DNA from: Sphagnum compactum | Taxonomy: Eukaryota | Direction: 5' to 3' | Assembly (NCBI GenBank): GCA_965153455.1 | Contig: OZ234493.1 | Span: forward strand, 2,108,001 to 2,172,000 | Length of the DNA: 64,000 bases | Part shown: piece after piece, positions 1 through 64,000 of the stretch | Layout: every line of letters starts with the position of its first letter | How positions within the stretch are numbered: the stretch's first letter is position 1 | Made by a program: the position numbers and the translations under genes | The notes under the pieces: model-generated | What the model saw: only the letters and a program-made list of their open reading frames with translations | What the model was told of the DNA's origin: nothing | The model's database searches: none

Positions 1-2635
1 TAAATGAATGATTTTAGAAAGTTTTTGATGCAATTTTAATATATGCCCAAAAAAAGTTTTGATTACATATGAGATGAGAAGATTTGTATATATATACGAT
101 GGATGTTAGGCCTTTGGATAGATAGATGATTGATTTTGGGAAAGTCTTAACACAATGTTAGTATACTTGAGTTGGGTTCGACAAAGAGTGGTGAAGAGTG
201 ATGAAACTTCTTTGAAATACTATTGTAATTAGTGGCAAAAAGAGAATTGCAAATTAAATATGTGGAGAACATTAGGATTATGATTCAATAAGCGGGTGCC
301 ACAATTTGTAAAATCCCATTGGTGAAATCAATTTGGTAGTTTATTACAATTTGATATTTATGAAATTGTTTTTAACATACATGATTACATGATTCCATAG
401 TTGAATTAGACTCATCAATTTCATCATGGAATATTACACAGCGTTAGGCTTGTTGAATGATATCAAAGGTGAAAAATTTGTCAATTTTCAATTTTTATAA
501 CAAAAATGCAACTCAAAGCACACCCCTTAGTTCCCATTAAAAAAAAGTGTGGGAGTTTTGGGAGGGGACTAGGACAAACTTAAATAAGTGAATTCAAAGA
601 AATGTTAATTTGCAAACCCAAAAAAGAAGGTGGTTAATGTAAATTGTAAACGAATTGGTGCATGAATTAAATCACAAAATACACGCTTACATGATTTCAC
701 TATAATCCCAATTTAAAAGAGTTATCAGTCTCCTCCTTATTATATATTGTAAGTACTACATGCATTAAATTGACAAAAGAAAATTTAGGATAAGATTGGG
801 TTATTGGATCATCCAAGAGAGGAAAATAACAAGAATTACAATGACATGGCGATACTTGAATTTTTTAGGACGAACTCCATTCCATTGAAGAAGTTCTTTG
901 AATTGAAGAGACTCAATTCCAACACATGCTAGCATAGTTATCTCAACTTTGGAACAATTAAAGGAAAAAGATGTGTCTAGTGTTTAATTTTGAATAATCA
1001 ATTCTTAGAAAAATTTCACTCATTGCTGAAATCATTAGAGTACCTATTCTTTCTTTCTTTCATGTGATTTGTTGTTAAAAAAAAAACCAACAATACAAAT
1101 TTATGAGCATATGGTTAAAGGTTTAGTTTGTAAAGGATATAGAATGGAGTGGATAACTTACAGGCATGTACATATTTGTGGAGTTCCTACATATTTGAAA
1201 TCCTTGAATTTCAAAGATTCACAATGAAAATTGTGAGTCCATCCAATCAGTGCAATCACTAGGGTAGTAATCAATGATCCCTAGGGGTGATCAATATGTG
1301 ACCCTGCACATTAAAATTGGAGAAGAGAAGTCAAAAAAACATGCAGGTTTGGCTCAGCAAAATGGTCTTGGCCCAGTGTTTTTACACAGTTTGCCAAGGC
1401 TGATAAAAGAAAGGCACTCCAAAGGCTAATTCACCCAGGAAACAAGAGTGCAATAAATATGATTTGACTGTTGCTCGCTATTTCTGATTGGCCGATCATA
1501 ATGATTTGACGAGGTGGGTGGTTTGCTATTAGTAGTCCCCCCCCCCCCCCTCCCCCCCTCCCCCCAACTAAGTTGGAGTGGAGTCCCAGTTTTCGGTTTG
1601 ATGCGTGGGGTTGAAAAAAGTGAATAACTAAACTTGGATGTGAGAAGAGATCATAATTTTCCAAATTTACAAACAAATTTGGTATTCATTTCGCTTCTTG
1701 AGTGTGCATTTGCGTGCTTAGTAGTGTCTCGCTCGCAGCGAAAATGGTGGAGCTCCAGAGGAAGAAGACGAAGAAGAAGAAGAAGAAGCAGCCGCGGCGG
1801 GATACAAAGCCAAGAGCACTTCCTCATGCGTGAAGCTCTCTGAAGGAAGGAGAACTTGAGGAATCAGCAAACCTTTCTGCTGGTGCTGATGATGATGATG
1901 AACGTGAGCAAAACGTTAGGTACCCTTTTGTCCAATTTTGGTGGGAAGAAGTGCAAATGTGAGAGCTTTGAAGGCTGAACGGGTCCGAGAGCTCACGCGT
2001 TGCCTGTCACCCACACTTGTCGTCGTCGTTGTCATGGTCTTTGGTCGGTTATGGGGCTGTGGGGGCGGGGGCCCTACCAGCGGCGGGCCGTGCCACAAGA
2101 TTCTCATCATCCCGCGAGACCTGTTTGTATGTTCATCACACCTTCTTCTTCTTGTTCTTCTTCTTCTTCTTCACAGCAGTTCATGTGAAAATTTTCCAGC
2201 GTCACATGGTGAGACAGCAGACGATTCCCACCCATATGCACGCGCGCGTATTTATTACCCCCCTTTTTTTTTCCCGTATGCTTGATTTCACACCAGAAGC
2301 AGAAGAAGAAGAAGTTCCTGCCACAATTCAGAACTTGGAATTCTCCACAAGTCCAAATTCTTTTTGCCCATTAGTTGTAGTCTGTCGAGTTCGCACAATT
2401 TTTGCTCCATGTATTTCTCGACAATTGCTTGATAGTTTCACTTGGGTGGTCGCAGGCAGATTGGCCATCTCTAGGAAATCCTTGCGAGGCCAAAGACTTG
2501 TGGAAGCAAGCGAGAACCCGGATTCAAGGAAATCCAATTCCTCCTCTTATCTCCAGCAGCAAGGACCCACCCAGCTCAGCGCATTCAGCCAGATCCCACA
2601 AGCATCGGATCGTGCAAGGATAGATTAGATCGGGG

Positions 2636-3960
2636 GTAAGTAGTTGCACTCGCGCAAATTTGGGTGAGAACCCAGAGCAGGCAAGTTTCTAGTAGTGCAG
2701 GAGTTCGCAGGAAGAAAGAGATTCTAACGACACGAGTTCACAGGAAGAAATCGATGCGAGGGCGACGCTGATGATGATGAGAAGAGGTGCCCTCTTGGCA
2801 TCCATCCTCAAGCATGCAGTTACGTAGTCGCAGGGAACGGATTTCTCTCTCTCAAAGAGTTCACAATCTTGTGTCATCTTGTCAAGAGATTCTGTGATTC
2901 CGTGATCATGGGTGGTCAAAAAATCATTGCAAACTTGTGCAATCCAGGAAGAATCCCTGATGTGAGCAAACATTCAAAGTGCAGAAACAAGGGTTGGTAG
3001 CAAATTGGCATCCAGCTTTTGATGGCTCCTTCTTTTGTGATCAAGAAGGTGGTCAAGGATTCTTCTTCTTCTTTGAGTGTGTTTTTTGGGTTCTGAGAAA
3101 TCATGGTTTGCTCCTTTGCAGGACTGAGTGGATTTCTTGTTGACAAACAAAAAAGGGAGCAGAGTATGGGTGCGGAGATTACTACAATCTCTGTCATTGT
3201 TGTAATAGCAGCATAATTAGGGTTTCAAGCAAATTGAAAGGGTGAGAGAATTGTGTCCTTCATTTCTTTTTGTGCCAGAGATTCGATCCTCAGATTCTTT
3301 GTTGCTTAGCTTGAGGATTGTATCCATGTCCATGTATTCATTTTGAGTATGAATGCTTGATCATTGCAACTGGTGACAAAGAAGGCATTCATCATCATCT
3401 CCAGTCTGGCAATCTGTAGAAGTTCAGGAATCCATCTATTTTGTGTTTGTTCGTGAATCCATTCTTCCTGTTTCGAGGCAAATTGGTTGATTGCTGGATG
3501 ATCAAGGGGAAGGTTATGTTTTCATGTGCAAGCTTCTTCTCAATTAATGCAAACACAAAAGAATATTTTTAGTGGGTGATTTTTGTTATCATCATATGAT
3601 TCTGGGTGATGCTCTGTAGTTTGCAGTACTGATCATTTATTCCAGTAGAAAAAAAATTGTAGCTTGTTTTCTTCTTTGTGATTTTTGTTTTACTTGATGA
3701 AATTGAGTTGGATGACAGACGGAAAAAGGGAACCTCAAATTCCTGTTCTGAAGTCATGGAGTATTTGTTCATGTCAGTGTTCTGACAAGGAAGGCAAGAG
3801 CTTTGTATCTCTTGCCATTCTTGTTGCTGGGTTACAAAACAGAGTATTGGGTGGGATTCTGGTCCAAATAAACGGTGAAATTGATGGCAGTATGATGAGT
3901 CTCATCTGTCATGGAGGGTCTGAATGAAGTTGTGTTGCTTTGGGTATTTGAATGTGGCAG
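2636..3960 (+). other. Probable 5'-UTR intron of the TOR1-like gene
   Basis: Strong donor GG|GTAAGT at 2636 and acceptor GGCAG at 3960, one base before the ATG context. The upstream 1700-2630 region is GC/GAA-rich, like a first exon. Confidence 0.5.
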
Positions 3961-3961
3961 T

Positions 3962-6900
3962 ATGGCACAGGCACGAGTGGGGGCCAAGGGGATGGGACGG
4001 CTGAGTGGAGGCAAGGGAGTAGTGCTGATTGAGCTCAAGAACCGGATTCTGGCAGCACTTAATAAGCTCTCAGACCGTGACACACAACAGCTTGCAGTGG
4101 AGCATCTGGAGCGCCTTGCACAGGGCCTTACACCTGAAGGACTGGCTCTATTTCTAGCCTGCCTTTATGACACCGATGCACAGCAGAAGAGTGTAGTGAG
4201 GCGGGAATGCATCAAGCTTCTTGGAACTCTTGCCACATTGCACCAGGATTTGTTGGCCTTTCATCTGCCAAAGATGGTGGCCAACATTGTACGGAGATTG
4301 AAGGACCCTGACTCCAACATCCGAGATGCTTGTGTTGACACCATTGGAATTCTTGCATCCCAGACTGGACGGGGGATAGAGGCAGGCGCATCCCTCAATG
4401 TATTTGTAAAACCCTTGTTTGAGGCTTTGGGTGAGCAGCACAGGAACTTGCAGGTGGGTGCTTCACTCTGCATGGCACGGGTTATTGATTGCACAACAGA
4501 TCCAGACCCACCCACACTGCAACTCCTCTGTCCCCGCATTGCAAAGCTTCTGGGTGGCTCCAATTTTATGGGGAGGGCTGCCTTGCTCACCACAATTGCC
4601 AGCCTTTCTCAGGTATATGTGGTTAAGATTGTGATGGTTATCTCAAAGCACTCTGCACCTTGAACAATTTTCCTCACTTTTATCCTACCTAAAACTATTT
4701 GTTTCCATTGTGGCTCTTTGGAATTATCCAATGAAGGTGCCTGGCGTGGTGACTGGCCCAGTATTGGCTACAATGATTACATGTGTGTTAGAGGAGCTTG
4801 AAAACACTGAGTGGGCAGCTCGGAAAGCAGCAGCTGACACACTAACATGCATGGCAAATGCATTGGGTCCATCCTTGAACATCTTCAGGGCTCCCTGTAC
4901 TACTGCACTTCAAAACTGTCGGTTTGACAAGGTATGAGACATTTGTAAAAATACATTTTATTCATGAGTTGTACCATGGTTTTTGATCAGGTTTTTCTTG
5001 TGTTCATTCTCCTATTCATTATACTCAGCACTATCACCTCCATACTTGCTTGCTGATGTTTTTGTCACATTTTTTCAAATGACAGCTTGTGGAGGCTCAC
5101 AGAACAAATACATGCTGGCTGAGGCAGACTCTCTTTTTGATTGAAATCAGGTGAAGCCTGTGCGAGATAGTGTTGCAGAGGCGCTTCTGTCATGGAAGAA
5201 GATCCCAGATACTAGCAACCTGCAGAGCCTTCCTCAGCCTTCCCCTGCTGCCAAAGGTTCAATTTACCCAATCTCTCTGTACTGTAATTCACTTCTTTTC
5301 CTTCCAGTTCATTCTCTGATCCAAATATTTTCCTGCTTTGAGGTCAGTTGGCTCTTGTGCTTGTGTTTCTGAATGTAGTGGGTTGAGGATGAATTATTCT
5401 TATTCACACCTCCATTTCTGCAGGAAAATTGGTTGGAAAATCTGATTGTGGAATTACCGCACATTCTTCAGAACAGGATGCCCCATCCCTAATTCTTGGA
5501 GACTTGAAATTTTCATCATCATTGCTGAAGTCACGTGCCCAAGTGAATGCATCATTCCCAGTGAGTACCACTCACATGAAATCCATCCCTGAGAGGAGTG
5601 GAAGTAGTTTGAAGAAAAGGTCACCAGCTCTGTGTACCAAAAACCCTGATTTTTTTCGGAAACTGGAGAATGCTAGTAGGAACACAAAGCTAAGGGCTTC
5701 AGGAGACTGGCAAGTTGAGGTTGCTACCCCCCAAGGGGCATCATTCTCAGGTCTTTCACCACACCAAGGGAGTTCAACTATGCGAGATATGAATGGTGGA
5801 GTGCTTGATCATCAGCATGATGGAATTGATGATACATCATCACCTTTTGCTAATGGGTTTGGTGGGTTTGTGAACCCAAATGAAGCTACATATATGGAGC
5901 TTTGCATAGAGACCGATCCGGGCAAGCAATCCAGTGAGGTGGCTGATAAGAGCAAGTTAACAAGTGCGTGTGTTTCTCAGACAGGAAAACCATGTGTGGA
6001 TTTTGATTTGTCTTTTGTAGGGTCATCTGTTATCTTGGTATGAGTTGTTAAGGAATCTTTTGGAAGAGCTGATAGCATACTGATGAAAACTCCCAGCTTT
6101 TTACACATTTGCTCCTAACAAATATGCGGTCTTGGCAGCTATGAGAGGAGCTGGATTGAAGAAAACTCCCATTCCAGAGCATTCAGAAGAGGGGTCAATC
6201 TTGACGGATGTGGCACAACCCCCTTCTGATGTTGAACTAACCTCATGGAATGCCAGTGTCCCTGTCACAAGCCCCAACAGCAGTAATGGTAGCTTTGCAG
6301 ATGCTGTTGCATCATCCACAGAAACCACTACTACTCCAGACTGGACTATGGTTTATAACCATCTGCAAAACATTGAGCGTCAGCAATGCTCTATGATGGG
6401 TATGCTGCAGGTTATGGCTTCTTCACCTTCCTCCTCAATGGTTTTGAATGTGCATAGCAATAGATTCTTGCAACTTTCACAACGGTAGGAATTTCATGGT
6501 TGTTATTGTGGCCAAAATCTTGTGTTGGAAGGCAGCATGGACCTGTGAAAATCAACTCATGGAGATGGAAATAGAACAGTATGGCTGGAAGACAGGAGAC
6601 CAAAAGTGGTGGAACCCTGTGTATGTTTGGTTGTTAAGCACTGACATAAGGTCCATGGCATATGGGTTGATCAGGAATTCATGGTCAATGTCTATGAGAA
6701 CATGCAAGGTTTAGAAGGAAGGGTGCAAAGACTTGAGCAGGCAGTGGATGGCAGAGCACACAGTGCAAGTATGCCAGTTGATCGATTGCCTGATGGTAGT
6801 TCACCAACTTTGGGAGTTACATCCAGCCGCTCTCTTGGTGAGCTGCTTGCTGGTGCGGATTCCTTAAACTCCAAGATTAAAAAAGGGAGTTCTTGGAAAA

Positions 6901-7920
6901 CAATGTTTGGTGAAAGAGTCACAGAGGCAAAAAATTTCAGTGGAAGGAGTAGAGAGCCATCATGGAGAAATGGTGAGTCAGGTTCTGAACAGTGGGATGA
7001 ATTTGTGTGTGGAGTTGGCTCACAAATTGGAAGACCACCAGAGAACCCTGTGACTGAAACTTCACAACAAGATGGTTTGCAAGCATCATCTGAGCAGGGT
7101 TTGAAGACAAAGCAAGTGGTGAACCGAAGAGTGTCGAACAGGAGCTCAGGTCCCTCAATGCGACAGGGGGAAGGTCCTTCCGCTCGTAGTGTGTGGAAAG
7201 CTTCTAAAGATGAAGAGACATTGGCTGCCATTCGTGGAGCTCCACATGACAAGCCGTCACCTGGTCAAAGTGACACGAGTAGTGAGTACAAGAGCGAGTT
7301 TCGAGTGGACTACAAAGATGAACCCAAGACTGATCGCAAGACCATCACAGGGAACAAGGATGCAGGAGACCCTTTTTGGGTGCTATGGAGCCGGGCACTT
7401 GAGAGTGTCCAGGCAAATGACCTTGATGGTGCATATTTGGAGATACTGGGCAGTGGAGATGAGCTGTTGCTGGTGCGAATGATGGGCCACACTGGCCCTG
7501 TTCTTCAACAACTTGCTTCTACCACTGTACTGCAGCTGGTGTGCACTATTACACAGCTCCTGCAGCAGCAGAGCTTTTTGGATTGTATCCTTCCTTGGAT
7601 CCAGCAGGTACATTTCTCGATGCTCTTCCCTCATCATATCTTCTTTCCTGTGAACTTAGTAACAGGGATGAGGAGCTGATCAAACAATTGGGTGAAGAAT
7701 AAGTCTCCAATTTGGGGTGTTCATGCAGGTCTCAGATTTGACTGCAAGCAATGGAGCAGACTGTTTGGAACTGTCAGAGGAGGTGAAGAAGGATTTGGTT
7801 TTATCACTCCAAGATGCTTCAGCGATGGATTTTGCTGAGGGCTGGATGGGCAACATGGTTGAACAGCTCTTTGTGCAGTTGTCAAGTCTTTGGTCCATTG
7901 ACAGCAGCATTCCAGAGTAG
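3962..7920 (+). CDS. TOR1/SPR2-like: TORTIFOLIA1/SPIRAL2-like microtubule-associated protein (N-terminal HEAT/TOG repeats, coiled coil, C-terminal domain), 7 exons
   Basis: N-terminus 'ELKNRILAALNKLSDRDTQQLAVEHLE...LKDPDSNIRDAC', 'WAARKAAADTL', 'CRFDKVKPVRDSV' and 'GEGPSARSVWKASKDEETLAAIRGA' match the TOR1/SPR2 family. Phase-consistent GT-AG exons: 3962-4612, 4737-4931, 5151-5256, 5424-~5933/5963 (donor ambiguous), 6139-6410, 6675-7607, 7729-7920. Confidence 0.93.
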
Positions 7921-10900
7921 CTGCTTCCACTGATTGATTTTGATATAAAAAAGAGTGAGTTTGCATCATGCATTTTGTGCACAAGTACCGAGTCATTTCT
8001 GAATTTCTAGCTTTTACACATACCCATCTTGCAAAATGCAGCATCACTGAGGTCCATTGGCAAATGGGTAGCAAATATATCATTGCCTTCAGATTATGAA
8101 AGAATTCAGGCTGTTCATCTATCTACCCATCTGTCATCTACCCACGCATGTTATTAACTTTTATCTCCATCACAAGACCATTGGCTGTGTGGTTTACTTG
8201 TCCATCCCAGGAGCAGCTCCACCAGCAGTTATATATAATGGCCTGAAAAGTTAAGTTTGGAGGAAGTTCAGGTTTCCTCCTAACCTGAATAGTTTTATTA
8301 GTTTTTGATTTTTTTTTGCAAAAGTTAATATATTTTTGCATGGAACAAAATATGTGGCACCGTCAAGGATGAGTTTGTGATAAAGGTCGGCCATTTCATA
8401 TTGAGTACTCACGCCATGTACATGAATCGACATGCACACTTGGTGACTTAAACCATAGGTGTTTATTGTTTGCATCTCGTTGGTGTCTTGAATATCGTAC
8501 ACAAGATTTCAAATAACAAGCTTTGTCCAAATTGGGCTCTTCTTTAACTAGTTGGGAAGGTCTTGAAAGTGGATTTGCATTTTCCATTTGGAAATTTGAA
8601 ACACAAATTATAGCCAAAAAACCAACGAACTTTAGGATTGTCAAGGGGTATGAGGATAAAAAGTTTGTTGATTATTGTTGCAACGCAAACTCAATATGCA
8701 CTCCCTAATTTTCACAAAGAAAAAGACATGGGAGCTCTAAGATGAGAGTAGAACAAACTCTCAATCTTAGAGCTCCCATGGGCTTAAAGGTGAAGGTTTA
8801 GGGTTTGAATTAAAGGTGAAATCAATATGCACAAACCGAAAAAAATAAAATGATTGATGCAAATTGAAGTCAAAATGGTGCATGAATTAGTGATGGGCAA
8901 ATCAATTCACAAAACACACCACAACTTGAACTCTGAAAAGCTCATCATTCTCTTTCATATAATATAAGTTGTGATTGGTGGTGGGGATTACATTGAAATG
9001 AAAATTCTCAAAACTCCAAAATGGGAGTTGAAAATTCTTGATTTTGTCAAGTTATGAGTTTTGTAATTTTTGCAAATTCATAATTTTTGCATATGGATTT
9101 TAATTGAAGATTCTCAAAGGGAAAGATGTAATGCCTGGAGCAACAACATTAACTTGTGAACATATGAGCATGAGCAAATGAGCTTGGAAAAATCTTTTAA
9201 TGGGATATTATCAACAACATTGATAAAATATTACACGAATATTTTTTGCCATGTCATTTGAATATCCTTTGATGGACATGGATGGGGATATAGGTGGGGA
9301 TGTATGTTTATTTCTAGTTAAAATTATTCAATAAATTCTAGCTTGTTGCTTAGATCAAATAATTTAAATTTAATTATTAAAGGTTGATTTTTTTTTCAAA
9401 AATTAATGATATAAATGAGAAATATTCTTTTGCATTCCACATTCATGAACAAAGCCAAAAGAAAAGATTAAACACAACACAACATTTTAGAGGCAATGCA
9501 TTCTTTATGTGGACACATTACAACATCCCTACCATTTTGGAAAATGTTTCACACTCTAAAAGGGACAAGACTTTACTCGCTTAACATTATTAATTAAATG
9601 TTAGGACTTCATTCCAACTCCAATTTGGACAATGAATGAACTTTTTCAATTGCTCACAATATATTGCATGTTATAAAATGTAATAAATGAGCTTACACTA
9701 CACCCACTTCTCTCGCCCCTGTAATGAGCTTGCCATCATTGTGATAAAATCCATGTAATTGTAAGTTGAGTAATCTACAATTATAACTTAATATGATTTT
9801 TTGTTTTGATCTACACCACCTGAGGTGTTGTTGTAGATGAAGCCATAGCATGATGGAAGAACCTTTATGGGTGGAAAAACAATTACTTTTAAAGCAAGTT
9901 TTGCCTCCCATTTGTTTTCATGCTTCTTGGAAAGTTTGAATACAACTAGGCGTTGGATAGTTTTGTTTTTTCAAGTTTTTGGCCAAACATATAGATCCAA
10001 AAGTTTGTGCACAAGCACAAATCTTTCATTGCTAAATAGTTTTGAGGAGGACATTTGAATTAGAAGAAAAAGCAGCATTTAGCTAATTATAATGAAAAGG
10101 CAACAATCTAGAAAAAAAATGTACTTGAAATTGGGAGGTTTTAGTGGAGGCATTATGCACAAATAAACATTATACAACTAACAAGAATCCAATTCACCAA
10201 ATTTTAAATCCTCTACATTTGTAGCCATTTTAATTTCAAGCTTTTCAACATTTGAAACCATAAGCAATTTACAATTGGAATCAAAACAAAATGACAAGGT
10301 ATGATGTAAATGAGACATACCTTGATTTTATGTAACATTATTTCAATTTGATGTTGTTGATGTTGAAGGATGTTTCAAGGTTTTGCAATGATGAAACTTT
10401 GATGTGCAAATGAATACTTGTTGCCATAAGCACTTTTGCATAACTTTTGCACAATGACTGGCCACTACCGATGGCAGTATACACTCAAAAGTTCCTCTTC
10501 AATTCACACATGCTACAATGAACACCTTGAATGATGTTTTGAAGCTTGCAAAATGATACATCAAAGTTTTGATGCTTGTGGTCTTATAAGTCACGAATCA
10601 TGACTTACAACGAATACTCACTATTGTCAGTGTCATTTCTAATGTGCACTCACTATTTGCTACACACAACAAAAACCTACAAGTAAGTAATGAGCATGAA
10701 GTAAAAGTAGCAAGTGACCATCCACATCAATGTTCAATGAATAATATGTTTGAACTCAATAACCATAAACCTTAAGCTTCAAAGTTCAGCCTTCAAGATT
10801 GTAGCACATAAAATTTAAGGGCATCATCAGCCTTGAAGACATAAAAGCTCAAGGAATTAAGGTTACAAAAGGTGGTGATGATAATCTTATTGGAGTTGAA

Positions 10901-11749
10901 GAATGTGATGAAAAATAACAAGAAGATGAAGTTGAAAACAAGAAAGCTCTTCCCATTGTCGCTTTGTGGTGGCAATGGTTCCTATTGAGTTGTAATAGCA
11001 ATGGCGATGGTTGCAATAGAGGTGGTGAGAGATATTGACGAGGGTTGCTCTCTAATGTGATAGTCCTGGCATTCATCACATGTAACAATGGATCTCGGCA
11101 ATCTATTGCAAAGTTGGCAATCCGTAGCCTTGTAGTGCTTGGATTTTGGTGAATGTTTTTCTGTAATGGCTACCTTGACTTAACAAAGGCCTTTTGCACT
11201 AGTCTTTTTTATTTTTGCATTTTGGTGATTTTTCAGCACAAAGAAAAAACAATGCTTGGTATAATAAGTTCCACCAAATAATAAAGGTAAATTTGTATAA
11301 TGTTGCTTTTAATGTCCTCATGAGTCCTGAGTGGAAAATCACAATCATAGAGATTTTGTTCCTGAAAAATCTATAAAAATAAAATAAAATCTTGAATGAG
11401 TAATTAGTTAAAGGACCTTTTCATTATCCTTATTTTATTTCTATCTTAATATCTTTTTTGTTTTTCTTGGCTTGCACCTTTCCACCACCAACTCTTCCCA
11501 TGACCCTCATAAGCCAATTTGTTTTTTCAGTCCATTATTGTTTTGCCCTTATGCTCTGTGAAGTGTTATATACACACACCACACGCACCTTAGTATTATC
11601 TTCCACTACCAACCAGTGTTTCCTTTTCTGACAATTTTTGTCTGTTTTTTTTTCCAAGTCAAATTTCGCAAACTTTTTGGGGAAAAAAAAACACTAATTT
11701 TTTTTAATATAAAAAAAGTGAAGGAATAATAATTAGAAAATTCCATTAA

Positions 11750-12040
11750 ATCCCCTGCTCATCAAGATCTTTCCAACAACACCAAAAGCACATTCCAATT
11801 TGTCCGAAATTTTTAGCTACGATTTTGATTTAATTTTTAGTGAAGAAATCATTCAATATTCAAGAACTTTTTTGCACCACAAGAAGTCCAAACATCATGG
11901 AACCAAGCCCATGCACCCCCCTCCTCATCTCATCCAGAGCTTTCCAAAGACACCAAGAACACCATCTGAAGCATCCTGCTGGTTCGGTGGATCTCACAAA
12001 CTACACAAAACAAAACAAACTACCTTCCTTCATAGATAGA
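11750..12040. repeat. Dispersed repeat, copy 1 (non-autonomous element fragment)
   Basis: Near-identical to ~32320-32600: 'catcaagatctttccaa..acaccaaa.gcacattccaa', 'aaatcattcaatattcaagaactttt', 'aaaacaaaacaaactac.ttc.ttcatagatagat'. Confidence 0.8.
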
Positions 12041-13654
12041 TGTACTATTATGCACTTGGGGAGTCTTTGAATAATTGGTTTCATTAAAGAATGGACTTGG
12101 GTTTTATAGAAGGTTATTTGATTGCTTGTTCGATCTTTTGAGAACTACGGTTATGTATAAAAAATGGATTCTTTGACCTTTAATATCTTGAAGGATTTGG
12201 GTTTCTTTTTGAGGATTTTTTGAAGATTATATTCTTCTTGTATGGTGAAGTAATTTGAGTTTCCATAACTCTTCTTTTGCCTTAAGATAAATTTGAATGC
12301 AAATGGCAGGGCCACAGTGTAATTGACACACCCCTTGTTTCATAAGCCCAGAGGTAAACCCTGTTGATATGCACTGTAGGGAAATGGCATACACCCCATA
12401 TGTATGTATGTGGCCATACCAGAGGTAACATTGTCCATGAACTCCATACCAGAGTTAGGGCGGGCCTGACTTGTGGATGTATGTATCTCTTCCTGATTGG
12501 ACCTGTCCATGCTCTTATATATCTCATTCTTTGTGTTCTCCTTATGTTCCCATCAAGTTCTCAATGTGTTACCTCCATGTTCTCAATGCATTCCTTGCAT
12601 GTTGCTCCAATTCTCAATGTGTTTCTCAAGATGTTCCCAATAGCACCACACTTTATGAGATAACTTTTGCCTGAAGTTAAACTTTCATAATGGATATATG
12701 ACTTGAACAAAAGTGTCTTTTAGGCTTTTGCTATTCTATTTTGGGAGTGCAAAACTTCTATTTCAGAAGAGTGTGCAGAAATTCAGAAATTTTCTTATCA
12801 AAATGCTTCACCATTCAAATTATATATATATATATACAAACATTGAGATGCACCCCATAACGAATTAATTTAATTAAACCAACAACAAATACCCTAGTAC
12901 CTTGGCATCTTTGACATTAATTATATATTATTTGTATAAGTGTTAAAATTTTCAATTTTTTTCCAAAGAACAAAAAAATGGTGAATGAAACTAGAGAATC
13001 TTTGGGAAATTTCAGGAATTTTTTGTTTTTTGACATAGAATTTTTAAGAATAAATTCTAGTAATGAGAAATTTCAGGGAATTGATAAATAGGAGATTTTG
13101 TAACATGTTTATATGGTCATCCATGAACAATTAATTTTGCATAATCTTTCATATGGTTGGCCTTGGACAATTCCAAAAACAACTTTTTTGGACAACTATC
13201 TCATTTCCAAGCCTAATTACCACACTTCCTCTTGGTAATTTTAATAAAAACTATTAAGTCCTTTTTTATTAATTATATTTTATCCTTATAATTACTTCGC
13301 TTCTTTTTTCCCTATCCACCAACATGGATGTGAAAACAAAAATTAACATGTGCCTTTTTGTGTCCATGATATTTATATTAATTCAAATTAAATTTGACAT
13401 TGACATAAAATAATGATGAACTATTGAAAAACATATGTGAACATGATGGCCATGAAAAGACAAATTAACATGTGCCTTTTCATGTCCACTAATGTGGCCT
13501 GTGCCGTTGGTTGGCCCAAGTGTTACCACGTCATCAACTAACTTTTCCTTCCAAAACCTGGTTTTTTGGACTTTATTTGAACTTGGGCTCTATGTTGCTT
13601 CACTTTACTAGTGATGATGAATTATTTTTTAAGAGAGGATATATATGTCATATT

Positions 13655-14010
13655 AGTTCATATATTGGGAAGGGAAAGATGTATCTATTGTTTATGGAGT
13701 TTTGTAAATGTGTTCGCATTTCTGTCAAAACGTATTGAGATTTTTCAAGATCAAATCCAAACGCGATGTCTGTTGCATATGTTATCGTGAAAACACCATA
13801 TGATGAGTTGTCTATTTGTTGCGTTACATTTGCATATGTATATAAAAAGTTGTTCACATTTATAAGTTTGCATAATAATTGATTGTGTCATTAGGCAATT
13901 CTTTCATCATTGGCATATGTGAACCATATATTGTACAATGTAAATTAGGAGTTGACATGTGGATTTTTATTAGTATCCAATGATCATTGTTTATGAATAT
14001 GTGTTGGATT
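13655..14010 (-). pseudogene. Ulp1/C48-like cysteine protease remnant, transposon-associated
   Basis: Minus-strand translation gives 'QHIFINNDHWILIKI' (His motif) and 'VTQQIDNSSYGVFTITYATDIAFGFDLEKSQYVLTEMRTHL...FPFP', resembling the QQ..DCG.F.I motif with the catalytic Cys replaced by Tyr. Degraded. Confidence 0.6.
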
Positions 14011-15392
14011 TTTTTTTGACACATGTACATTTTTTTCCTATGATTGCATATGTATGTTGTTCATATCCTATTGATTGTAATTTTTTAGCTTACAATATTT
14101 GCATAACACTTTCTAGATGTTGGTCACTTAGCCATTCGTTTTAGTTAATACCCCAAAAAATTGAAAAAAAATTCTTTGAATGCTTACCTACATGTCTATT
14201 TGATGAAAAGACCAACTATATCAAATTTAATGTTATCAACCAAATTGTTGTCAACCTTCATTGTAGTCCAAACCAATACAACACCGTCACTATACAAAAT
14301 TATCACTTCTACACCATTTGAGGGTATCAAAACCTTCCAAGACCACATGAATAGGTATATAGAAAGCTTGCCATAAATCTGGTACCCTAAGTGGCACTTT
14401 GTGATCAAGGACATACATCATAAACGTAATATTTTGGAGATGTTAGTTATTCTTCAACATCACATCGATTTTCAATACCTACTATAGAAACAATCCATTG
14501 AAATGCCAAAAGGTTCCAATTGATCACTGTTGCACTTTCAACTTGCTACTGATTGAAATTTAGCAATTAGGTGTGAATGTCTGATGATTCAAGCTTGATT
14601 AAAGAAGATCAATTTGGTGAAATTGTGCCTTGTTGTAGGTAGATCATTTGAAATTGGTATTCAATTTACTTGAATGTTTTTGTTTTAATCCAAGTTTTGC
14701 ACAAGTGGTAGTAATCTAAGAAGGAAGTTGAGTGGCTTTTGAATTTTAGAAGTTACCTTTTCATTATGGATGAACAATCCTTAGCTGGTAACTTGAAAGT
14801 TTGATTTAAGATGATCACAAACCAAATCTCGACCAGGTGCAAGGTCAGAAAATGGACGATGTCTAACCAAATAAATTTAACAATAAGTGTAGCTCCACCC
14901 ATACTTAGCATTTGGCCTTGCAAAAGTACTTCTCCCCATCTGAGATTTATTTATTTACTGATTCCAAGCCCCACACATAAACATGAACCTAGGACAGTAA
15001 AAGGTCAGAACCTATTAATAACAAACCACTTGGACCAATCAATACATATGACCAATCAAGAGTAGGTGTTTAGACTTTGTTGTAACTTTTGGCAACCTCA
15101 ACATATTGAGCAAAAATGTTGAGCCACAATCATTTTATTGAGCTCGTTACGTAAATTATTATTCATCTTCAATTATGCAGTGTGTAGGTGGAAATGTTCT
15201 AAGCATTTGAAATTTTGATAGTTTGGACGAACTTGTACTATGCTGCATGTTGCATACCACTACTGGAGTTTGTCAATATGGTCCCCATGTTTAGTTGGCT
15301 TTGTCCTCCTCCTTTGCTCTATCCAAGCCAGGGGTGAATCTTTGTCCCGAGGCCTATTTGTGTGAAGACCATCTTTAGATTAATGAAGTCCA

Positions 15393-15664
15393 TTTGTTTT
15401 GCATGATGTGGAGAAGGTCTTTAAGTCATTTCACCATAGTGAGAAATTGGCCATTACAGTTGGGCTCATCAAAATTCAACACACTTCTTGGTGCTCCATT
15501 CCATATGTTCAAAAATTTGTGGGTCTGCCATGACTACCACACTCCCACCAAGTTCATTGAAAAGATAGCTAGGAAAGAAAACATATCATCATTTTGAAGA
15601 TCACAATTGTTCCTGCAAATATTTTTGGTGATACTAGTCCATCTTATGCACAGATTATTGGTGA
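15393..15664 (+). pseudogene. Isolated DYW-domain (PPR RNA-editing deaminase) remnant
   Basis: Across frameshifts it reads 'FVLHDVEKVFKSFHHSEKLAITVGLI..GAPFHMFKNLWVCHDYHTPTKFIEKIARK..HHFEDHNCSCKYFW*' (stop at 15629-15631), followed by a second tail 'LCTDYW*'. HSE is retained and CxxC is broken. Confidence 0.85.
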
Positions 15665-17398
15665 TGGGTGCTCCTATAATCAAAAGTTCCATTTTATGCA
15701 AAATGGAAGGAACTTGTGCAACAGAGTACATGATGCACATTTGCACTAGAGCATTTGATTTTTGTCAAGGTGTACAATAAGATCTAGATACTTAAGTCAT
15801 TAGGATGTCAATGGAGAGAGACTCCCTTCATAAGGTCTGGCAAAGTAATGAGAATAACAATTGGCTATCAACTTGATTCCAAGGTACTGCACACCAAACT
15901 AGAATTCTCAACCCTTTAGTAAACAAACATTTGATAGTGAAACAAACTTATCTTGAAACTTGCAAGATTTGGCATCTTAGATTCAATCAAGTGCAAATCC
16001 AAGAACAAAAATCATATACAAAAATGACAATTAAATCTCCATGATTTAATCACAATTTTTTCTCTAACCAATCGCTAACAAAAATGTTATGTTGAGGCTG
16101 AAGTGGCTGACCCTGTGATGACCAACCCAACTTCATTAAATTCTAAACGATTTCACCAAAAAAAATCTAATTAAACAATAGAACAATGATCTAGTTGTGG
16201 CCAAATCCTTCTCTGCTAAAATTTCACGCAACTCACCAATGCAAAGTGTTTGGAAATTGTGAAGTCAATGGTTTTTGGCTATGAATTTTTTAGTGTAATT
16301 GTGGTGAAACTAATATGGTGAGTAATTGTGCAACCCGTGTGATGAATGCAACCCATGTATCATCACAATTGCTTGTTTATGACAGAGATATGGATACGTA
16401 CTGTGTGACCAAGATTCCCTTTGAACATGATATTTCCAAAATAGACAAATGATGAAATCCGTGTAGCTTTTAAGGTGAAGGTGATGACTTGTGTCTTTTA
16501 GCCACCAATACAAATGCTAAATGTTGTTGGGTTTGATTACCATCATAACATCAACTGGATCAGTCCAAGTTATTGTGTAGTTTTTTGGGTGGTTCGCAAC
16601 ATTCATAACCATTCTTTGAATGACACAAATGCTAGTTAGATTAGCAAGTGTGATGGAACGCATGTTTAAATCCACAACTATTTGTGCAACTCTTGGGCAT
16701 ACGCCACCAGTAAATGCATTAACTTGCCATGCCCTTACACCCTTAAACGCATAAAGAAATCCAATGTAATCCCCACATCCTACTCAGAGAGGTTTAAATA
16801 ACACATGTTAAAAGGAGTCAAGTCAGTATCTATGAAACTCATCAACTTTGTCCATGAAACCAAATATGAACATTGAAGTATTATACAAGTACTCATTTGG
16901 TTTTGTATGCCATTTCCAAACTTTATAGCTTCTGAGAGTCTCATTATGCACGTACCAGCATCAAAGACAATTCCGGTATTAAGGGCATCATTTATGTTGA
17001 GAACTCCACTTCCCATATTAAACGGGGTAGTTGGTTCCAACAATGGAGTGGTGCCGCCAAAAAGTTGTTAGGAAGGAAGGGTTTACCATTACGATCAAAA
17101 ATATTTGTTGTTATCATCATTACAGAAGCCAAGGTAGTTGGACTCCATAATAGGTTAAAGTTTTAAGTAGGGCATCAAGACTTGTCGCACAATGTTTTTT
17201 TTATTGACAAAAAATTGCCAAAAGGCGACAGTACCCAAATTTTCTTACGAAGATTTTTTTTTAAAATTCAATTCACGAAACTGCACCCCTTTTTGAGGAG
17301 TGAGTCGCCACATGTATGCCTACTAGCTACATTTTTAATGTTCCTAGAAAAAAATATCACCAGTTAGGTGAATTATGATTAAATATGTGTGAGGATAT

Positions 17399-18642
17399 TG
17401 TCACATGCATGAAAAACTACAAGAATAAAAATTAAACCGAGGACACAACAAGGAAAACAAATCACAAGAAATGCAAGTCTAAATCTAATCCAAGACTAGA
17501 AACATAAAGACATAAGGCAATAACACGATATATGTTAGAAGATGATTCAATCAAAATTTTAATTTGATAAGTACAAAACAAAGGTTATGACAAGAAAGTA
17601 TACCCAAAATTGGTGTTGAACATATTGAAGGTTGTGGGAGGTCTTACCCCTATTTACATTCCATTGGAGACTTAGTTTACATAGAGGTTTCCATGTGTGC
17701 ATCGACTAAGGTAACTTCTTAAGAAGTTTCCTAACTAATAGTGAATTAAAGTCAACTAAAACTTAACTAAGGGTTTAGTAGAAGCGAAATTTAAATTTTT
17801 GCAAAATATTTCACACTACTATAACAACAATTTTGCATTACACAAACATATGTTCATTATTTATGTATTAAGTTTCAACAAACTTAACATTACAATTCAT
17901 TCCAACATTGGATTCATAATTATTGCATATAACCAGAATCTGCACTTTAAAATACATTGTAAAAACTCCAGAAACAATATTAAAATTCATTTCATCATAA
18001 TCTAACATTACAAAAAATTCACACAAAAGTTAAACATAGAAGTCACTATAGAAGTCTATGCTTCTCTGTATTACTAAAACATCAATCCAAATTACAGCAC
18101 AATCCCATGTTTTGTTGAAAAAAATCCCAAAACAACATTTAAAATCTGCGTTATATCATAACAAAGTTTAAGGTTTTCTACTACAAGTACTTTTAGCTCT
18201 TCCTATGCTTTTATAAAAACTCCCTGTTGCATTTTCTTCTTTCTTCCTTATTCTCCATAACTCTCTCCCCCTTTTAAACCATCCCAAATCACATCATTAT
18301 GATCCAAAACAATAAGAATTCCAAATTCAAACTAACAAAGTTCCCTGATTAATCCCTATCCTAACTGCTTTGTTCATCCCAAATCACATACTCATCCTAC
18401 CTCCTTAATTTAGATTATACCCCATTGGGGACCTAGCTTAGGGAAACCTCCATATCCATAAAGGCTTCCATGTGTACACTGACTAAAGAAACTTCTTAAC
18501 TAATAGTGAACTAGTAAGCTAAACATGCAAATGATGATGTGGGTGACTATGTTGGTGTAAGCGATGATGCAAGCAATGATGCAGGCAATTATGTTGGTGC
18601 AAATGATGATGCAAACGACGGGTGATGGTGGTGTCCGTGACA
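17399..18642 (-). repeat. 3' LTR, containing a ~630-bp secondary insertion at ~17770-18404
   Basis: Plus-strand termini TGTCAC...GTGACA. Colinear with 24087-24678 except for the extra block. Confidence 0.9.
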
Positions 18643-21159
18643 CCATTTCCTCTTCTAGCGACGAGTCCCACAAGGAGTGGCCTTGGGCTTGTTTGGATAC
18701 CTTATGTGAAAGTCTTTCACTTTTTCCATGGCATTTGATAAGTTTTCAATTGGTTCCCACGTACATTCGTTGATGTCATAACCTTGCCAATGAACTAAAT
18801 ATTGTAACTAACGTTGTGATATCCTTGAATTTAAGATTTCTTCAACCTCTTATTCTTGTTCATCATCAACTACAATTGGTGGAGGTGGCCCGTGTGTTCT
18901 CGTTGGAATGGTAGAAGCATGGTCGGGCTCCAACAATGAAACATGAAACATGGGGTGATTCTTCATAAAATCTAGAAGCTTGAGTTGGAATGCCACTATG
19001 TTGATTTGTTTCACGATGGTGAATGGGCCAAGTCTTTGGTAGTCCAATTTTTTCACCAGTTGAGTTGTCTTGATATTTTATTATCAAAGCCAAACTTGAT
19101 CTTCGACCTTGAAATTTGGTTGGTCTTTACAATGTGCGTCAGCATTTTCCTTGTACCGCTTTCAAATTTCTTCAAGGTTGGATACAAGTTGTGCTCAAAA
19201 GTTTACTAACCACATGACTCGATCCTTAGATGCAGGTTCATGACATTGTTGACACCTTGGATGTCAAACCTAAGATGTAAGCCATGATTTACAAAGAACG
19301 GTGTTTGTTGCATTGTTGAATGCATTGTGTTGTTGTAATAAAACTTTGCCACACATAAGATATCAAGTGATAATTAGTCATACATCCTAGATATTGTTCC
19401 AAGACTTGATTGATTTGCTTCATTTGCCCATCTATCTGGGGATGGAAGGTTAATGATAACTTCACCTTCACATTTAGTATTTCGAAGAGTCACTTCCAGA
19501 ACTTGATGCAACTGAGGTCCACGATTAGAAACAATGTCTTCAAAAAGTTCATGATAACGAAAAACATGATCAAGGAATAACTTGGCTATCTTTTTGCTAG
19601 TTATTGATTTATTGCAGGGAATAAAATGGGCCATCTTTGTGAGACAATCCACCACCACCAAAATGGAATCAAATGAGTAAAATCCAGGAAGATCCATGAT
19701 GAAATCCATGGAGATAAAAAACCATGGTGAAGTAGGGACTGGTAATGGCTGAAGAAGTCCATGAGGGCGATGACGAAAATTCCTTGCACATGCATAAACA
19801 TCACATGAGCCCACGAATTCCTTCATGAACTTCCAAAATTGTGGCCACCAATAATCACGAAACATTAACTTCATGATCTTGTTGAATCCAAAATGGCCAA
19901 CAACCAATGTGTCGTGTCTGGCTTGGAGAATTTAAAGTCACATAAGGCCTTCCGGTACATATAACAATCCATCATGATACAGCAGACCATCATGAAATTC
20001 AAATTTGTCAAAATCACTAGGAGGGTTTTTTTTATGACTTTTGACAATAACAACAAGAGAATCATTGACTAGATCTTCATAAATGCGCTAAAGGAAGGTC
20101 TTATCCTCAGGAGTTACCGATAATGCTTGAAACTGAAGGTTTTGGGTTTGAGAATGGTGTCACATTGTTGATCATAAGCAGCATCCCTTTCCTTAAGCGC
20201 AAGGTATGAGCGATGGGATAACACATCTGGTTCCTTTGTTGTCACCCTAGACAATAGGTAATCACAAACCAAAATCGAGAGAAGGATAATGCCCCTCGAG
20301 CTTGATGTTGATTCAATAGACGAATCATCATAAAATATTGAAAATTCTTGTGATTAGAGTACACATCAATTTCATGTTGAGGTCCTTCAAGTAGATGACG
20401 ACACTCCTTAAAGGCATCCACAATGGCCAAGAATTCTTTGTCATGAATCTTGTAGTTAAGATCGACAAGAAAAAACTTACGAGAACGGAAAGCAACTGGA
20501 TGAAGAAAATTAATTTCTCCGGGTTGTGAGAGTATGACACTTAATGCAAAGTCAGATGCATTTGTCTCCAAAACAAAAGGTTTGGAAGGGTCCACAGGAA
20601 TAAAAAATGGGGCAGTCGTGAAAGATGCCTTCAAAGATTGAAAGGCATTTTCAACTTCAACTCCCCAAGGAAAAGATTGATCTTTCCGAGCCACTCGAGT
20701 AAGAAGGGCCACTATTGTGGAATAATGTGTAATGAATCGTTGATAGAAATTGGCGAACCTAAGAATATATTGAACATTTCGAACACAAGTTATGGTAGCC
20801 CAATCCATCATGGTTTGAACTTTATGAGGGTCCATGTGAATGCCATCTCCAGAAATAATATAACCCAGGAATTCCATTCATCACCTTTTCGAATGCACAC
20901 CAAGTTGTATGCTCCACATAGGTCAATCTTGGTCTACATTTGGCATGACTGAGTTGGTCCAACAATCCTAAAATCAAAGGCAAAGGGTACCAATTTTTTA
21001 TGGTGAATCAATTTAGTCCACGATAATTGACACACATGCATAGAGATCCATATTTTTTCTTAACAAATAGGATTGGAGCACCAACTAGAGACTTGTAATG
21101 TTGAATGAACCCTTTTTCAAGATTTTCGTCAATGTATTCTCGAAGTGCCAAAAGTTTGT

Positions 21160-22074
21160 TGACGCACCCCCAAACTCCTCAAGGGACCCAAAGGGTGGGT
21201 CCCATAGCGAAACAATGAAAGAAGAAGAGAGTTGGGGCACGCTCCCTAAATCGTCACACTTCAGAGGTAGGAAGGCATGCTAGAGCTCCAAGATGAGACT
21301 AGGATGAACTCACAAGCAAGAGTTCAAGATGATATCAACTTACACAACCAAGAAAATAGGGTGGTTAGTGTAAGTCGAATGGAAGTGGTGTGGCGGATTT
21401 AATAGGGACAACCTCAAGCATAAGCTTCACACGGCCTACAACCCTTGGGAGGAGGCACCACTCCCCTCCCTATAATATATTTTGTGCCTCTTCATGGGGA
21501 CTACATCCAAATGTCACTTTTTCTTGGGACTCTCAAGTGGGAGTTTCAAAATTGGGACTTTTGTTGTTTCAAAATTCTAGACAATCATATTTTTCTCAAA
21601 TAAAATCTATTTCGAAAGTTAAAGGGAAAATACCTTATAGCCCTTGAAAATATCTTTCCAATGGTGTATAGTAAGCTTCAATCGAACCTCATTTGAACCC
21701 TGATTTCAAGGGATTTGTGGTCGGGAGTCAAATTTTCAATTTGACTCCCGCCCTTTCTTTTGATCATAACTTATGCAAACCAGGTTTAAATTAATAATAC
21801 AAGGGTATTTGAAGCATTTACGCTTCAAGACCTTTCTAATGGTGTCTTAGAGGCCCAATTTGGTGCTTGTTTGCCCTTCCAACCAAGGCTCTGAACATTC
21901 GTAACTCCCTCACGAATGCAACTCCCAAAATGGGAGCGCACTTGGGAGTCATCGGGCTTCATCCCTTGCACTTTCCCTCATTTGTGAGAGTGTGTTTCAC
22001 ACCTAAACACATTCTCGTCCTCATGGGCCCTTGGACTTCATTTTTAGTTGCGAACCCAATGTAGGGTTGCGACA
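21160..22074 (-). mobile_element. Solo LTR of a different family inserted into the host element's RT
   Basis: Termini TGTCGCAACCCT...GGTGCGTCA (TG..CA) and TSD TTTGT/TTTGC. Removing it restores the host RT '[28 protein letters not shown]'. Strand is not certain. Confidence 0.88.
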
Positions 22075-24086
22075 TTTGCCTTACGACAAATTACAGATGG
22101 GTCCAAATGGAGGCTGTGCTCCTTCTTCTAAATTAATTGCACAATCATATGGCTGATGTTCAGGTAATGTGTTTGCATTTTTTTTTCAATTTTTTTTTTG
22201 TAGTCTTGGTACTGAACAAGGATCTCATGTTGTTGCATCCCAGGATCAAGGGCTATAATGGCATATACAAAGAATGCATCTCCTTTCTTTGTTGCTTGTA
22301 TGAATGCTCTTGCTCCCACGAACAAGGGCTTGAAATGTTTGGATCCTTGGTAACCCCCAATATCTCCTTCACGCTTAAGTTTTTACATGCGTTGATTAGT
22401 TTTTATTATGTTTTCACATGCAGAATCTAGTTCAAAGTCCAACGTGCTTGTTGGAAAAACTTCGTATTTTGGTGCAATTTCATTTACTAATTCAAAATGA
22501 AGACTCCTCATCTTCCAATCCACTCAAGGATTATGCAAAATGAGCCATGATAACCCAATGATGATAGGGTTTGTTAGAGATGAGAATACATTAAAGACAA
22601 CTTTGCTACTATGTGACCCAATTGTTATTGTTAATGCCTTGGTCTCATGCGTTATAAGTTCTGAAGAAAGGTTTTGACCATCGATCATTTCGACTGCCAT
22701 TGGTGTCACTTTTCCACTAATGCCAAGTTATGTTGTCATACTAACTCCTTATTGATACAACATGCAGATGCCCCTGAATCAAAAAATGTTTGGGTTTGCA
22801 TAGTCGTGGATTTACCACCTTTGATTGTGATGGGCAACAAGAAACAAGGTGTTGGTTTTAAAGACAAGGTAAGACCGTTTTGAACGCATGATGCATTGAG
22901 GTTTAGTCTCACGATTCTTATTGAAACTGGACATCCTTGTTTCCCTTCTCTTTTGGTCCTTGGGTAATGGTAGAAATTGTGGTGCGTGCTACATGTTGAA
23001 CACCTTTTTTTGGACAAGCACTAGCTATGTGGCCTGGTTCTCCATAGTACAAACCTAGATTATTTCCACATCGATGTTGTTTTTCTTATTTTGTGAGTGG
23101 TTTTAATTGTGTCTTATCAATTTGCATGGCGTCATCATTGGGTGCAGACATCATATGTTTGGGTTGCAACATGGGTGGTGTGAATGGCCTCAATGTTGGT
23201 GATGGTCCCTAACGCTTCTCTTGTTGACATTCAAAAAGTCGATTATCATAACGCATAACTTGCACGATTGCTTGACTCAAGGTTGTGGGATCAAACATGG
23301 TCAATAGAAGGTCCTTCACATCTCCATGGAGCCCAAATTGAAATTGGTTAATGAGCATAACCTTGTCCCGTGAAATGTGACATGCTAGTTGCCTAAATTC
23401 AGAAGTGTACATAAAAGTTGGGCGTGATCCTTGGCGAAGAGCTCACAACTTGCTTGTTGTTGTACATTCTTTGTCCAAATTGCCAAAAGAAGCACCAAAT
23501 TCTTCAAAAAGTGCTTCAAAGTCGTTTAGAAAAGGAGATTGACGTTCCAAAAGAATGCAAACCATGCTAAAGTTGTGTTTAATAATAAGGTGCCAATGAA
23601 TCCAACTTGGGTCTAGTCATTTGGATAACAATGCTAATGAAGTTAGATGATGAGATGTATTTGGTTAATGAAACCTCGAAATTTTGAACGTGTGCCATCA
23701 AACTTTTTTGGTAGGCTGATTTGTGGTTCCTTCAGGATGCTTCCAAATGTTACTAATGCTTGATTTCCTTATAAGCTTGCAATGGACTTACGAAAAAACA
23801 AATTTTCCTATTACATATGCCTAAAGGCAACAAGATTTTCTTCCATGGACGAAACTATTTCTTCTCTTGAAACGGACATGGCCAAAGTAATATGTAAATC
23901 AAAAACTTCGACAAGAGGTGGGTGATCCACAATTTCAACATGTTCAAAAGGTGGGTAATCCACAACCTCTTGAAAACTCTTGCAAATGAAATAGAAGGGT
24001 ACTCCACATTTAACTTCCACAAAAAATAAAAAACAACTATAATGGCAACAAGAATCGATGCAGGCCTAATGGGAGTTTATTCAAAC

Positions 24087-24678
24087 TATCATGAACACGA
24101 AAAACTACAAGAACAAAAACTAAACCAAGGACACAACAAGGAAAAAAAATCAATAAAAATGCAAGCCTAAGTCTAATTTAAGACTGGAAACATAAAGACG
24201 CAAGGCAAAAACATGATATATGTTAAAATATGAATAAATCAAAACTTTATTTTGATAACATATGAAGACAAAGGTTATGACAAGAAAGTGTACCCAAAAC
24301 TAGTGTTGAATAGATTGAAGGTAATGGGAGGTCTTACCCCTATTTATACCCCATTGGGGATTTAACTCAAGGAAGCTTACATAAAGGCTTCCATGTCTCC
24401 ATCAAGCAAGGTAGCTTCTTAAGAAATTAAAAAACTTCCTAACTAATGGTGAACTAAAAATCAACTAAAAATTAATTAAAACTTAATTCAGATTATACCC
24501 TATTGGAGACCTAGCTTCCTAACTAGTAGTGAACTAGGAGTTAACTGAGAGTTAATGATGATGCAAACGATGATGTAGGTGAATATGTTGGTGTAAATGA
24601 TGATGCAAACAATGATATAGGCGATTATGTTGGTGTAAGTGATGATGCAAGTGATGGGTGATGATGGTGTTTATGATA
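24087..24678 (-). repeat. 5' LTR
   Basis: Matches 17399-17770 plus 18405-18642 ('gaaaaactacaagaa.aaaaa.taaacc.aggacacaacaagg', the gatgatgca repeats). Termini have decayed to TATCAT...ATGATA. Confidence 0.9.
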
Positions 24679-27600
24679 GATATTCGCTAGTATTGCGACA
24701 TTTAAAAAATGAAAAAAAAAAATTGTTGTCACACGCAGTGTTGCCATACTTGTTCATGATATCATTGCCCACCTCTGCCCTGCATTCCTTATTCAAGAAA
24801 AAAATTATGAAGTCAAGATCCTGACAATAGTTGAAGAATACAATTACAAAATTTTATAAAGTCAAACCCCTAACAATAGTTGAGGATCAACATACAACAA
24901 TGATCTTTCGAGTGTTTGAAGGCATAAGTAAGTTCATCAAATAACCAAATTGTTGTTGTGATCATTTGTATCCAGGAATGTATTGTTCTACAAAAAACAT
25001 ATGGAATCATAAATACATATGGGGAGTATAAAAGGAGCATACATACCCATATAGTTAAGGTTGTCAATGGCAAGAGGACTCCAAGCAACCCAAATGAGGT
25101 AACCAGGAGCCATAATGTTAGGTTTCCATACATCAACATTATCAAATTGGAAGTCTGCAAAATCTTGGCCCTTTGATGAAAACAAAGTGACTTGCTATGC
25201 TTGACCATTATATCTTCACCTCTATACCAAAAAGAATAGGCTTTCCATGTGCATCTTTCTTTGTTTACTTGTCATAATACCCAAGTAACACTTGTTACAC
25301 AATGAAAAATAGAAATGACAATTCCATATTAACACAACCCAACACATGATGAAATGCATGAGTCGGAAAAAAGACTACAAAAGGCATGATTGGACAAGAT
25401 AATCAAGCAAATGAACTTGATGTCGAAAACATCGTTGTGCACTTGCTCCAAGCCATCGAAGTATAAATGTGACAGACTCTCCATGATGAACAACCTCTCA
25501 CGGACACAACTTTCCATTTGTGATGAGGTTCCTCTCTCTCTCTCCACCTTTGCAGTCTCTTGTTGCATCTTCTCCACAAGCTTCTGTAGATTCTCAATTT
25601 CCACATGCGTGTAAAAGAAACAAAGGTAAAATTTTTTAATGAGGCTTCCAAAATTCTTTTCTTTTTTGTTCAATTGCAAAGATAGAAATAGAAGTTTCAG
25701 AAGCATTGAACTGGTTTTGTAATCATACACAACAATAACACAAGTGGAAACCTTCTTGTTCAGAAGCTCTTCTTTTGCCACTAGAAAGAACCACTACTCT
25801 CACCTTCATAACTTTATCAACTTTCTCGAAACTTTGAATTTCAAGCTTTGTGTTGGATCCTTCATCTGTCAGCTTTCGCACGAAGTGCTAGAAATCCTCT
25901 TGTATTGCTGCAACATCCTTTGACACATACTCAAATGTCTCTGTCCACCTTTAGCTCCAAATGCGTGCACATAAAGAAAGAAAAAAAAACAAAAACAAAA
26001 AAACAAACACACCAACCAAAAACCAGAAAATTAAATTAAAAAATTTATTAAAAATAAAAGGTCAATATATAAACATTACATATTGTAACTTTGGGCTTCT
26101 CTTTTTCCTCCTTAGTGCTGACTTCCTTAGTCTCCTACAGAAAGTAGACAACATTCCATGGTTTGAAACAAACTTTGTAACTCCACTCAGTTTTGGTTTC
26201 ATTCCCTCCGGTGATCCAAGTTGTAACTCTTAATTATCTGATCTACTCACTAATGCACCATATTACATTATGTATTGCATAGATGACCAAACAAAACGAT
26301 TAATTCACAGATGTATACAAATTCACATAATGTCAAGGAAATCCTATGACATCTCATCTCATGCATCTTTGTTTCCACATAAGAAACCTTCTAATTGCAT
26401 CATCCTCAAATTCTTTGGATTCACAGCCAGAGGAGAATATCCTCTTGATTAGGTCCTTTAACGGGTTGTTCATTGATACTAAAAGATTCCCGTACTGCTT
26501 TTGGTATTCAAGTGGATCACTTATTTTGGAAAGTGGCCTCTCAAACCCTAAACTCATAATAAGGCTACTTCAGTGGTCATAAAATAATAGAATGCCACGA
26601 AAGCCAAAGCTGGTCATAAATAGATATTACCTTGTAAATCCAATTAGTGTCACCATAATCAAGTTCTCAGAATGACCCATTCTTTGTATCATCCTTGATG
26701 AGTTCGTAACCCAAAAGAGGGAACCTTTGTAGTAGCGAATCGATCTTGATGCTTGTCTCACTCTCACTTGCTAGCTTCAATGCTTCTTGCTTTTTGGAGT
26801 TCATGTTGCTTCAAACTCCTAACCCTAGAGTTCCTATCCAAAGTGTGCAAAAGAGCAAATTGCCTCAGTTTGCACTATGGCTTTTCACAACCTAGAAATT
26901 CCATAATCACAAGAAATTACCCAATCTTGGCAATTTTTAACACAAAACTTGCTTCCAACAATCATCATCAAATTGTTTTTTCTTTTGTGTTTGGTAAATT
27001 GTAAAAAACCAATATCCAAAACTGGTTTTTCAGAACCCTATTTCCAAAATCTAGAAACCCTAATGCAGAGGTGCAAACTAAAAACAATAACTTCGCAAAA
27101 CACATTTTGAAGAAAAAACATTGCAGAAGAAAGAAAAGCTCACAAACTCTAGCCTTAACTATTATTATATTTTCTTCTTCACTAAGAATTGCAAGAAGTA
27201 GTATACTACATAGGAATTGTCAACAAAAGGCACCAAAAATAGACACACAAAACAATCCGCATATGGCAAAGATTTCTAGCACATTCAGAACTTCTTCATA
27301 GATCCTAGATCTTATTGCATGCAAATGTGACCTAGGAGTAAAAGAATCTATTACCCCTATAATGGTCATGTCATCAAAAGACCTATTGAAACCTAGTTCT
27401 ATTATCTCTAGTTGTGCTCTTCTTAGTCCAGGAACATCTGCAACAATGTCATGCTCAAGGCACTTGGGGCGATGATAGCTAGTGAGCACATCGGTTACAT
27501 ATGCGCAACTGTGCATGTTGCTTTCTCTCTCAACGCAATTCTTGTGCATTGGTAGACCTCACTAACTAGACAAGCTGGTGCATATTTCCATTTCTCTTAT

Positions 27601-27756
27601 TCAACTAGTGATTGCATGCATGTAGCAACCCCTACTGCTACTAGCTCCAGTTTCCCTATAGTGAGGAAATAGATTCAAACTCTTGTTTATTCTCTCTAGT
27701 CACATGAATTCTTCTTGCTCATCCTTCCACACATCAACTACTATACATGAAAGAGG

Positions 27757-28212
27757 AAAAAAAGACGTATGGGACCACACAACAATGGCACATGAACACT
27801 TGCAAAAAAGACATATTGGACTACACAAAAATGGCACATGAGTGCTTGCCAAAAAGACATATCAAACTAAACAAAAATGGCATGTGAGTGCTTGTAAAGA
27901 AGACATATGGGACTACACAAATATAACACATGAGGGCTTGTGAAAAAGACATATGGGACTACACAAAAATGGCACTTGAACACTTGTGAAAAAGGCATAT
28001 GGGACTAATACAAAATTGACACATGAATGGTTGTGAAAAAGACATATGGCACTACACAAAATTGGCACATGAATGCTTGTGAAAAACACATATGGGACTA
28101 CACATAAAGGGCACATGAGTGCTTGTGAAAAAGGCATATGGGACTACACAAAATTGGCACATGAATGCTCATGAAAAAGACATATGGGACTACACAAAGT
28201 TGGCACATGAAC
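27757..28212. repeat. Tandem minisatellite, ~46-bp unit, ~10 copies
   Basis: Consensus ~AAAAAGACATATGGGACTACACAAAATTGGCACATGAATGCTTGTG, repeated head-to-tail with substitutions. Confidence 0.92.
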
Positions 28213-28802
28213 AATTGCTTCTTATTATTCCTAGGAAATTTTGGAAACAACGTCTAGCATTTTGCCATGCAAATTTTCTACTTCCCAACGAAAAGAAAAA
28301 CGTGATTAGTGGAGGTAAAGAAATAAAAGAGAGAGGGGTTTTCTTTTGTACCTATAATTGCTTCAACCAAAGGATGCCTAACCATTCGTACGGCTTCTTC
28401 AGCTTCTACCATGCTGGTGTTTGAGTCGATGGAGCACCTTACCATAGCAGAGACCGCCTTAGCACATGCATGGTGAAGTTTGTTGTGGTGAGCTTCCATT
28501 TATTGATAAAGATCGCATTATGGTGGCCATTATTTTTGGGAGTTGTGAGATGATTAACTTGCCATGGACTCATGCCATTTCTCCATAAAGAGAGATGGTG
28601 TACGAGCGTGAACCTCTTTCGCTTGCCTTTTTGGACTCTGCTACCTTTTGCCAAAAACCTTCTTTTTTTCAAAAAAAAGATAAAGAAGATGCTCATAAAA
28701 TCTCTTTTAGTGAAACCAAATGTATTTCCTAAGAAAATAGAATGGCAAACCCTATCTATTAACGCATGCTGTGAGTGTTTCGCACATCAATGATGCATAT
28801 TT

Positions 28803-28911
28803 CACTAGAAGAAAAACCCCATTTTTCGACTTGTCTTAGGCGACTAAAAGTGTCTTTTGCGACTATTTAGTCGCCCAAGACAAGTCGAAAAATGGGGTTT
28901 TTCTTCTAGTG
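28803..28911. mobile_element. 109-bp miniature CACTA (En/Spm) element
   Basis: CACTAG...CTAGTG ends, 46-bp inverted arms with one mismatch, 17-bp spacer, and 3-bp TSD TTT (28800-28802 / 28912-28914). Confidence 0.9.
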
Positions 28912-29719
28912 TTTGAAGCTGATAGTCCAAGAGCCTAAATCACTACACCAAAATGCATCTTAGTTCCTCTAGGTCTCATTAGATTCTGAGTGAATTTATA
29001 CATTTTTACCATGATGAAATTGGTCAACCCCTAAGTGAATGGGGACTAGTTGCTACAGATAGTGAATTGGTTCATTAATATGTAGTGAAACAAGGTTACT
29101 CTCAAGTGAAATACAAATTTACCAAGCCATTCATTTGTTAGTTAATTAACTAGGCATCATAGAAATCAATTAAATTTAAATTATTTATTATATAATATTA
29201 TTGATAATTTCATGATTTTTAAACCTATGAATTATTGACACGTGTCATTACCTAGGCTAGGTTAGGTATGCAGACCACGTAATCAACCTAGGGCACCTAC
29301 TCTAAGAAATTAGATAGGAGAATATTCAATCATCTTACGACTATTGACCACGCACACACCACTTGTGAGGTTTGATCCTTGACCTTTAGAATGGAAGCAA
29401 ACACCCCTATCATCAAGCCACCCCACTTGTGATAATATGTTACATTGCATTCTATTTATCAACTACTTCATTTTAAACATTACAAAAACATGAATTCTGA
29501 ATATTCATATTTTATTGAGATTTTGTCCAAATGAAATGATTCGAATTTACTTTTAAAAAAAATTCAATAATGTACATAATTACATTTATTTCCTTTTGAA
29601 AATGTAAAATCATTTGAACAAAAAAAAATTTGAATATCATTATTCAATAATATTTCAATGACCATTTTTTTGAAATTAAAAAATGTTAAATAAATGGATA
29701 ATTTTTTTGCTAATATAAT

Positions 29720-31150
29720 AATACTACCTATGTTAGGCTATTTTCAGGTATTATAGGGCTACTTTTCATTAATCTAAATTATTTCGCCCTACATTATTTA
29801 CAGTTATTTATGGTTATTTTCAATTACTTTTGGCTATTTTTGGATATTTCACCTTAGGCTATTTTTGGCTATTTCACCTTAGGCTATTTTTGGCTATTGT
29901 AAATTATTTTTGGCTATTCTATGCTATTTTTGGTTATTATAAATTATTTCACTTTAGGCTACTTGTAGCTATTATAAATTACTTTTGGCAATTCTAAGCT
30001 ATTTCATCTTAGGTTATTTTTGACTATGTGAATTTATTGTTGGTTACTTTTGGCTATTGAAGGCTATTTCACCTTATGTTATTATTGGTAATTCTAGGCT
30101 ATTGTAGGTTATTTCACTTTAAGTTACTTTTGCTTATTGTAGATTATTTCATCTTAGATTATTTTTGGTAATTTTAAATAATTTTAATATATGGCTATTA
30201 GTTATTCTTTTATTGGGGCTATTGGTGACTATTAATGGTTATTGGTAGCTATTTTATTGGTGGCTATTAGTGATTATTAATGGTTATTTTATTAATGGCT
30301 ATTGGTGGCTATTCTATTAATGGCTATTGGTGGTTAAATTACCATAAGCTATTGGTGGCTATTTTATTAGTGGTTATTGGTGGCTATTCTATTGTAGGCC
30401 ATTGGTGGTTATTTTATTAGTGGCTATTGATAGCTATTCTATTGGTGGCTATTTTATTAATGGCTATTGGTGGCTATTCTATTGTAGGCCATTGGTGGTT
30501 ATTTTATTGGTGGTTATTGATAGCTATTCTATTGGTGGCTATTTTATTAATGGATATTGGTGGCTATTCTATTGGTGTTTTTTTGTGGCTATTAGTGGCT
30601 ATTATATTGGTGGTTATTAATGGTTATTTTATTAATGGCTATTTAATTGGTGGGTATTAATGGTTATTTTAGGTTATATTATAACTATTAGTGGCTGTTG
30701 TATTATAAATTATTGTTGGTTATTCTATGTTATATTGCAACTATTAGTGACTATTATATTATAAATTATTGTTGGATATTCTAGGTTTTATTATCATAGG
30801 TTATTGGTAGTTATTCTATTGTAGGATATTCTAAATTATTTTTCATAGGCAATATATTGGCTATTCTAGATTATTTTACCTTAGGTCATTATATTTTGTT
30901 TTAAATTACTATATTTAAGATAAAATAACTTATAATAATATAAATTACAATGACCTTGAATAACCTAAAGTATAACTTGAAATAACATATATTAACTTAA
31001 AATAAAAATAACTTAAGGTATAGCCTAAGGTTAGTTGAATAATTTAATTTAAAATACTTAAAAACCTATAATAACTTATAATAACATAAGGTATAAGTTA
31101 GAATAACTAAAGTAGCTTAAAATAATATATAATATATTATAAATTAACAT
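29720..31150. repeat. Low-complexity GGCTATT/GGTTATT degenerate repeat tract
   Basis: Hundreds of bases of ggctatt/ggttatt variants. Orientation flips to aataacct-type motifs near 30920. Confidence 0.8.
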
Positions 31151-32259
31151 ATATAGGGTATAAATATATTTATTATAATAAATAATAATAATAAAACACA
31201 ATGTTTACATAGTGATACCATAATGAAATAACTTTAACCATAAAATGCAATGAACTAATTTCACTTTTAAAGTCCCATAGTGATTTAAGCTAGTGAACTG
31301 CACCCCACTTTTGTAGTAGTGAATGGTTTCTTGTTTATGGGCTTGACACAATAGCAACACATTCTTTCAATGGACAAAAGAGGGTAGTTTGACGAAAAGT
31401 AGTAGCAACAACATAAGGATGTGAAAGAGGTTAATGGATTAGCACAAAAAAAAAGGCAGAAAAGTTGGCTCCAGATTCTCCATAGAGTGTTTGAAAGAGT
31501 CCATGGCAATGCGATGACTTTTTCCATCTTTATCAACCTTTGTCAAGTCTTGTTTTATCATCAGACTCATATTTTACATCCCTCTTCCTTCTTCCTTCAT
31601 TTTTTCCATTCTGAAAATAATCGTGCAATGAGCATGCACAAATGGATGCACATAGAAACAAAAGAACACTACAAATTTAACAAAAAAATGTAGAGGGTGT
31701 TATATAGACAACAACAAAAACATCGAAAGTTTCGTTCGTAAATGCGCATTTCTTCGAAACAAATCAACATTCGATAAATGTTATTATGGGAATTAGACAA
31801 TTTCAAATTGTCATCAATAGAAAGGAAACGAAAACGAAAGAATGAAAGAGACAGTGCACGTTAAAGACAAAGAATGCACACTCATTTTGCTTCAATGCAA
31901 ATGAATTACAAAATATAAAACCTCATAAAACTTCCAAAAGTGGGAAAAAAAAACTAAGACAAAAAGGCATTCATTAAAGATCACGAGGCGCAGAATCACA
32001 ACAACATGAAAATGATCTTCATAGCTTTCAAATCGTTGCCAAAAAATGACCAAAAACAAAAACAGCCCAAACTTTCATTATTCCGACACATAATTGTTAA
32101 AAATGGTCATTCTGATGCATAAATTGTTAATTAGGCGACCATTTGTAATTGTCATGGTCAATGACCATGGTGTAATCATCTTAATGACAAAAAAGAACCT
32201 TATACTTGATCTATATAAATCAGTTCCAATTATAATCGTCACTGAAATTTTCAACAGCA

Positions 32260-32605
32260 AAAAATCACTTAAGAATCAATATCTCCCACATTCTGAATCC
32301 AAATCTTACCAAATAAATTCCATTAAATCTTGTTCATCAAGATCTTTCCAAGAACACCAAATGCACATTCCAATTCCTCCTAAAGTTTTTGCTGCAATTT
32401 AATTTCGTTTTCAATGAAAAAATCATTCAATATTCAAGAACTTTTGCATCGCAAGTCCAAACATCGTGGAACCAAGCCCATGCGCCCCTCGTCGTTGAGA
32501 GCTTTCCAAAGAAGCCAAGAACATGATGATCTGGAGCATCCCTGTTTGGTGGATCTCAAAGCTACAAAACAAAACAAACTACTTTCTTTCATAGATAGAT
32601 AGATG
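32260..32605. repeat. Dispersed repeat, copy 2 (same family as 11750-12040)
   Basis: Direct sequence similarity to 11750-12040. Both copies give the spurious ORF 'KKSFNIQEL'. Confidence 0.8.
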
Positions 32606-35600
32606 ATATTTATAGTAATTCAAATTAAATTTGCCATTGACATAAATAAAAAAAATGATGAACTAGTGAAAAACAAATGGGAACATAAGAAAAAGAGGAA
32701 AAAAAGTAAATTGATCATCTCTGGTAGTGCGGAGCCCAAGTTAATTATTGGACGGACATGAACCCCCCGCCTTTAGTCTGTTGGGTACTGAAAAGTTGGG
32801 ATGTTGTTATACCTTTTGGTTTTCCTCATTGACCATTTGACACCCACGTGAATTGGAATCACAGTCCAAGTCACAGTCCAAGTCTCAAACCGTGCTTGGA
32901 AAAATCTGAATCCAAATGTCTATTGGATCGTGAGACAGGCAGGCTCTTCACTCCACTACGCTTTTTGTGGTTGCACCTCGATTGATTATCAGGACCTCAA
33001 ATGAAGAAGGAGAGCGGAAGGGAATTGTCGGCCGATACCTGCGGCGGCTTTACAGTTGGGAGGAGACTGGACAGCCTTTTTAAAATTTATTTGACTATAT
33101 CTTAAATTATCGTCAAATTCTGGCTATTAAAAATCTCCAAAAAAAAAGGGATAATTTTAGACCTTTTATCTTTTAAAATAAATTTTTTGGCTATATACCA
33201 AAAATCTATTTTAAAAGCTAAAAAAAGCTGAAATCATGCTTTTTTGGGGAGATTTTGAATAGCCAGAATTTGACAAAAAATTAAAAAAAATTCATTCACA
33301 AATTTTCTATACAACATTCAATAGTAGCCAAAAATATAGATGGATGTTAATTTTTTTAATTTTTTTTTTCCATATTTGACTAAATCTTCAAGTGGATCTG
33401 GACTACTTTGAGTACAAGACAAAATTGACCAAAATAAAAATAAAAATAAGTGACCACTGAGACTTGTGCACCCAACCAAATGGCTTCTTTTGTGTGTAAG
33501 TCGGTCCCTGTCAATGTTGGGCAGGTACCTTCTTAGGTGGGGTAATCACGGTCGGTTTCGGTTAGTAAGAACCGAATCATCGGAATCTGATATTTGTTTT
33601 TCCTTAAAAAATCGGACCCCCCAGAATTGGGTTTCTGGTTCTATTATAGCCACAGAACTGGAACTAGAATTAAGGGTTTTGAAAAAGGTGACCTGAATCG
33701 GAAGTTAAATAAAAAAAATCGACCTTCAATTCGAGTCCAAATAAGTCGGTTAGAGTTAAGTGTCGGTTTGCAATTATTTTGATTTTTTAAATAGTTACAA
33801 ATAAAAGACTTTTTACTTGATATAACTTGTAAAATTATTTTATTTTATTATTATTTTTGTTCTAGAGTAATTCATGTGTCCTAAGGTGGAACCCAAAGAC
33901 ATATAATTTTTTTTGTCCTATCCAAAAGGCAAAAGACTTGGTCCTTGGGAAATTGGCCTGCACACCCTAGAATTTGGGCTTCTTAGTTTTAGAATGTCTT
34001 AAAATAAAACTCACGACCATAAGGTTTGAGAGCCTAGGACAAAAGGATTTATTTCAAGGCCAAAGCCTTCAATTGCTTTTCCAATCCTAACATGCTAAGT
34101 AAGGTCTAGGATGTGAAGAATGAATATATTGGCTCTAGGACTTGCAAACTAATTCAAGGCCCAAAAAAATACTGACCTTAATAAGCACCTTAGGCTCAAC
34201 AAGATTCTAGTAACCCAAAGCCTAAAAAGATTCAAACTTCAAACCTTATGGGATTCTAGCCCTAGGTCCAAAAAGACTCTAGCTTGATCTTTAAAAAAAA
34301 AAAAAAACTATAGGGCTAAAAAGGTTTGAATGTCAAGTCTAAATAGATTCTAAATCTAGGCCTAAACCCTAAATTCTAGCACTAGGCCCAAAAAAAGTAT
34401 GTACTCTTAAAAGACTTTAACTTGAGAGACTACCCTAAGCCCTTGAAAGGTTCTAACTTGAAGCCTTAAATGATTTAAACCCTATGCCCAAATTCTATCC
34501 TTAAACCTTAAGAAGATTTTAACTCTAGCCTCAAATAAAATTTAACTTTTATGACTATAAAGATTCTCAGCCTTACCTTGGCTTGGATAGATTCTAAGCC
34601 TAGGCTCAAGAAAGTTTTAACTTGAAGCCTTAAAAGATACAAAAGTCTTGTGAGCACCCTAAGCCAAAATTATTATGAGTATTTTAAGTCAAATAAATAA
34701 TCCTAAATAACAAACCTAAAGGCGTATGTATGAACACCTTAAGACAAATGTCTCGCAAAGAGCATGAGTCAAATGTCCTTGGGCCAAATGTGAAATCACC
34801 CTAAACCATAGAAAGAAAAACACATTATTTAAAATATTTAATTTGTTGTGGCCTAGTGTAAGAGTGTAATAAGCCACATAATTTAAACAGAAGCCACAAA
34901 AAACATGTTTTGATTTGAGCTTAGTTAGGGTCAAAATATTTTTGAAAATATTGGCCTTGGGTAAGAATGTTTTTGAGTATTTTGGCTTAGGGTTATTAGA
35001 ATAGGCATTCTAGGCATCTGGGCTTAAGAATTAAAATATTTTTAGTATCTTGGCCTGGGACTGACCAATTTGGCTCTTTTTGCATTCCATACTAGTGCCC
35101 TTGTTCCCATGCCCAAAATCATACAACACATCTCCAACACACTTGGAAATCTCATTCAACAAGTTAAAGACAATAGTGCCTTTCCCACATTAACATAACT
35201 CCTTTTCCACCAGGCCTTCCCCCTACCCAAGCAACCAGCTCCCCCAGAAGCATCACAAATTATGTGGCAGTAGGTACCTGCACCAGTTGAGCTCCACAAA
35301 AAGGGGGAAAAAAAAATGAAAATGAAAAAGAAAAATGTATGTAGGTAAGTAAGTTGGTAGGGAAGTGGGTGAGTACCTAGCGATCGGCTTTTTGAATTAG
35401 GCACGTATTTATTTTATGGCCAGTGTTTTTTTCCCCATTTTTTTATATCCAAATTTTAGCAAAATTTAACCCAAAAAAAAAGTGAGCAAAATGATTCAAA
35501 TTTACATTATAAATAATCCAAAATGTTCCCAATTTCTTTGTCAAAAATAGAAAAAAAAATTCTCAAAAAGAAAAACATTGGCAAAATAATAGTTGCATCA

Positions 35601-36381
35601 CAACAAAGAAGAAAAAAATAAAAATAAAAATACATAGGTAGATAAATAAATAGGTAGGTAGATAGGTAGGTAGTAGGTGATGCACTTTTTGGATTCCAAG
35701 TTTAGCTTGTTCCATTAAATCAGGACCTGAATTTACGGTCCTAAATTTAGGACCTCCAAATATGAGCTTGAAAAAAAAGGATCTCAAAAAGACACCTGGA
35801 TTAAGACCTCGTGATTCAAAAGCCTTTCTTCTTCCTCCCTTGCTCCTCTCATCCGCTGCACTTCCTTTGCACTTGTGGAAGCTCCATCGCCGCCCATTGC
35901 CATCTCTTTCTTCTGTCTGTCTCTGTCTCTCTTCTCCTGTTTCTTTTTTCCTTACAGCAGAAAAGATTTCCTTGTTGTTTTTGACTTGTTTTCAAGAAGC
36001 GGAACGACCTTCTCGGAGGATTATTTGGTTGAGAAAGTCAGAATCTTCTTCCCATTTTTCTCCACTCTTGCTTTTGGTTTTTTTCTTCTCATGGACGTCT
36101 CCTCCATAGAGCGAGAGAGAGATATGTATATAGAGAGGTAGAGAGATTTTGAAGCAGAATGGTCGTTGGAAAATGTTGTTGCAATTTGGAAGAGTTTGTG
36201 GAAGTTCGGAGGAGTCGTTGTTGTTTTTGACTGTCCACCGGCTTTCAGGTTTCTTTGTCTCCAGTTGTTACTGACGTTTGGTGGAGGAACTTTGAGTGCT
36301 GCGGGGCTTGGTTTACAATCTTGGCGAGATCGGTCTAGAATTTGGTGTAAGGAATTGCTGGGAATTCTTTTGCAACAAGGC

Positions 36382-37482
36382 ATGACAAATCAGGCGTCTT
36401 CTTCTTCTTCTTCTTCTTCTTTGTTATCGTCTCTCGGTTCCGTCCTGCCGCACTTTTCTTTGCATCGCGCGACCAATGTGTTGCCGAAGCGGCATCCGGC
36501 GTTACAAAACTTCGAGAGCAGGCTTGCGGAGAAGCTGGAAGCGTTGAAACTAGCAGGGGAAGAGCTAGGGTTTCTTAGCATCGACTGGTTTCTTCAGTCC
36601 ATGACTGTCGTGCTCGCCTCGCATTCAAACGTCGAGGCTCTGATCCCAGACCTTCAGTTCCCGCTGTCAGACAAAGACGATAAGTGGATGGACGAGTACC
36701 TTGACGATAGTGCCAAGCTCCTGGATGTGTGCAATGTGTTGAAAGAGGGAATCTCGGATGTAGAGCACTATCAGATGCTTGTGCAGGTTGCGCTTGTGAA
36801 CCTCGACAACAGAGAAAGCTTCAGCGAGGCAAAATACCATCGTGCTAGAAATGCGTTACAGGATTGTAAAGAGGCTATCAAGACGAAGGATACAGAGTAC
36901 AAGCAAGGCCAGCCCAAGTCCAAGCTTGAGAATTGCAGCTCCATGCTACGCACTATGGGGGAGAAGCTTGTGAATCCCAAGGGTATCGATGCTGTGAAAG
37001 GGAATGGCTTCCTGAATGCTATATATGGTGCCAAGGTAACCACCATCTTCCTCTGTGGCTTGCTGGTCATTGCTCTGGCTTGCAAGCCAAAGAGACCTCT
37101 AGTAAACCTAAGTGTGACAAACCAGTATCTGTGGTCATCCTCTCTCCTCAGCTTGCAACATACAGTCAAGGAGGAGACAGATAAACGCAAGAACGGAGGT
37201 TCAATTGCGCTACTCTGTGAGCTCGACAGTGTGGATTCCTCAGTCCGAAGATTGCACCAACTCATTGACCGAAACTTGTCGGAGAAGAAATTCCCCTTGC
37301 ACAAAGATCAAGCAGGGGAGCTGAGACAGCTAGTTGAAGATTTGAGCAAAAACTCAGCACATCTTGGCAGTGGATTGGGACCTCTGGAGCAATATGTGAA
37401 CGAGCTTTTCAGGATACTGATAGACAGCCGTCTCCGCCTGCTAGACATTCTAAGCAAGTCGAAGAAGAGGCAAGCAATCTGA
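36382..37482 (+). CDS. BPS1-like: BYPASS1-like (DUF793, BPS1/ROH1 family) protein, 366 aa, intronless CDS
   Basis: 'LQNFESRLAEKL...FLSIDWFLQSM...SHSNVEALIPDLQFPLSDKDDKWMDEYLDDSAKLLDVCN' and C-terminal 'GLGPLEQYVNELFRILIDSRLRLLDIL' match BPS1. The first ATG at 36382 follows a likely UTR-intron acceptor. Confidence 0.9.
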   Translation: MTNQASSSSSSSSLLSSLGSVLPHFSLHRATNVLPKRHPALQNFESRLAEKLEALKLAGEELGFLSIDWFLQSMTVVLASHSNVEALIPDLQFPLSDKDDKWMDEYLDDSAKLLDVCNVLKEGISDVEHYQMLVQVALVNLDNRESFSEAKYHRARNALQDCKEAIKTKDTEYKQGQPKSKLENCSSMLRTMGEKLVNPKGIDAVKGNGFLNAIYGAKVTTIFLCGLLVIALACKPKRPLVNLSVTNQYLWSSSLLSLQHTVKEETDKRKNGGSIALLCELDSVDSSVRRLHQLIDRNLSEKKFPLHKDQAGELRQLVEDLSKNSAHLGSGLGPLEQYVNELFRILIDSRLRLLDILSKSKKRQAI

Positions 37483-38199
37483 GTTTTTGCAGCATCTGAG
37501 GAAAAGCAAAATGTGCAATTGGTGAACAGCAGTGCACTTGCTGCTTTTCCCTCCAACAATCCCACTGAAGAAATGGCTGCTATAGAAGCTGCTCTCCTTC
37601 TCCTTCCCTTTGAGCCAATGTCCCCTTTTTTCTCAATTGTGTATATGAGGAAGAAGCTGAGGAATGAGCCAAACTTAGAAACCTTGTATGATATGTACTG
37701 GCAAGAGGATTGGACACTATGTATACAAGTAATTTACCTTCTTGCAGATTGTTAGGTCATATTTTCAGAAATACGCGTACCCAAATAGATAGATCAGCAG
37801 CATGTATGGGAATCAAATACAAAGAAACAAGTTCATTTGTAAAACTCTGCTTAAAAACAGAATATTGCACAGTTTTGTTTAGAGGCTTGTGACTACCTTC
37901 ATTGCAGAAGGAATGTTGACAGGATAAGTAAGAGAAGTGGGTGGGGCTCCTTGATCCTTGATGTAGGAGTTTTGTTTGCAGTTGATTAATGCCATGTTGT
38001 GCTATATCAATGCAAATTTTCCAACAGTTTCTCTTTATTCACAAATGCATTGAAAATGGTGGTTTTTGTTGGTTCTAGGTTTTGTGATCTTATCAGAGAC
38101 CATGGATTGAGCTCTTGTTACTGTTGTGCGGCCTTTCAGAATCCCCTTTTTTATTTGCTAAGTTTGTTCATACTGTTTTCAAAATTAGGAAATTCAGTT

Positions 38200-41100
38200 T
38201 GGGGGGATGGAAGGGAATTGCAGGAAAGGTTTTGCAGTTGTATGGTTCTTATATCTGTCTACTTGTGAAGGTAAATGGAATGGTAGCCAAAAGGTTCTCA
38301 TGTTGGAGGACAATGGACCCTGCTTACTCCTTTCAGCTCTGAGCCTCTTTCTGCTATTAGACTTTTTTGCAGATCTACTCCCATGCTCAAGCTCAGGCAG
38401 GTACTTCTCTCCTGTCTCCACTCCTTCCCTTCTTGAAGACCAGTTACTCTGAAACTGAAACTGACCCACCACTACTCTTGGTGATCTCTTTCACACCCCT
38501 GAACTTTGCCAAAAGGATTGAGGCAATGAAAGTTTCTTGAGCATGGCAAGGACTTGTTACAGAAATGGCAAGCCTTCATTTCAAATCCTTTGTTGGCATT
38601 TTCTCAATCATAGACCTGCATGTCAGACTAAAGCCAAAATGGAAGATGAAAAATTTGGCAAGACATTGGTGAACATTCAGGTTGACTCTCATTTTCTTGA
38701 TTTGGTTTGAATATCTCCAGAACAGAGATGCTGGTTCCAGTTGCTGGATTGTCACCCACTCTTAAACCACCTTTGCCCGCACAAGTCCCAGCTGCTTGAA
38801 TCTTCATTTCTTTGTCATTGTGATCAAGGGGAGTTCAGGGTTTGCTTCTTGTTGATCAGCATCACAACCAAAGCTTTTTTGAGATTGAAGCCTCACCTGC
38901 TCTGTTGCCTGCCAAATAATTTTCAGGCAGCTGCCCTGGAACTCGCACTTGCACGGATCAATGTTGCTAAATGGCATGGTCCTCTTGACAAACAGTGCAG
39001 CTATACATCAGCTGCTTGAGTGCAGCAACCCAACCCTTCACTCCAAAGGACTTTTGTGGTGTTTGAATCAACTCAAGCAGAAGATGTGAGGGCATGTCCC
39101 ACAACTGAGGATATTGTTTGTAGCTGAGCACCAGTAGCATTGCTTTTGTCCAACGAGTTGATCCATTCTCAACTACTGAGGCTATGTCAATGCAAGAGAC
39201 TGGTTCTCGTAATTTGAGCTTCTCATGTTGAAGTAGACCCTCAGTTATGAAGTGGCACTACCATCCCTAGCTGTCTCTTCCTCTCAACTGCTTTACAGAA
39301 TAGCTGCCACAACAAGAGGGTCCCACCACACATCCTGTTATCACTATAAGTAAGTGAGAATCAAGTTATATCCCATCTGTCAGTGTTATCACAATGTCCA
39401 CATATTAGCTAGACATGCAAGAGAAGTACGCAAGATGATCATCTAGGAACCATGACAAGATTGAAGCAGGCAAGGGTGGGGAGTGCGGTACCGTATCAGA
39501 ATCCATAGGAAGGGTGTGCTGAAATGGTTGGCATACAAGTGGAAGACTCCAGCACACCTGCTCTGTTTTAAGTGTTATAACCCTGTCACAAACTGCCCCG
39601 TGATTTTGACAAACCTTATTCCTGAAAAGAAAAACATGAGTCAGATTTAAAGTCATTCGGAAACACATACTGTCAAGGCTTCTTCTCAAGACTACTGGGC
39701 AATAATCTGCAAAGACTATTATTGCCCAGAATTCTATGTTCAACAGAGGCTCTGGAAAAAGCTGTTTACTGTAATTTCCTGTCTCTTTCAACTTTCACAA
39801 GCCTGCGAAAATTGGAACATTTTTGGTTTTCTAAGTCTGGATGTTGGGACTTCTATTGTTCCTGGGTCCAACAGAGTGTAGCAAAAAACACAGAATGAGG
39901 GTTGTGGCAACCTACATGCTGGAAATCCCAAAGTGATGCTCCAGTATGTCTAGCATGCATGGCATGCCAATACACAAACAGTTCCTCATGATGTGTGCTT
40001 TTAATCAACTTCTGACTCAATAGCCTCTGCGAGGACTATGAGTTCTCTGACCTTGTTCACAAATCCCAATCCTGTCAGCCCCCTGTCAGGGAAAGGGATC
40101 CTTTATCTTCATTGATGGAATCTCTCTCCAGTTGCCTCATGGCATGGAGCCACAGCAGGCTCCGGCATCAGATTGCTTCTTCCTCCTTGTCTTCTTTGCA
40201 ACACAGGTGGGTTGATGCTAGAAAAGAGAACTTCATCACCACACTTAATCTTGAGCTTCTTCAACAGTGGGAGCTGGGCAATGATCTGGCTGTCTTTCAA
40301 GTCCACCTTCACCATTTGCTTTCCCCATGGGAACAGTCAACTGTGACCCACCTATCATTACCATAAGAGCCACCTTCCCTCTCAATTACTCTGTCTCTCA
40401 ATCACCAACGTCTGTCACCCTCTGTTGCGTCTTCTTCAGCAAATGATTCTACCCATTGATTTCTCTTCAATGACATAAGACTCTTCTTCATCACTTCAGC
40501 CAGAGATGTCTTCTTATATTGCTCAATGATATCCTCAAAGCCAGAGGATACCATTTGCCTGTCCTTTACCAACAACTGATTTCATCATTCCAAGTGCTGT
40601 CAGTGCTCAGCACTTGCATTCCAGTTACCATTTCTTTATTCATCATGCCTCCATTCTCCTGAATGCTCATTGTCCACAGTTGATGATTTACTTTGGCCTG
40701 AAATTTGGGACCCAACTCCTGCTCCATAACTGGTAATTGCTACTCAATTGTAACCATGACATTCTTGACTTGAATGGATCAAACTTTCCTTGCTGGTTCC
40801 CCTCCTTAACATCGACACTTGAGCATCCCCACCCATTCTCAGCATTTGGGCCACCAACTATATATCGCACATCCAGGAGCTACCAGTTTCCCAAGCCCCA
40901 TCTATAAACCTGAAAACTGGGACTGGAAAAGGTGGGAGACTGCTAATGTCCATCAGAAACAGGGAGCAGCAGTCAAATCATATTTGTTAGACTCTTCCGT
41001 GGCTTTTCTGGGACCAAAGAAGATGTGCATTTTCCATGACCCACAGGAGTCTTCCAGTGAGCATACTGGATGTGACTGCTGCACCTCATCCAAGATTTCC

Positions 41101-42866
41101 AGTGCAGGGTGGTTTACTGCTTGCCGCTGGGGATGCTCTTATACACTCCTCTATGATGGTTACAATGTCTTTTGATGGTAACAATGTCTTCCAATGCAGT
41201 TGCATCCAACAACATCCTCCATTCAAATGGAGGAACTCCGCTATTTGTACAGACATGGAAAGATTCTCTCCACTGCAAATGACAAACCACCCTCAACCTT
41301 TTTCTATGTTGGCAAATGGTTTCACCCTGTGTCAACAATATCTTTCCTGCTGGTGCACCATCAGTGCTTATCTTGTCACTGTCCTCCTCTGGAAGCACAT
41401 CCAGATCACCTCCCTGTTGTACTCCTGGAATAAAGAGAAACACCCTGCTCTACCTCTGCAAAAGCATGCATCTCCACAAATGTCCTCTTTGCATGATCAG
41501 CTTTCATCTTTCCAAGACCATCTATCTGTTGCTTGTCTTCATCATCCTGTTCTCCTAACATGTTCCCCAAGTCCGCAGGATTACCTTGAGCACTTTGCAT
41601 TGTATTGAGGTTTCTATCCCAGAACCACCCTTCAGATTGTCTGCAGAAGAGACTTTTTCTACTCTCCAGAGCTTGTCTTGTGGACAGAGTTCACCCAATT
41701 CCAAGAGTTTGTCAAGGAGTTTGTCGAGGAGTTTGTCTTGGCGAGAGGAATATCTTCCCATTCCCAAGAATTCAGCTTGAGACAGGAGTTATTCCATTTC
41801 TAAGGGTACCAGAACGGTTGTCTCTTGGTGTTTCATAGGTACATGCTGTTCTCTTCCATCAACTTCACCATCCTCCTTGGCAGGATCTCCCTCTCCATAG
41901 AAATATCCCTTGGTATCACATCATCATCTCCATCAACCAGAGATAGCACAACTTCTACAGGATTGTGGATCATAGCTCTCACCTTTTCTTCAACAGATCT
42001 TACACTCATAAATTCTGTTTCAGCTCCCCTATCTCCTCTTGTAATCTGTTCTTTCACATCAACTGCCTCTTCTTCAGTGCAATCCCTGCTATCACCTCCC
42101 TCTTCATCAAGATAATCTGTACTAAAAGAGTCATTCCCCTCTGTTGCCCTTGTCTTGCCGTGATTCAGAATCTCCTCAACAATTACCTCCTGGACATGCA
42201 AAAAAACTGCAGGTTCTTCAAGGATTTCATTCACTTCTAGCCTGATGTTTGTCCCCTTAACACCGTTTCTAGAAGACTCCACACTGATTTCCTCCTCACT
42301 GTCTTCCTCCTCATGTGGAGCTCTCCCCCCTTCACATCCTCTTATACCAATGAGGAATTGTTCGTCCACTTCATCCTGAATCTTTGAAACGGGATGAGTT
42401 TCACTGGCGTGCTCTGAATAACAGAAAAATTGAGTGATCAATCCAGGAGCAAGTTGTAGTTGTTCACCACCTGCAGCCTCCACTTCATCAGCAATGCTGG
42501 GTCTCTCTTCTTCATCAACTCTGTGAACCTCATGAAGGGCCTGTCATGTTCAGGGTCTCCTACTCCATTAGTTGAGATGCTGAAATCCTTCAGACCTCCC
42601 AAAGAGCATTCCATCTCCATAACAACATCTGCCTTAACATTATTAGGAGCACACTGTTCAATAATCTCCCATTGTTGTCTAAGAACTGGTCCCTGTTTCC
42701 CTTCCTCCAGTGCTTCCATGATGTCTTCATAAGCCTTGAGATCAGTGCCATCCCTCTCCCTGCTGTTTAGTTCAAGAGCCCCTTCTCTTGGTTTACAAAA
42801 CCCATTCAAAGATGGACCTACGATTCTTCAGAATAATATGTGAGAACATTCCTGTCTGCGTGTGCG
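38200..42866 (-). pseudogene. Frameshifted continuation of the 45110 ORF
   Basis: Chain of abutting or overlapping minus-strand ORFs (42438-42809, 41833-42483, 41555-41767, 41114-41443, 40109-40315, 38194-38472) with similar acidic/Ser composition and coding-like GC. A visible frameshift joins 'GDPEH' to 'QALHEVHRVDEEERPSIADEVEAAGG' near 42545. Confidence 0.55.
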
Positions 42867-45110
42867 CTATGAAACCTGTAAACAAACTGGGATCTTACCT
42901 GATTTCTTTGTAGCACAATGTCGGGTGGCAAATCTTGGTAACCCATCCTGAAGAAAATGTAAAAGAAGGGTTTGGAAGTGACCACCAGCATCCAGGCCCT
43001 CCTTTCGGGTTTTATGCCTGCCAACCCTTATTAGCTTGCCTTCCTTGGGCTCTTTCTCAATGCAAGCAGTTCGATTCTCTTTCATGACTCCTATATACTG
43101 ATCTTCTCTCATGAGAATCTGTTCAGTACCTGTGTCAAATAATCTTCTTTCCCCTGGATCTCTGTCACCAATTCCCTCATTACATGACACCCCTTGCACC
43201 CCACAGGAGATTCTCTTTCTGTCAATTGCATTCTCAACTGGCTCAGTTTCCTTTGGCCCATTGCCATGTTTCCAAACCTTATATGACATTGAATCAGTGG
43301 TTGCATCTTTCATCTTTACAGAATTACCTCTTTCCTCTGGACTTTTTTGAGCCTGCTTCTCTCTATCTTGCAAATGGTATCTTGAGTTAGAATCCATGAA
43401 TTCTATGGATGCTGCTTCTTTGAGGTATTTGCTATCACCTTTTATCCATGGTGACCTCAAAGGCTGTAAACCCTTGTCCTCTTGCCTTTCCACTGCCACC
43501 TTCTTCAAGCTTCTTCTAACTGCAAGTTCATGCTCTGGACAACCTTCAACAACCTGTGCTTCTTTGAAGTCTACTTCACCTGGATCAGCCCACTTTTTAT
43601 GATGCCTTTGATCAAAACTTGCCTTCCATGTTTGTGGTGGATGTTGTTGTAGCTTCTTGGAACTTCTTCCCTGAAGAGTGCTGAATTCTGCCCTAATCTG
43701 ATGCAGGAGCAAATCCAGGCCATCTGATTTCTGTGCCTTGGGTTGAGTCTTGAAGACAGTCACACCTCCCCTATCCCCAAAATGGGTAGTCTCAAATCTC
43801 TTCCTTCTTCCACAGTCAGCTCCAATCTGCTCCTGCACTGACGGCAGCATAGCCATGTGCTCTTGTTGGCCTCCTCTCCTTTGATTCTCTGTGGTTTCAG
43901 GACCTTTTCCCAACACCATTTTCTTATCACAAACTTTGTTATGAAATGTTGTTTTTAGAGGTTTCTGCACGACTGTTGCATCAACAGTAATGGTGCCCTT
44001 CCTCAATCCTAATTTTTCCAAAGAGGTGAGAATGCTTCTTTGCTCTGAATCACACTGCCATTGGCTGGGTTCAATGTGGTCTGCAGCAATCATAGATTTG
44101 TTCCTTCTATCCTGTGCTACCTCAATTGCATTCACAATCCCCTTCTTCTTCTTCATCTTCTGCTGCTGCTGCTGCTGCATACCACAAGTGATCTGACCTG
44201 CAATAATGACTGGTTTGATGGGTACCACCACTTCAGGCTTTTGCTTCAGACTAAATGTCCATGCAGGTCTCTCTTGGAGTACGGATGTGCCTTCATGTGA
44301 CACAACTGTACTAACACTGGGTTTGGAATTAGCAATCAATCTCCTTCTCTGCTGTTCTACAACAGCTTTGGTAAATTTTCTTCTCCTCTCCGAGTCAATT
44401 TCTGCTGCCTCCCTGGATTTCTCCCCTTCACCACCATTGACCTGGGTTGCAGCATCCTGTGTGCACCGGTGGCTGTACACCGCAAGTCTCTCAATCCCAC
44501 ATGAATCCGCTCCTCCAGTTACTTGAGTCTTTTTGAGGCCAATGTGCTCCTCTGCTGCCATGGTAATCACATTTGAGCAACCACCAGGAGGAGCACATTG
44601 ATCCCGACCATAACTCTTGTACTCCTTTGCTGCCATGGCAATCACATTTGAGCAAGCATCTGGAGCCCAATGTGGATCCCGACCATAAATCTTGTACTTC
44701 TCTGCTGCCATCATGGTCATCACATTTGAGCAACCACCAGCCCATGCATCCCGACCCAGCCTACCAACTTGGAACTCTCTCTCTTCCTCCTCTTGTGGCA
44801 TCATCATCATCAGCTGTTGCTTTTGATGTGCCTCTTCAACCACAGCCAGTTGAAACAACTCTCTGCTCTTCTTCTTCTTCTTCTTCTTCTTCTTAGTCTT
44901 CTTTCTCTTCTTGTTCTCATCAGTGAAAATTCTCGGAAGTGTTACTGATGGCCATAATTCCTTCGCTGCTATTGGTGGTGCTACAACTCCTTTCCAAGTT
45001 GCCAAGGACCGTCCCATGATCATCACCCTTGCTGCGGTGGACTGCTGCTGCTGCTTCTTCTGCTCAGGCTTCTTGTTGTTCTTGTTGTTCTTCGTCTTGT
45101 TGTTGTTCAT
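42867..45110 (-). CDS. 747-codon low-complexity orphan ORF; intact 5' part of a longer decayed frame
   Basis: Uninterrupted ATG-started ORF rich in K/E/Q, with three ~25-aa repeats '(G/D)xCSNVxxMAAxxYKxYGRD'. No recognisable domain. Confidence 0.5.
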   Translation of the reverse strand: MNNNKTKNNKNNKKPEQKKQQQQSTAARVMIMGRSLATWKGVVAPPIAAKELWPSVTLPRIFTDENKKRKKTKKKKKKKKKSRELFQLAVVEEAHQKQQLMMMMPQEEEEREFQVGRLGRDAWAGGCSNVMTMMAAEKYKIYGRDPHWAPDACSNVIAMAAKEYKSYGRDQCAPPGGCSNVITMAAEEHIGLKKTQVTGGADSCGIERLAVYSHRCTQDAATQVNGGEGEKSREAAEIDSERRRKFTKAVVEQQRRRLIANSKPSVSTVVSHEGTSVLQERPAWTFSLKQKPEVVVPIKPVIIAGQITCGMQQQQQQKMKKKKGIVNAIEVAQDRRNKSMIAADHIEPSQWQCDSEQRSILTSLEKLGLRKGTITVDATVVQKPLKTTFHNKVCDKKMVLGKGPETTENQRRGGQQEHMAMLPSVQEQIGADCGRRKRFETTHFGDRGGVTVFKTQPKAQKSDGLDLLLHQIRAEFSTLQGRSSKKLQQHPPQTWKASFDQRHHKKWADPGEVDFKEAQVVEGCPEHELAVRRSLKKVAVERQEDKGLQPLRSPWIKGDSKYLKEAASIEFMDSNSRYHLQDREKQAQKSPEERGNSVKMKDATTDSMSYKVWKHGNGPKETEPVENAIDRKRISCGVQGVSCNEGIGDRDPGERRLFDTGTEQILMREDQYIGVMKENRTACIEKEPKEGKLIRVGRHKTRKEGLDAGGHFQTLLLHFLQDGLPRFATRHCATKKSGKIPVCLQVS

Positions 45111-45319
45111 CTTTTTCCTTCTTGTTCTGATTCATTTCCTCCAACATTCTGTGTTTGCTCACATTCCTTCACTGCTTAGATTGCTACAGACAAGAGAAAG
45201 CAACGCCAAAACTGGCATTTTTTTTTTGGCAACAAGAAGCTCACGAGCATCACCATCGCCGGCCGACTGACACCAACACCTCTGCAGCCTCGAACCGTCA
45301 AGATGTTCAGCAGACGCGA

Positions 45320-46860
45320 TCCACATTCGCCAACTACCCACCCACCCAACCAACAGACACACACTACTGTTGGCGACCAATTTCGCCAAAAAAACAAAAT
45401 TATTAAAAATTAAAAACTTGTCAATGGAGCTTCAAGTGATTTTTGAAGGGTTTCTTTCAATCACCAAAAGCAACCAAAAAATAAATAAAATTAAATCATA
45501 ATAAATATCATAATATTTCAGTTGGCAAGTTATGTTCGATAGACACAATTCACATTCGTCAACTACCTACCTACCTACCTACCTGTCTACCAACCTACCC
45601 ACCCCATAGACACACTATTATTGTTGATGACGACCAATTTTGCCCAAAAAAAAGAAATTTTAAATTTTAAAAATTCATAAATGAAGTGATCTTGGAGAGT
45701 TTCCATCACCAAAAGAGAGAGAGAAAGAAATTGAATCATAATAAACATCATATTTGAATTGTCATGATGTTCGGTAGGCACAATTCACATTCATCAACTA
45801 CATACTTACCTACCTATCGACCTACCCACCCAACATACATACTTACCTACCTATCAACCTACCCACCCAACATACATACTTACCTACCTATCAACCTACC
45901 CACCCAACATACATACTACTTTTGACGATCAATTTCGTCGAAAACACAAATTTTAAAAATTTAAAAACTCATAAATTGAATTTTGATTTTGGAAGGTTTC
46001 CATCACCAAAAGTGAAAAAACAATTGAATCAAAATAAATATCATATTTGGAATATTAAGATGTTTAGAAAACGCACTTCACGTTTGTCAACTACCTACTT
46101 ACTTATCTACCAACCTACTCACTCAACAAAGCACATTATTGTGGGTAGCAACCTTTTTTTTTTCTATTGGTGAAAATTTCATTAAAAAGGTGAAATTAAA
46201 AAATAAATAAAATTTCATAATTGAAGTGATTTTGAAAGGTTTCCATCACCAAAGAGCGAGAAAGAAAAAATTGAGTCATAATAAATATCATATTTACTTG
46301 GCAAGATGTTCGTTCAGTAGACACAATTCACAAGTGTCAACTACCTACCTACCTACCTACCTATCTATCAACTTACCCACCCAACAAAACACTCTTCATT
46401 GTTGGTAGCAACCTTTATTTTATTGGTGTAATTTCATTCATCAAAAAATGAAATTTAAATTTAGAAAAAAAATTGAAATTGAAATGATTTTGGAAGTTTC
46501 CATCATCAAAAGCAAGAACAAATAAATTGTAATACCTAATGACTAATTTTGTCAAAAAGAGAAATTAAAAATTAAAAACTGATCGATCTATGAGGATTTT
46601 CATCACCAAAAAATAAGAAAAAATTGAATCACAATAAATAACATATTTAAATTGGCAAGATGTTTAGCAAACACAATTCACATTTTTGAACTATCTACCT
46701 ACCTATCTACCTACCTACTCACCCGACAAAACACACTACTTGTTGTTGGCAACAACCTTTTTTTCCTATTGGTGAAATTTTGTCATAAAAGTCAAATTTA
46801 AAATTCAAAAATTTCAAAAATTAAAGTGATTTTAGAAGGTTTCCATCACCAAAAGTGAAG
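45320..46860. repeat. Array of ~5-6 degenerate 200-350-bp modules with (ACCT)n tracts, including a 37-bp unit x3 at ~45804-45920
   Basis: Recurring 'ggcaagatgtt...cacaattcaca...aactacctacctacc...cacacta...ttccatcaccaaaag' blocks. Confidence 0.75.
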
Positions 46861-47829
46861 GAAAAAAATCATAAAAATTGTCAAATTTCTATATTTGGTT
46901 GTCAATGTGTAGCCATGAATATAGATGGTTGATTAAAGATTTTTATTCCACGTCTGGTTGGTTTATAGCCAAATTGGGCTAAATTTTCCTAAAGATGTTC
47001 ACCATTTTTTCTACATCTTCCTATGGATGATTGCCATTTAAACTACATATAGAAATTTTTAAAAAATATATAATTGGCAATCTTCTTCCACCCAAGTGAA
47101 CTAGGACTCATTAGCCCATTAATGAAAGATGGATGGTAAGTGGTGATTAAAATCGTTTTTTGTTTGTATTTAATTCTCTAGTTAACCATGGTGGTTAATT
47201 CATTACATGTTTGTTTTATAAATCATAACCTTTGGTCAATGAAAGTTATCTTTTTATTTCTCATTAATTATATTTAATTTATACTTAAACAAATGAAATT
47301 GATTAGAATTTTTCATTAGGTTGTCATGTTTTCCATCATTTAATGATTTCAATTCATTATGATTTTTATTTAGTGGGATTAGTTCAATGATCAATGAAAC
47401 ATTTGCAAATTATGCAAAAATCATTTAGATGTAAATTGATTAACATAAAAATATTGTGCATCAAATCAAATTACATTTCAATATTTGAAACTCATATAAT
47501 TTTCTTTCAAAATTGTGGGCTAGAAGATTTTCAAAAGTCAACAATCCTTGACTCCTTTGATAAGGTTTGTATTTTATACCAACCTTTTCTTATTGGCTAT
47601 AAATAACCAAAGTGAACTTAAATATTAAAAGTGCTAAAATTTAATGCATTTTGAGATTTTCAATACTCAAAATTTGATCAATTTTTTAAAAAAAATTGGT
47701 AGATTTCTATACATGGTTCAAATAGGTAGTCAAAAATATAAGAAGATGTCCAAAAACCTCAACATTCGTATTTAGCTTGTGGCCAAATTTGGCTAAATCT
47801 TCCTATAGATGATTGTCACTTTGGCTACA

Positions 47830-48030
47830 TCACACAATTGACAAAAAAAACATTAGAATTGTGTATCCAAGCACAACATCAAGTTTAATAATCTTCATGC
47901 ATTTCTTAAGACTTGAATGTTTGATCAATGAATTAAGTTTTAAAACCAACTTGTTTTTCCCTTCAATGGACAAACAAATCTTACATTTGACCATTTTCAT
48001 TTTGCCCCTCTTCATCATCCCCAAGAAATA
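47830..48030 (-). mobile_element. Probable hAT transposase N-terminal zinc-finger remnant
   Basis: 'GKMKMVKCKICLSIEGKNKLVLKLNSLIKHS' has a CxxC...H spacing like BED/TTF-type fingers. Fragment only. Confidence 0.45.
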
Positions 48031-50193
48031 TGCAACAAATGCACCAAATCACAAAATTCAACTACAAAACTTACAAGTAGATCCAAATTGGAATCAAATC
48101 TTAGATTTGCTAAGACACTCCTCCCTTCCTTGAATTGCAAATTTGAATCATGTTACTCTATTTTGAGCATTCATGACCAAACCTTGAGATGCAAAACTCA
48201 ACCTACTAACTTACTTTCACACTTTTTGTCCATTTTTTTATAGGTGCCAACTTTTCTTGTAAGCTTACATAATAGATTTACGATAGTAGAAGCTTCTCTA
48301 ATTAGTGGAGGTGTGACATGTGATTTCTAAAAGGAGTGGAATTAACAATGGACAACATAAGTTACTCATCCATGATAACAACAACAAATGCACGTCATGT
48401 GCCTTGAGCATGGCTACTTGACATATTTGAATGGTTGATTTACAATGACAACTAAATGTCAACTAGCAATGAGACTTATTTGGGAGATTTTTTTGCACCA
48501 TTTGTTTTTGGTTGCAAGTTTGCAAAAATTTGATCACACAAAAAAAATTAAAAAAATTGCCTTCAAGCAATGCTTTTTAATTTTTTTGTTTTGAAGTAGT
48601 AGTACCATCATTAATGAACATCCCAAGAAAGATTTTAAAAATTTATTGGTTGACATATTTAAAAAAGAAGAACCATCCAAATTTATAAAGGGGAAAAAAA
48701 CTAGTGAAAAATTTAATGCCCCAAACTCAAAAAAAATAGTTGAAAAAATGCGGTGAAATTTTTCTCAAAAATCTTTTTTAAATTAACGAAAAGTTGACTA
48801 CACTTTTTTGTTTTAAAAAAAAAAAAACGAAAACATAAGGAACTTGAGACAAAAAAAAGTTCCTTTTCCACTTTTTTGAGATTGAAAAGAAGTGGGAAAT
48901 TTGCCACGTAAGAAAAGCTTAAGTACCACCAAAAAAGCCAAGTTGACAAATAAGAGAGAATTGAAATTGGAGGAAAGCATCAATGGTGAAGAAGTCCAAT
49001 GTAGTATATACCAATGTAGTTGAACTAGCACGTACTCCACTCCACTTGAACCTGATCCTTAGATGTATGTAACCCTCAATTTCAGCTACTACTCTCAAAA
49101 GGAAGGCCTAAACCCTAACACAAACTATGAAAAAGGCTTGACATATTATTATATAATTTATGTATGTATGAGTTTAGGCCAGAGTGAACCAACAGCCAGC
49201 AACCCAGCATGAGGGATGAGGGATGGATGATGGGTGGACAGAATACACACTTGTCCATAATTGGGTTCCTTGGTTTGTGTAACTAACCACACTGGTTAGC
49301 TTAGTATTGTGTTTTGACTATCTAGTAGTACCTTCCAATGTTAACCTATGTTCTAACCAATCTAGATGTCATCACCAATTATTGTACCTATGGCCTATGT
49401 TCCGGGACCTATCCTTTTACCAACCGGGGATAGCATGGTTACCAAGGTGAAACCTGAGTTGAACTCAGTTAGGATTCATCCACCACAAGTGAGTGGTGGT
49501 ATAAGCAAAGCTTTTAATGGATGGTGTGCTGGTGTGTACTGTTGGCTCACACACTCTGGTCATTAGTTTTTCATCCACAAATATCATCTCTCTCTGTCTC
49601 TCTCATTCATTTTTCTCTCTGTTAAAAGTTTACAGCCAAAAAGCAGAATTTCTAACAAAGAAATTACTAAATAGTAACAATTTTGAGGAGCCCATTTTTG
49701 TTTTTATTTACAGGAGGGTAAATGTGAAGATTCTGGCAAATTTGCCATGGAATTTGCTTCTCATGCATATTCTGCTCTGGAATTGTCTGACAGTTATGTC
49801 CGGTTCCTGAGTTCCGTGTCGAGGAGACGACGATGCTCCTCCTCCTCGCGGGCGGTCCCCTCCTTGTCGATCAGAGCCTGAGACGAAGGATTTCTTGCCA
49901 AAATCAAAAGGAATCCTTGAGAATTTCGTTGTGGAGCTTCAAAAATCTGTCTCGCAAGCACTTGTCACTTAGATTTGGACATGATGCAGTAGTGGCCGAA
50001 CCAAATTTCCGATCAGGTACGTTGTTTTTGTGGAAGCTCATGTTAAGCTCCAAAATGCTGCAGCAACAGCAGCAGCTTTGGACGTGATCATCTGCCCGCA
50101 GCTCCAGCTCTTGTGACCAGAAGTGTAATCGGAAACTCGCGGCACAAAAGAATTTGGGTTGAAGGATTAATAGACTAATGGGTCAGTGATCAG

Positions 50194-50892
50194 TCAGTGC
50201 CATCTTCCCTTCATTTTCACAGGTATGCTATTGTGGTCTGGGGATGGGGTTCCGGATCCTGGACCTATCGTTCCTTTTGCAAGCTGGCTGTTGAGGGCGA
50301 ACTTTGATCTACCCGCTGCTGCAACTGGATAATTATTCTTACGTCGAGAAGTGAATGAGTAGTTTACTTGTGGCCTTGCAGTGCGATCAAATGTTGATCC
50401 ATTTGCTCCTGGTGCAGATTCATCATGTGATCCTGCAGTACTACCCTTTGAAAGAGTTCCAATAGATGTTACAGCTGCTGCTGCAGCAGCTTCCGACTTC
50501 TTGGTAGCTGTCCTATAGTTTACCTCCAGATGATCGAAATCAGGTGGGATGATGATCGAAGCAGAAGGCGGTCGTCGAACTGCGCCGCCACCCCGTGTTG
50601 TCTCGAGAAGGAATTTCAAAGCTTTCTGAATACCACGACTGGCAGACGACAGAAGTCTCTCTGCAAGGTTGAAGCTGTGATTTGAGTTCATACCTGCACC
50701 ACCGACGTTTTTCTCACGGTTGACTAGCAGAATGAAACTAGAATGATCCGTTGTTGTACTCGCGGGCGTCGCCGGCCAGATCACGCGTCCACAATGAACA
50801 CTCCAAGGGCAGACTACTAGGATGAGAATGAGAATCACAAGCACAAACACTCTTGCATGGGTACTTATACACACATGAATAGCATGATCCAT
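50194..50892 (-). CDS. Secreted small-signalling-peptide precursor, IDA/IDL-like, 232 aa
   Basis: Single-exon ORF with a hydrophobic signal peptide 'RVFVLVILILILVVCPWSVHC/GR', a variable middle, and C-terminal 'LAKGTIGPGSGTPSPDHNS', which aligns with the IDA EPIP motif 'LPKGVPIPPSAPSKRHNS'. Confidence 0.7.
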   Translation of the reverse strand: MDHAIHVCISTHARVFVLVILILILVVCPWSVHCGRVIWPATPASTTTDHSSFILLVNREKNVGGAGMNSNHSFNLAERLLSSASRGIQKALKFLLETTRGGGAVRRPPSASIIIPPDFDHLEVNYRTATKKSEAAAAAAVTSIGTLSKGSTAGSHDESAPGANGSTFDRTARPQVNYSFTSRRKNNYPVAAAGRSKFALNSQLAKGTIGPGSGTPSPDHNSIPVKMKGRWH

Positions 50893-52124
50893 ACTTACTC
50901 CAGCCCCCAGAAATTCCGAGTCTTTTATAAACCACGTCCTTCTGATTTTTTTCCCTGATCTCTCCCGTTGTACAAACTATACCGAATCAAGTTCACTGTT
51001 TTCACTAGAGGTTTCGTGATCCAGAACGACTAGGGAGGAATGGAACCTGGAAGCGATCTGCAACCGTTATATTCAACAAGCGCTCATCGACTTGCAGTAC
51101 TAGTACTATTTTCGCTGTTAGGAGAACACTAGCTGTCGCCATGCAAAAAAAGATGAAGAAGAAGAAGAAGAAGAAGAAAGATAAAAAACTCGTGGTTGAA
51201 TCTACCCAAGAGTCTGCAAGCTAGCAAACTGAAGAATATTATCATGGGTCGATCCTGCACTTGAGCTAGCTAGCTAGCTAACTGACGTGCACGCCGCGCG
51301 CGGGGCTGGGGGACTTAGGATTCAAGTCTGCTGGCTTGTGCAGCCCGTTAAGAATATGGACAAGTGGCTTCTTCTCCTTCTTCTTCTCCTTCTTCTTCTT
51401 CTTCTTCTTCTTCATGTTAGAGAAAGGACCCAGACAAACAAAGAAAGGTATAATCTGCTCAACGCGAGCGGGGTGCTGGCCACGGAAAGAGCACGGATTA
51501 CAAAAGAGATCAGTGCGGCTCCCACACCCAACCGACGATACAAGTCTGTTGTTATTGCACAGGATCTTAAACGAGACTTCTCAGGACTGGAAAACGGGAA
51601 AAAGAAGACTTCGATAGTGGGGCGGGGGGGGGGGAAGTATTTGTTGACTGACGCGCGTCGACATGCTTGCTGCAAATTCACTATGGACCCCGCCGCCCCT
51701 ACCTCCCCCCACATGTGTCAAGCTCCACTTTCTTCCCACATATTGTTTTGTTTTCATCAAAGTTAGACTGCAATTGTTTCTTCGTCTTCTTCTTCTTTTT
51801 GGGGTTTGTTTTTCGTGATCAATGCGTTACCGAATTTCATGATCTCATCATCAACAATCTTATTAGTACCAGTATTACATGATTCGATTCTGCGTCTGTT
51901 TTTTTCTCTGCCAGAAACAGAAAAAGCCCCGATGGAATCATATTAAATTTTGTGCGAGTAGTTGAGTAAAACAGTTGGGGTTGTTGCTTGGCTCGTTTCT
52001 TTCCGTGGGATCTTGAGCGCGAAGAAACGGGTGGCGGAACTGGGTGGCAAAGTCGGGAAATGCCGGAAACCCTAACTTCATCGACGGTTTGGATGAAGCA
52101 CGATGCTGCAAATAAGTAAGATTT

Positions 52125-52390
52125 CAGTTGGACGGTGTCGATTGATCCATCCAGGTGCGACTCAAACCAGTCGATACACTTGGACGGTGTGGATTGACCA
52201 GGTGCCATGCAAAATGGTAGATGCAGTTGCAGTTGGACGGTGTAGATCGATCACGTGCGATGTAAATAGTAGATGCACTTGGATGGTGTGGATGGATCAC
52301 GTGCAATGTAAATTGGTAGAGGGAGTTAGACGGTGTGGATTGATCACCCGCGATGTAAAATGGTAGATGCAATTGGACGGTCTAGATGAG
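52125..52390. repeat. Tandem repeat, ~46-52-bp unit, ~6 copies
   Basis: Recurring 'ttggacggtgt(g/a)gat.gatcacgtgc.atgtaaa.tggtagatgca'. Confidence 0.85.
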
Positions 52391-55300
52391 GGACTCGTGG
52401 GTTGACTTAATTATTAGTTTTCTACACAGCACGTGCTACGTAGTTGATTGACCCTGGTCAAGAAGCGTGGGCAATTAAACTAACTAGGGTAGAGTTTGTC
52501 CGGTTCTAAGCTTTGGATAACAGCCGGTTCTCTCCCCAGTGTGATCCCCTGCTAGTTTAACCTCCAGACTAAGTTTTGGCTAAATTTTTTTTTATACTAG
52601 AACTAGACTAGTGGACCACCCCCCCCCCCTTTGTGATTGGCCCGAGTATATTAAATATCTCCGGTAAGGCTCACCCATCCCAATATCATTAAAAAAAGTT
52701 GGTCCAAAGTGAGCTTTAAGTTCAGAGTTCTTATGGAACTCAAAAGAAATAAATATTAATTTTTATTTTCGGAGACCAAAATCACTCCAAATTCAATAAC
52801 CTTTCGGACATGAAACCACCAACCCACCCTTCATAAAGAACCGGGGGTACATCTACCCCCACGGTGGTCCACCGTGGTGCTACTACTCGAAGGGCCCTTA
52901 TGAAGGCAACCCTTTTTTATCTTTTTGTTTTCTTCATTTTCTTTTTGCAACATTGTTGTGATCAATCTTTCTTTCCAAAATCAATCAATCGGAGAAGTTA
53001 AGGTGGGCTTGCTTTCAAACTACAGCTCTTTTCTTTCCCCTTCAACAAGAGAAAGTTGTACTAGTAGAAGAAGAAGAAGAAGTAGTAGTAGTACAAATGA
53101 GGCCATTTGGTGGTCCAATGCCCACATGACAAGGTGCTTGTAAAGGAAGTACTTCTTACCTTACTACTTTCTCTACTATTAAGTTTTCATATGGTTTTTT
53201 GTTGAGTTTGCCATTCATTTCCTTCACTCACTCCTCCATAGAAAAATCCTTGTTAGATTTCATTCTTTACTCGACCCCAAGTTTTGGGTTGTCTTTATTC
53301 TTGATATCCTTTGCCGTGACGATGACTCTTAAAGGTTTTAAGTGATCACCTTTGATAAAGCTCTCCTAGACTTAGGTCATTTACTAGTCCATACAACTCT
53401 CATGTTCCTTTCTACAACCCTTTTTTTAATATCAAAGTGATTGATTCGTCAAGCATATTTGTTATGTAGTAACTCCACGTTCCACACTTCCCAACCCATG
53501 TGTGGCTCAAACCAAATCATCCGCATCAAAATAACTACTTTTCAAAGCCATTGAGAAATTTACATTGGGACCTTGAAGTTGGAACATTGATTGATACCCA
53601 TTAATTTACCCATTACGGCTTGCTTACAAAGTGTTTGTGGTTTGTGATTTTTTTTCCTACCTAGCAAAGTTTCAACGATGGTTCTCTTTCTTTTGAACAC
53701 ATTCATCCAAATAGAGTACATGTTCAACTAACAATTAATTCTTGACTAAGGATGTATGTGTTTTTGGAGCTTCGCAAAACCAAGAAAGAAAGTGGTGTTT
53801 TGTTAACACATCATCTTCCAAATGGGCACATGCAATCCAACATGCACTAATGAATGCACCATTCAAAATATCTCATGTTGTCCAAGTGAATTAAGATGAA
53901 CCCCAACTCAATTTGTAGCGGAGTGGGTTCATCATTTTTTCAACCAAAACTTTCTACTTTCACCTCTCTTCTTTTGTTTGTCATGACTAATGCTTACTTA
54001 TTTCCCTATGAATAGGTGACATCTCTTATTTATTGCCTACTAGTTTGCCACCTACTAACGAACAATGAAATCATCACTTACCCATTATTTTTATTGTTGC
54101 CATATCCGCCTTTTTTTTTCTACTCCACATTCTAGCCTCAATTGCTAAGGGTATTGCATCATAAAATAATTCATTTTCAAAAAAAAAAATTAGCTCCCAT
54201 AGTTTCACAATTTTGTTTTGTTTGGGTGTTGGTTGTAGGAGCTCCATCACATCTATCACATTAGCTTTAATGTTTTAATCACATTCTTTTAAGCTTTTAG
54301 GTACAATTCACAAGATTGGTCATCGTGATCTTATTACTTGTTATGGTCTTGTTATTTCTACTATTATTTTTATTACAAGAAGCTTAAAAGGTGAAAGCAT
54401 GATAAAATATACACAAAAAGTAATGATAACAACAAAATATTGGGATCTCTTAATAAAAGGATTAATAAATAAATGATTTTATGAGGATAATAAAAAAAAA
54501 TTTGAGTACATTATTTTTAAAATTCTGTTTGCATGGATTTCAAAAGTTAAATTGTTATAATCATGTTTTAGAAAATTATTTGTAAGTATTTGAATTGTGA
54601 CACAAATTTTTGAAAAGTTAGAGGGAGGCTAGAGATGTCCATGAAAAAACCTAAAAAATTTTTAAAAAAAAAATTCTTATCTTCAAATTGAAAACATACA
54701 AAATATCTTGCTTACACCTTGAATAAATACATTTTCACTGGAAGCTTTTGCCTTGCACTTCTAGATCATAAGGTGCCTTGGAATGGTTCTATTGGTGGGA
54801 AATTGTATTGTTGTTGCTACTTTTGGTCATTGTCTTCAAGATCTTCAAACTTGTGTTATCAATTACATTTTTCCCCCTTTCCCCTTCTCGTCATGATCTT
54901 GTTGTCCATTATGGTTTTGTCAAGTTTTCTATAATCTTATTATCATTGTCTTATTCATGTTTTTACTTTGTGTACTCTTGATTACAATTTCCTTTTCCTT
55001 TTTGTAAAATATTAATATAAAAAACTTTTGTTGTTAATGTTGAGCCTTTTAAAAAGCATTGCCTTTGAAGGAGTCTACAATGTCATTGAGTTATCATATT
55101 TTAATCAATTATTATTCCTTTTGCACAACTAAGAAGTAAATACCGTTAACTCCCCTTGTAGCTAACAAGCCAATGCTGCAAGTTGTTGAAGAACAAGTGT
55201 CACTTCTTGTTTAAGCATGTTGATGTGCGCCCCAAGCTTGTCAAAAGGTTTCAATAATAATTCCCTAATCTAAATAATATTGAAATAATCAAAACTCAAG

Positions 55301-56505
55301 GCATGTTCCTTCATTCTTTGCACCAAAAAAAAAAGGAATGAAAGAACTCCAAGAAAAATTAGGATGAAATGACATTCCTCCTGTACAACTTTTGGTCACA
55401 TCACTTGCACAAACCAAACAAAGAAAACATTTAATGTGAACCAATTTTGATTCATAAACTCACATTAAACTTACAACAACCTAAACTTGAAAAGATGCAC
55501 CACCCACTTCCTTATAATATACTCTATAGTTGTCCTTATCATAAGCATTAAAATGGTCATCCCATTATTCCCAAAGAGAATTCCCAAAACTAAATCATCA
55601 ATCATGTGTCGCAAATTTTTTGTGATATCATAATTCCCTCAAAACACATCTATTTTGAAAATTCAATCCTAAATTTCAGTAATTTTCTTTCAAATGAGGT
55701 AAAGGTGATTTGATTTAAATGTGAACACTATAATATATATCAACTTGGCAACTCAAAATATTGTGCATTGCATTGTGTAAAAAAAAAACCAAAGTATTGC
55801 ATGCATTGTCACACATAAAAATTAAAGTTTGCAAAAAACTAAAGGTGTTGCACTCAAACCATATGCCAATGGAAATTATTGTTCAAGCAAAAAAAAAAAC
55901 AGGGGGTATTATTATACCAACATTGTCATTGAAATTTATATTTTGAATCTTAAAAATGAAGGAGTTGCCCACAATCCTACCCCTAAAATTTGTAAACTCC
56001 AAATTTATGCCCTAAAATCGTGTTGAAGATATTACAATATGCACACTACCCTTGGTTTAGATATATCAAATTATCAAATTCCCTTTAGCAATTGTGCATG
56101 TCATCCACACATATTCCCTTGTTTCTGTCAGGTACATTATCGCTAACAACATAAATCCGATCACGCAATAGCAATTCATAGTACCATCTTTGTAAATCCA
56201 GGTGCAGAATTGTGTATCTCTGTAGTATGTACTAGAGAATTTTGCCTCCTCAAAATTCAAATCAAAGGGAACTCTTCCATCAACCATGTCTGTCTGCACT
56301 AACAACACTTCAAACAAACGGAATAAAACACTATTGCTTCATTCTGAATCTATCAAGTTCAAACCCTATAATGCAGCCCGTCAATGTAAAGATGTTATTA
56401 TCTTAACTATAACATCTTTCACAATTAGAATATATATCCCGACCCAATTTCACATCTCATGAAATGCCATGTACATGCATCATAAAATAAAGGGTAGCCA
56501 AAGTA

Positions 56506-58618
56506 CTAGTTTCTATGTGTTGCTTTTGCTGCTGCTGCTCTTGCCTGACTTGCATATGATTGCTTTAAGGCACCGTCTTTGGGGTTGATTGCTTTCCGCA
56601 ACTTGATAATGGTCCACACTGTTGCAAATACATGTCCAGCTGTTGCCAAAATTTCTTGTGTTGCTTGACCAGCTGTATATCCAAACCTGGGTATGAGGAG
56701 GGAAAAAAATTGAACTCCTTTAGGGGATTCTCATCTGCTGGGACAGACCTTGATGTGAAGTAGGTCAGAAAATGTTTTGCTCTAAATAGCTATAACAAGA
56801 TGAAGACATTCATATTCTAAAATTTTCAGCTAAGCAAAATATCCAACCATGCAAATACACATCCAAATATTCTAGCATTACTGACAGAACTGCCAGCCAT
56901 TTGAAATACCTCACTTTTGCTTCTATCCATTTTTGCTTATATGCATTTTGACCTAGAAAAGAACTAGAGTTGTTGTAAGCTTTGACATATAGCAATCAAG
57001 AGACACACCTTAACATACCCAAAATAAGGTTTAGTGTGAAGAACTTGTGTTGCTAGAGATGGCATACAACTTTTACCAACCACATGATGAAAATGGGATG
57101 GTGGGTATGCAACCACATCACATGTTATTTTGGCTGCAGGTTCAACAGTTGCATATCCTCTGCTGATGGTAAGTCAACAATTTCCCTATTCAATACTTGA
57201 GACGCAGGTTCATAGTTAAGAGGTTATGTACCTATGGGCAATAATTCTTTGTGTAACCAAAGAGGCAGTCCCCATTATGTCTGTTCCAGCTTTTTCCAGT
57301 GCATCAAACAATTTTCCTGTCCAAACCCATAGGCAAAAATGGTTTAGGAATCTGCTGCTTTTTTTGTGCAGATTGGACAACAACAACAACAATGAAGGAA
57401 TCAAAATTTCATTATCCTACACAAAGGGGGCCATCATAGATCTGCTCAGGAGATTTGTATGAAGAAAGGAAGACAACAACTTTGATAATTCTCGAAAAAA
57501 CCCCTGGCATTATCATCTCATCAATTTTCTCTTTCACCATACACAAGGTAAAAGGGACATACCAAAAGCATCAAGTGAAACCAAAAGAACCTCTCCTGGC
57601 ATGAGCTGGAAGACTTTCTTGCCAATGACTGAGTTGATCATGGACCCAGATAAGAAGCCCACAGTTCGCAATACACCAGACAACACTTTCCTTGCAACAG
57701 TTTCAGTTGTTCTTGACATTTCCCTCAACCTACACAATCCCCACTTACACTACAAACCACTTCATATAAATTGAGGCAGCCAGGCATGCCTTGCAAGCAA
57801 TCAATCAATTGGCAGATCCTTCCTTCAATTCTTTCCCTATAAGGCCACACTTTTACTTAAACAGCGATTGCAGCATTTCAAATCAGGATCCATCAACAAA
57901 AACCAATATTGACAAGACAATATATACCTGTGCAAAGTTTGGATAGTTTGTGAACTGATGTGGCTTGGGGTGTCTGAGGGCTTTACTTTCTTTTCAAAAA
58001 AGACAGACCCATTCTCCAACTGTGTTACTGCCATGAAGCTAAGCCAGAAGATACCCCGGATGATTTGGCCTGATCCAGATGCAATTCCCCTTGCCACACT
58101 ACTATTGTACTCATCCACATCAGGTGCCATGGTTTTCCAAGCCTCTGAATGATTTCCCATCTGCAAGGAATTTTGTTGTGAATTGTTAGTAACACAGTTT
58201 TCTTCATGTTCTGGGTCCTGTTACAAGAGAAGCTCACATTTGTACACCCAATTGTAGAAGTCAAGAACCCCGATCCCACATTCTTTTTCTCAGCCAAATG
58301 TTGCAGACACAAGAAATTGTAATCCAAAACGACGTTGCAACAGATTAAAAAATTCCTTTTTTTGGTCAAGAGGCAAGACCTCTTCAAGATACAACAAAGG
58401 GGAAAGAAGCAAACCACAACTAACTGCAAACCCTTAACCCTAACCCTAAACTACAAAGTTCTTCAAAAAACTAACTAGAAAGAACGACTTGTCCAGGAAA
58501 AACTTTAGACCTCTTTTGGAGATTGAGTCGAGACTCTTCCTGCGGCCTTGTCGACCTCCGGCATACTGGAAGAAGAAACTCGATCGTCCTCCGCTGCGTC
58601 CTGTGCCAATTCCGACAT
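56506..58618 (-). CDS. ERD7-like: Senescence/spartin-domain (ERD7-like) protein, ~257 aa, 5 exons
   Basis: Phase-consistent GT-AG exons 58618-58511, 58160-57928, 57729-57563, 57316-57232, 56686-56506. Motifs 'AWKTMAPDVDEYNSSVARGIASGSGQIIRGIFW', 'MPGEVLLVSLDAFGKLFDALEKAG', 'HRFGYTAG...ATAGH...WTIIKLRKAINPK'. Exon 1 is less certain. Confidence 0.88.
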
Positions 58619-58840
58619 TGTTTGGGTGTTTGTTTTTTTTTTCCCTCCCTGGTTTGATTCTCTAGTAATACGCTGTTCAGGTTGAGGACTCCAATCATTT
58701 GCTGCTACTAAGTTCAGGCTGTTGCTTACTTATAAGGTGTAGTGTCGTCCTTGCTACTGTTCCTTGGCGCTTGCTGTGGTCGCCACCCAGGATGATGCGT
58801 GTCTGTGCACCCGCCATTTTCTGGTGCCAACAGACTCAAG

Positions 58841-58847
58841 ACGTGGC
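58841..58847. promoter_or_regulatory. ABRE (ACGTGGC) upstream of the ERD7-like gene
   Basis: Exact ACGTGGC ~110 bp upstream of a TATA-like TTATAA (~58730) and ~225 bp upstream of the ATG. Confidence 0.45.
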
Positions 58848-59537
58848 CGTGACCGTCTGCAAGGCTCGCCTGTCTTGACGTCTTGACCAGTGTCGACCTA
58901 AACCCTAAACCCTAAACCCTACAACACCCCACAACTGGACCCAGTGGGCCACAGTGAACCAGCACCCACCAGTGCACCATCCACTGGATGGATGATGCCC
59001 ATCCATTATGACTTCAGTTGTGGATGATCCTCAACTGAGTTACTACCTGGTCTCTCATCTTGGTAACCCATTCAATAAAGAAGTAGGTTTAACCTCTCCA
59101 CAGGTAGGTTAAAAAATAGTGGACAACTATGTAAGTAGATAGATGATACATAGTAGGTAGGGGCTGTTTTTACCACCTACCTAGTTGCTAGGTAGTAAAT
59201 AAAGCAAGTGAGCTAACCACCATGGTTAGCTAGGGAACTGGAACCCAACAGAAAATTGTTTCCTCATCACATATCATCCATTCTTGATGGTGCACTAGAT
59301 TTGGAAAATGTCGAAAGGAATAAGAAAAAGGAAGAAGAAAAGGGAGAATTTATAGGATGTCAAGTTAGTTCAAACTAGATGTCAAAATGTCTCCACGTCA
59401 AAAACTGACCATTGTAATACGTTGGCCATATTTTTTCATGTCAAAAATCGATCTCTTTTACAATAGGTTGCTCATGGTGATGGGAGGTGTGTACTAAAAG
59501 GGTGGGAGTCGGGAAATCGTTAAGCCCATGGCTACCA

Positions 59538-59917
59538 TTCGATTTAAGATGGAAGATGTTTGTATCCTTTGCAATGGGATTGAATTTATTTGACATAGAA
59601 AAGTAACCAAGATAGAGAGATGAGGACACTTTCGATTTAAGATGGAAGATGTTTGTATCCTTTGCAATGGGATTGAATTTATTTGACAAAGAAAAGTAAC
59701 CAAGATAGAGAGATGAGGACACTTTCGATTTAAGATGGAAGATGTTTGTATCCTAGGCAAGCAATGGGATTGAATTTATTTGACAAAGAAAAGTAACCAA
59801 GATAGAGAGATGAGGACACTTTCGATTTAAGATGGAAGATGTTTGTATCCTAGGCAAGCAATGGGATTGAATTTATTTGACAAAGAAAAGTAACCAAGAT
59901 AGAGAGATGAGGACACT
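59538..59917. repeat. Young tandem repeat, 4 units of 93, 93, 97 and 97 bp
   Basis: Units start at 59538, 59631, 59724 and 59821 with 'ttcgatttaagatggaagatgtttgtatcc' and are nearly identical. Confidence 0.95.
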
Positions 59918-61833
59918 CTGGCCCTTTCAAGCTCCAAATGGCATTGACACAATGAAATTCACATAAATTCAATGTTCAATTACACACAAACTGTTCATAA
60001 CAAAATGTTAAAATTTGGACCTGTGACTTATACTTCGACTATAAGCAATCAAATGAATCAACTTGTTTCAAACCTCCTTTCATGTAGGCTATCATGATCT
60101 TTTAATGTGTTCAATTTGACAAATACACACCACAAATCCTAACTAAATAATCCATCCAACCCACAAAATCACAAAAGATGAACATCATTGAACAATTCCT
60201 AGAAATGACACAAACAAGCCAACACCTAATGTTCTCTAACAAATATTACTATTAACCTTTAGAACCCAAAATCGCCCCTCCCAAAAAACATGCATTATGC
60301 TTAAAGCTTTCAATTGAATAGGTATTCAACCTCTCCCCCATGTACATTAATGCATAAAATAGCCCAAGTATATTGAACTTGAATAAGATGAATCACACAC
60401 AAATGAGCCTTATGATCCTTTAGAGCCTTTCATCGTTTTCATTACATGCCTTTACAGACCTTACAATATCCAAACTTTTGTCCACCATCTCACATGCGAA
60501 ATGGAATTTTAAAACGAGGAGGTGAACAAAACTATAGAAAATATTGATTATCTACATTCATCCTATAATCAAAACAAACACCCAAATCACCCATCTTTAA
60601 GTTTCTAAAAAACAAATAAAACAACCATATAAGGTGTTTATTTAATTTTTTGATGACATGTTTCTTATCTCCATCACCAACCAATCTTGTTCTATCACCA
60701 ACACCATTACAACCACACACAAAAAAAACAAACAACCAACTAAGCCTATCCCAAAAACTTTGCTCATTCATAACTTGTGTCATCATTGTCACAACCTCCA
60801 CAAACAAATTGGATCCCATTCCAATGAATGATAAAAGACAAAATATACCTTGATTTTCGACACTTAAATTAAGAGAAGTGACTTCCTTTTCACACTAAAA
60901 ACCGTAAAAATATCATCTGAAACAACTCTAGATATGTAAACCTCAATTTTGACCTTTTAATCTTGAGTCCCACCTTGCCTAACAACTAAATTTTGCTAAC
61001 ATAAAACTTTTACACATTTCGTCACTCTCATAATAACAACTTCAATTACAAATCAATAATTGATACACACTTGTTTCCCAAATAAATAAACAACCTTAAT
61101 CAAAGAATCTAGACGACCAAGAGGAAAATTTTCTAGTTCTAGGTGGATTAAATCTCTCCAAATTGCTTCTCTTGAGTTATCATTTGTCTTACTTTGGTAT
61201 CTATTTGACAACTTTGTTCTCCCACAACTCTAAATGTCCCAATAGACCCCTTTAAAAAGTTTAAACAAAAAAGGCATAGTCACCCATAATCATTACAAAA
61301 TGTCCTTTTTTTCCAAATCACAAAAGTGATGAACTAGATCCCTTTTCAAAGTTCCAAACTACTTTGGGTCTCACTTCTCAACTACACATTTTTATAATTT
61401 CCTCCCCATATCCCAACTTCATGGCAAGTTTGAAGAATTGATGCCTATTTAAACAAGCTCATAAGCCACCTATTGAGTTTCCCCATCTTCACGCCAAACT
61501 TGCTACTTTCTTCATGTTTTTGTTTAGACTTAGATAATCTCTAAAATCTAGTACACAACAGAAGTGAAAAAAAGTCAAGAGATGTTCAATCCTAACATTC
61601 ATATGGGGGCATTTTTCCCAAACATTCATTATCATTACCAAGAAAAACCCAAAAACACCTCTATGTCTCCAAAATCCTTACATACATTTCTATTTCTATC
61701 ATCACCATTCAAAACACAAGTATGTATGTAAGAGATCACATGTGCCATGTTGACATTAACTTCACATTTTGTTGCACAAATGAATGTGCCACGTCCCAAA
61801 GGTTTGCATTCATGATTCAAAATTGAAATTATA

Positions 61834-62107
61834 GGAGCTGTTGAGGATGAAGACCACCTGTTGCTAGTGTGCCCAGCTCACCATGACATTCGTTGCAAGT
61901 TTGGTCAACAGTTAGGGAAACAGTTGACACCGTGCAACTTACTGCCTGAATTGATGCATTCGGCTACTCAGAAAGCGGTAGCTTTGTACTTAGTTTCTTG
62001 CCTAGACAACAGGAGTGTTTTGCTCAAATCAACTAGGTAATAGTCGTCAAATGAATCTCTTTGGTCCAGGTATTGACGTTAAATTAAAAGAAAGAAAGAA
62101 AGAAAGA
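61834..62107 (+). mobile_element. 5'-truncated non-LTR retrotransposon (LINE) 3' end
   Basis: Open frame 'GAVEDEDHLLLVCPAHHDIRCK...KSTR*' (stop 62038-62040) is the distal half of a LINE ORF2 CCHC knuckle. It is followed by a short 3' UTR and a (GAAA)n tail. Confidence 0.75.
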
Positions 62108-62589
62108 TTCTAGGATTTTATTTTATTTTATTTTCCTCTTTTTTTTTGCATCGGTCATTTTGGCATTCGGGAAGTCAAAAACACTTTGTACAAAAATAAC
62201 TTTGCCACTAGTTTGTGATCATCAATCACTAGTAGGTGACCCGTGGCTACGCCACTCCAGCCACGTTTGCCACGTATTGGAGGCCTGAGGCGCCCCTGCA
62301 GGTCCTGTGCGCGCTACTCGAGTCGGTTTGGCCCGCCCATCGTGCCCTGTGCACCCCCGTCTAGCCCGCTGAGCGCACCGTTTGGCCCCAAACTGCATCA
62401 CGCATCCACACTGGATGTATAAAAGGCCGTGGCACCTCGCCCGGCCCCCCGCAGCGGCTACCCTGGCCGCAATCCGCGAATGTCTGTGACGAACACACAC
62501 ACAGACAGATGGCGGCTCTCGTCGTTCTCCCGGCCATGCCCTCCGCCTCTTCCTTTCTTCCCTTCCTTTTTCACGTCCCAAATCAAGGT

Positions 62590-62960
62590 CCTGATATTTT
62601 CGAGACCTGAAATCCCCTACTTCATAGTCTCCGTGTCCCTAACACAGATCCCTCGTTTCTTGAGACCTGGATTTTGTCATCTGTTGCCATTGCTTTTTCT
62701 TCTAGTTCCAAACCTCAGGTCCCGATATTTTTTAAATCTGAAATCTCCTCGTCATGTGACGATAGATTGGCCTCCATGTCCCTAACACAGACAGACCCCT
62801 CATTTCTTGAGACCGAGAATCTCCTCCTCTGCTGCCATTGCAAATTTTCAGGTTTCAATACCTTCGAGACCAAATCCAGGTCTCCTCATCATCTGACGAT
62901 ACCTCCTGTCTCCATGTCCCTAAACAGACAGACCCCTCATTTCTTGAGACCTGAAACGAA
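62590..62960. repeat. Degenerate repeat (~4-5 copies) in the probable 5' leader of the LptF/G-like gene
   Basis: Recurring 'ctcc(a/g)tgtccctaa.acaga...ccctc.tttcttgagacc' and 'ctcctc.tcat.tgacgata'. Confidence 0.7.
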
Positions 62961-63274
62961 CAGACAGACAGACACACACCACGTTTGCTTTAATATATTA
63001 GATCTCTTGCTTTTGTGTTTTTATTTCTTTTGGGTCTTGTGTAATATCTGGATTACACATTTTTGAGTTTTGGGCAAGACTTCAATATGTTTTTGTTGCA
63101 TGATTAGATCTTTCTCACATGATTTAGATCTTTTGTTGTTTTGGTTATCAAAGAATCAAATCAAAATCAAATTTATTACTCAGTAACCCTAAACCCCCCC
63201 TTTTCTTGAATACTAAACCCTAAATCTTTTCCTCTCTTGGAGCTTTTGGTGATGTTGAAGTTGGAATTTCGAAC

Positions 63275-63944
63275 ATGTCTGGGGTTGCTAAGATGATGTC
63301 CAATGCTGATTTTACTTCTTGCCAGTCATTTCATAGAAATACCACTTTCAATCAACTTGGGTCCCCTCATCATTGTTGGAGGTCTTCCAATTCTAGATCA
63401 TATTTTCCACCTCCTCTTTTTCATGCTTACAACCGGCCTTTGTGCCCACAGATTAGCAGAAGAAGTGTGTCTGGCTCATGTGTTGTTGCTTTACAATCAA
63501 GTTTCAGTTCCATTACTGCTTGCACCAAGTTCTGGAGCTTGGTGAATCTTGGAAGTGACAGGTCTCTTGTTGTACTTACAAATCATGCAGTATTTCCATC
63601 TGACAAACAATCTCAACACAACTTTTGGGGTTCATCTGTCAACCCTACATGTTGTTGTTCTGTAAACCCAACTAAGAGATTGCCAATCGAGTTGCCAAGG
63701 AAACCAAAAGTTGAAGCTGTTTTGCAAGAATTTCTTCCCAGAATTAGAAGGAGCTGGACATGGGTGACAACAAACTTGGTCAAACAAATTGCAGAGAAGA
63801 TGAGGAGGATAAGAATACCTGTTTTGGACAGATACATGATGACAGAGATGATGCCTGTGTTTGTGATGGCAGTTGGACTTTGTTCAATCGTGGGAATGAC
63901 ATTGGGTGCACTTGCAGGGCTTGTGCGTGAAGTTGTTGTGTCAG
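63275..63944 (+). CDS. First coding exon of a probable plastid-targeted LptF/LptG (YjgP/YjgQ, Ycf84-like) permease; gene continues beyond the window
   Basis: A ~180-aa Ser/Arg-rich, acid-poor N-terminal extension precedes 'RIPVLDRYMMTEMMPVFVMAVGLCSIVGMTLGALAGLVREVVVSG', resembling the cyanobacterial LptF/G start (DRYxxxE..PF.F.VG.F...G...G.LF.LVR...ESGL). Donor TCAG|GTATGG at 63944/63945. TATA-like TATAAAA at ~62418. Confidence 0.68.
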
Positions 63945-64000
63945 GTATGGTTGCTCCTTTTTTTATTTCTTTGGAATCTTGAGCCCTTTCATTGTAAATC

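What the first reader, a model, noticed from the sequence alone, without database searches (positions are those of the whole stretch)
63275..64000. Nuclear, intron-containing gene for a transit-peptide-bearing LptF/LptG-like permease: a possible retained bacterial Lpt lipid-transport system in moss plastids
Seen: a ~180-aa leader with only three acidic residues in its first ~135 aa, then LDRY..E..PVF followed by a hydrophobic helix ending LVREVVVSG and a canonical splice donor. Established: LptF/LptG (Pfam YjgP_YjgQ) with LptB extract lipopolysaccharide from the Gram-negative inner membrane, and they start with a DRY/RY motif before TM1. Plants have a plastid LptD-like protein, and mosses keep plastid peptidoglycan genes. 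Inference: this is an endosymbiont-derived inner-envelope component of a trans-envelope glycolipid bridge, which to my knowledge is not functionally characterised in land plants. Only ~45 aa of the conserved domain are visible here.
Basis: partly seen in the sequence, partly recalled or inferred. Interest (0 to 1): 0.8.

Follow-up and report, generated by a model that had tools for sequence, protein, structure and literature searches.

The report
Bacterial LPS extractor in moss plastids
A peat moss keeps, as spliced nuclear genes inherited from the chloroplast's cyanobacterial ancestor, the core of the pump that bacteria use to move lipopolysaccharide to their outer membrane, plus matching lipid A enzymes, which suggests that moss chloroplasts may still make and export such a lipid.

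Summary
Confirmed and extended. The stretch is exon 1 of an 8-exon Sphagnum gene (618 aa); all 7 introns are seen in stranded poly(A) reads. The protein is a full LptF/LptG permease (Pfam 140 bits; six TM helices plus beta-jellyroll, top ten fold hits all LptF/G) behind a 183-aa leader. The genome also holds a divergent second LptF/G gene (14-exon model, not RNA-checked) and a spliced LptB. All three group with cyanobacteria (99/100 and 100/99); an alphaproteobacterial grouping is rejected (AU p=0.0065). Orthologues occur in Ceratodon and zygnematophyte algae. The moss has a cyanobacterial-type LpxC and two LpxB genes, one cyanobacterial, one proteobacterial. Best reading: a plastid inner-envelope LptB2-A-B extractor (about 75%), moving a lipid A-like glycolipid (45%). 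Against: no LptA or LptC found; targeting judged from composition only; Arabidopsis lipid A enzymes are reported as mitochondrial. Ten literature searches found no paper on plant LptB/F/G. The scan noted this same stretch once before; no look-alike on other DNA.

The parts
63275..63944 (+). Exon 1 of gene A (aa 1-223): leader plus TM1 of the LptF/LptG permease
   Evidence: junction read 13 times
63275..63823 (+). 183-aa leader: aa 1-141 predicted disordered, S+T 24%, D+E 3%, no Arg in first 20 aa (transit-peptide-like, inferred); aa 146-178 predicted amphipathic helix
   Evidence: indels in relatives' transcripts in this part are in frame (+3, -3)
63824..63913 (+). LDRY motif and TM1, start of the PF03739 domain
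63945..64000 (+). Start of intron 1 (200 nt, GT-AG). The gene runs on past the window end; in locus L002 (G000:C1:2171001-2181000) exons 2-8 lie at 1145-1260, 1369-1508 (TM2, coupling helix E266, TM3), 1710-1800, 2136-2276, 2625-2735 (beta-jellyroll), 3051-3416 (insertion, TM4) and 3616-3837 (TM5, TM6, stop)
63252..63296 (+). Out-of-frame upstream ATG, 14-codon ORF overlapping the main start (possible uORF)

Best explanation
Gene A is one of two membrane subunits of a cyanobacterium-derived LptB2FG-type ABC extractor in the plastid inner envelope. Shown: the gene, its splicing, family, fold, cyanobacterial descent, and the presence of a second permease (gene B, G000:C4) and LptB (G000:C6). [quoted passage not shown] Most likely cargo (inferred): a lipid A-like acylated glucosamine disaccharide made by the cyanobacterial-type LpxC and second LpxB. 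The cyanobacterial genomes closest in the trees mostly have one lptF/G gene, so A and B would be a heterodimer that arose by duplication after endosymbiosis.
For: 7 of 7 introns in RNA reads. PF03739 full length. Model with six TM helices and a beta domain; ranks 1-10 in PDB all LptF/LptG chains, best E 5e-14. Coupling-helix Glu (E. coli LptF E84 / LptG E88) kept as E266 in A and E248 in B; LptB keeps Walker A, Q-loop FR (F90/R91), LSGGERRR, Walker B Glu and H-loop; role of E84/E88/R91 from passages of PMC10094684. Ceratodon, Mesotaenium and Closterium LptB pass the TIGR04406 cut-off (286, 279, 272 bits against 240). Trees: permeases with cyanobacteria 99/100 (24 rows; SH-aLRT 100 in the 62-row quick tree); LptB 100/99 (50 rows); LpxC 98/94 (29 rows); LpxB on C3 100/97, while LpxB on C1 goes with proteobacteria (25 rows). 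Low-acid, Ser/Thr-rich leaders on A, B and Closterium LptB and a likely one on LpxB-C3 (read by eye).
Against: No LptA (PF03968 and a cyanobacterial LptA protein: 0 candidates) or LptC (PF06835: 0 candidates) in G000. Best LptD-like hit E 0.3. No targeting predictor run; the Ceratodon LptB leader is only about 35 aa and the Mesotaenium models have little or no leader. A scores far below the NCBIfam LptF/LptG equivalog cut-offs (77 and 89 against 230 and 240; B not scanned). The basic TM1 position that is Lys in E. coli is Ala in A and Glu in B (Ser/Thr in cyanobacteria; gappy alignment). Arabidopsis lipid A enzymes are reported as mitochondrial (passages of PMC3355754, PMC5741210). No evidence of any lipid product. 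Gene B is a hand-built model with one GC donor and no RNA check; monophyly of A and B is weak (53/92). LpxA, LpxD and a flippase were not searched.
Confidence: 0.45

Rival explanations
1. Same plastid LptB2-A-B extractor, but repurposed: it moves ordinary envelope lipids (galactolipids, sulfolipid, phospholipid) or another amphiphile between the envelope membranes, perhaps to TGD4/LPTD1, and not a lipid A-like molecule.
For: Strong divergence (A and B 23% identical, each 24-30% to cyanobacterial LptF/G); changed TM1 charges; no LptA/LptC found; plant LptD relatives TGD4 and LPTD1 serve glycerolipid traffic (passages of PMC12096540).
Against: A cyanobacterial-type LpxB is kept beside a proteobacterial one, and LpxC is cyanobacterial, which is easiest to explain by a plastid lipid A-like product.
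Confidence: 0.3
2. The proteins are addressed to mitochondria (or both organelles) and export the lipid A precursors that plants are reported to make there.
For: Arabidopsis Lpx proteins reported as mitochondrial (passages of PMC3355754 and PMC5741210, citing Li et al. 2011, which was not held); the moss has a proteobacterial-type LpxB; descent does not fix location.
Against: Cyanobacterial descent of all three subunits; AU test rejects grouping with two alphaproteobacterial LptF (p=0.0065); leader A has no Arg in the first 20 aa and a low hydrophobic moment (0.36).
Confidence: 0.12
3. A retained but decaying or non-transporting relic (structural role at the envelope or peptidoglycan layer).
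For: Low expression (169 reads in about 1800 million letters); long branches; bridge proteins not found.
Against: Intact frames from Sphagnum to Ceratodon to Mesotaenium; catalytic LptB motifs and coupling Glu intact.
Confidence: 0.1
4. Bacterial contamination or a recent transfer from a moss-associated bacterium.
For: The assembly does hold bacterial contigs with lptF and lpxC (C593).
Against: Seven spliced introns, 37-Mb contig, plant neighbours, orthologues in another moss and in algae; the C593 copy falls with proteobacterial LptF, away from A and B.
Confidence: 0.02

Closest known systems
Bacterial LptB2FG(C) LPS extractor (Pfam PF03739, TIGR04406-8; PDB 6MJP, 6MIT, 8FRL)
   Same: Six-TM plus beta-jellyroll fold, coupling-helix Glu, two permeases and an LptB with all catalytic motifs.
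   Different: Nuclear spliced genes with long leaders; 12-15% identity to the top ten solved chains; below LptF/LptG equivalog cut-offs; LptA and LptC not found; cargo unknown.
Cyanobacterial lptA-lptB-lptF/G operon (e.g. Capilliphycus salinus, locus L038)
   Same: Nearest bacterial relatives in all trees; shared YPEY motif before the jellyroll.
Plastid TGD1-2-3 / TGD4 / LPTD1 lipid transfer system
   Same: Endosymbiont-derived envelope lipid traffic; TGD4 and LPTD1 are LptD relatives (passages of PMC12096540 and bioRxiv 10.64898/2026.07.15.738633).
   Different: TGD1-3 is Mla-type (recalled), a different ABC family; the passages seen name no plant LptB, LptF or LptG.
Arabidopsis lipid A precursor pathway (LpxA, C, D, B, K, KdtA)
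   Same: Plant nuclear Lpx genes exist (passages of PMC3355754).
   Different: Reported mitochondrial with one lpxB listed; this moss has two LpxB genes, one cyanobacterial.

Membership tests
LptF/LptG permease family (PF03739) | Full-length profile match above cut-off | tested here: met
   140.3 bits against 27.9, profile 1-350 of 353
LptF/LptG permease family (PF03739) | Six TM helices with a beta-jellyroll between TM3 and TM4 | tested here: met
   Predicted model and Foldseek ranks 1-10; prediction, not a solved structure
LptF/LptG permease family (PF03739) | Conserved Glu in the coupling helix between TM2 and TM3 | tested here: met
   E266 aligns with E. coli LptF E84 / LptG E88; invariant in 78 rows
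LptF or LptG equivalog (TIGR04407 / TIGR04408) | Score above the equivalog cut-off | tested here: not met
   77 and 89 bits against 230 and 240; cyanobacterial proteins were not scanned as a control, so A cannot be named F or G
LptB2FG transporter | A cognate LptB ATPase in the genome | tested here: met
   Two exons, 93 + 184 bits; full-length orthologues above cut-off; motifs intact
LptB2FG transporter | Two permease subunits | tested here: inconclusive
   Gene B model is an open 584-aa frame over 14 exons with 27-30% identity to cyanobacterial LptF/G, but not RNA-checked
LptB2FG transporter | Physical assembly of LptB2 with both permeases | not testable with these tools
Complete Lpt bridge (LptA-G) | LptA and LptC jellyroll bridge proteins | tested here: inconclusive
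   0 candidates; but the same kind of search found only 3 of 8 exons of A and 2 of 14 of B, so absence is not shown
Complete Lpt bridge (LptA-G) | Outer-membrane LptD barrel with N-terminal jellyroll | tested here: inconclusive
   One weak DUF3769 hit (E 0.3) in a spliced gene on C11; its naming as TGD4/LPTD1-like is from recalled motifs
Complete Lpt bridge (LptA-G) | LPS or lipid A as cargo | not testable with these tools
   Only indirect: cyanobacterial-type LpxC and LpxB genes
Plastid-imported protein | Functional transit peptide | tested here: inconclusive
   Composition and predicted disorder fit; no predictor or localisation

The most novel reading that the evidence does not exclude
Moss and zygnematophyte chloroplasts keep not only peptidoglycan but a second hallmark of the Gram-negative envelope: a plastid-specific lipid A-like glycolipid, made by cyanobacterial LpxC and a dedicated second LpxB and exported to the outer envelope by an LptB2FG extractor that re-invented a heterodimer from a single ancestral gene and works with a shortened or unrecognised bridge.
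Probability: 0.35. Interest if true: 0.92.

Novelty: new variant of a known kind. Interest (0 to 1): 0.76.

Why it matters
Chloroplast outer envelopes are described as galactolipid membranes unlike LPS-bearing bacterial ones (passage of bioRxiv 10.64898/2026.07.15.738633), and the end product of the plant lipid A pathway was unidentified (passage of PMC3355754, 2012). An intact, expressed LptF/G gene with LptB, a second permease and a cyanobacterial LpxB in mosses gives named genes to knock out in a model moss and makes the old question of lipid A in chloroplasts directly testable. It would also be an Lpt extractor at work in a eukaryote.

Tried and rejected
Exon 1 alone: no Pfam hit and no homologue at E<=0.01 among 201 candidates of 392-2000 aa. 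Reading through intron 2 is closed by a stop. The best PF03739 hit in the assembly (C593, 36 kb, operon-like bacterial genes) was rejected as contamination; so were intronless LptB-, LpxC- and LpxB-like hits on small contigs (C122, C210 and others; not examined in detail). The weak C6:14319078 PF03739 hit (E 2.6, with a stop) gave no tblastn match to gene A. The draw 'phylum of G002' returned the same genomes as 'phylum of G001', so these genomes were treated as unnamed; 6 of the 7 used as cyanobacterial stand-ins in the Lpx trees have LptF/G inside the clade with named cyanobacteria, the seventh (G010) was not in that tree. One tree run failed on a naming slip and was redone (24 of the 62 rows). 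The careful 62-row tree was not finished. The LptB bootstrap had not settled (0.960). Only three alphaproteobacterial permeases were in the trees and the AU test used the two LptF. Atlas search returned only bacterial PF03739 clusters. Literature: 10 searches (LptF+plastid+moss; LptF+chloroplast; YjgP+plastid; LptB+plastid+endosymbio; lipopolysaccharide export+plastid+Physcomitr; lipid A set; LptD+TGD4; ycf84; LptG with plant names, 10 of 3054 listed; lipid A+Arabidopsis+LpxC) listed no paper on plant LptB/F/G; the library lacks most subscription papers and supplements were not searched, so a mention in print is not excluded. I recall lpxA/lpxC and LptF/G-like genes in Cyanidiales plastid genomes; word searches in PMC4316638 and PMC3607583 found none of the terms, so this stays an unverified recollection that would lower novelty for algae.

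Full report
Observation. The window ends in an ORF from ATG 63275 with 3 acidic residues in the first 135 aa, LDRY at aa 184, a hydrophobic helix and a GT donor at 63945. Exon 1 alone has no Pfam hit. The window is G000:C1:2108001-2172000, so I took 30 kb from position 2171001 on.

Gene model. Eight exons give an open frame of 618 aa with seven GT-AG introns. Raw stranded poly(A) reads cross all seven junctions (13, 4, 7, 3, 5, 7, 16 reads; all first mates on the minus strand, which in most stranded libraries means a plus-strand RNA), and contigs of other RNA runs show them too; X5 and X6 give near-identical rows and look like one data set. Indels in exon 1 of related transcripts are +3 and -3, so the leader stays in frame. 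A database protein, P0167, equals the model letter for letter; it may come from this same assembly and is not independent. Named Sphagnum proteins are 96-97% identical, Ceratodon about 49%, Mesotaenium 43% by alignment, so the organism is a peat moss. Neighbouring genes are plant-type.

Family and fold. PF03739 covers residues 186-614 at 140 bits. NCBIfam LptF and LptG equivalogs match but below cut-off. Five PDB sequences match, all LptG chains. The AlphaFold2 model (78 sequences; pLDDT 72, pTM 0.65) has residues 1-141 at low confidence and mostly unstructured, a helix at 146-178, six membrane helices and a beta domain at 331-430; Foldseek ranks 1-10 are all LptF or LptG chains, best 6mjp_G E 5e-14, TM 0.63 by target length. 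The coupling-helix Glu is kept, a residue that passages of PMC10094684 tie to LptB R91.

Partners in the genome. A PF03739 search of G000 gave 8 matches: 3 in gene A, 2 on C4, 2 on a bacterial contig and 1 weak with a stop. The C4 locus builds into gene B, 14 exons, 584 aa, a 162-aa leader, one GC donor, 23% identical to A and 27-30% to nine cyanobacterial LptF/G; it is not RNA-checked. TIGR04406 finds a two-exon LptB on C6, 299 aa with a short leader and intact Walker A, Q-loop, signature, Walker B and H-loop. Among the best 120 of 8000 relatives of its second exon, the named eukaryotic ones are Mesotaenium and Closterium (Ceratodon through cluster members), followed by cyanobacteria; no named liverwort, fern or seed-plant protein appeared, but word-based search of clustered data does not show absence. 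LptA and LptC searches gave no candidates; DUF3769 gave one weak hit in a spliced gene that I take, from recalled motifs, for TGD4/LPTD1.

Origin. With a Ceratodon LptB query the ten best of 80 bacterial loci are cyanobacteria, where an LptA-like gene, lptB and lptF/G lie in a row; 9 of these 10 have an adjacent lptF/G scoring 172-221 bits to the plant profile against 55-66 for four Bacillota loci. In a careful tree of 24 rows A, B and the plant orthologues join three named and three unnamed cyanobacterial-type sequences at 99/100; holding them with two alphaproteobacterial LptF is rejected (AU p=0.0065). A and B form one side of a branch at only 53/92. LptB of six streptophyte rows joins 17 cyanobacterial-type rows (10 named) at 100/99.

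Possible cargo. G000 has a spliced LpxC on C15 that groups with the cyanobacterial set at 98/94, and two spliced LpxB genes: C3 groups with the cyanobacterial set at 100/97, C1 with Methylobacterium at 97/86 (only two proteobacteria in that tree). By eye, the C3 gene has a Ser/Ala-rich first exon like a plastid leader and the C1 gene a leader like a mitochondrial presequence (recalled criteria). A passage of PMC7133116 says four enzymes make the lipid A disaccharide core in Synechocystis. The E. coli TM1 lysine position is not basic in moss or cyanobacterial proteins (gappy region; residue numbers recalled, the role of the TM1 cluster from PMC10094684).

Mechanism and odds. Shown: an intact, expressed, cyanobacterium-derived LptF/G gene with LptB and a second permease gene. 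Inferred: plastid inner-envelope location and assembly as LptB2-A-B (about 75%); lipid A-like cargo 45%, other envelope lipid 30%; mitochondrial 12%; non-transporting relic 10%; contamination 2%. It works like LptB2FG and is a member of PF03739; membership of a complete Lpt bridge is not shown.

Literature seen. Search listings for ten searches (named under Tried and rejected). Passages: bioRxiv 10.64898/2026.07.15.738633 and PMC12096540 (TGD4 and LPTD1 as the plant LptD relatives), PMC7133116, PMC10513242 (ABCI proteins poorly resolved; no 'Lpt'), PMC3355754, PMC5741210, PMC10094684. PMC10784329: two of three parts read (peptidoglycan toolkit conserved across bryophytes; no 'Lpt' or 'lipid A' in a word search). 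PMC4316638 and PMC3607583: word searches only, no hits. Li et al. 2011 not held. Supplements were not searched and may list these genes. Automatic annotations already call some of these plant proteins LPS export subunits, so the family label is not new; the combined reading was not found in print in these searches.

Verdict. Real feature; new variant of a known kind; interest 0.76.

Noticed in passing
G000:C3:22825000-22829500 (L232) and G000:C1:16179000-16182100 (L231): Two spliced LpxB genes, one cyanobacterial-type and one proteobacterial-type, suggesting separate plastid and mitochondrial lipid A-like pathways.
   Followed up: partly
G000:C15:10668800-10671600 (L216): Spliced LpxC, 55% identical to its nearest cyanobacterial-type row.
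   Followed up: partly
G000:C4, L013 5599 to L014 789: Second LptF/G paralogue with 14 exons and a probable GC-AG first intron.
   Followed up: partly
G000:C593 (L015), also C122, C210 and other small contigs: Bacterial contaminant contigs in the assembly; C593 carries lptF and lpxC and, by recalled motifs, mrdA/rodA-like and dprA-like genes, several broken into two frames.
   Followed up: partly
window 63252-63296: Out-of-frame upstream ATG overlapping the start; database models of other Sphagnum species start 5-9 codons upstream in frame.
   Followed up: partly
L002 1798-2079: Alternative acceptor for intron 4 seen in 1 raw read and one contig.
   Followed up: no
L002 3051-3416 (gene A aa 474-511): Low-confidence insertion before TM4, present in several Sphagnum models, shorter in one Sphagnum model and in Ceratodon.
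   Followed up: no
G000:C11, L032 6060-9130 (-): Spliced gene with a weak DUF3769 hit, probably TGD4/LPTD1 family (recalled motifs).
   Followed up: no
window 57837-58700 (-) and L002 5100-9650 (-): Neighbours: a Senescence-domain gene upstream and an NPH3-family gene downstream, convergent with gene A.
   Followed up: partly
window 59441-59760 and 62590-62960: Short tandem or dispersed repeats visible in the sequence and ORF translations.
   Followed up: no
L031 242-1439 (+): A mitochondrial-carrier-like gene (recalled motif) lies next to the LptB gene on C6.
   Followed up: no
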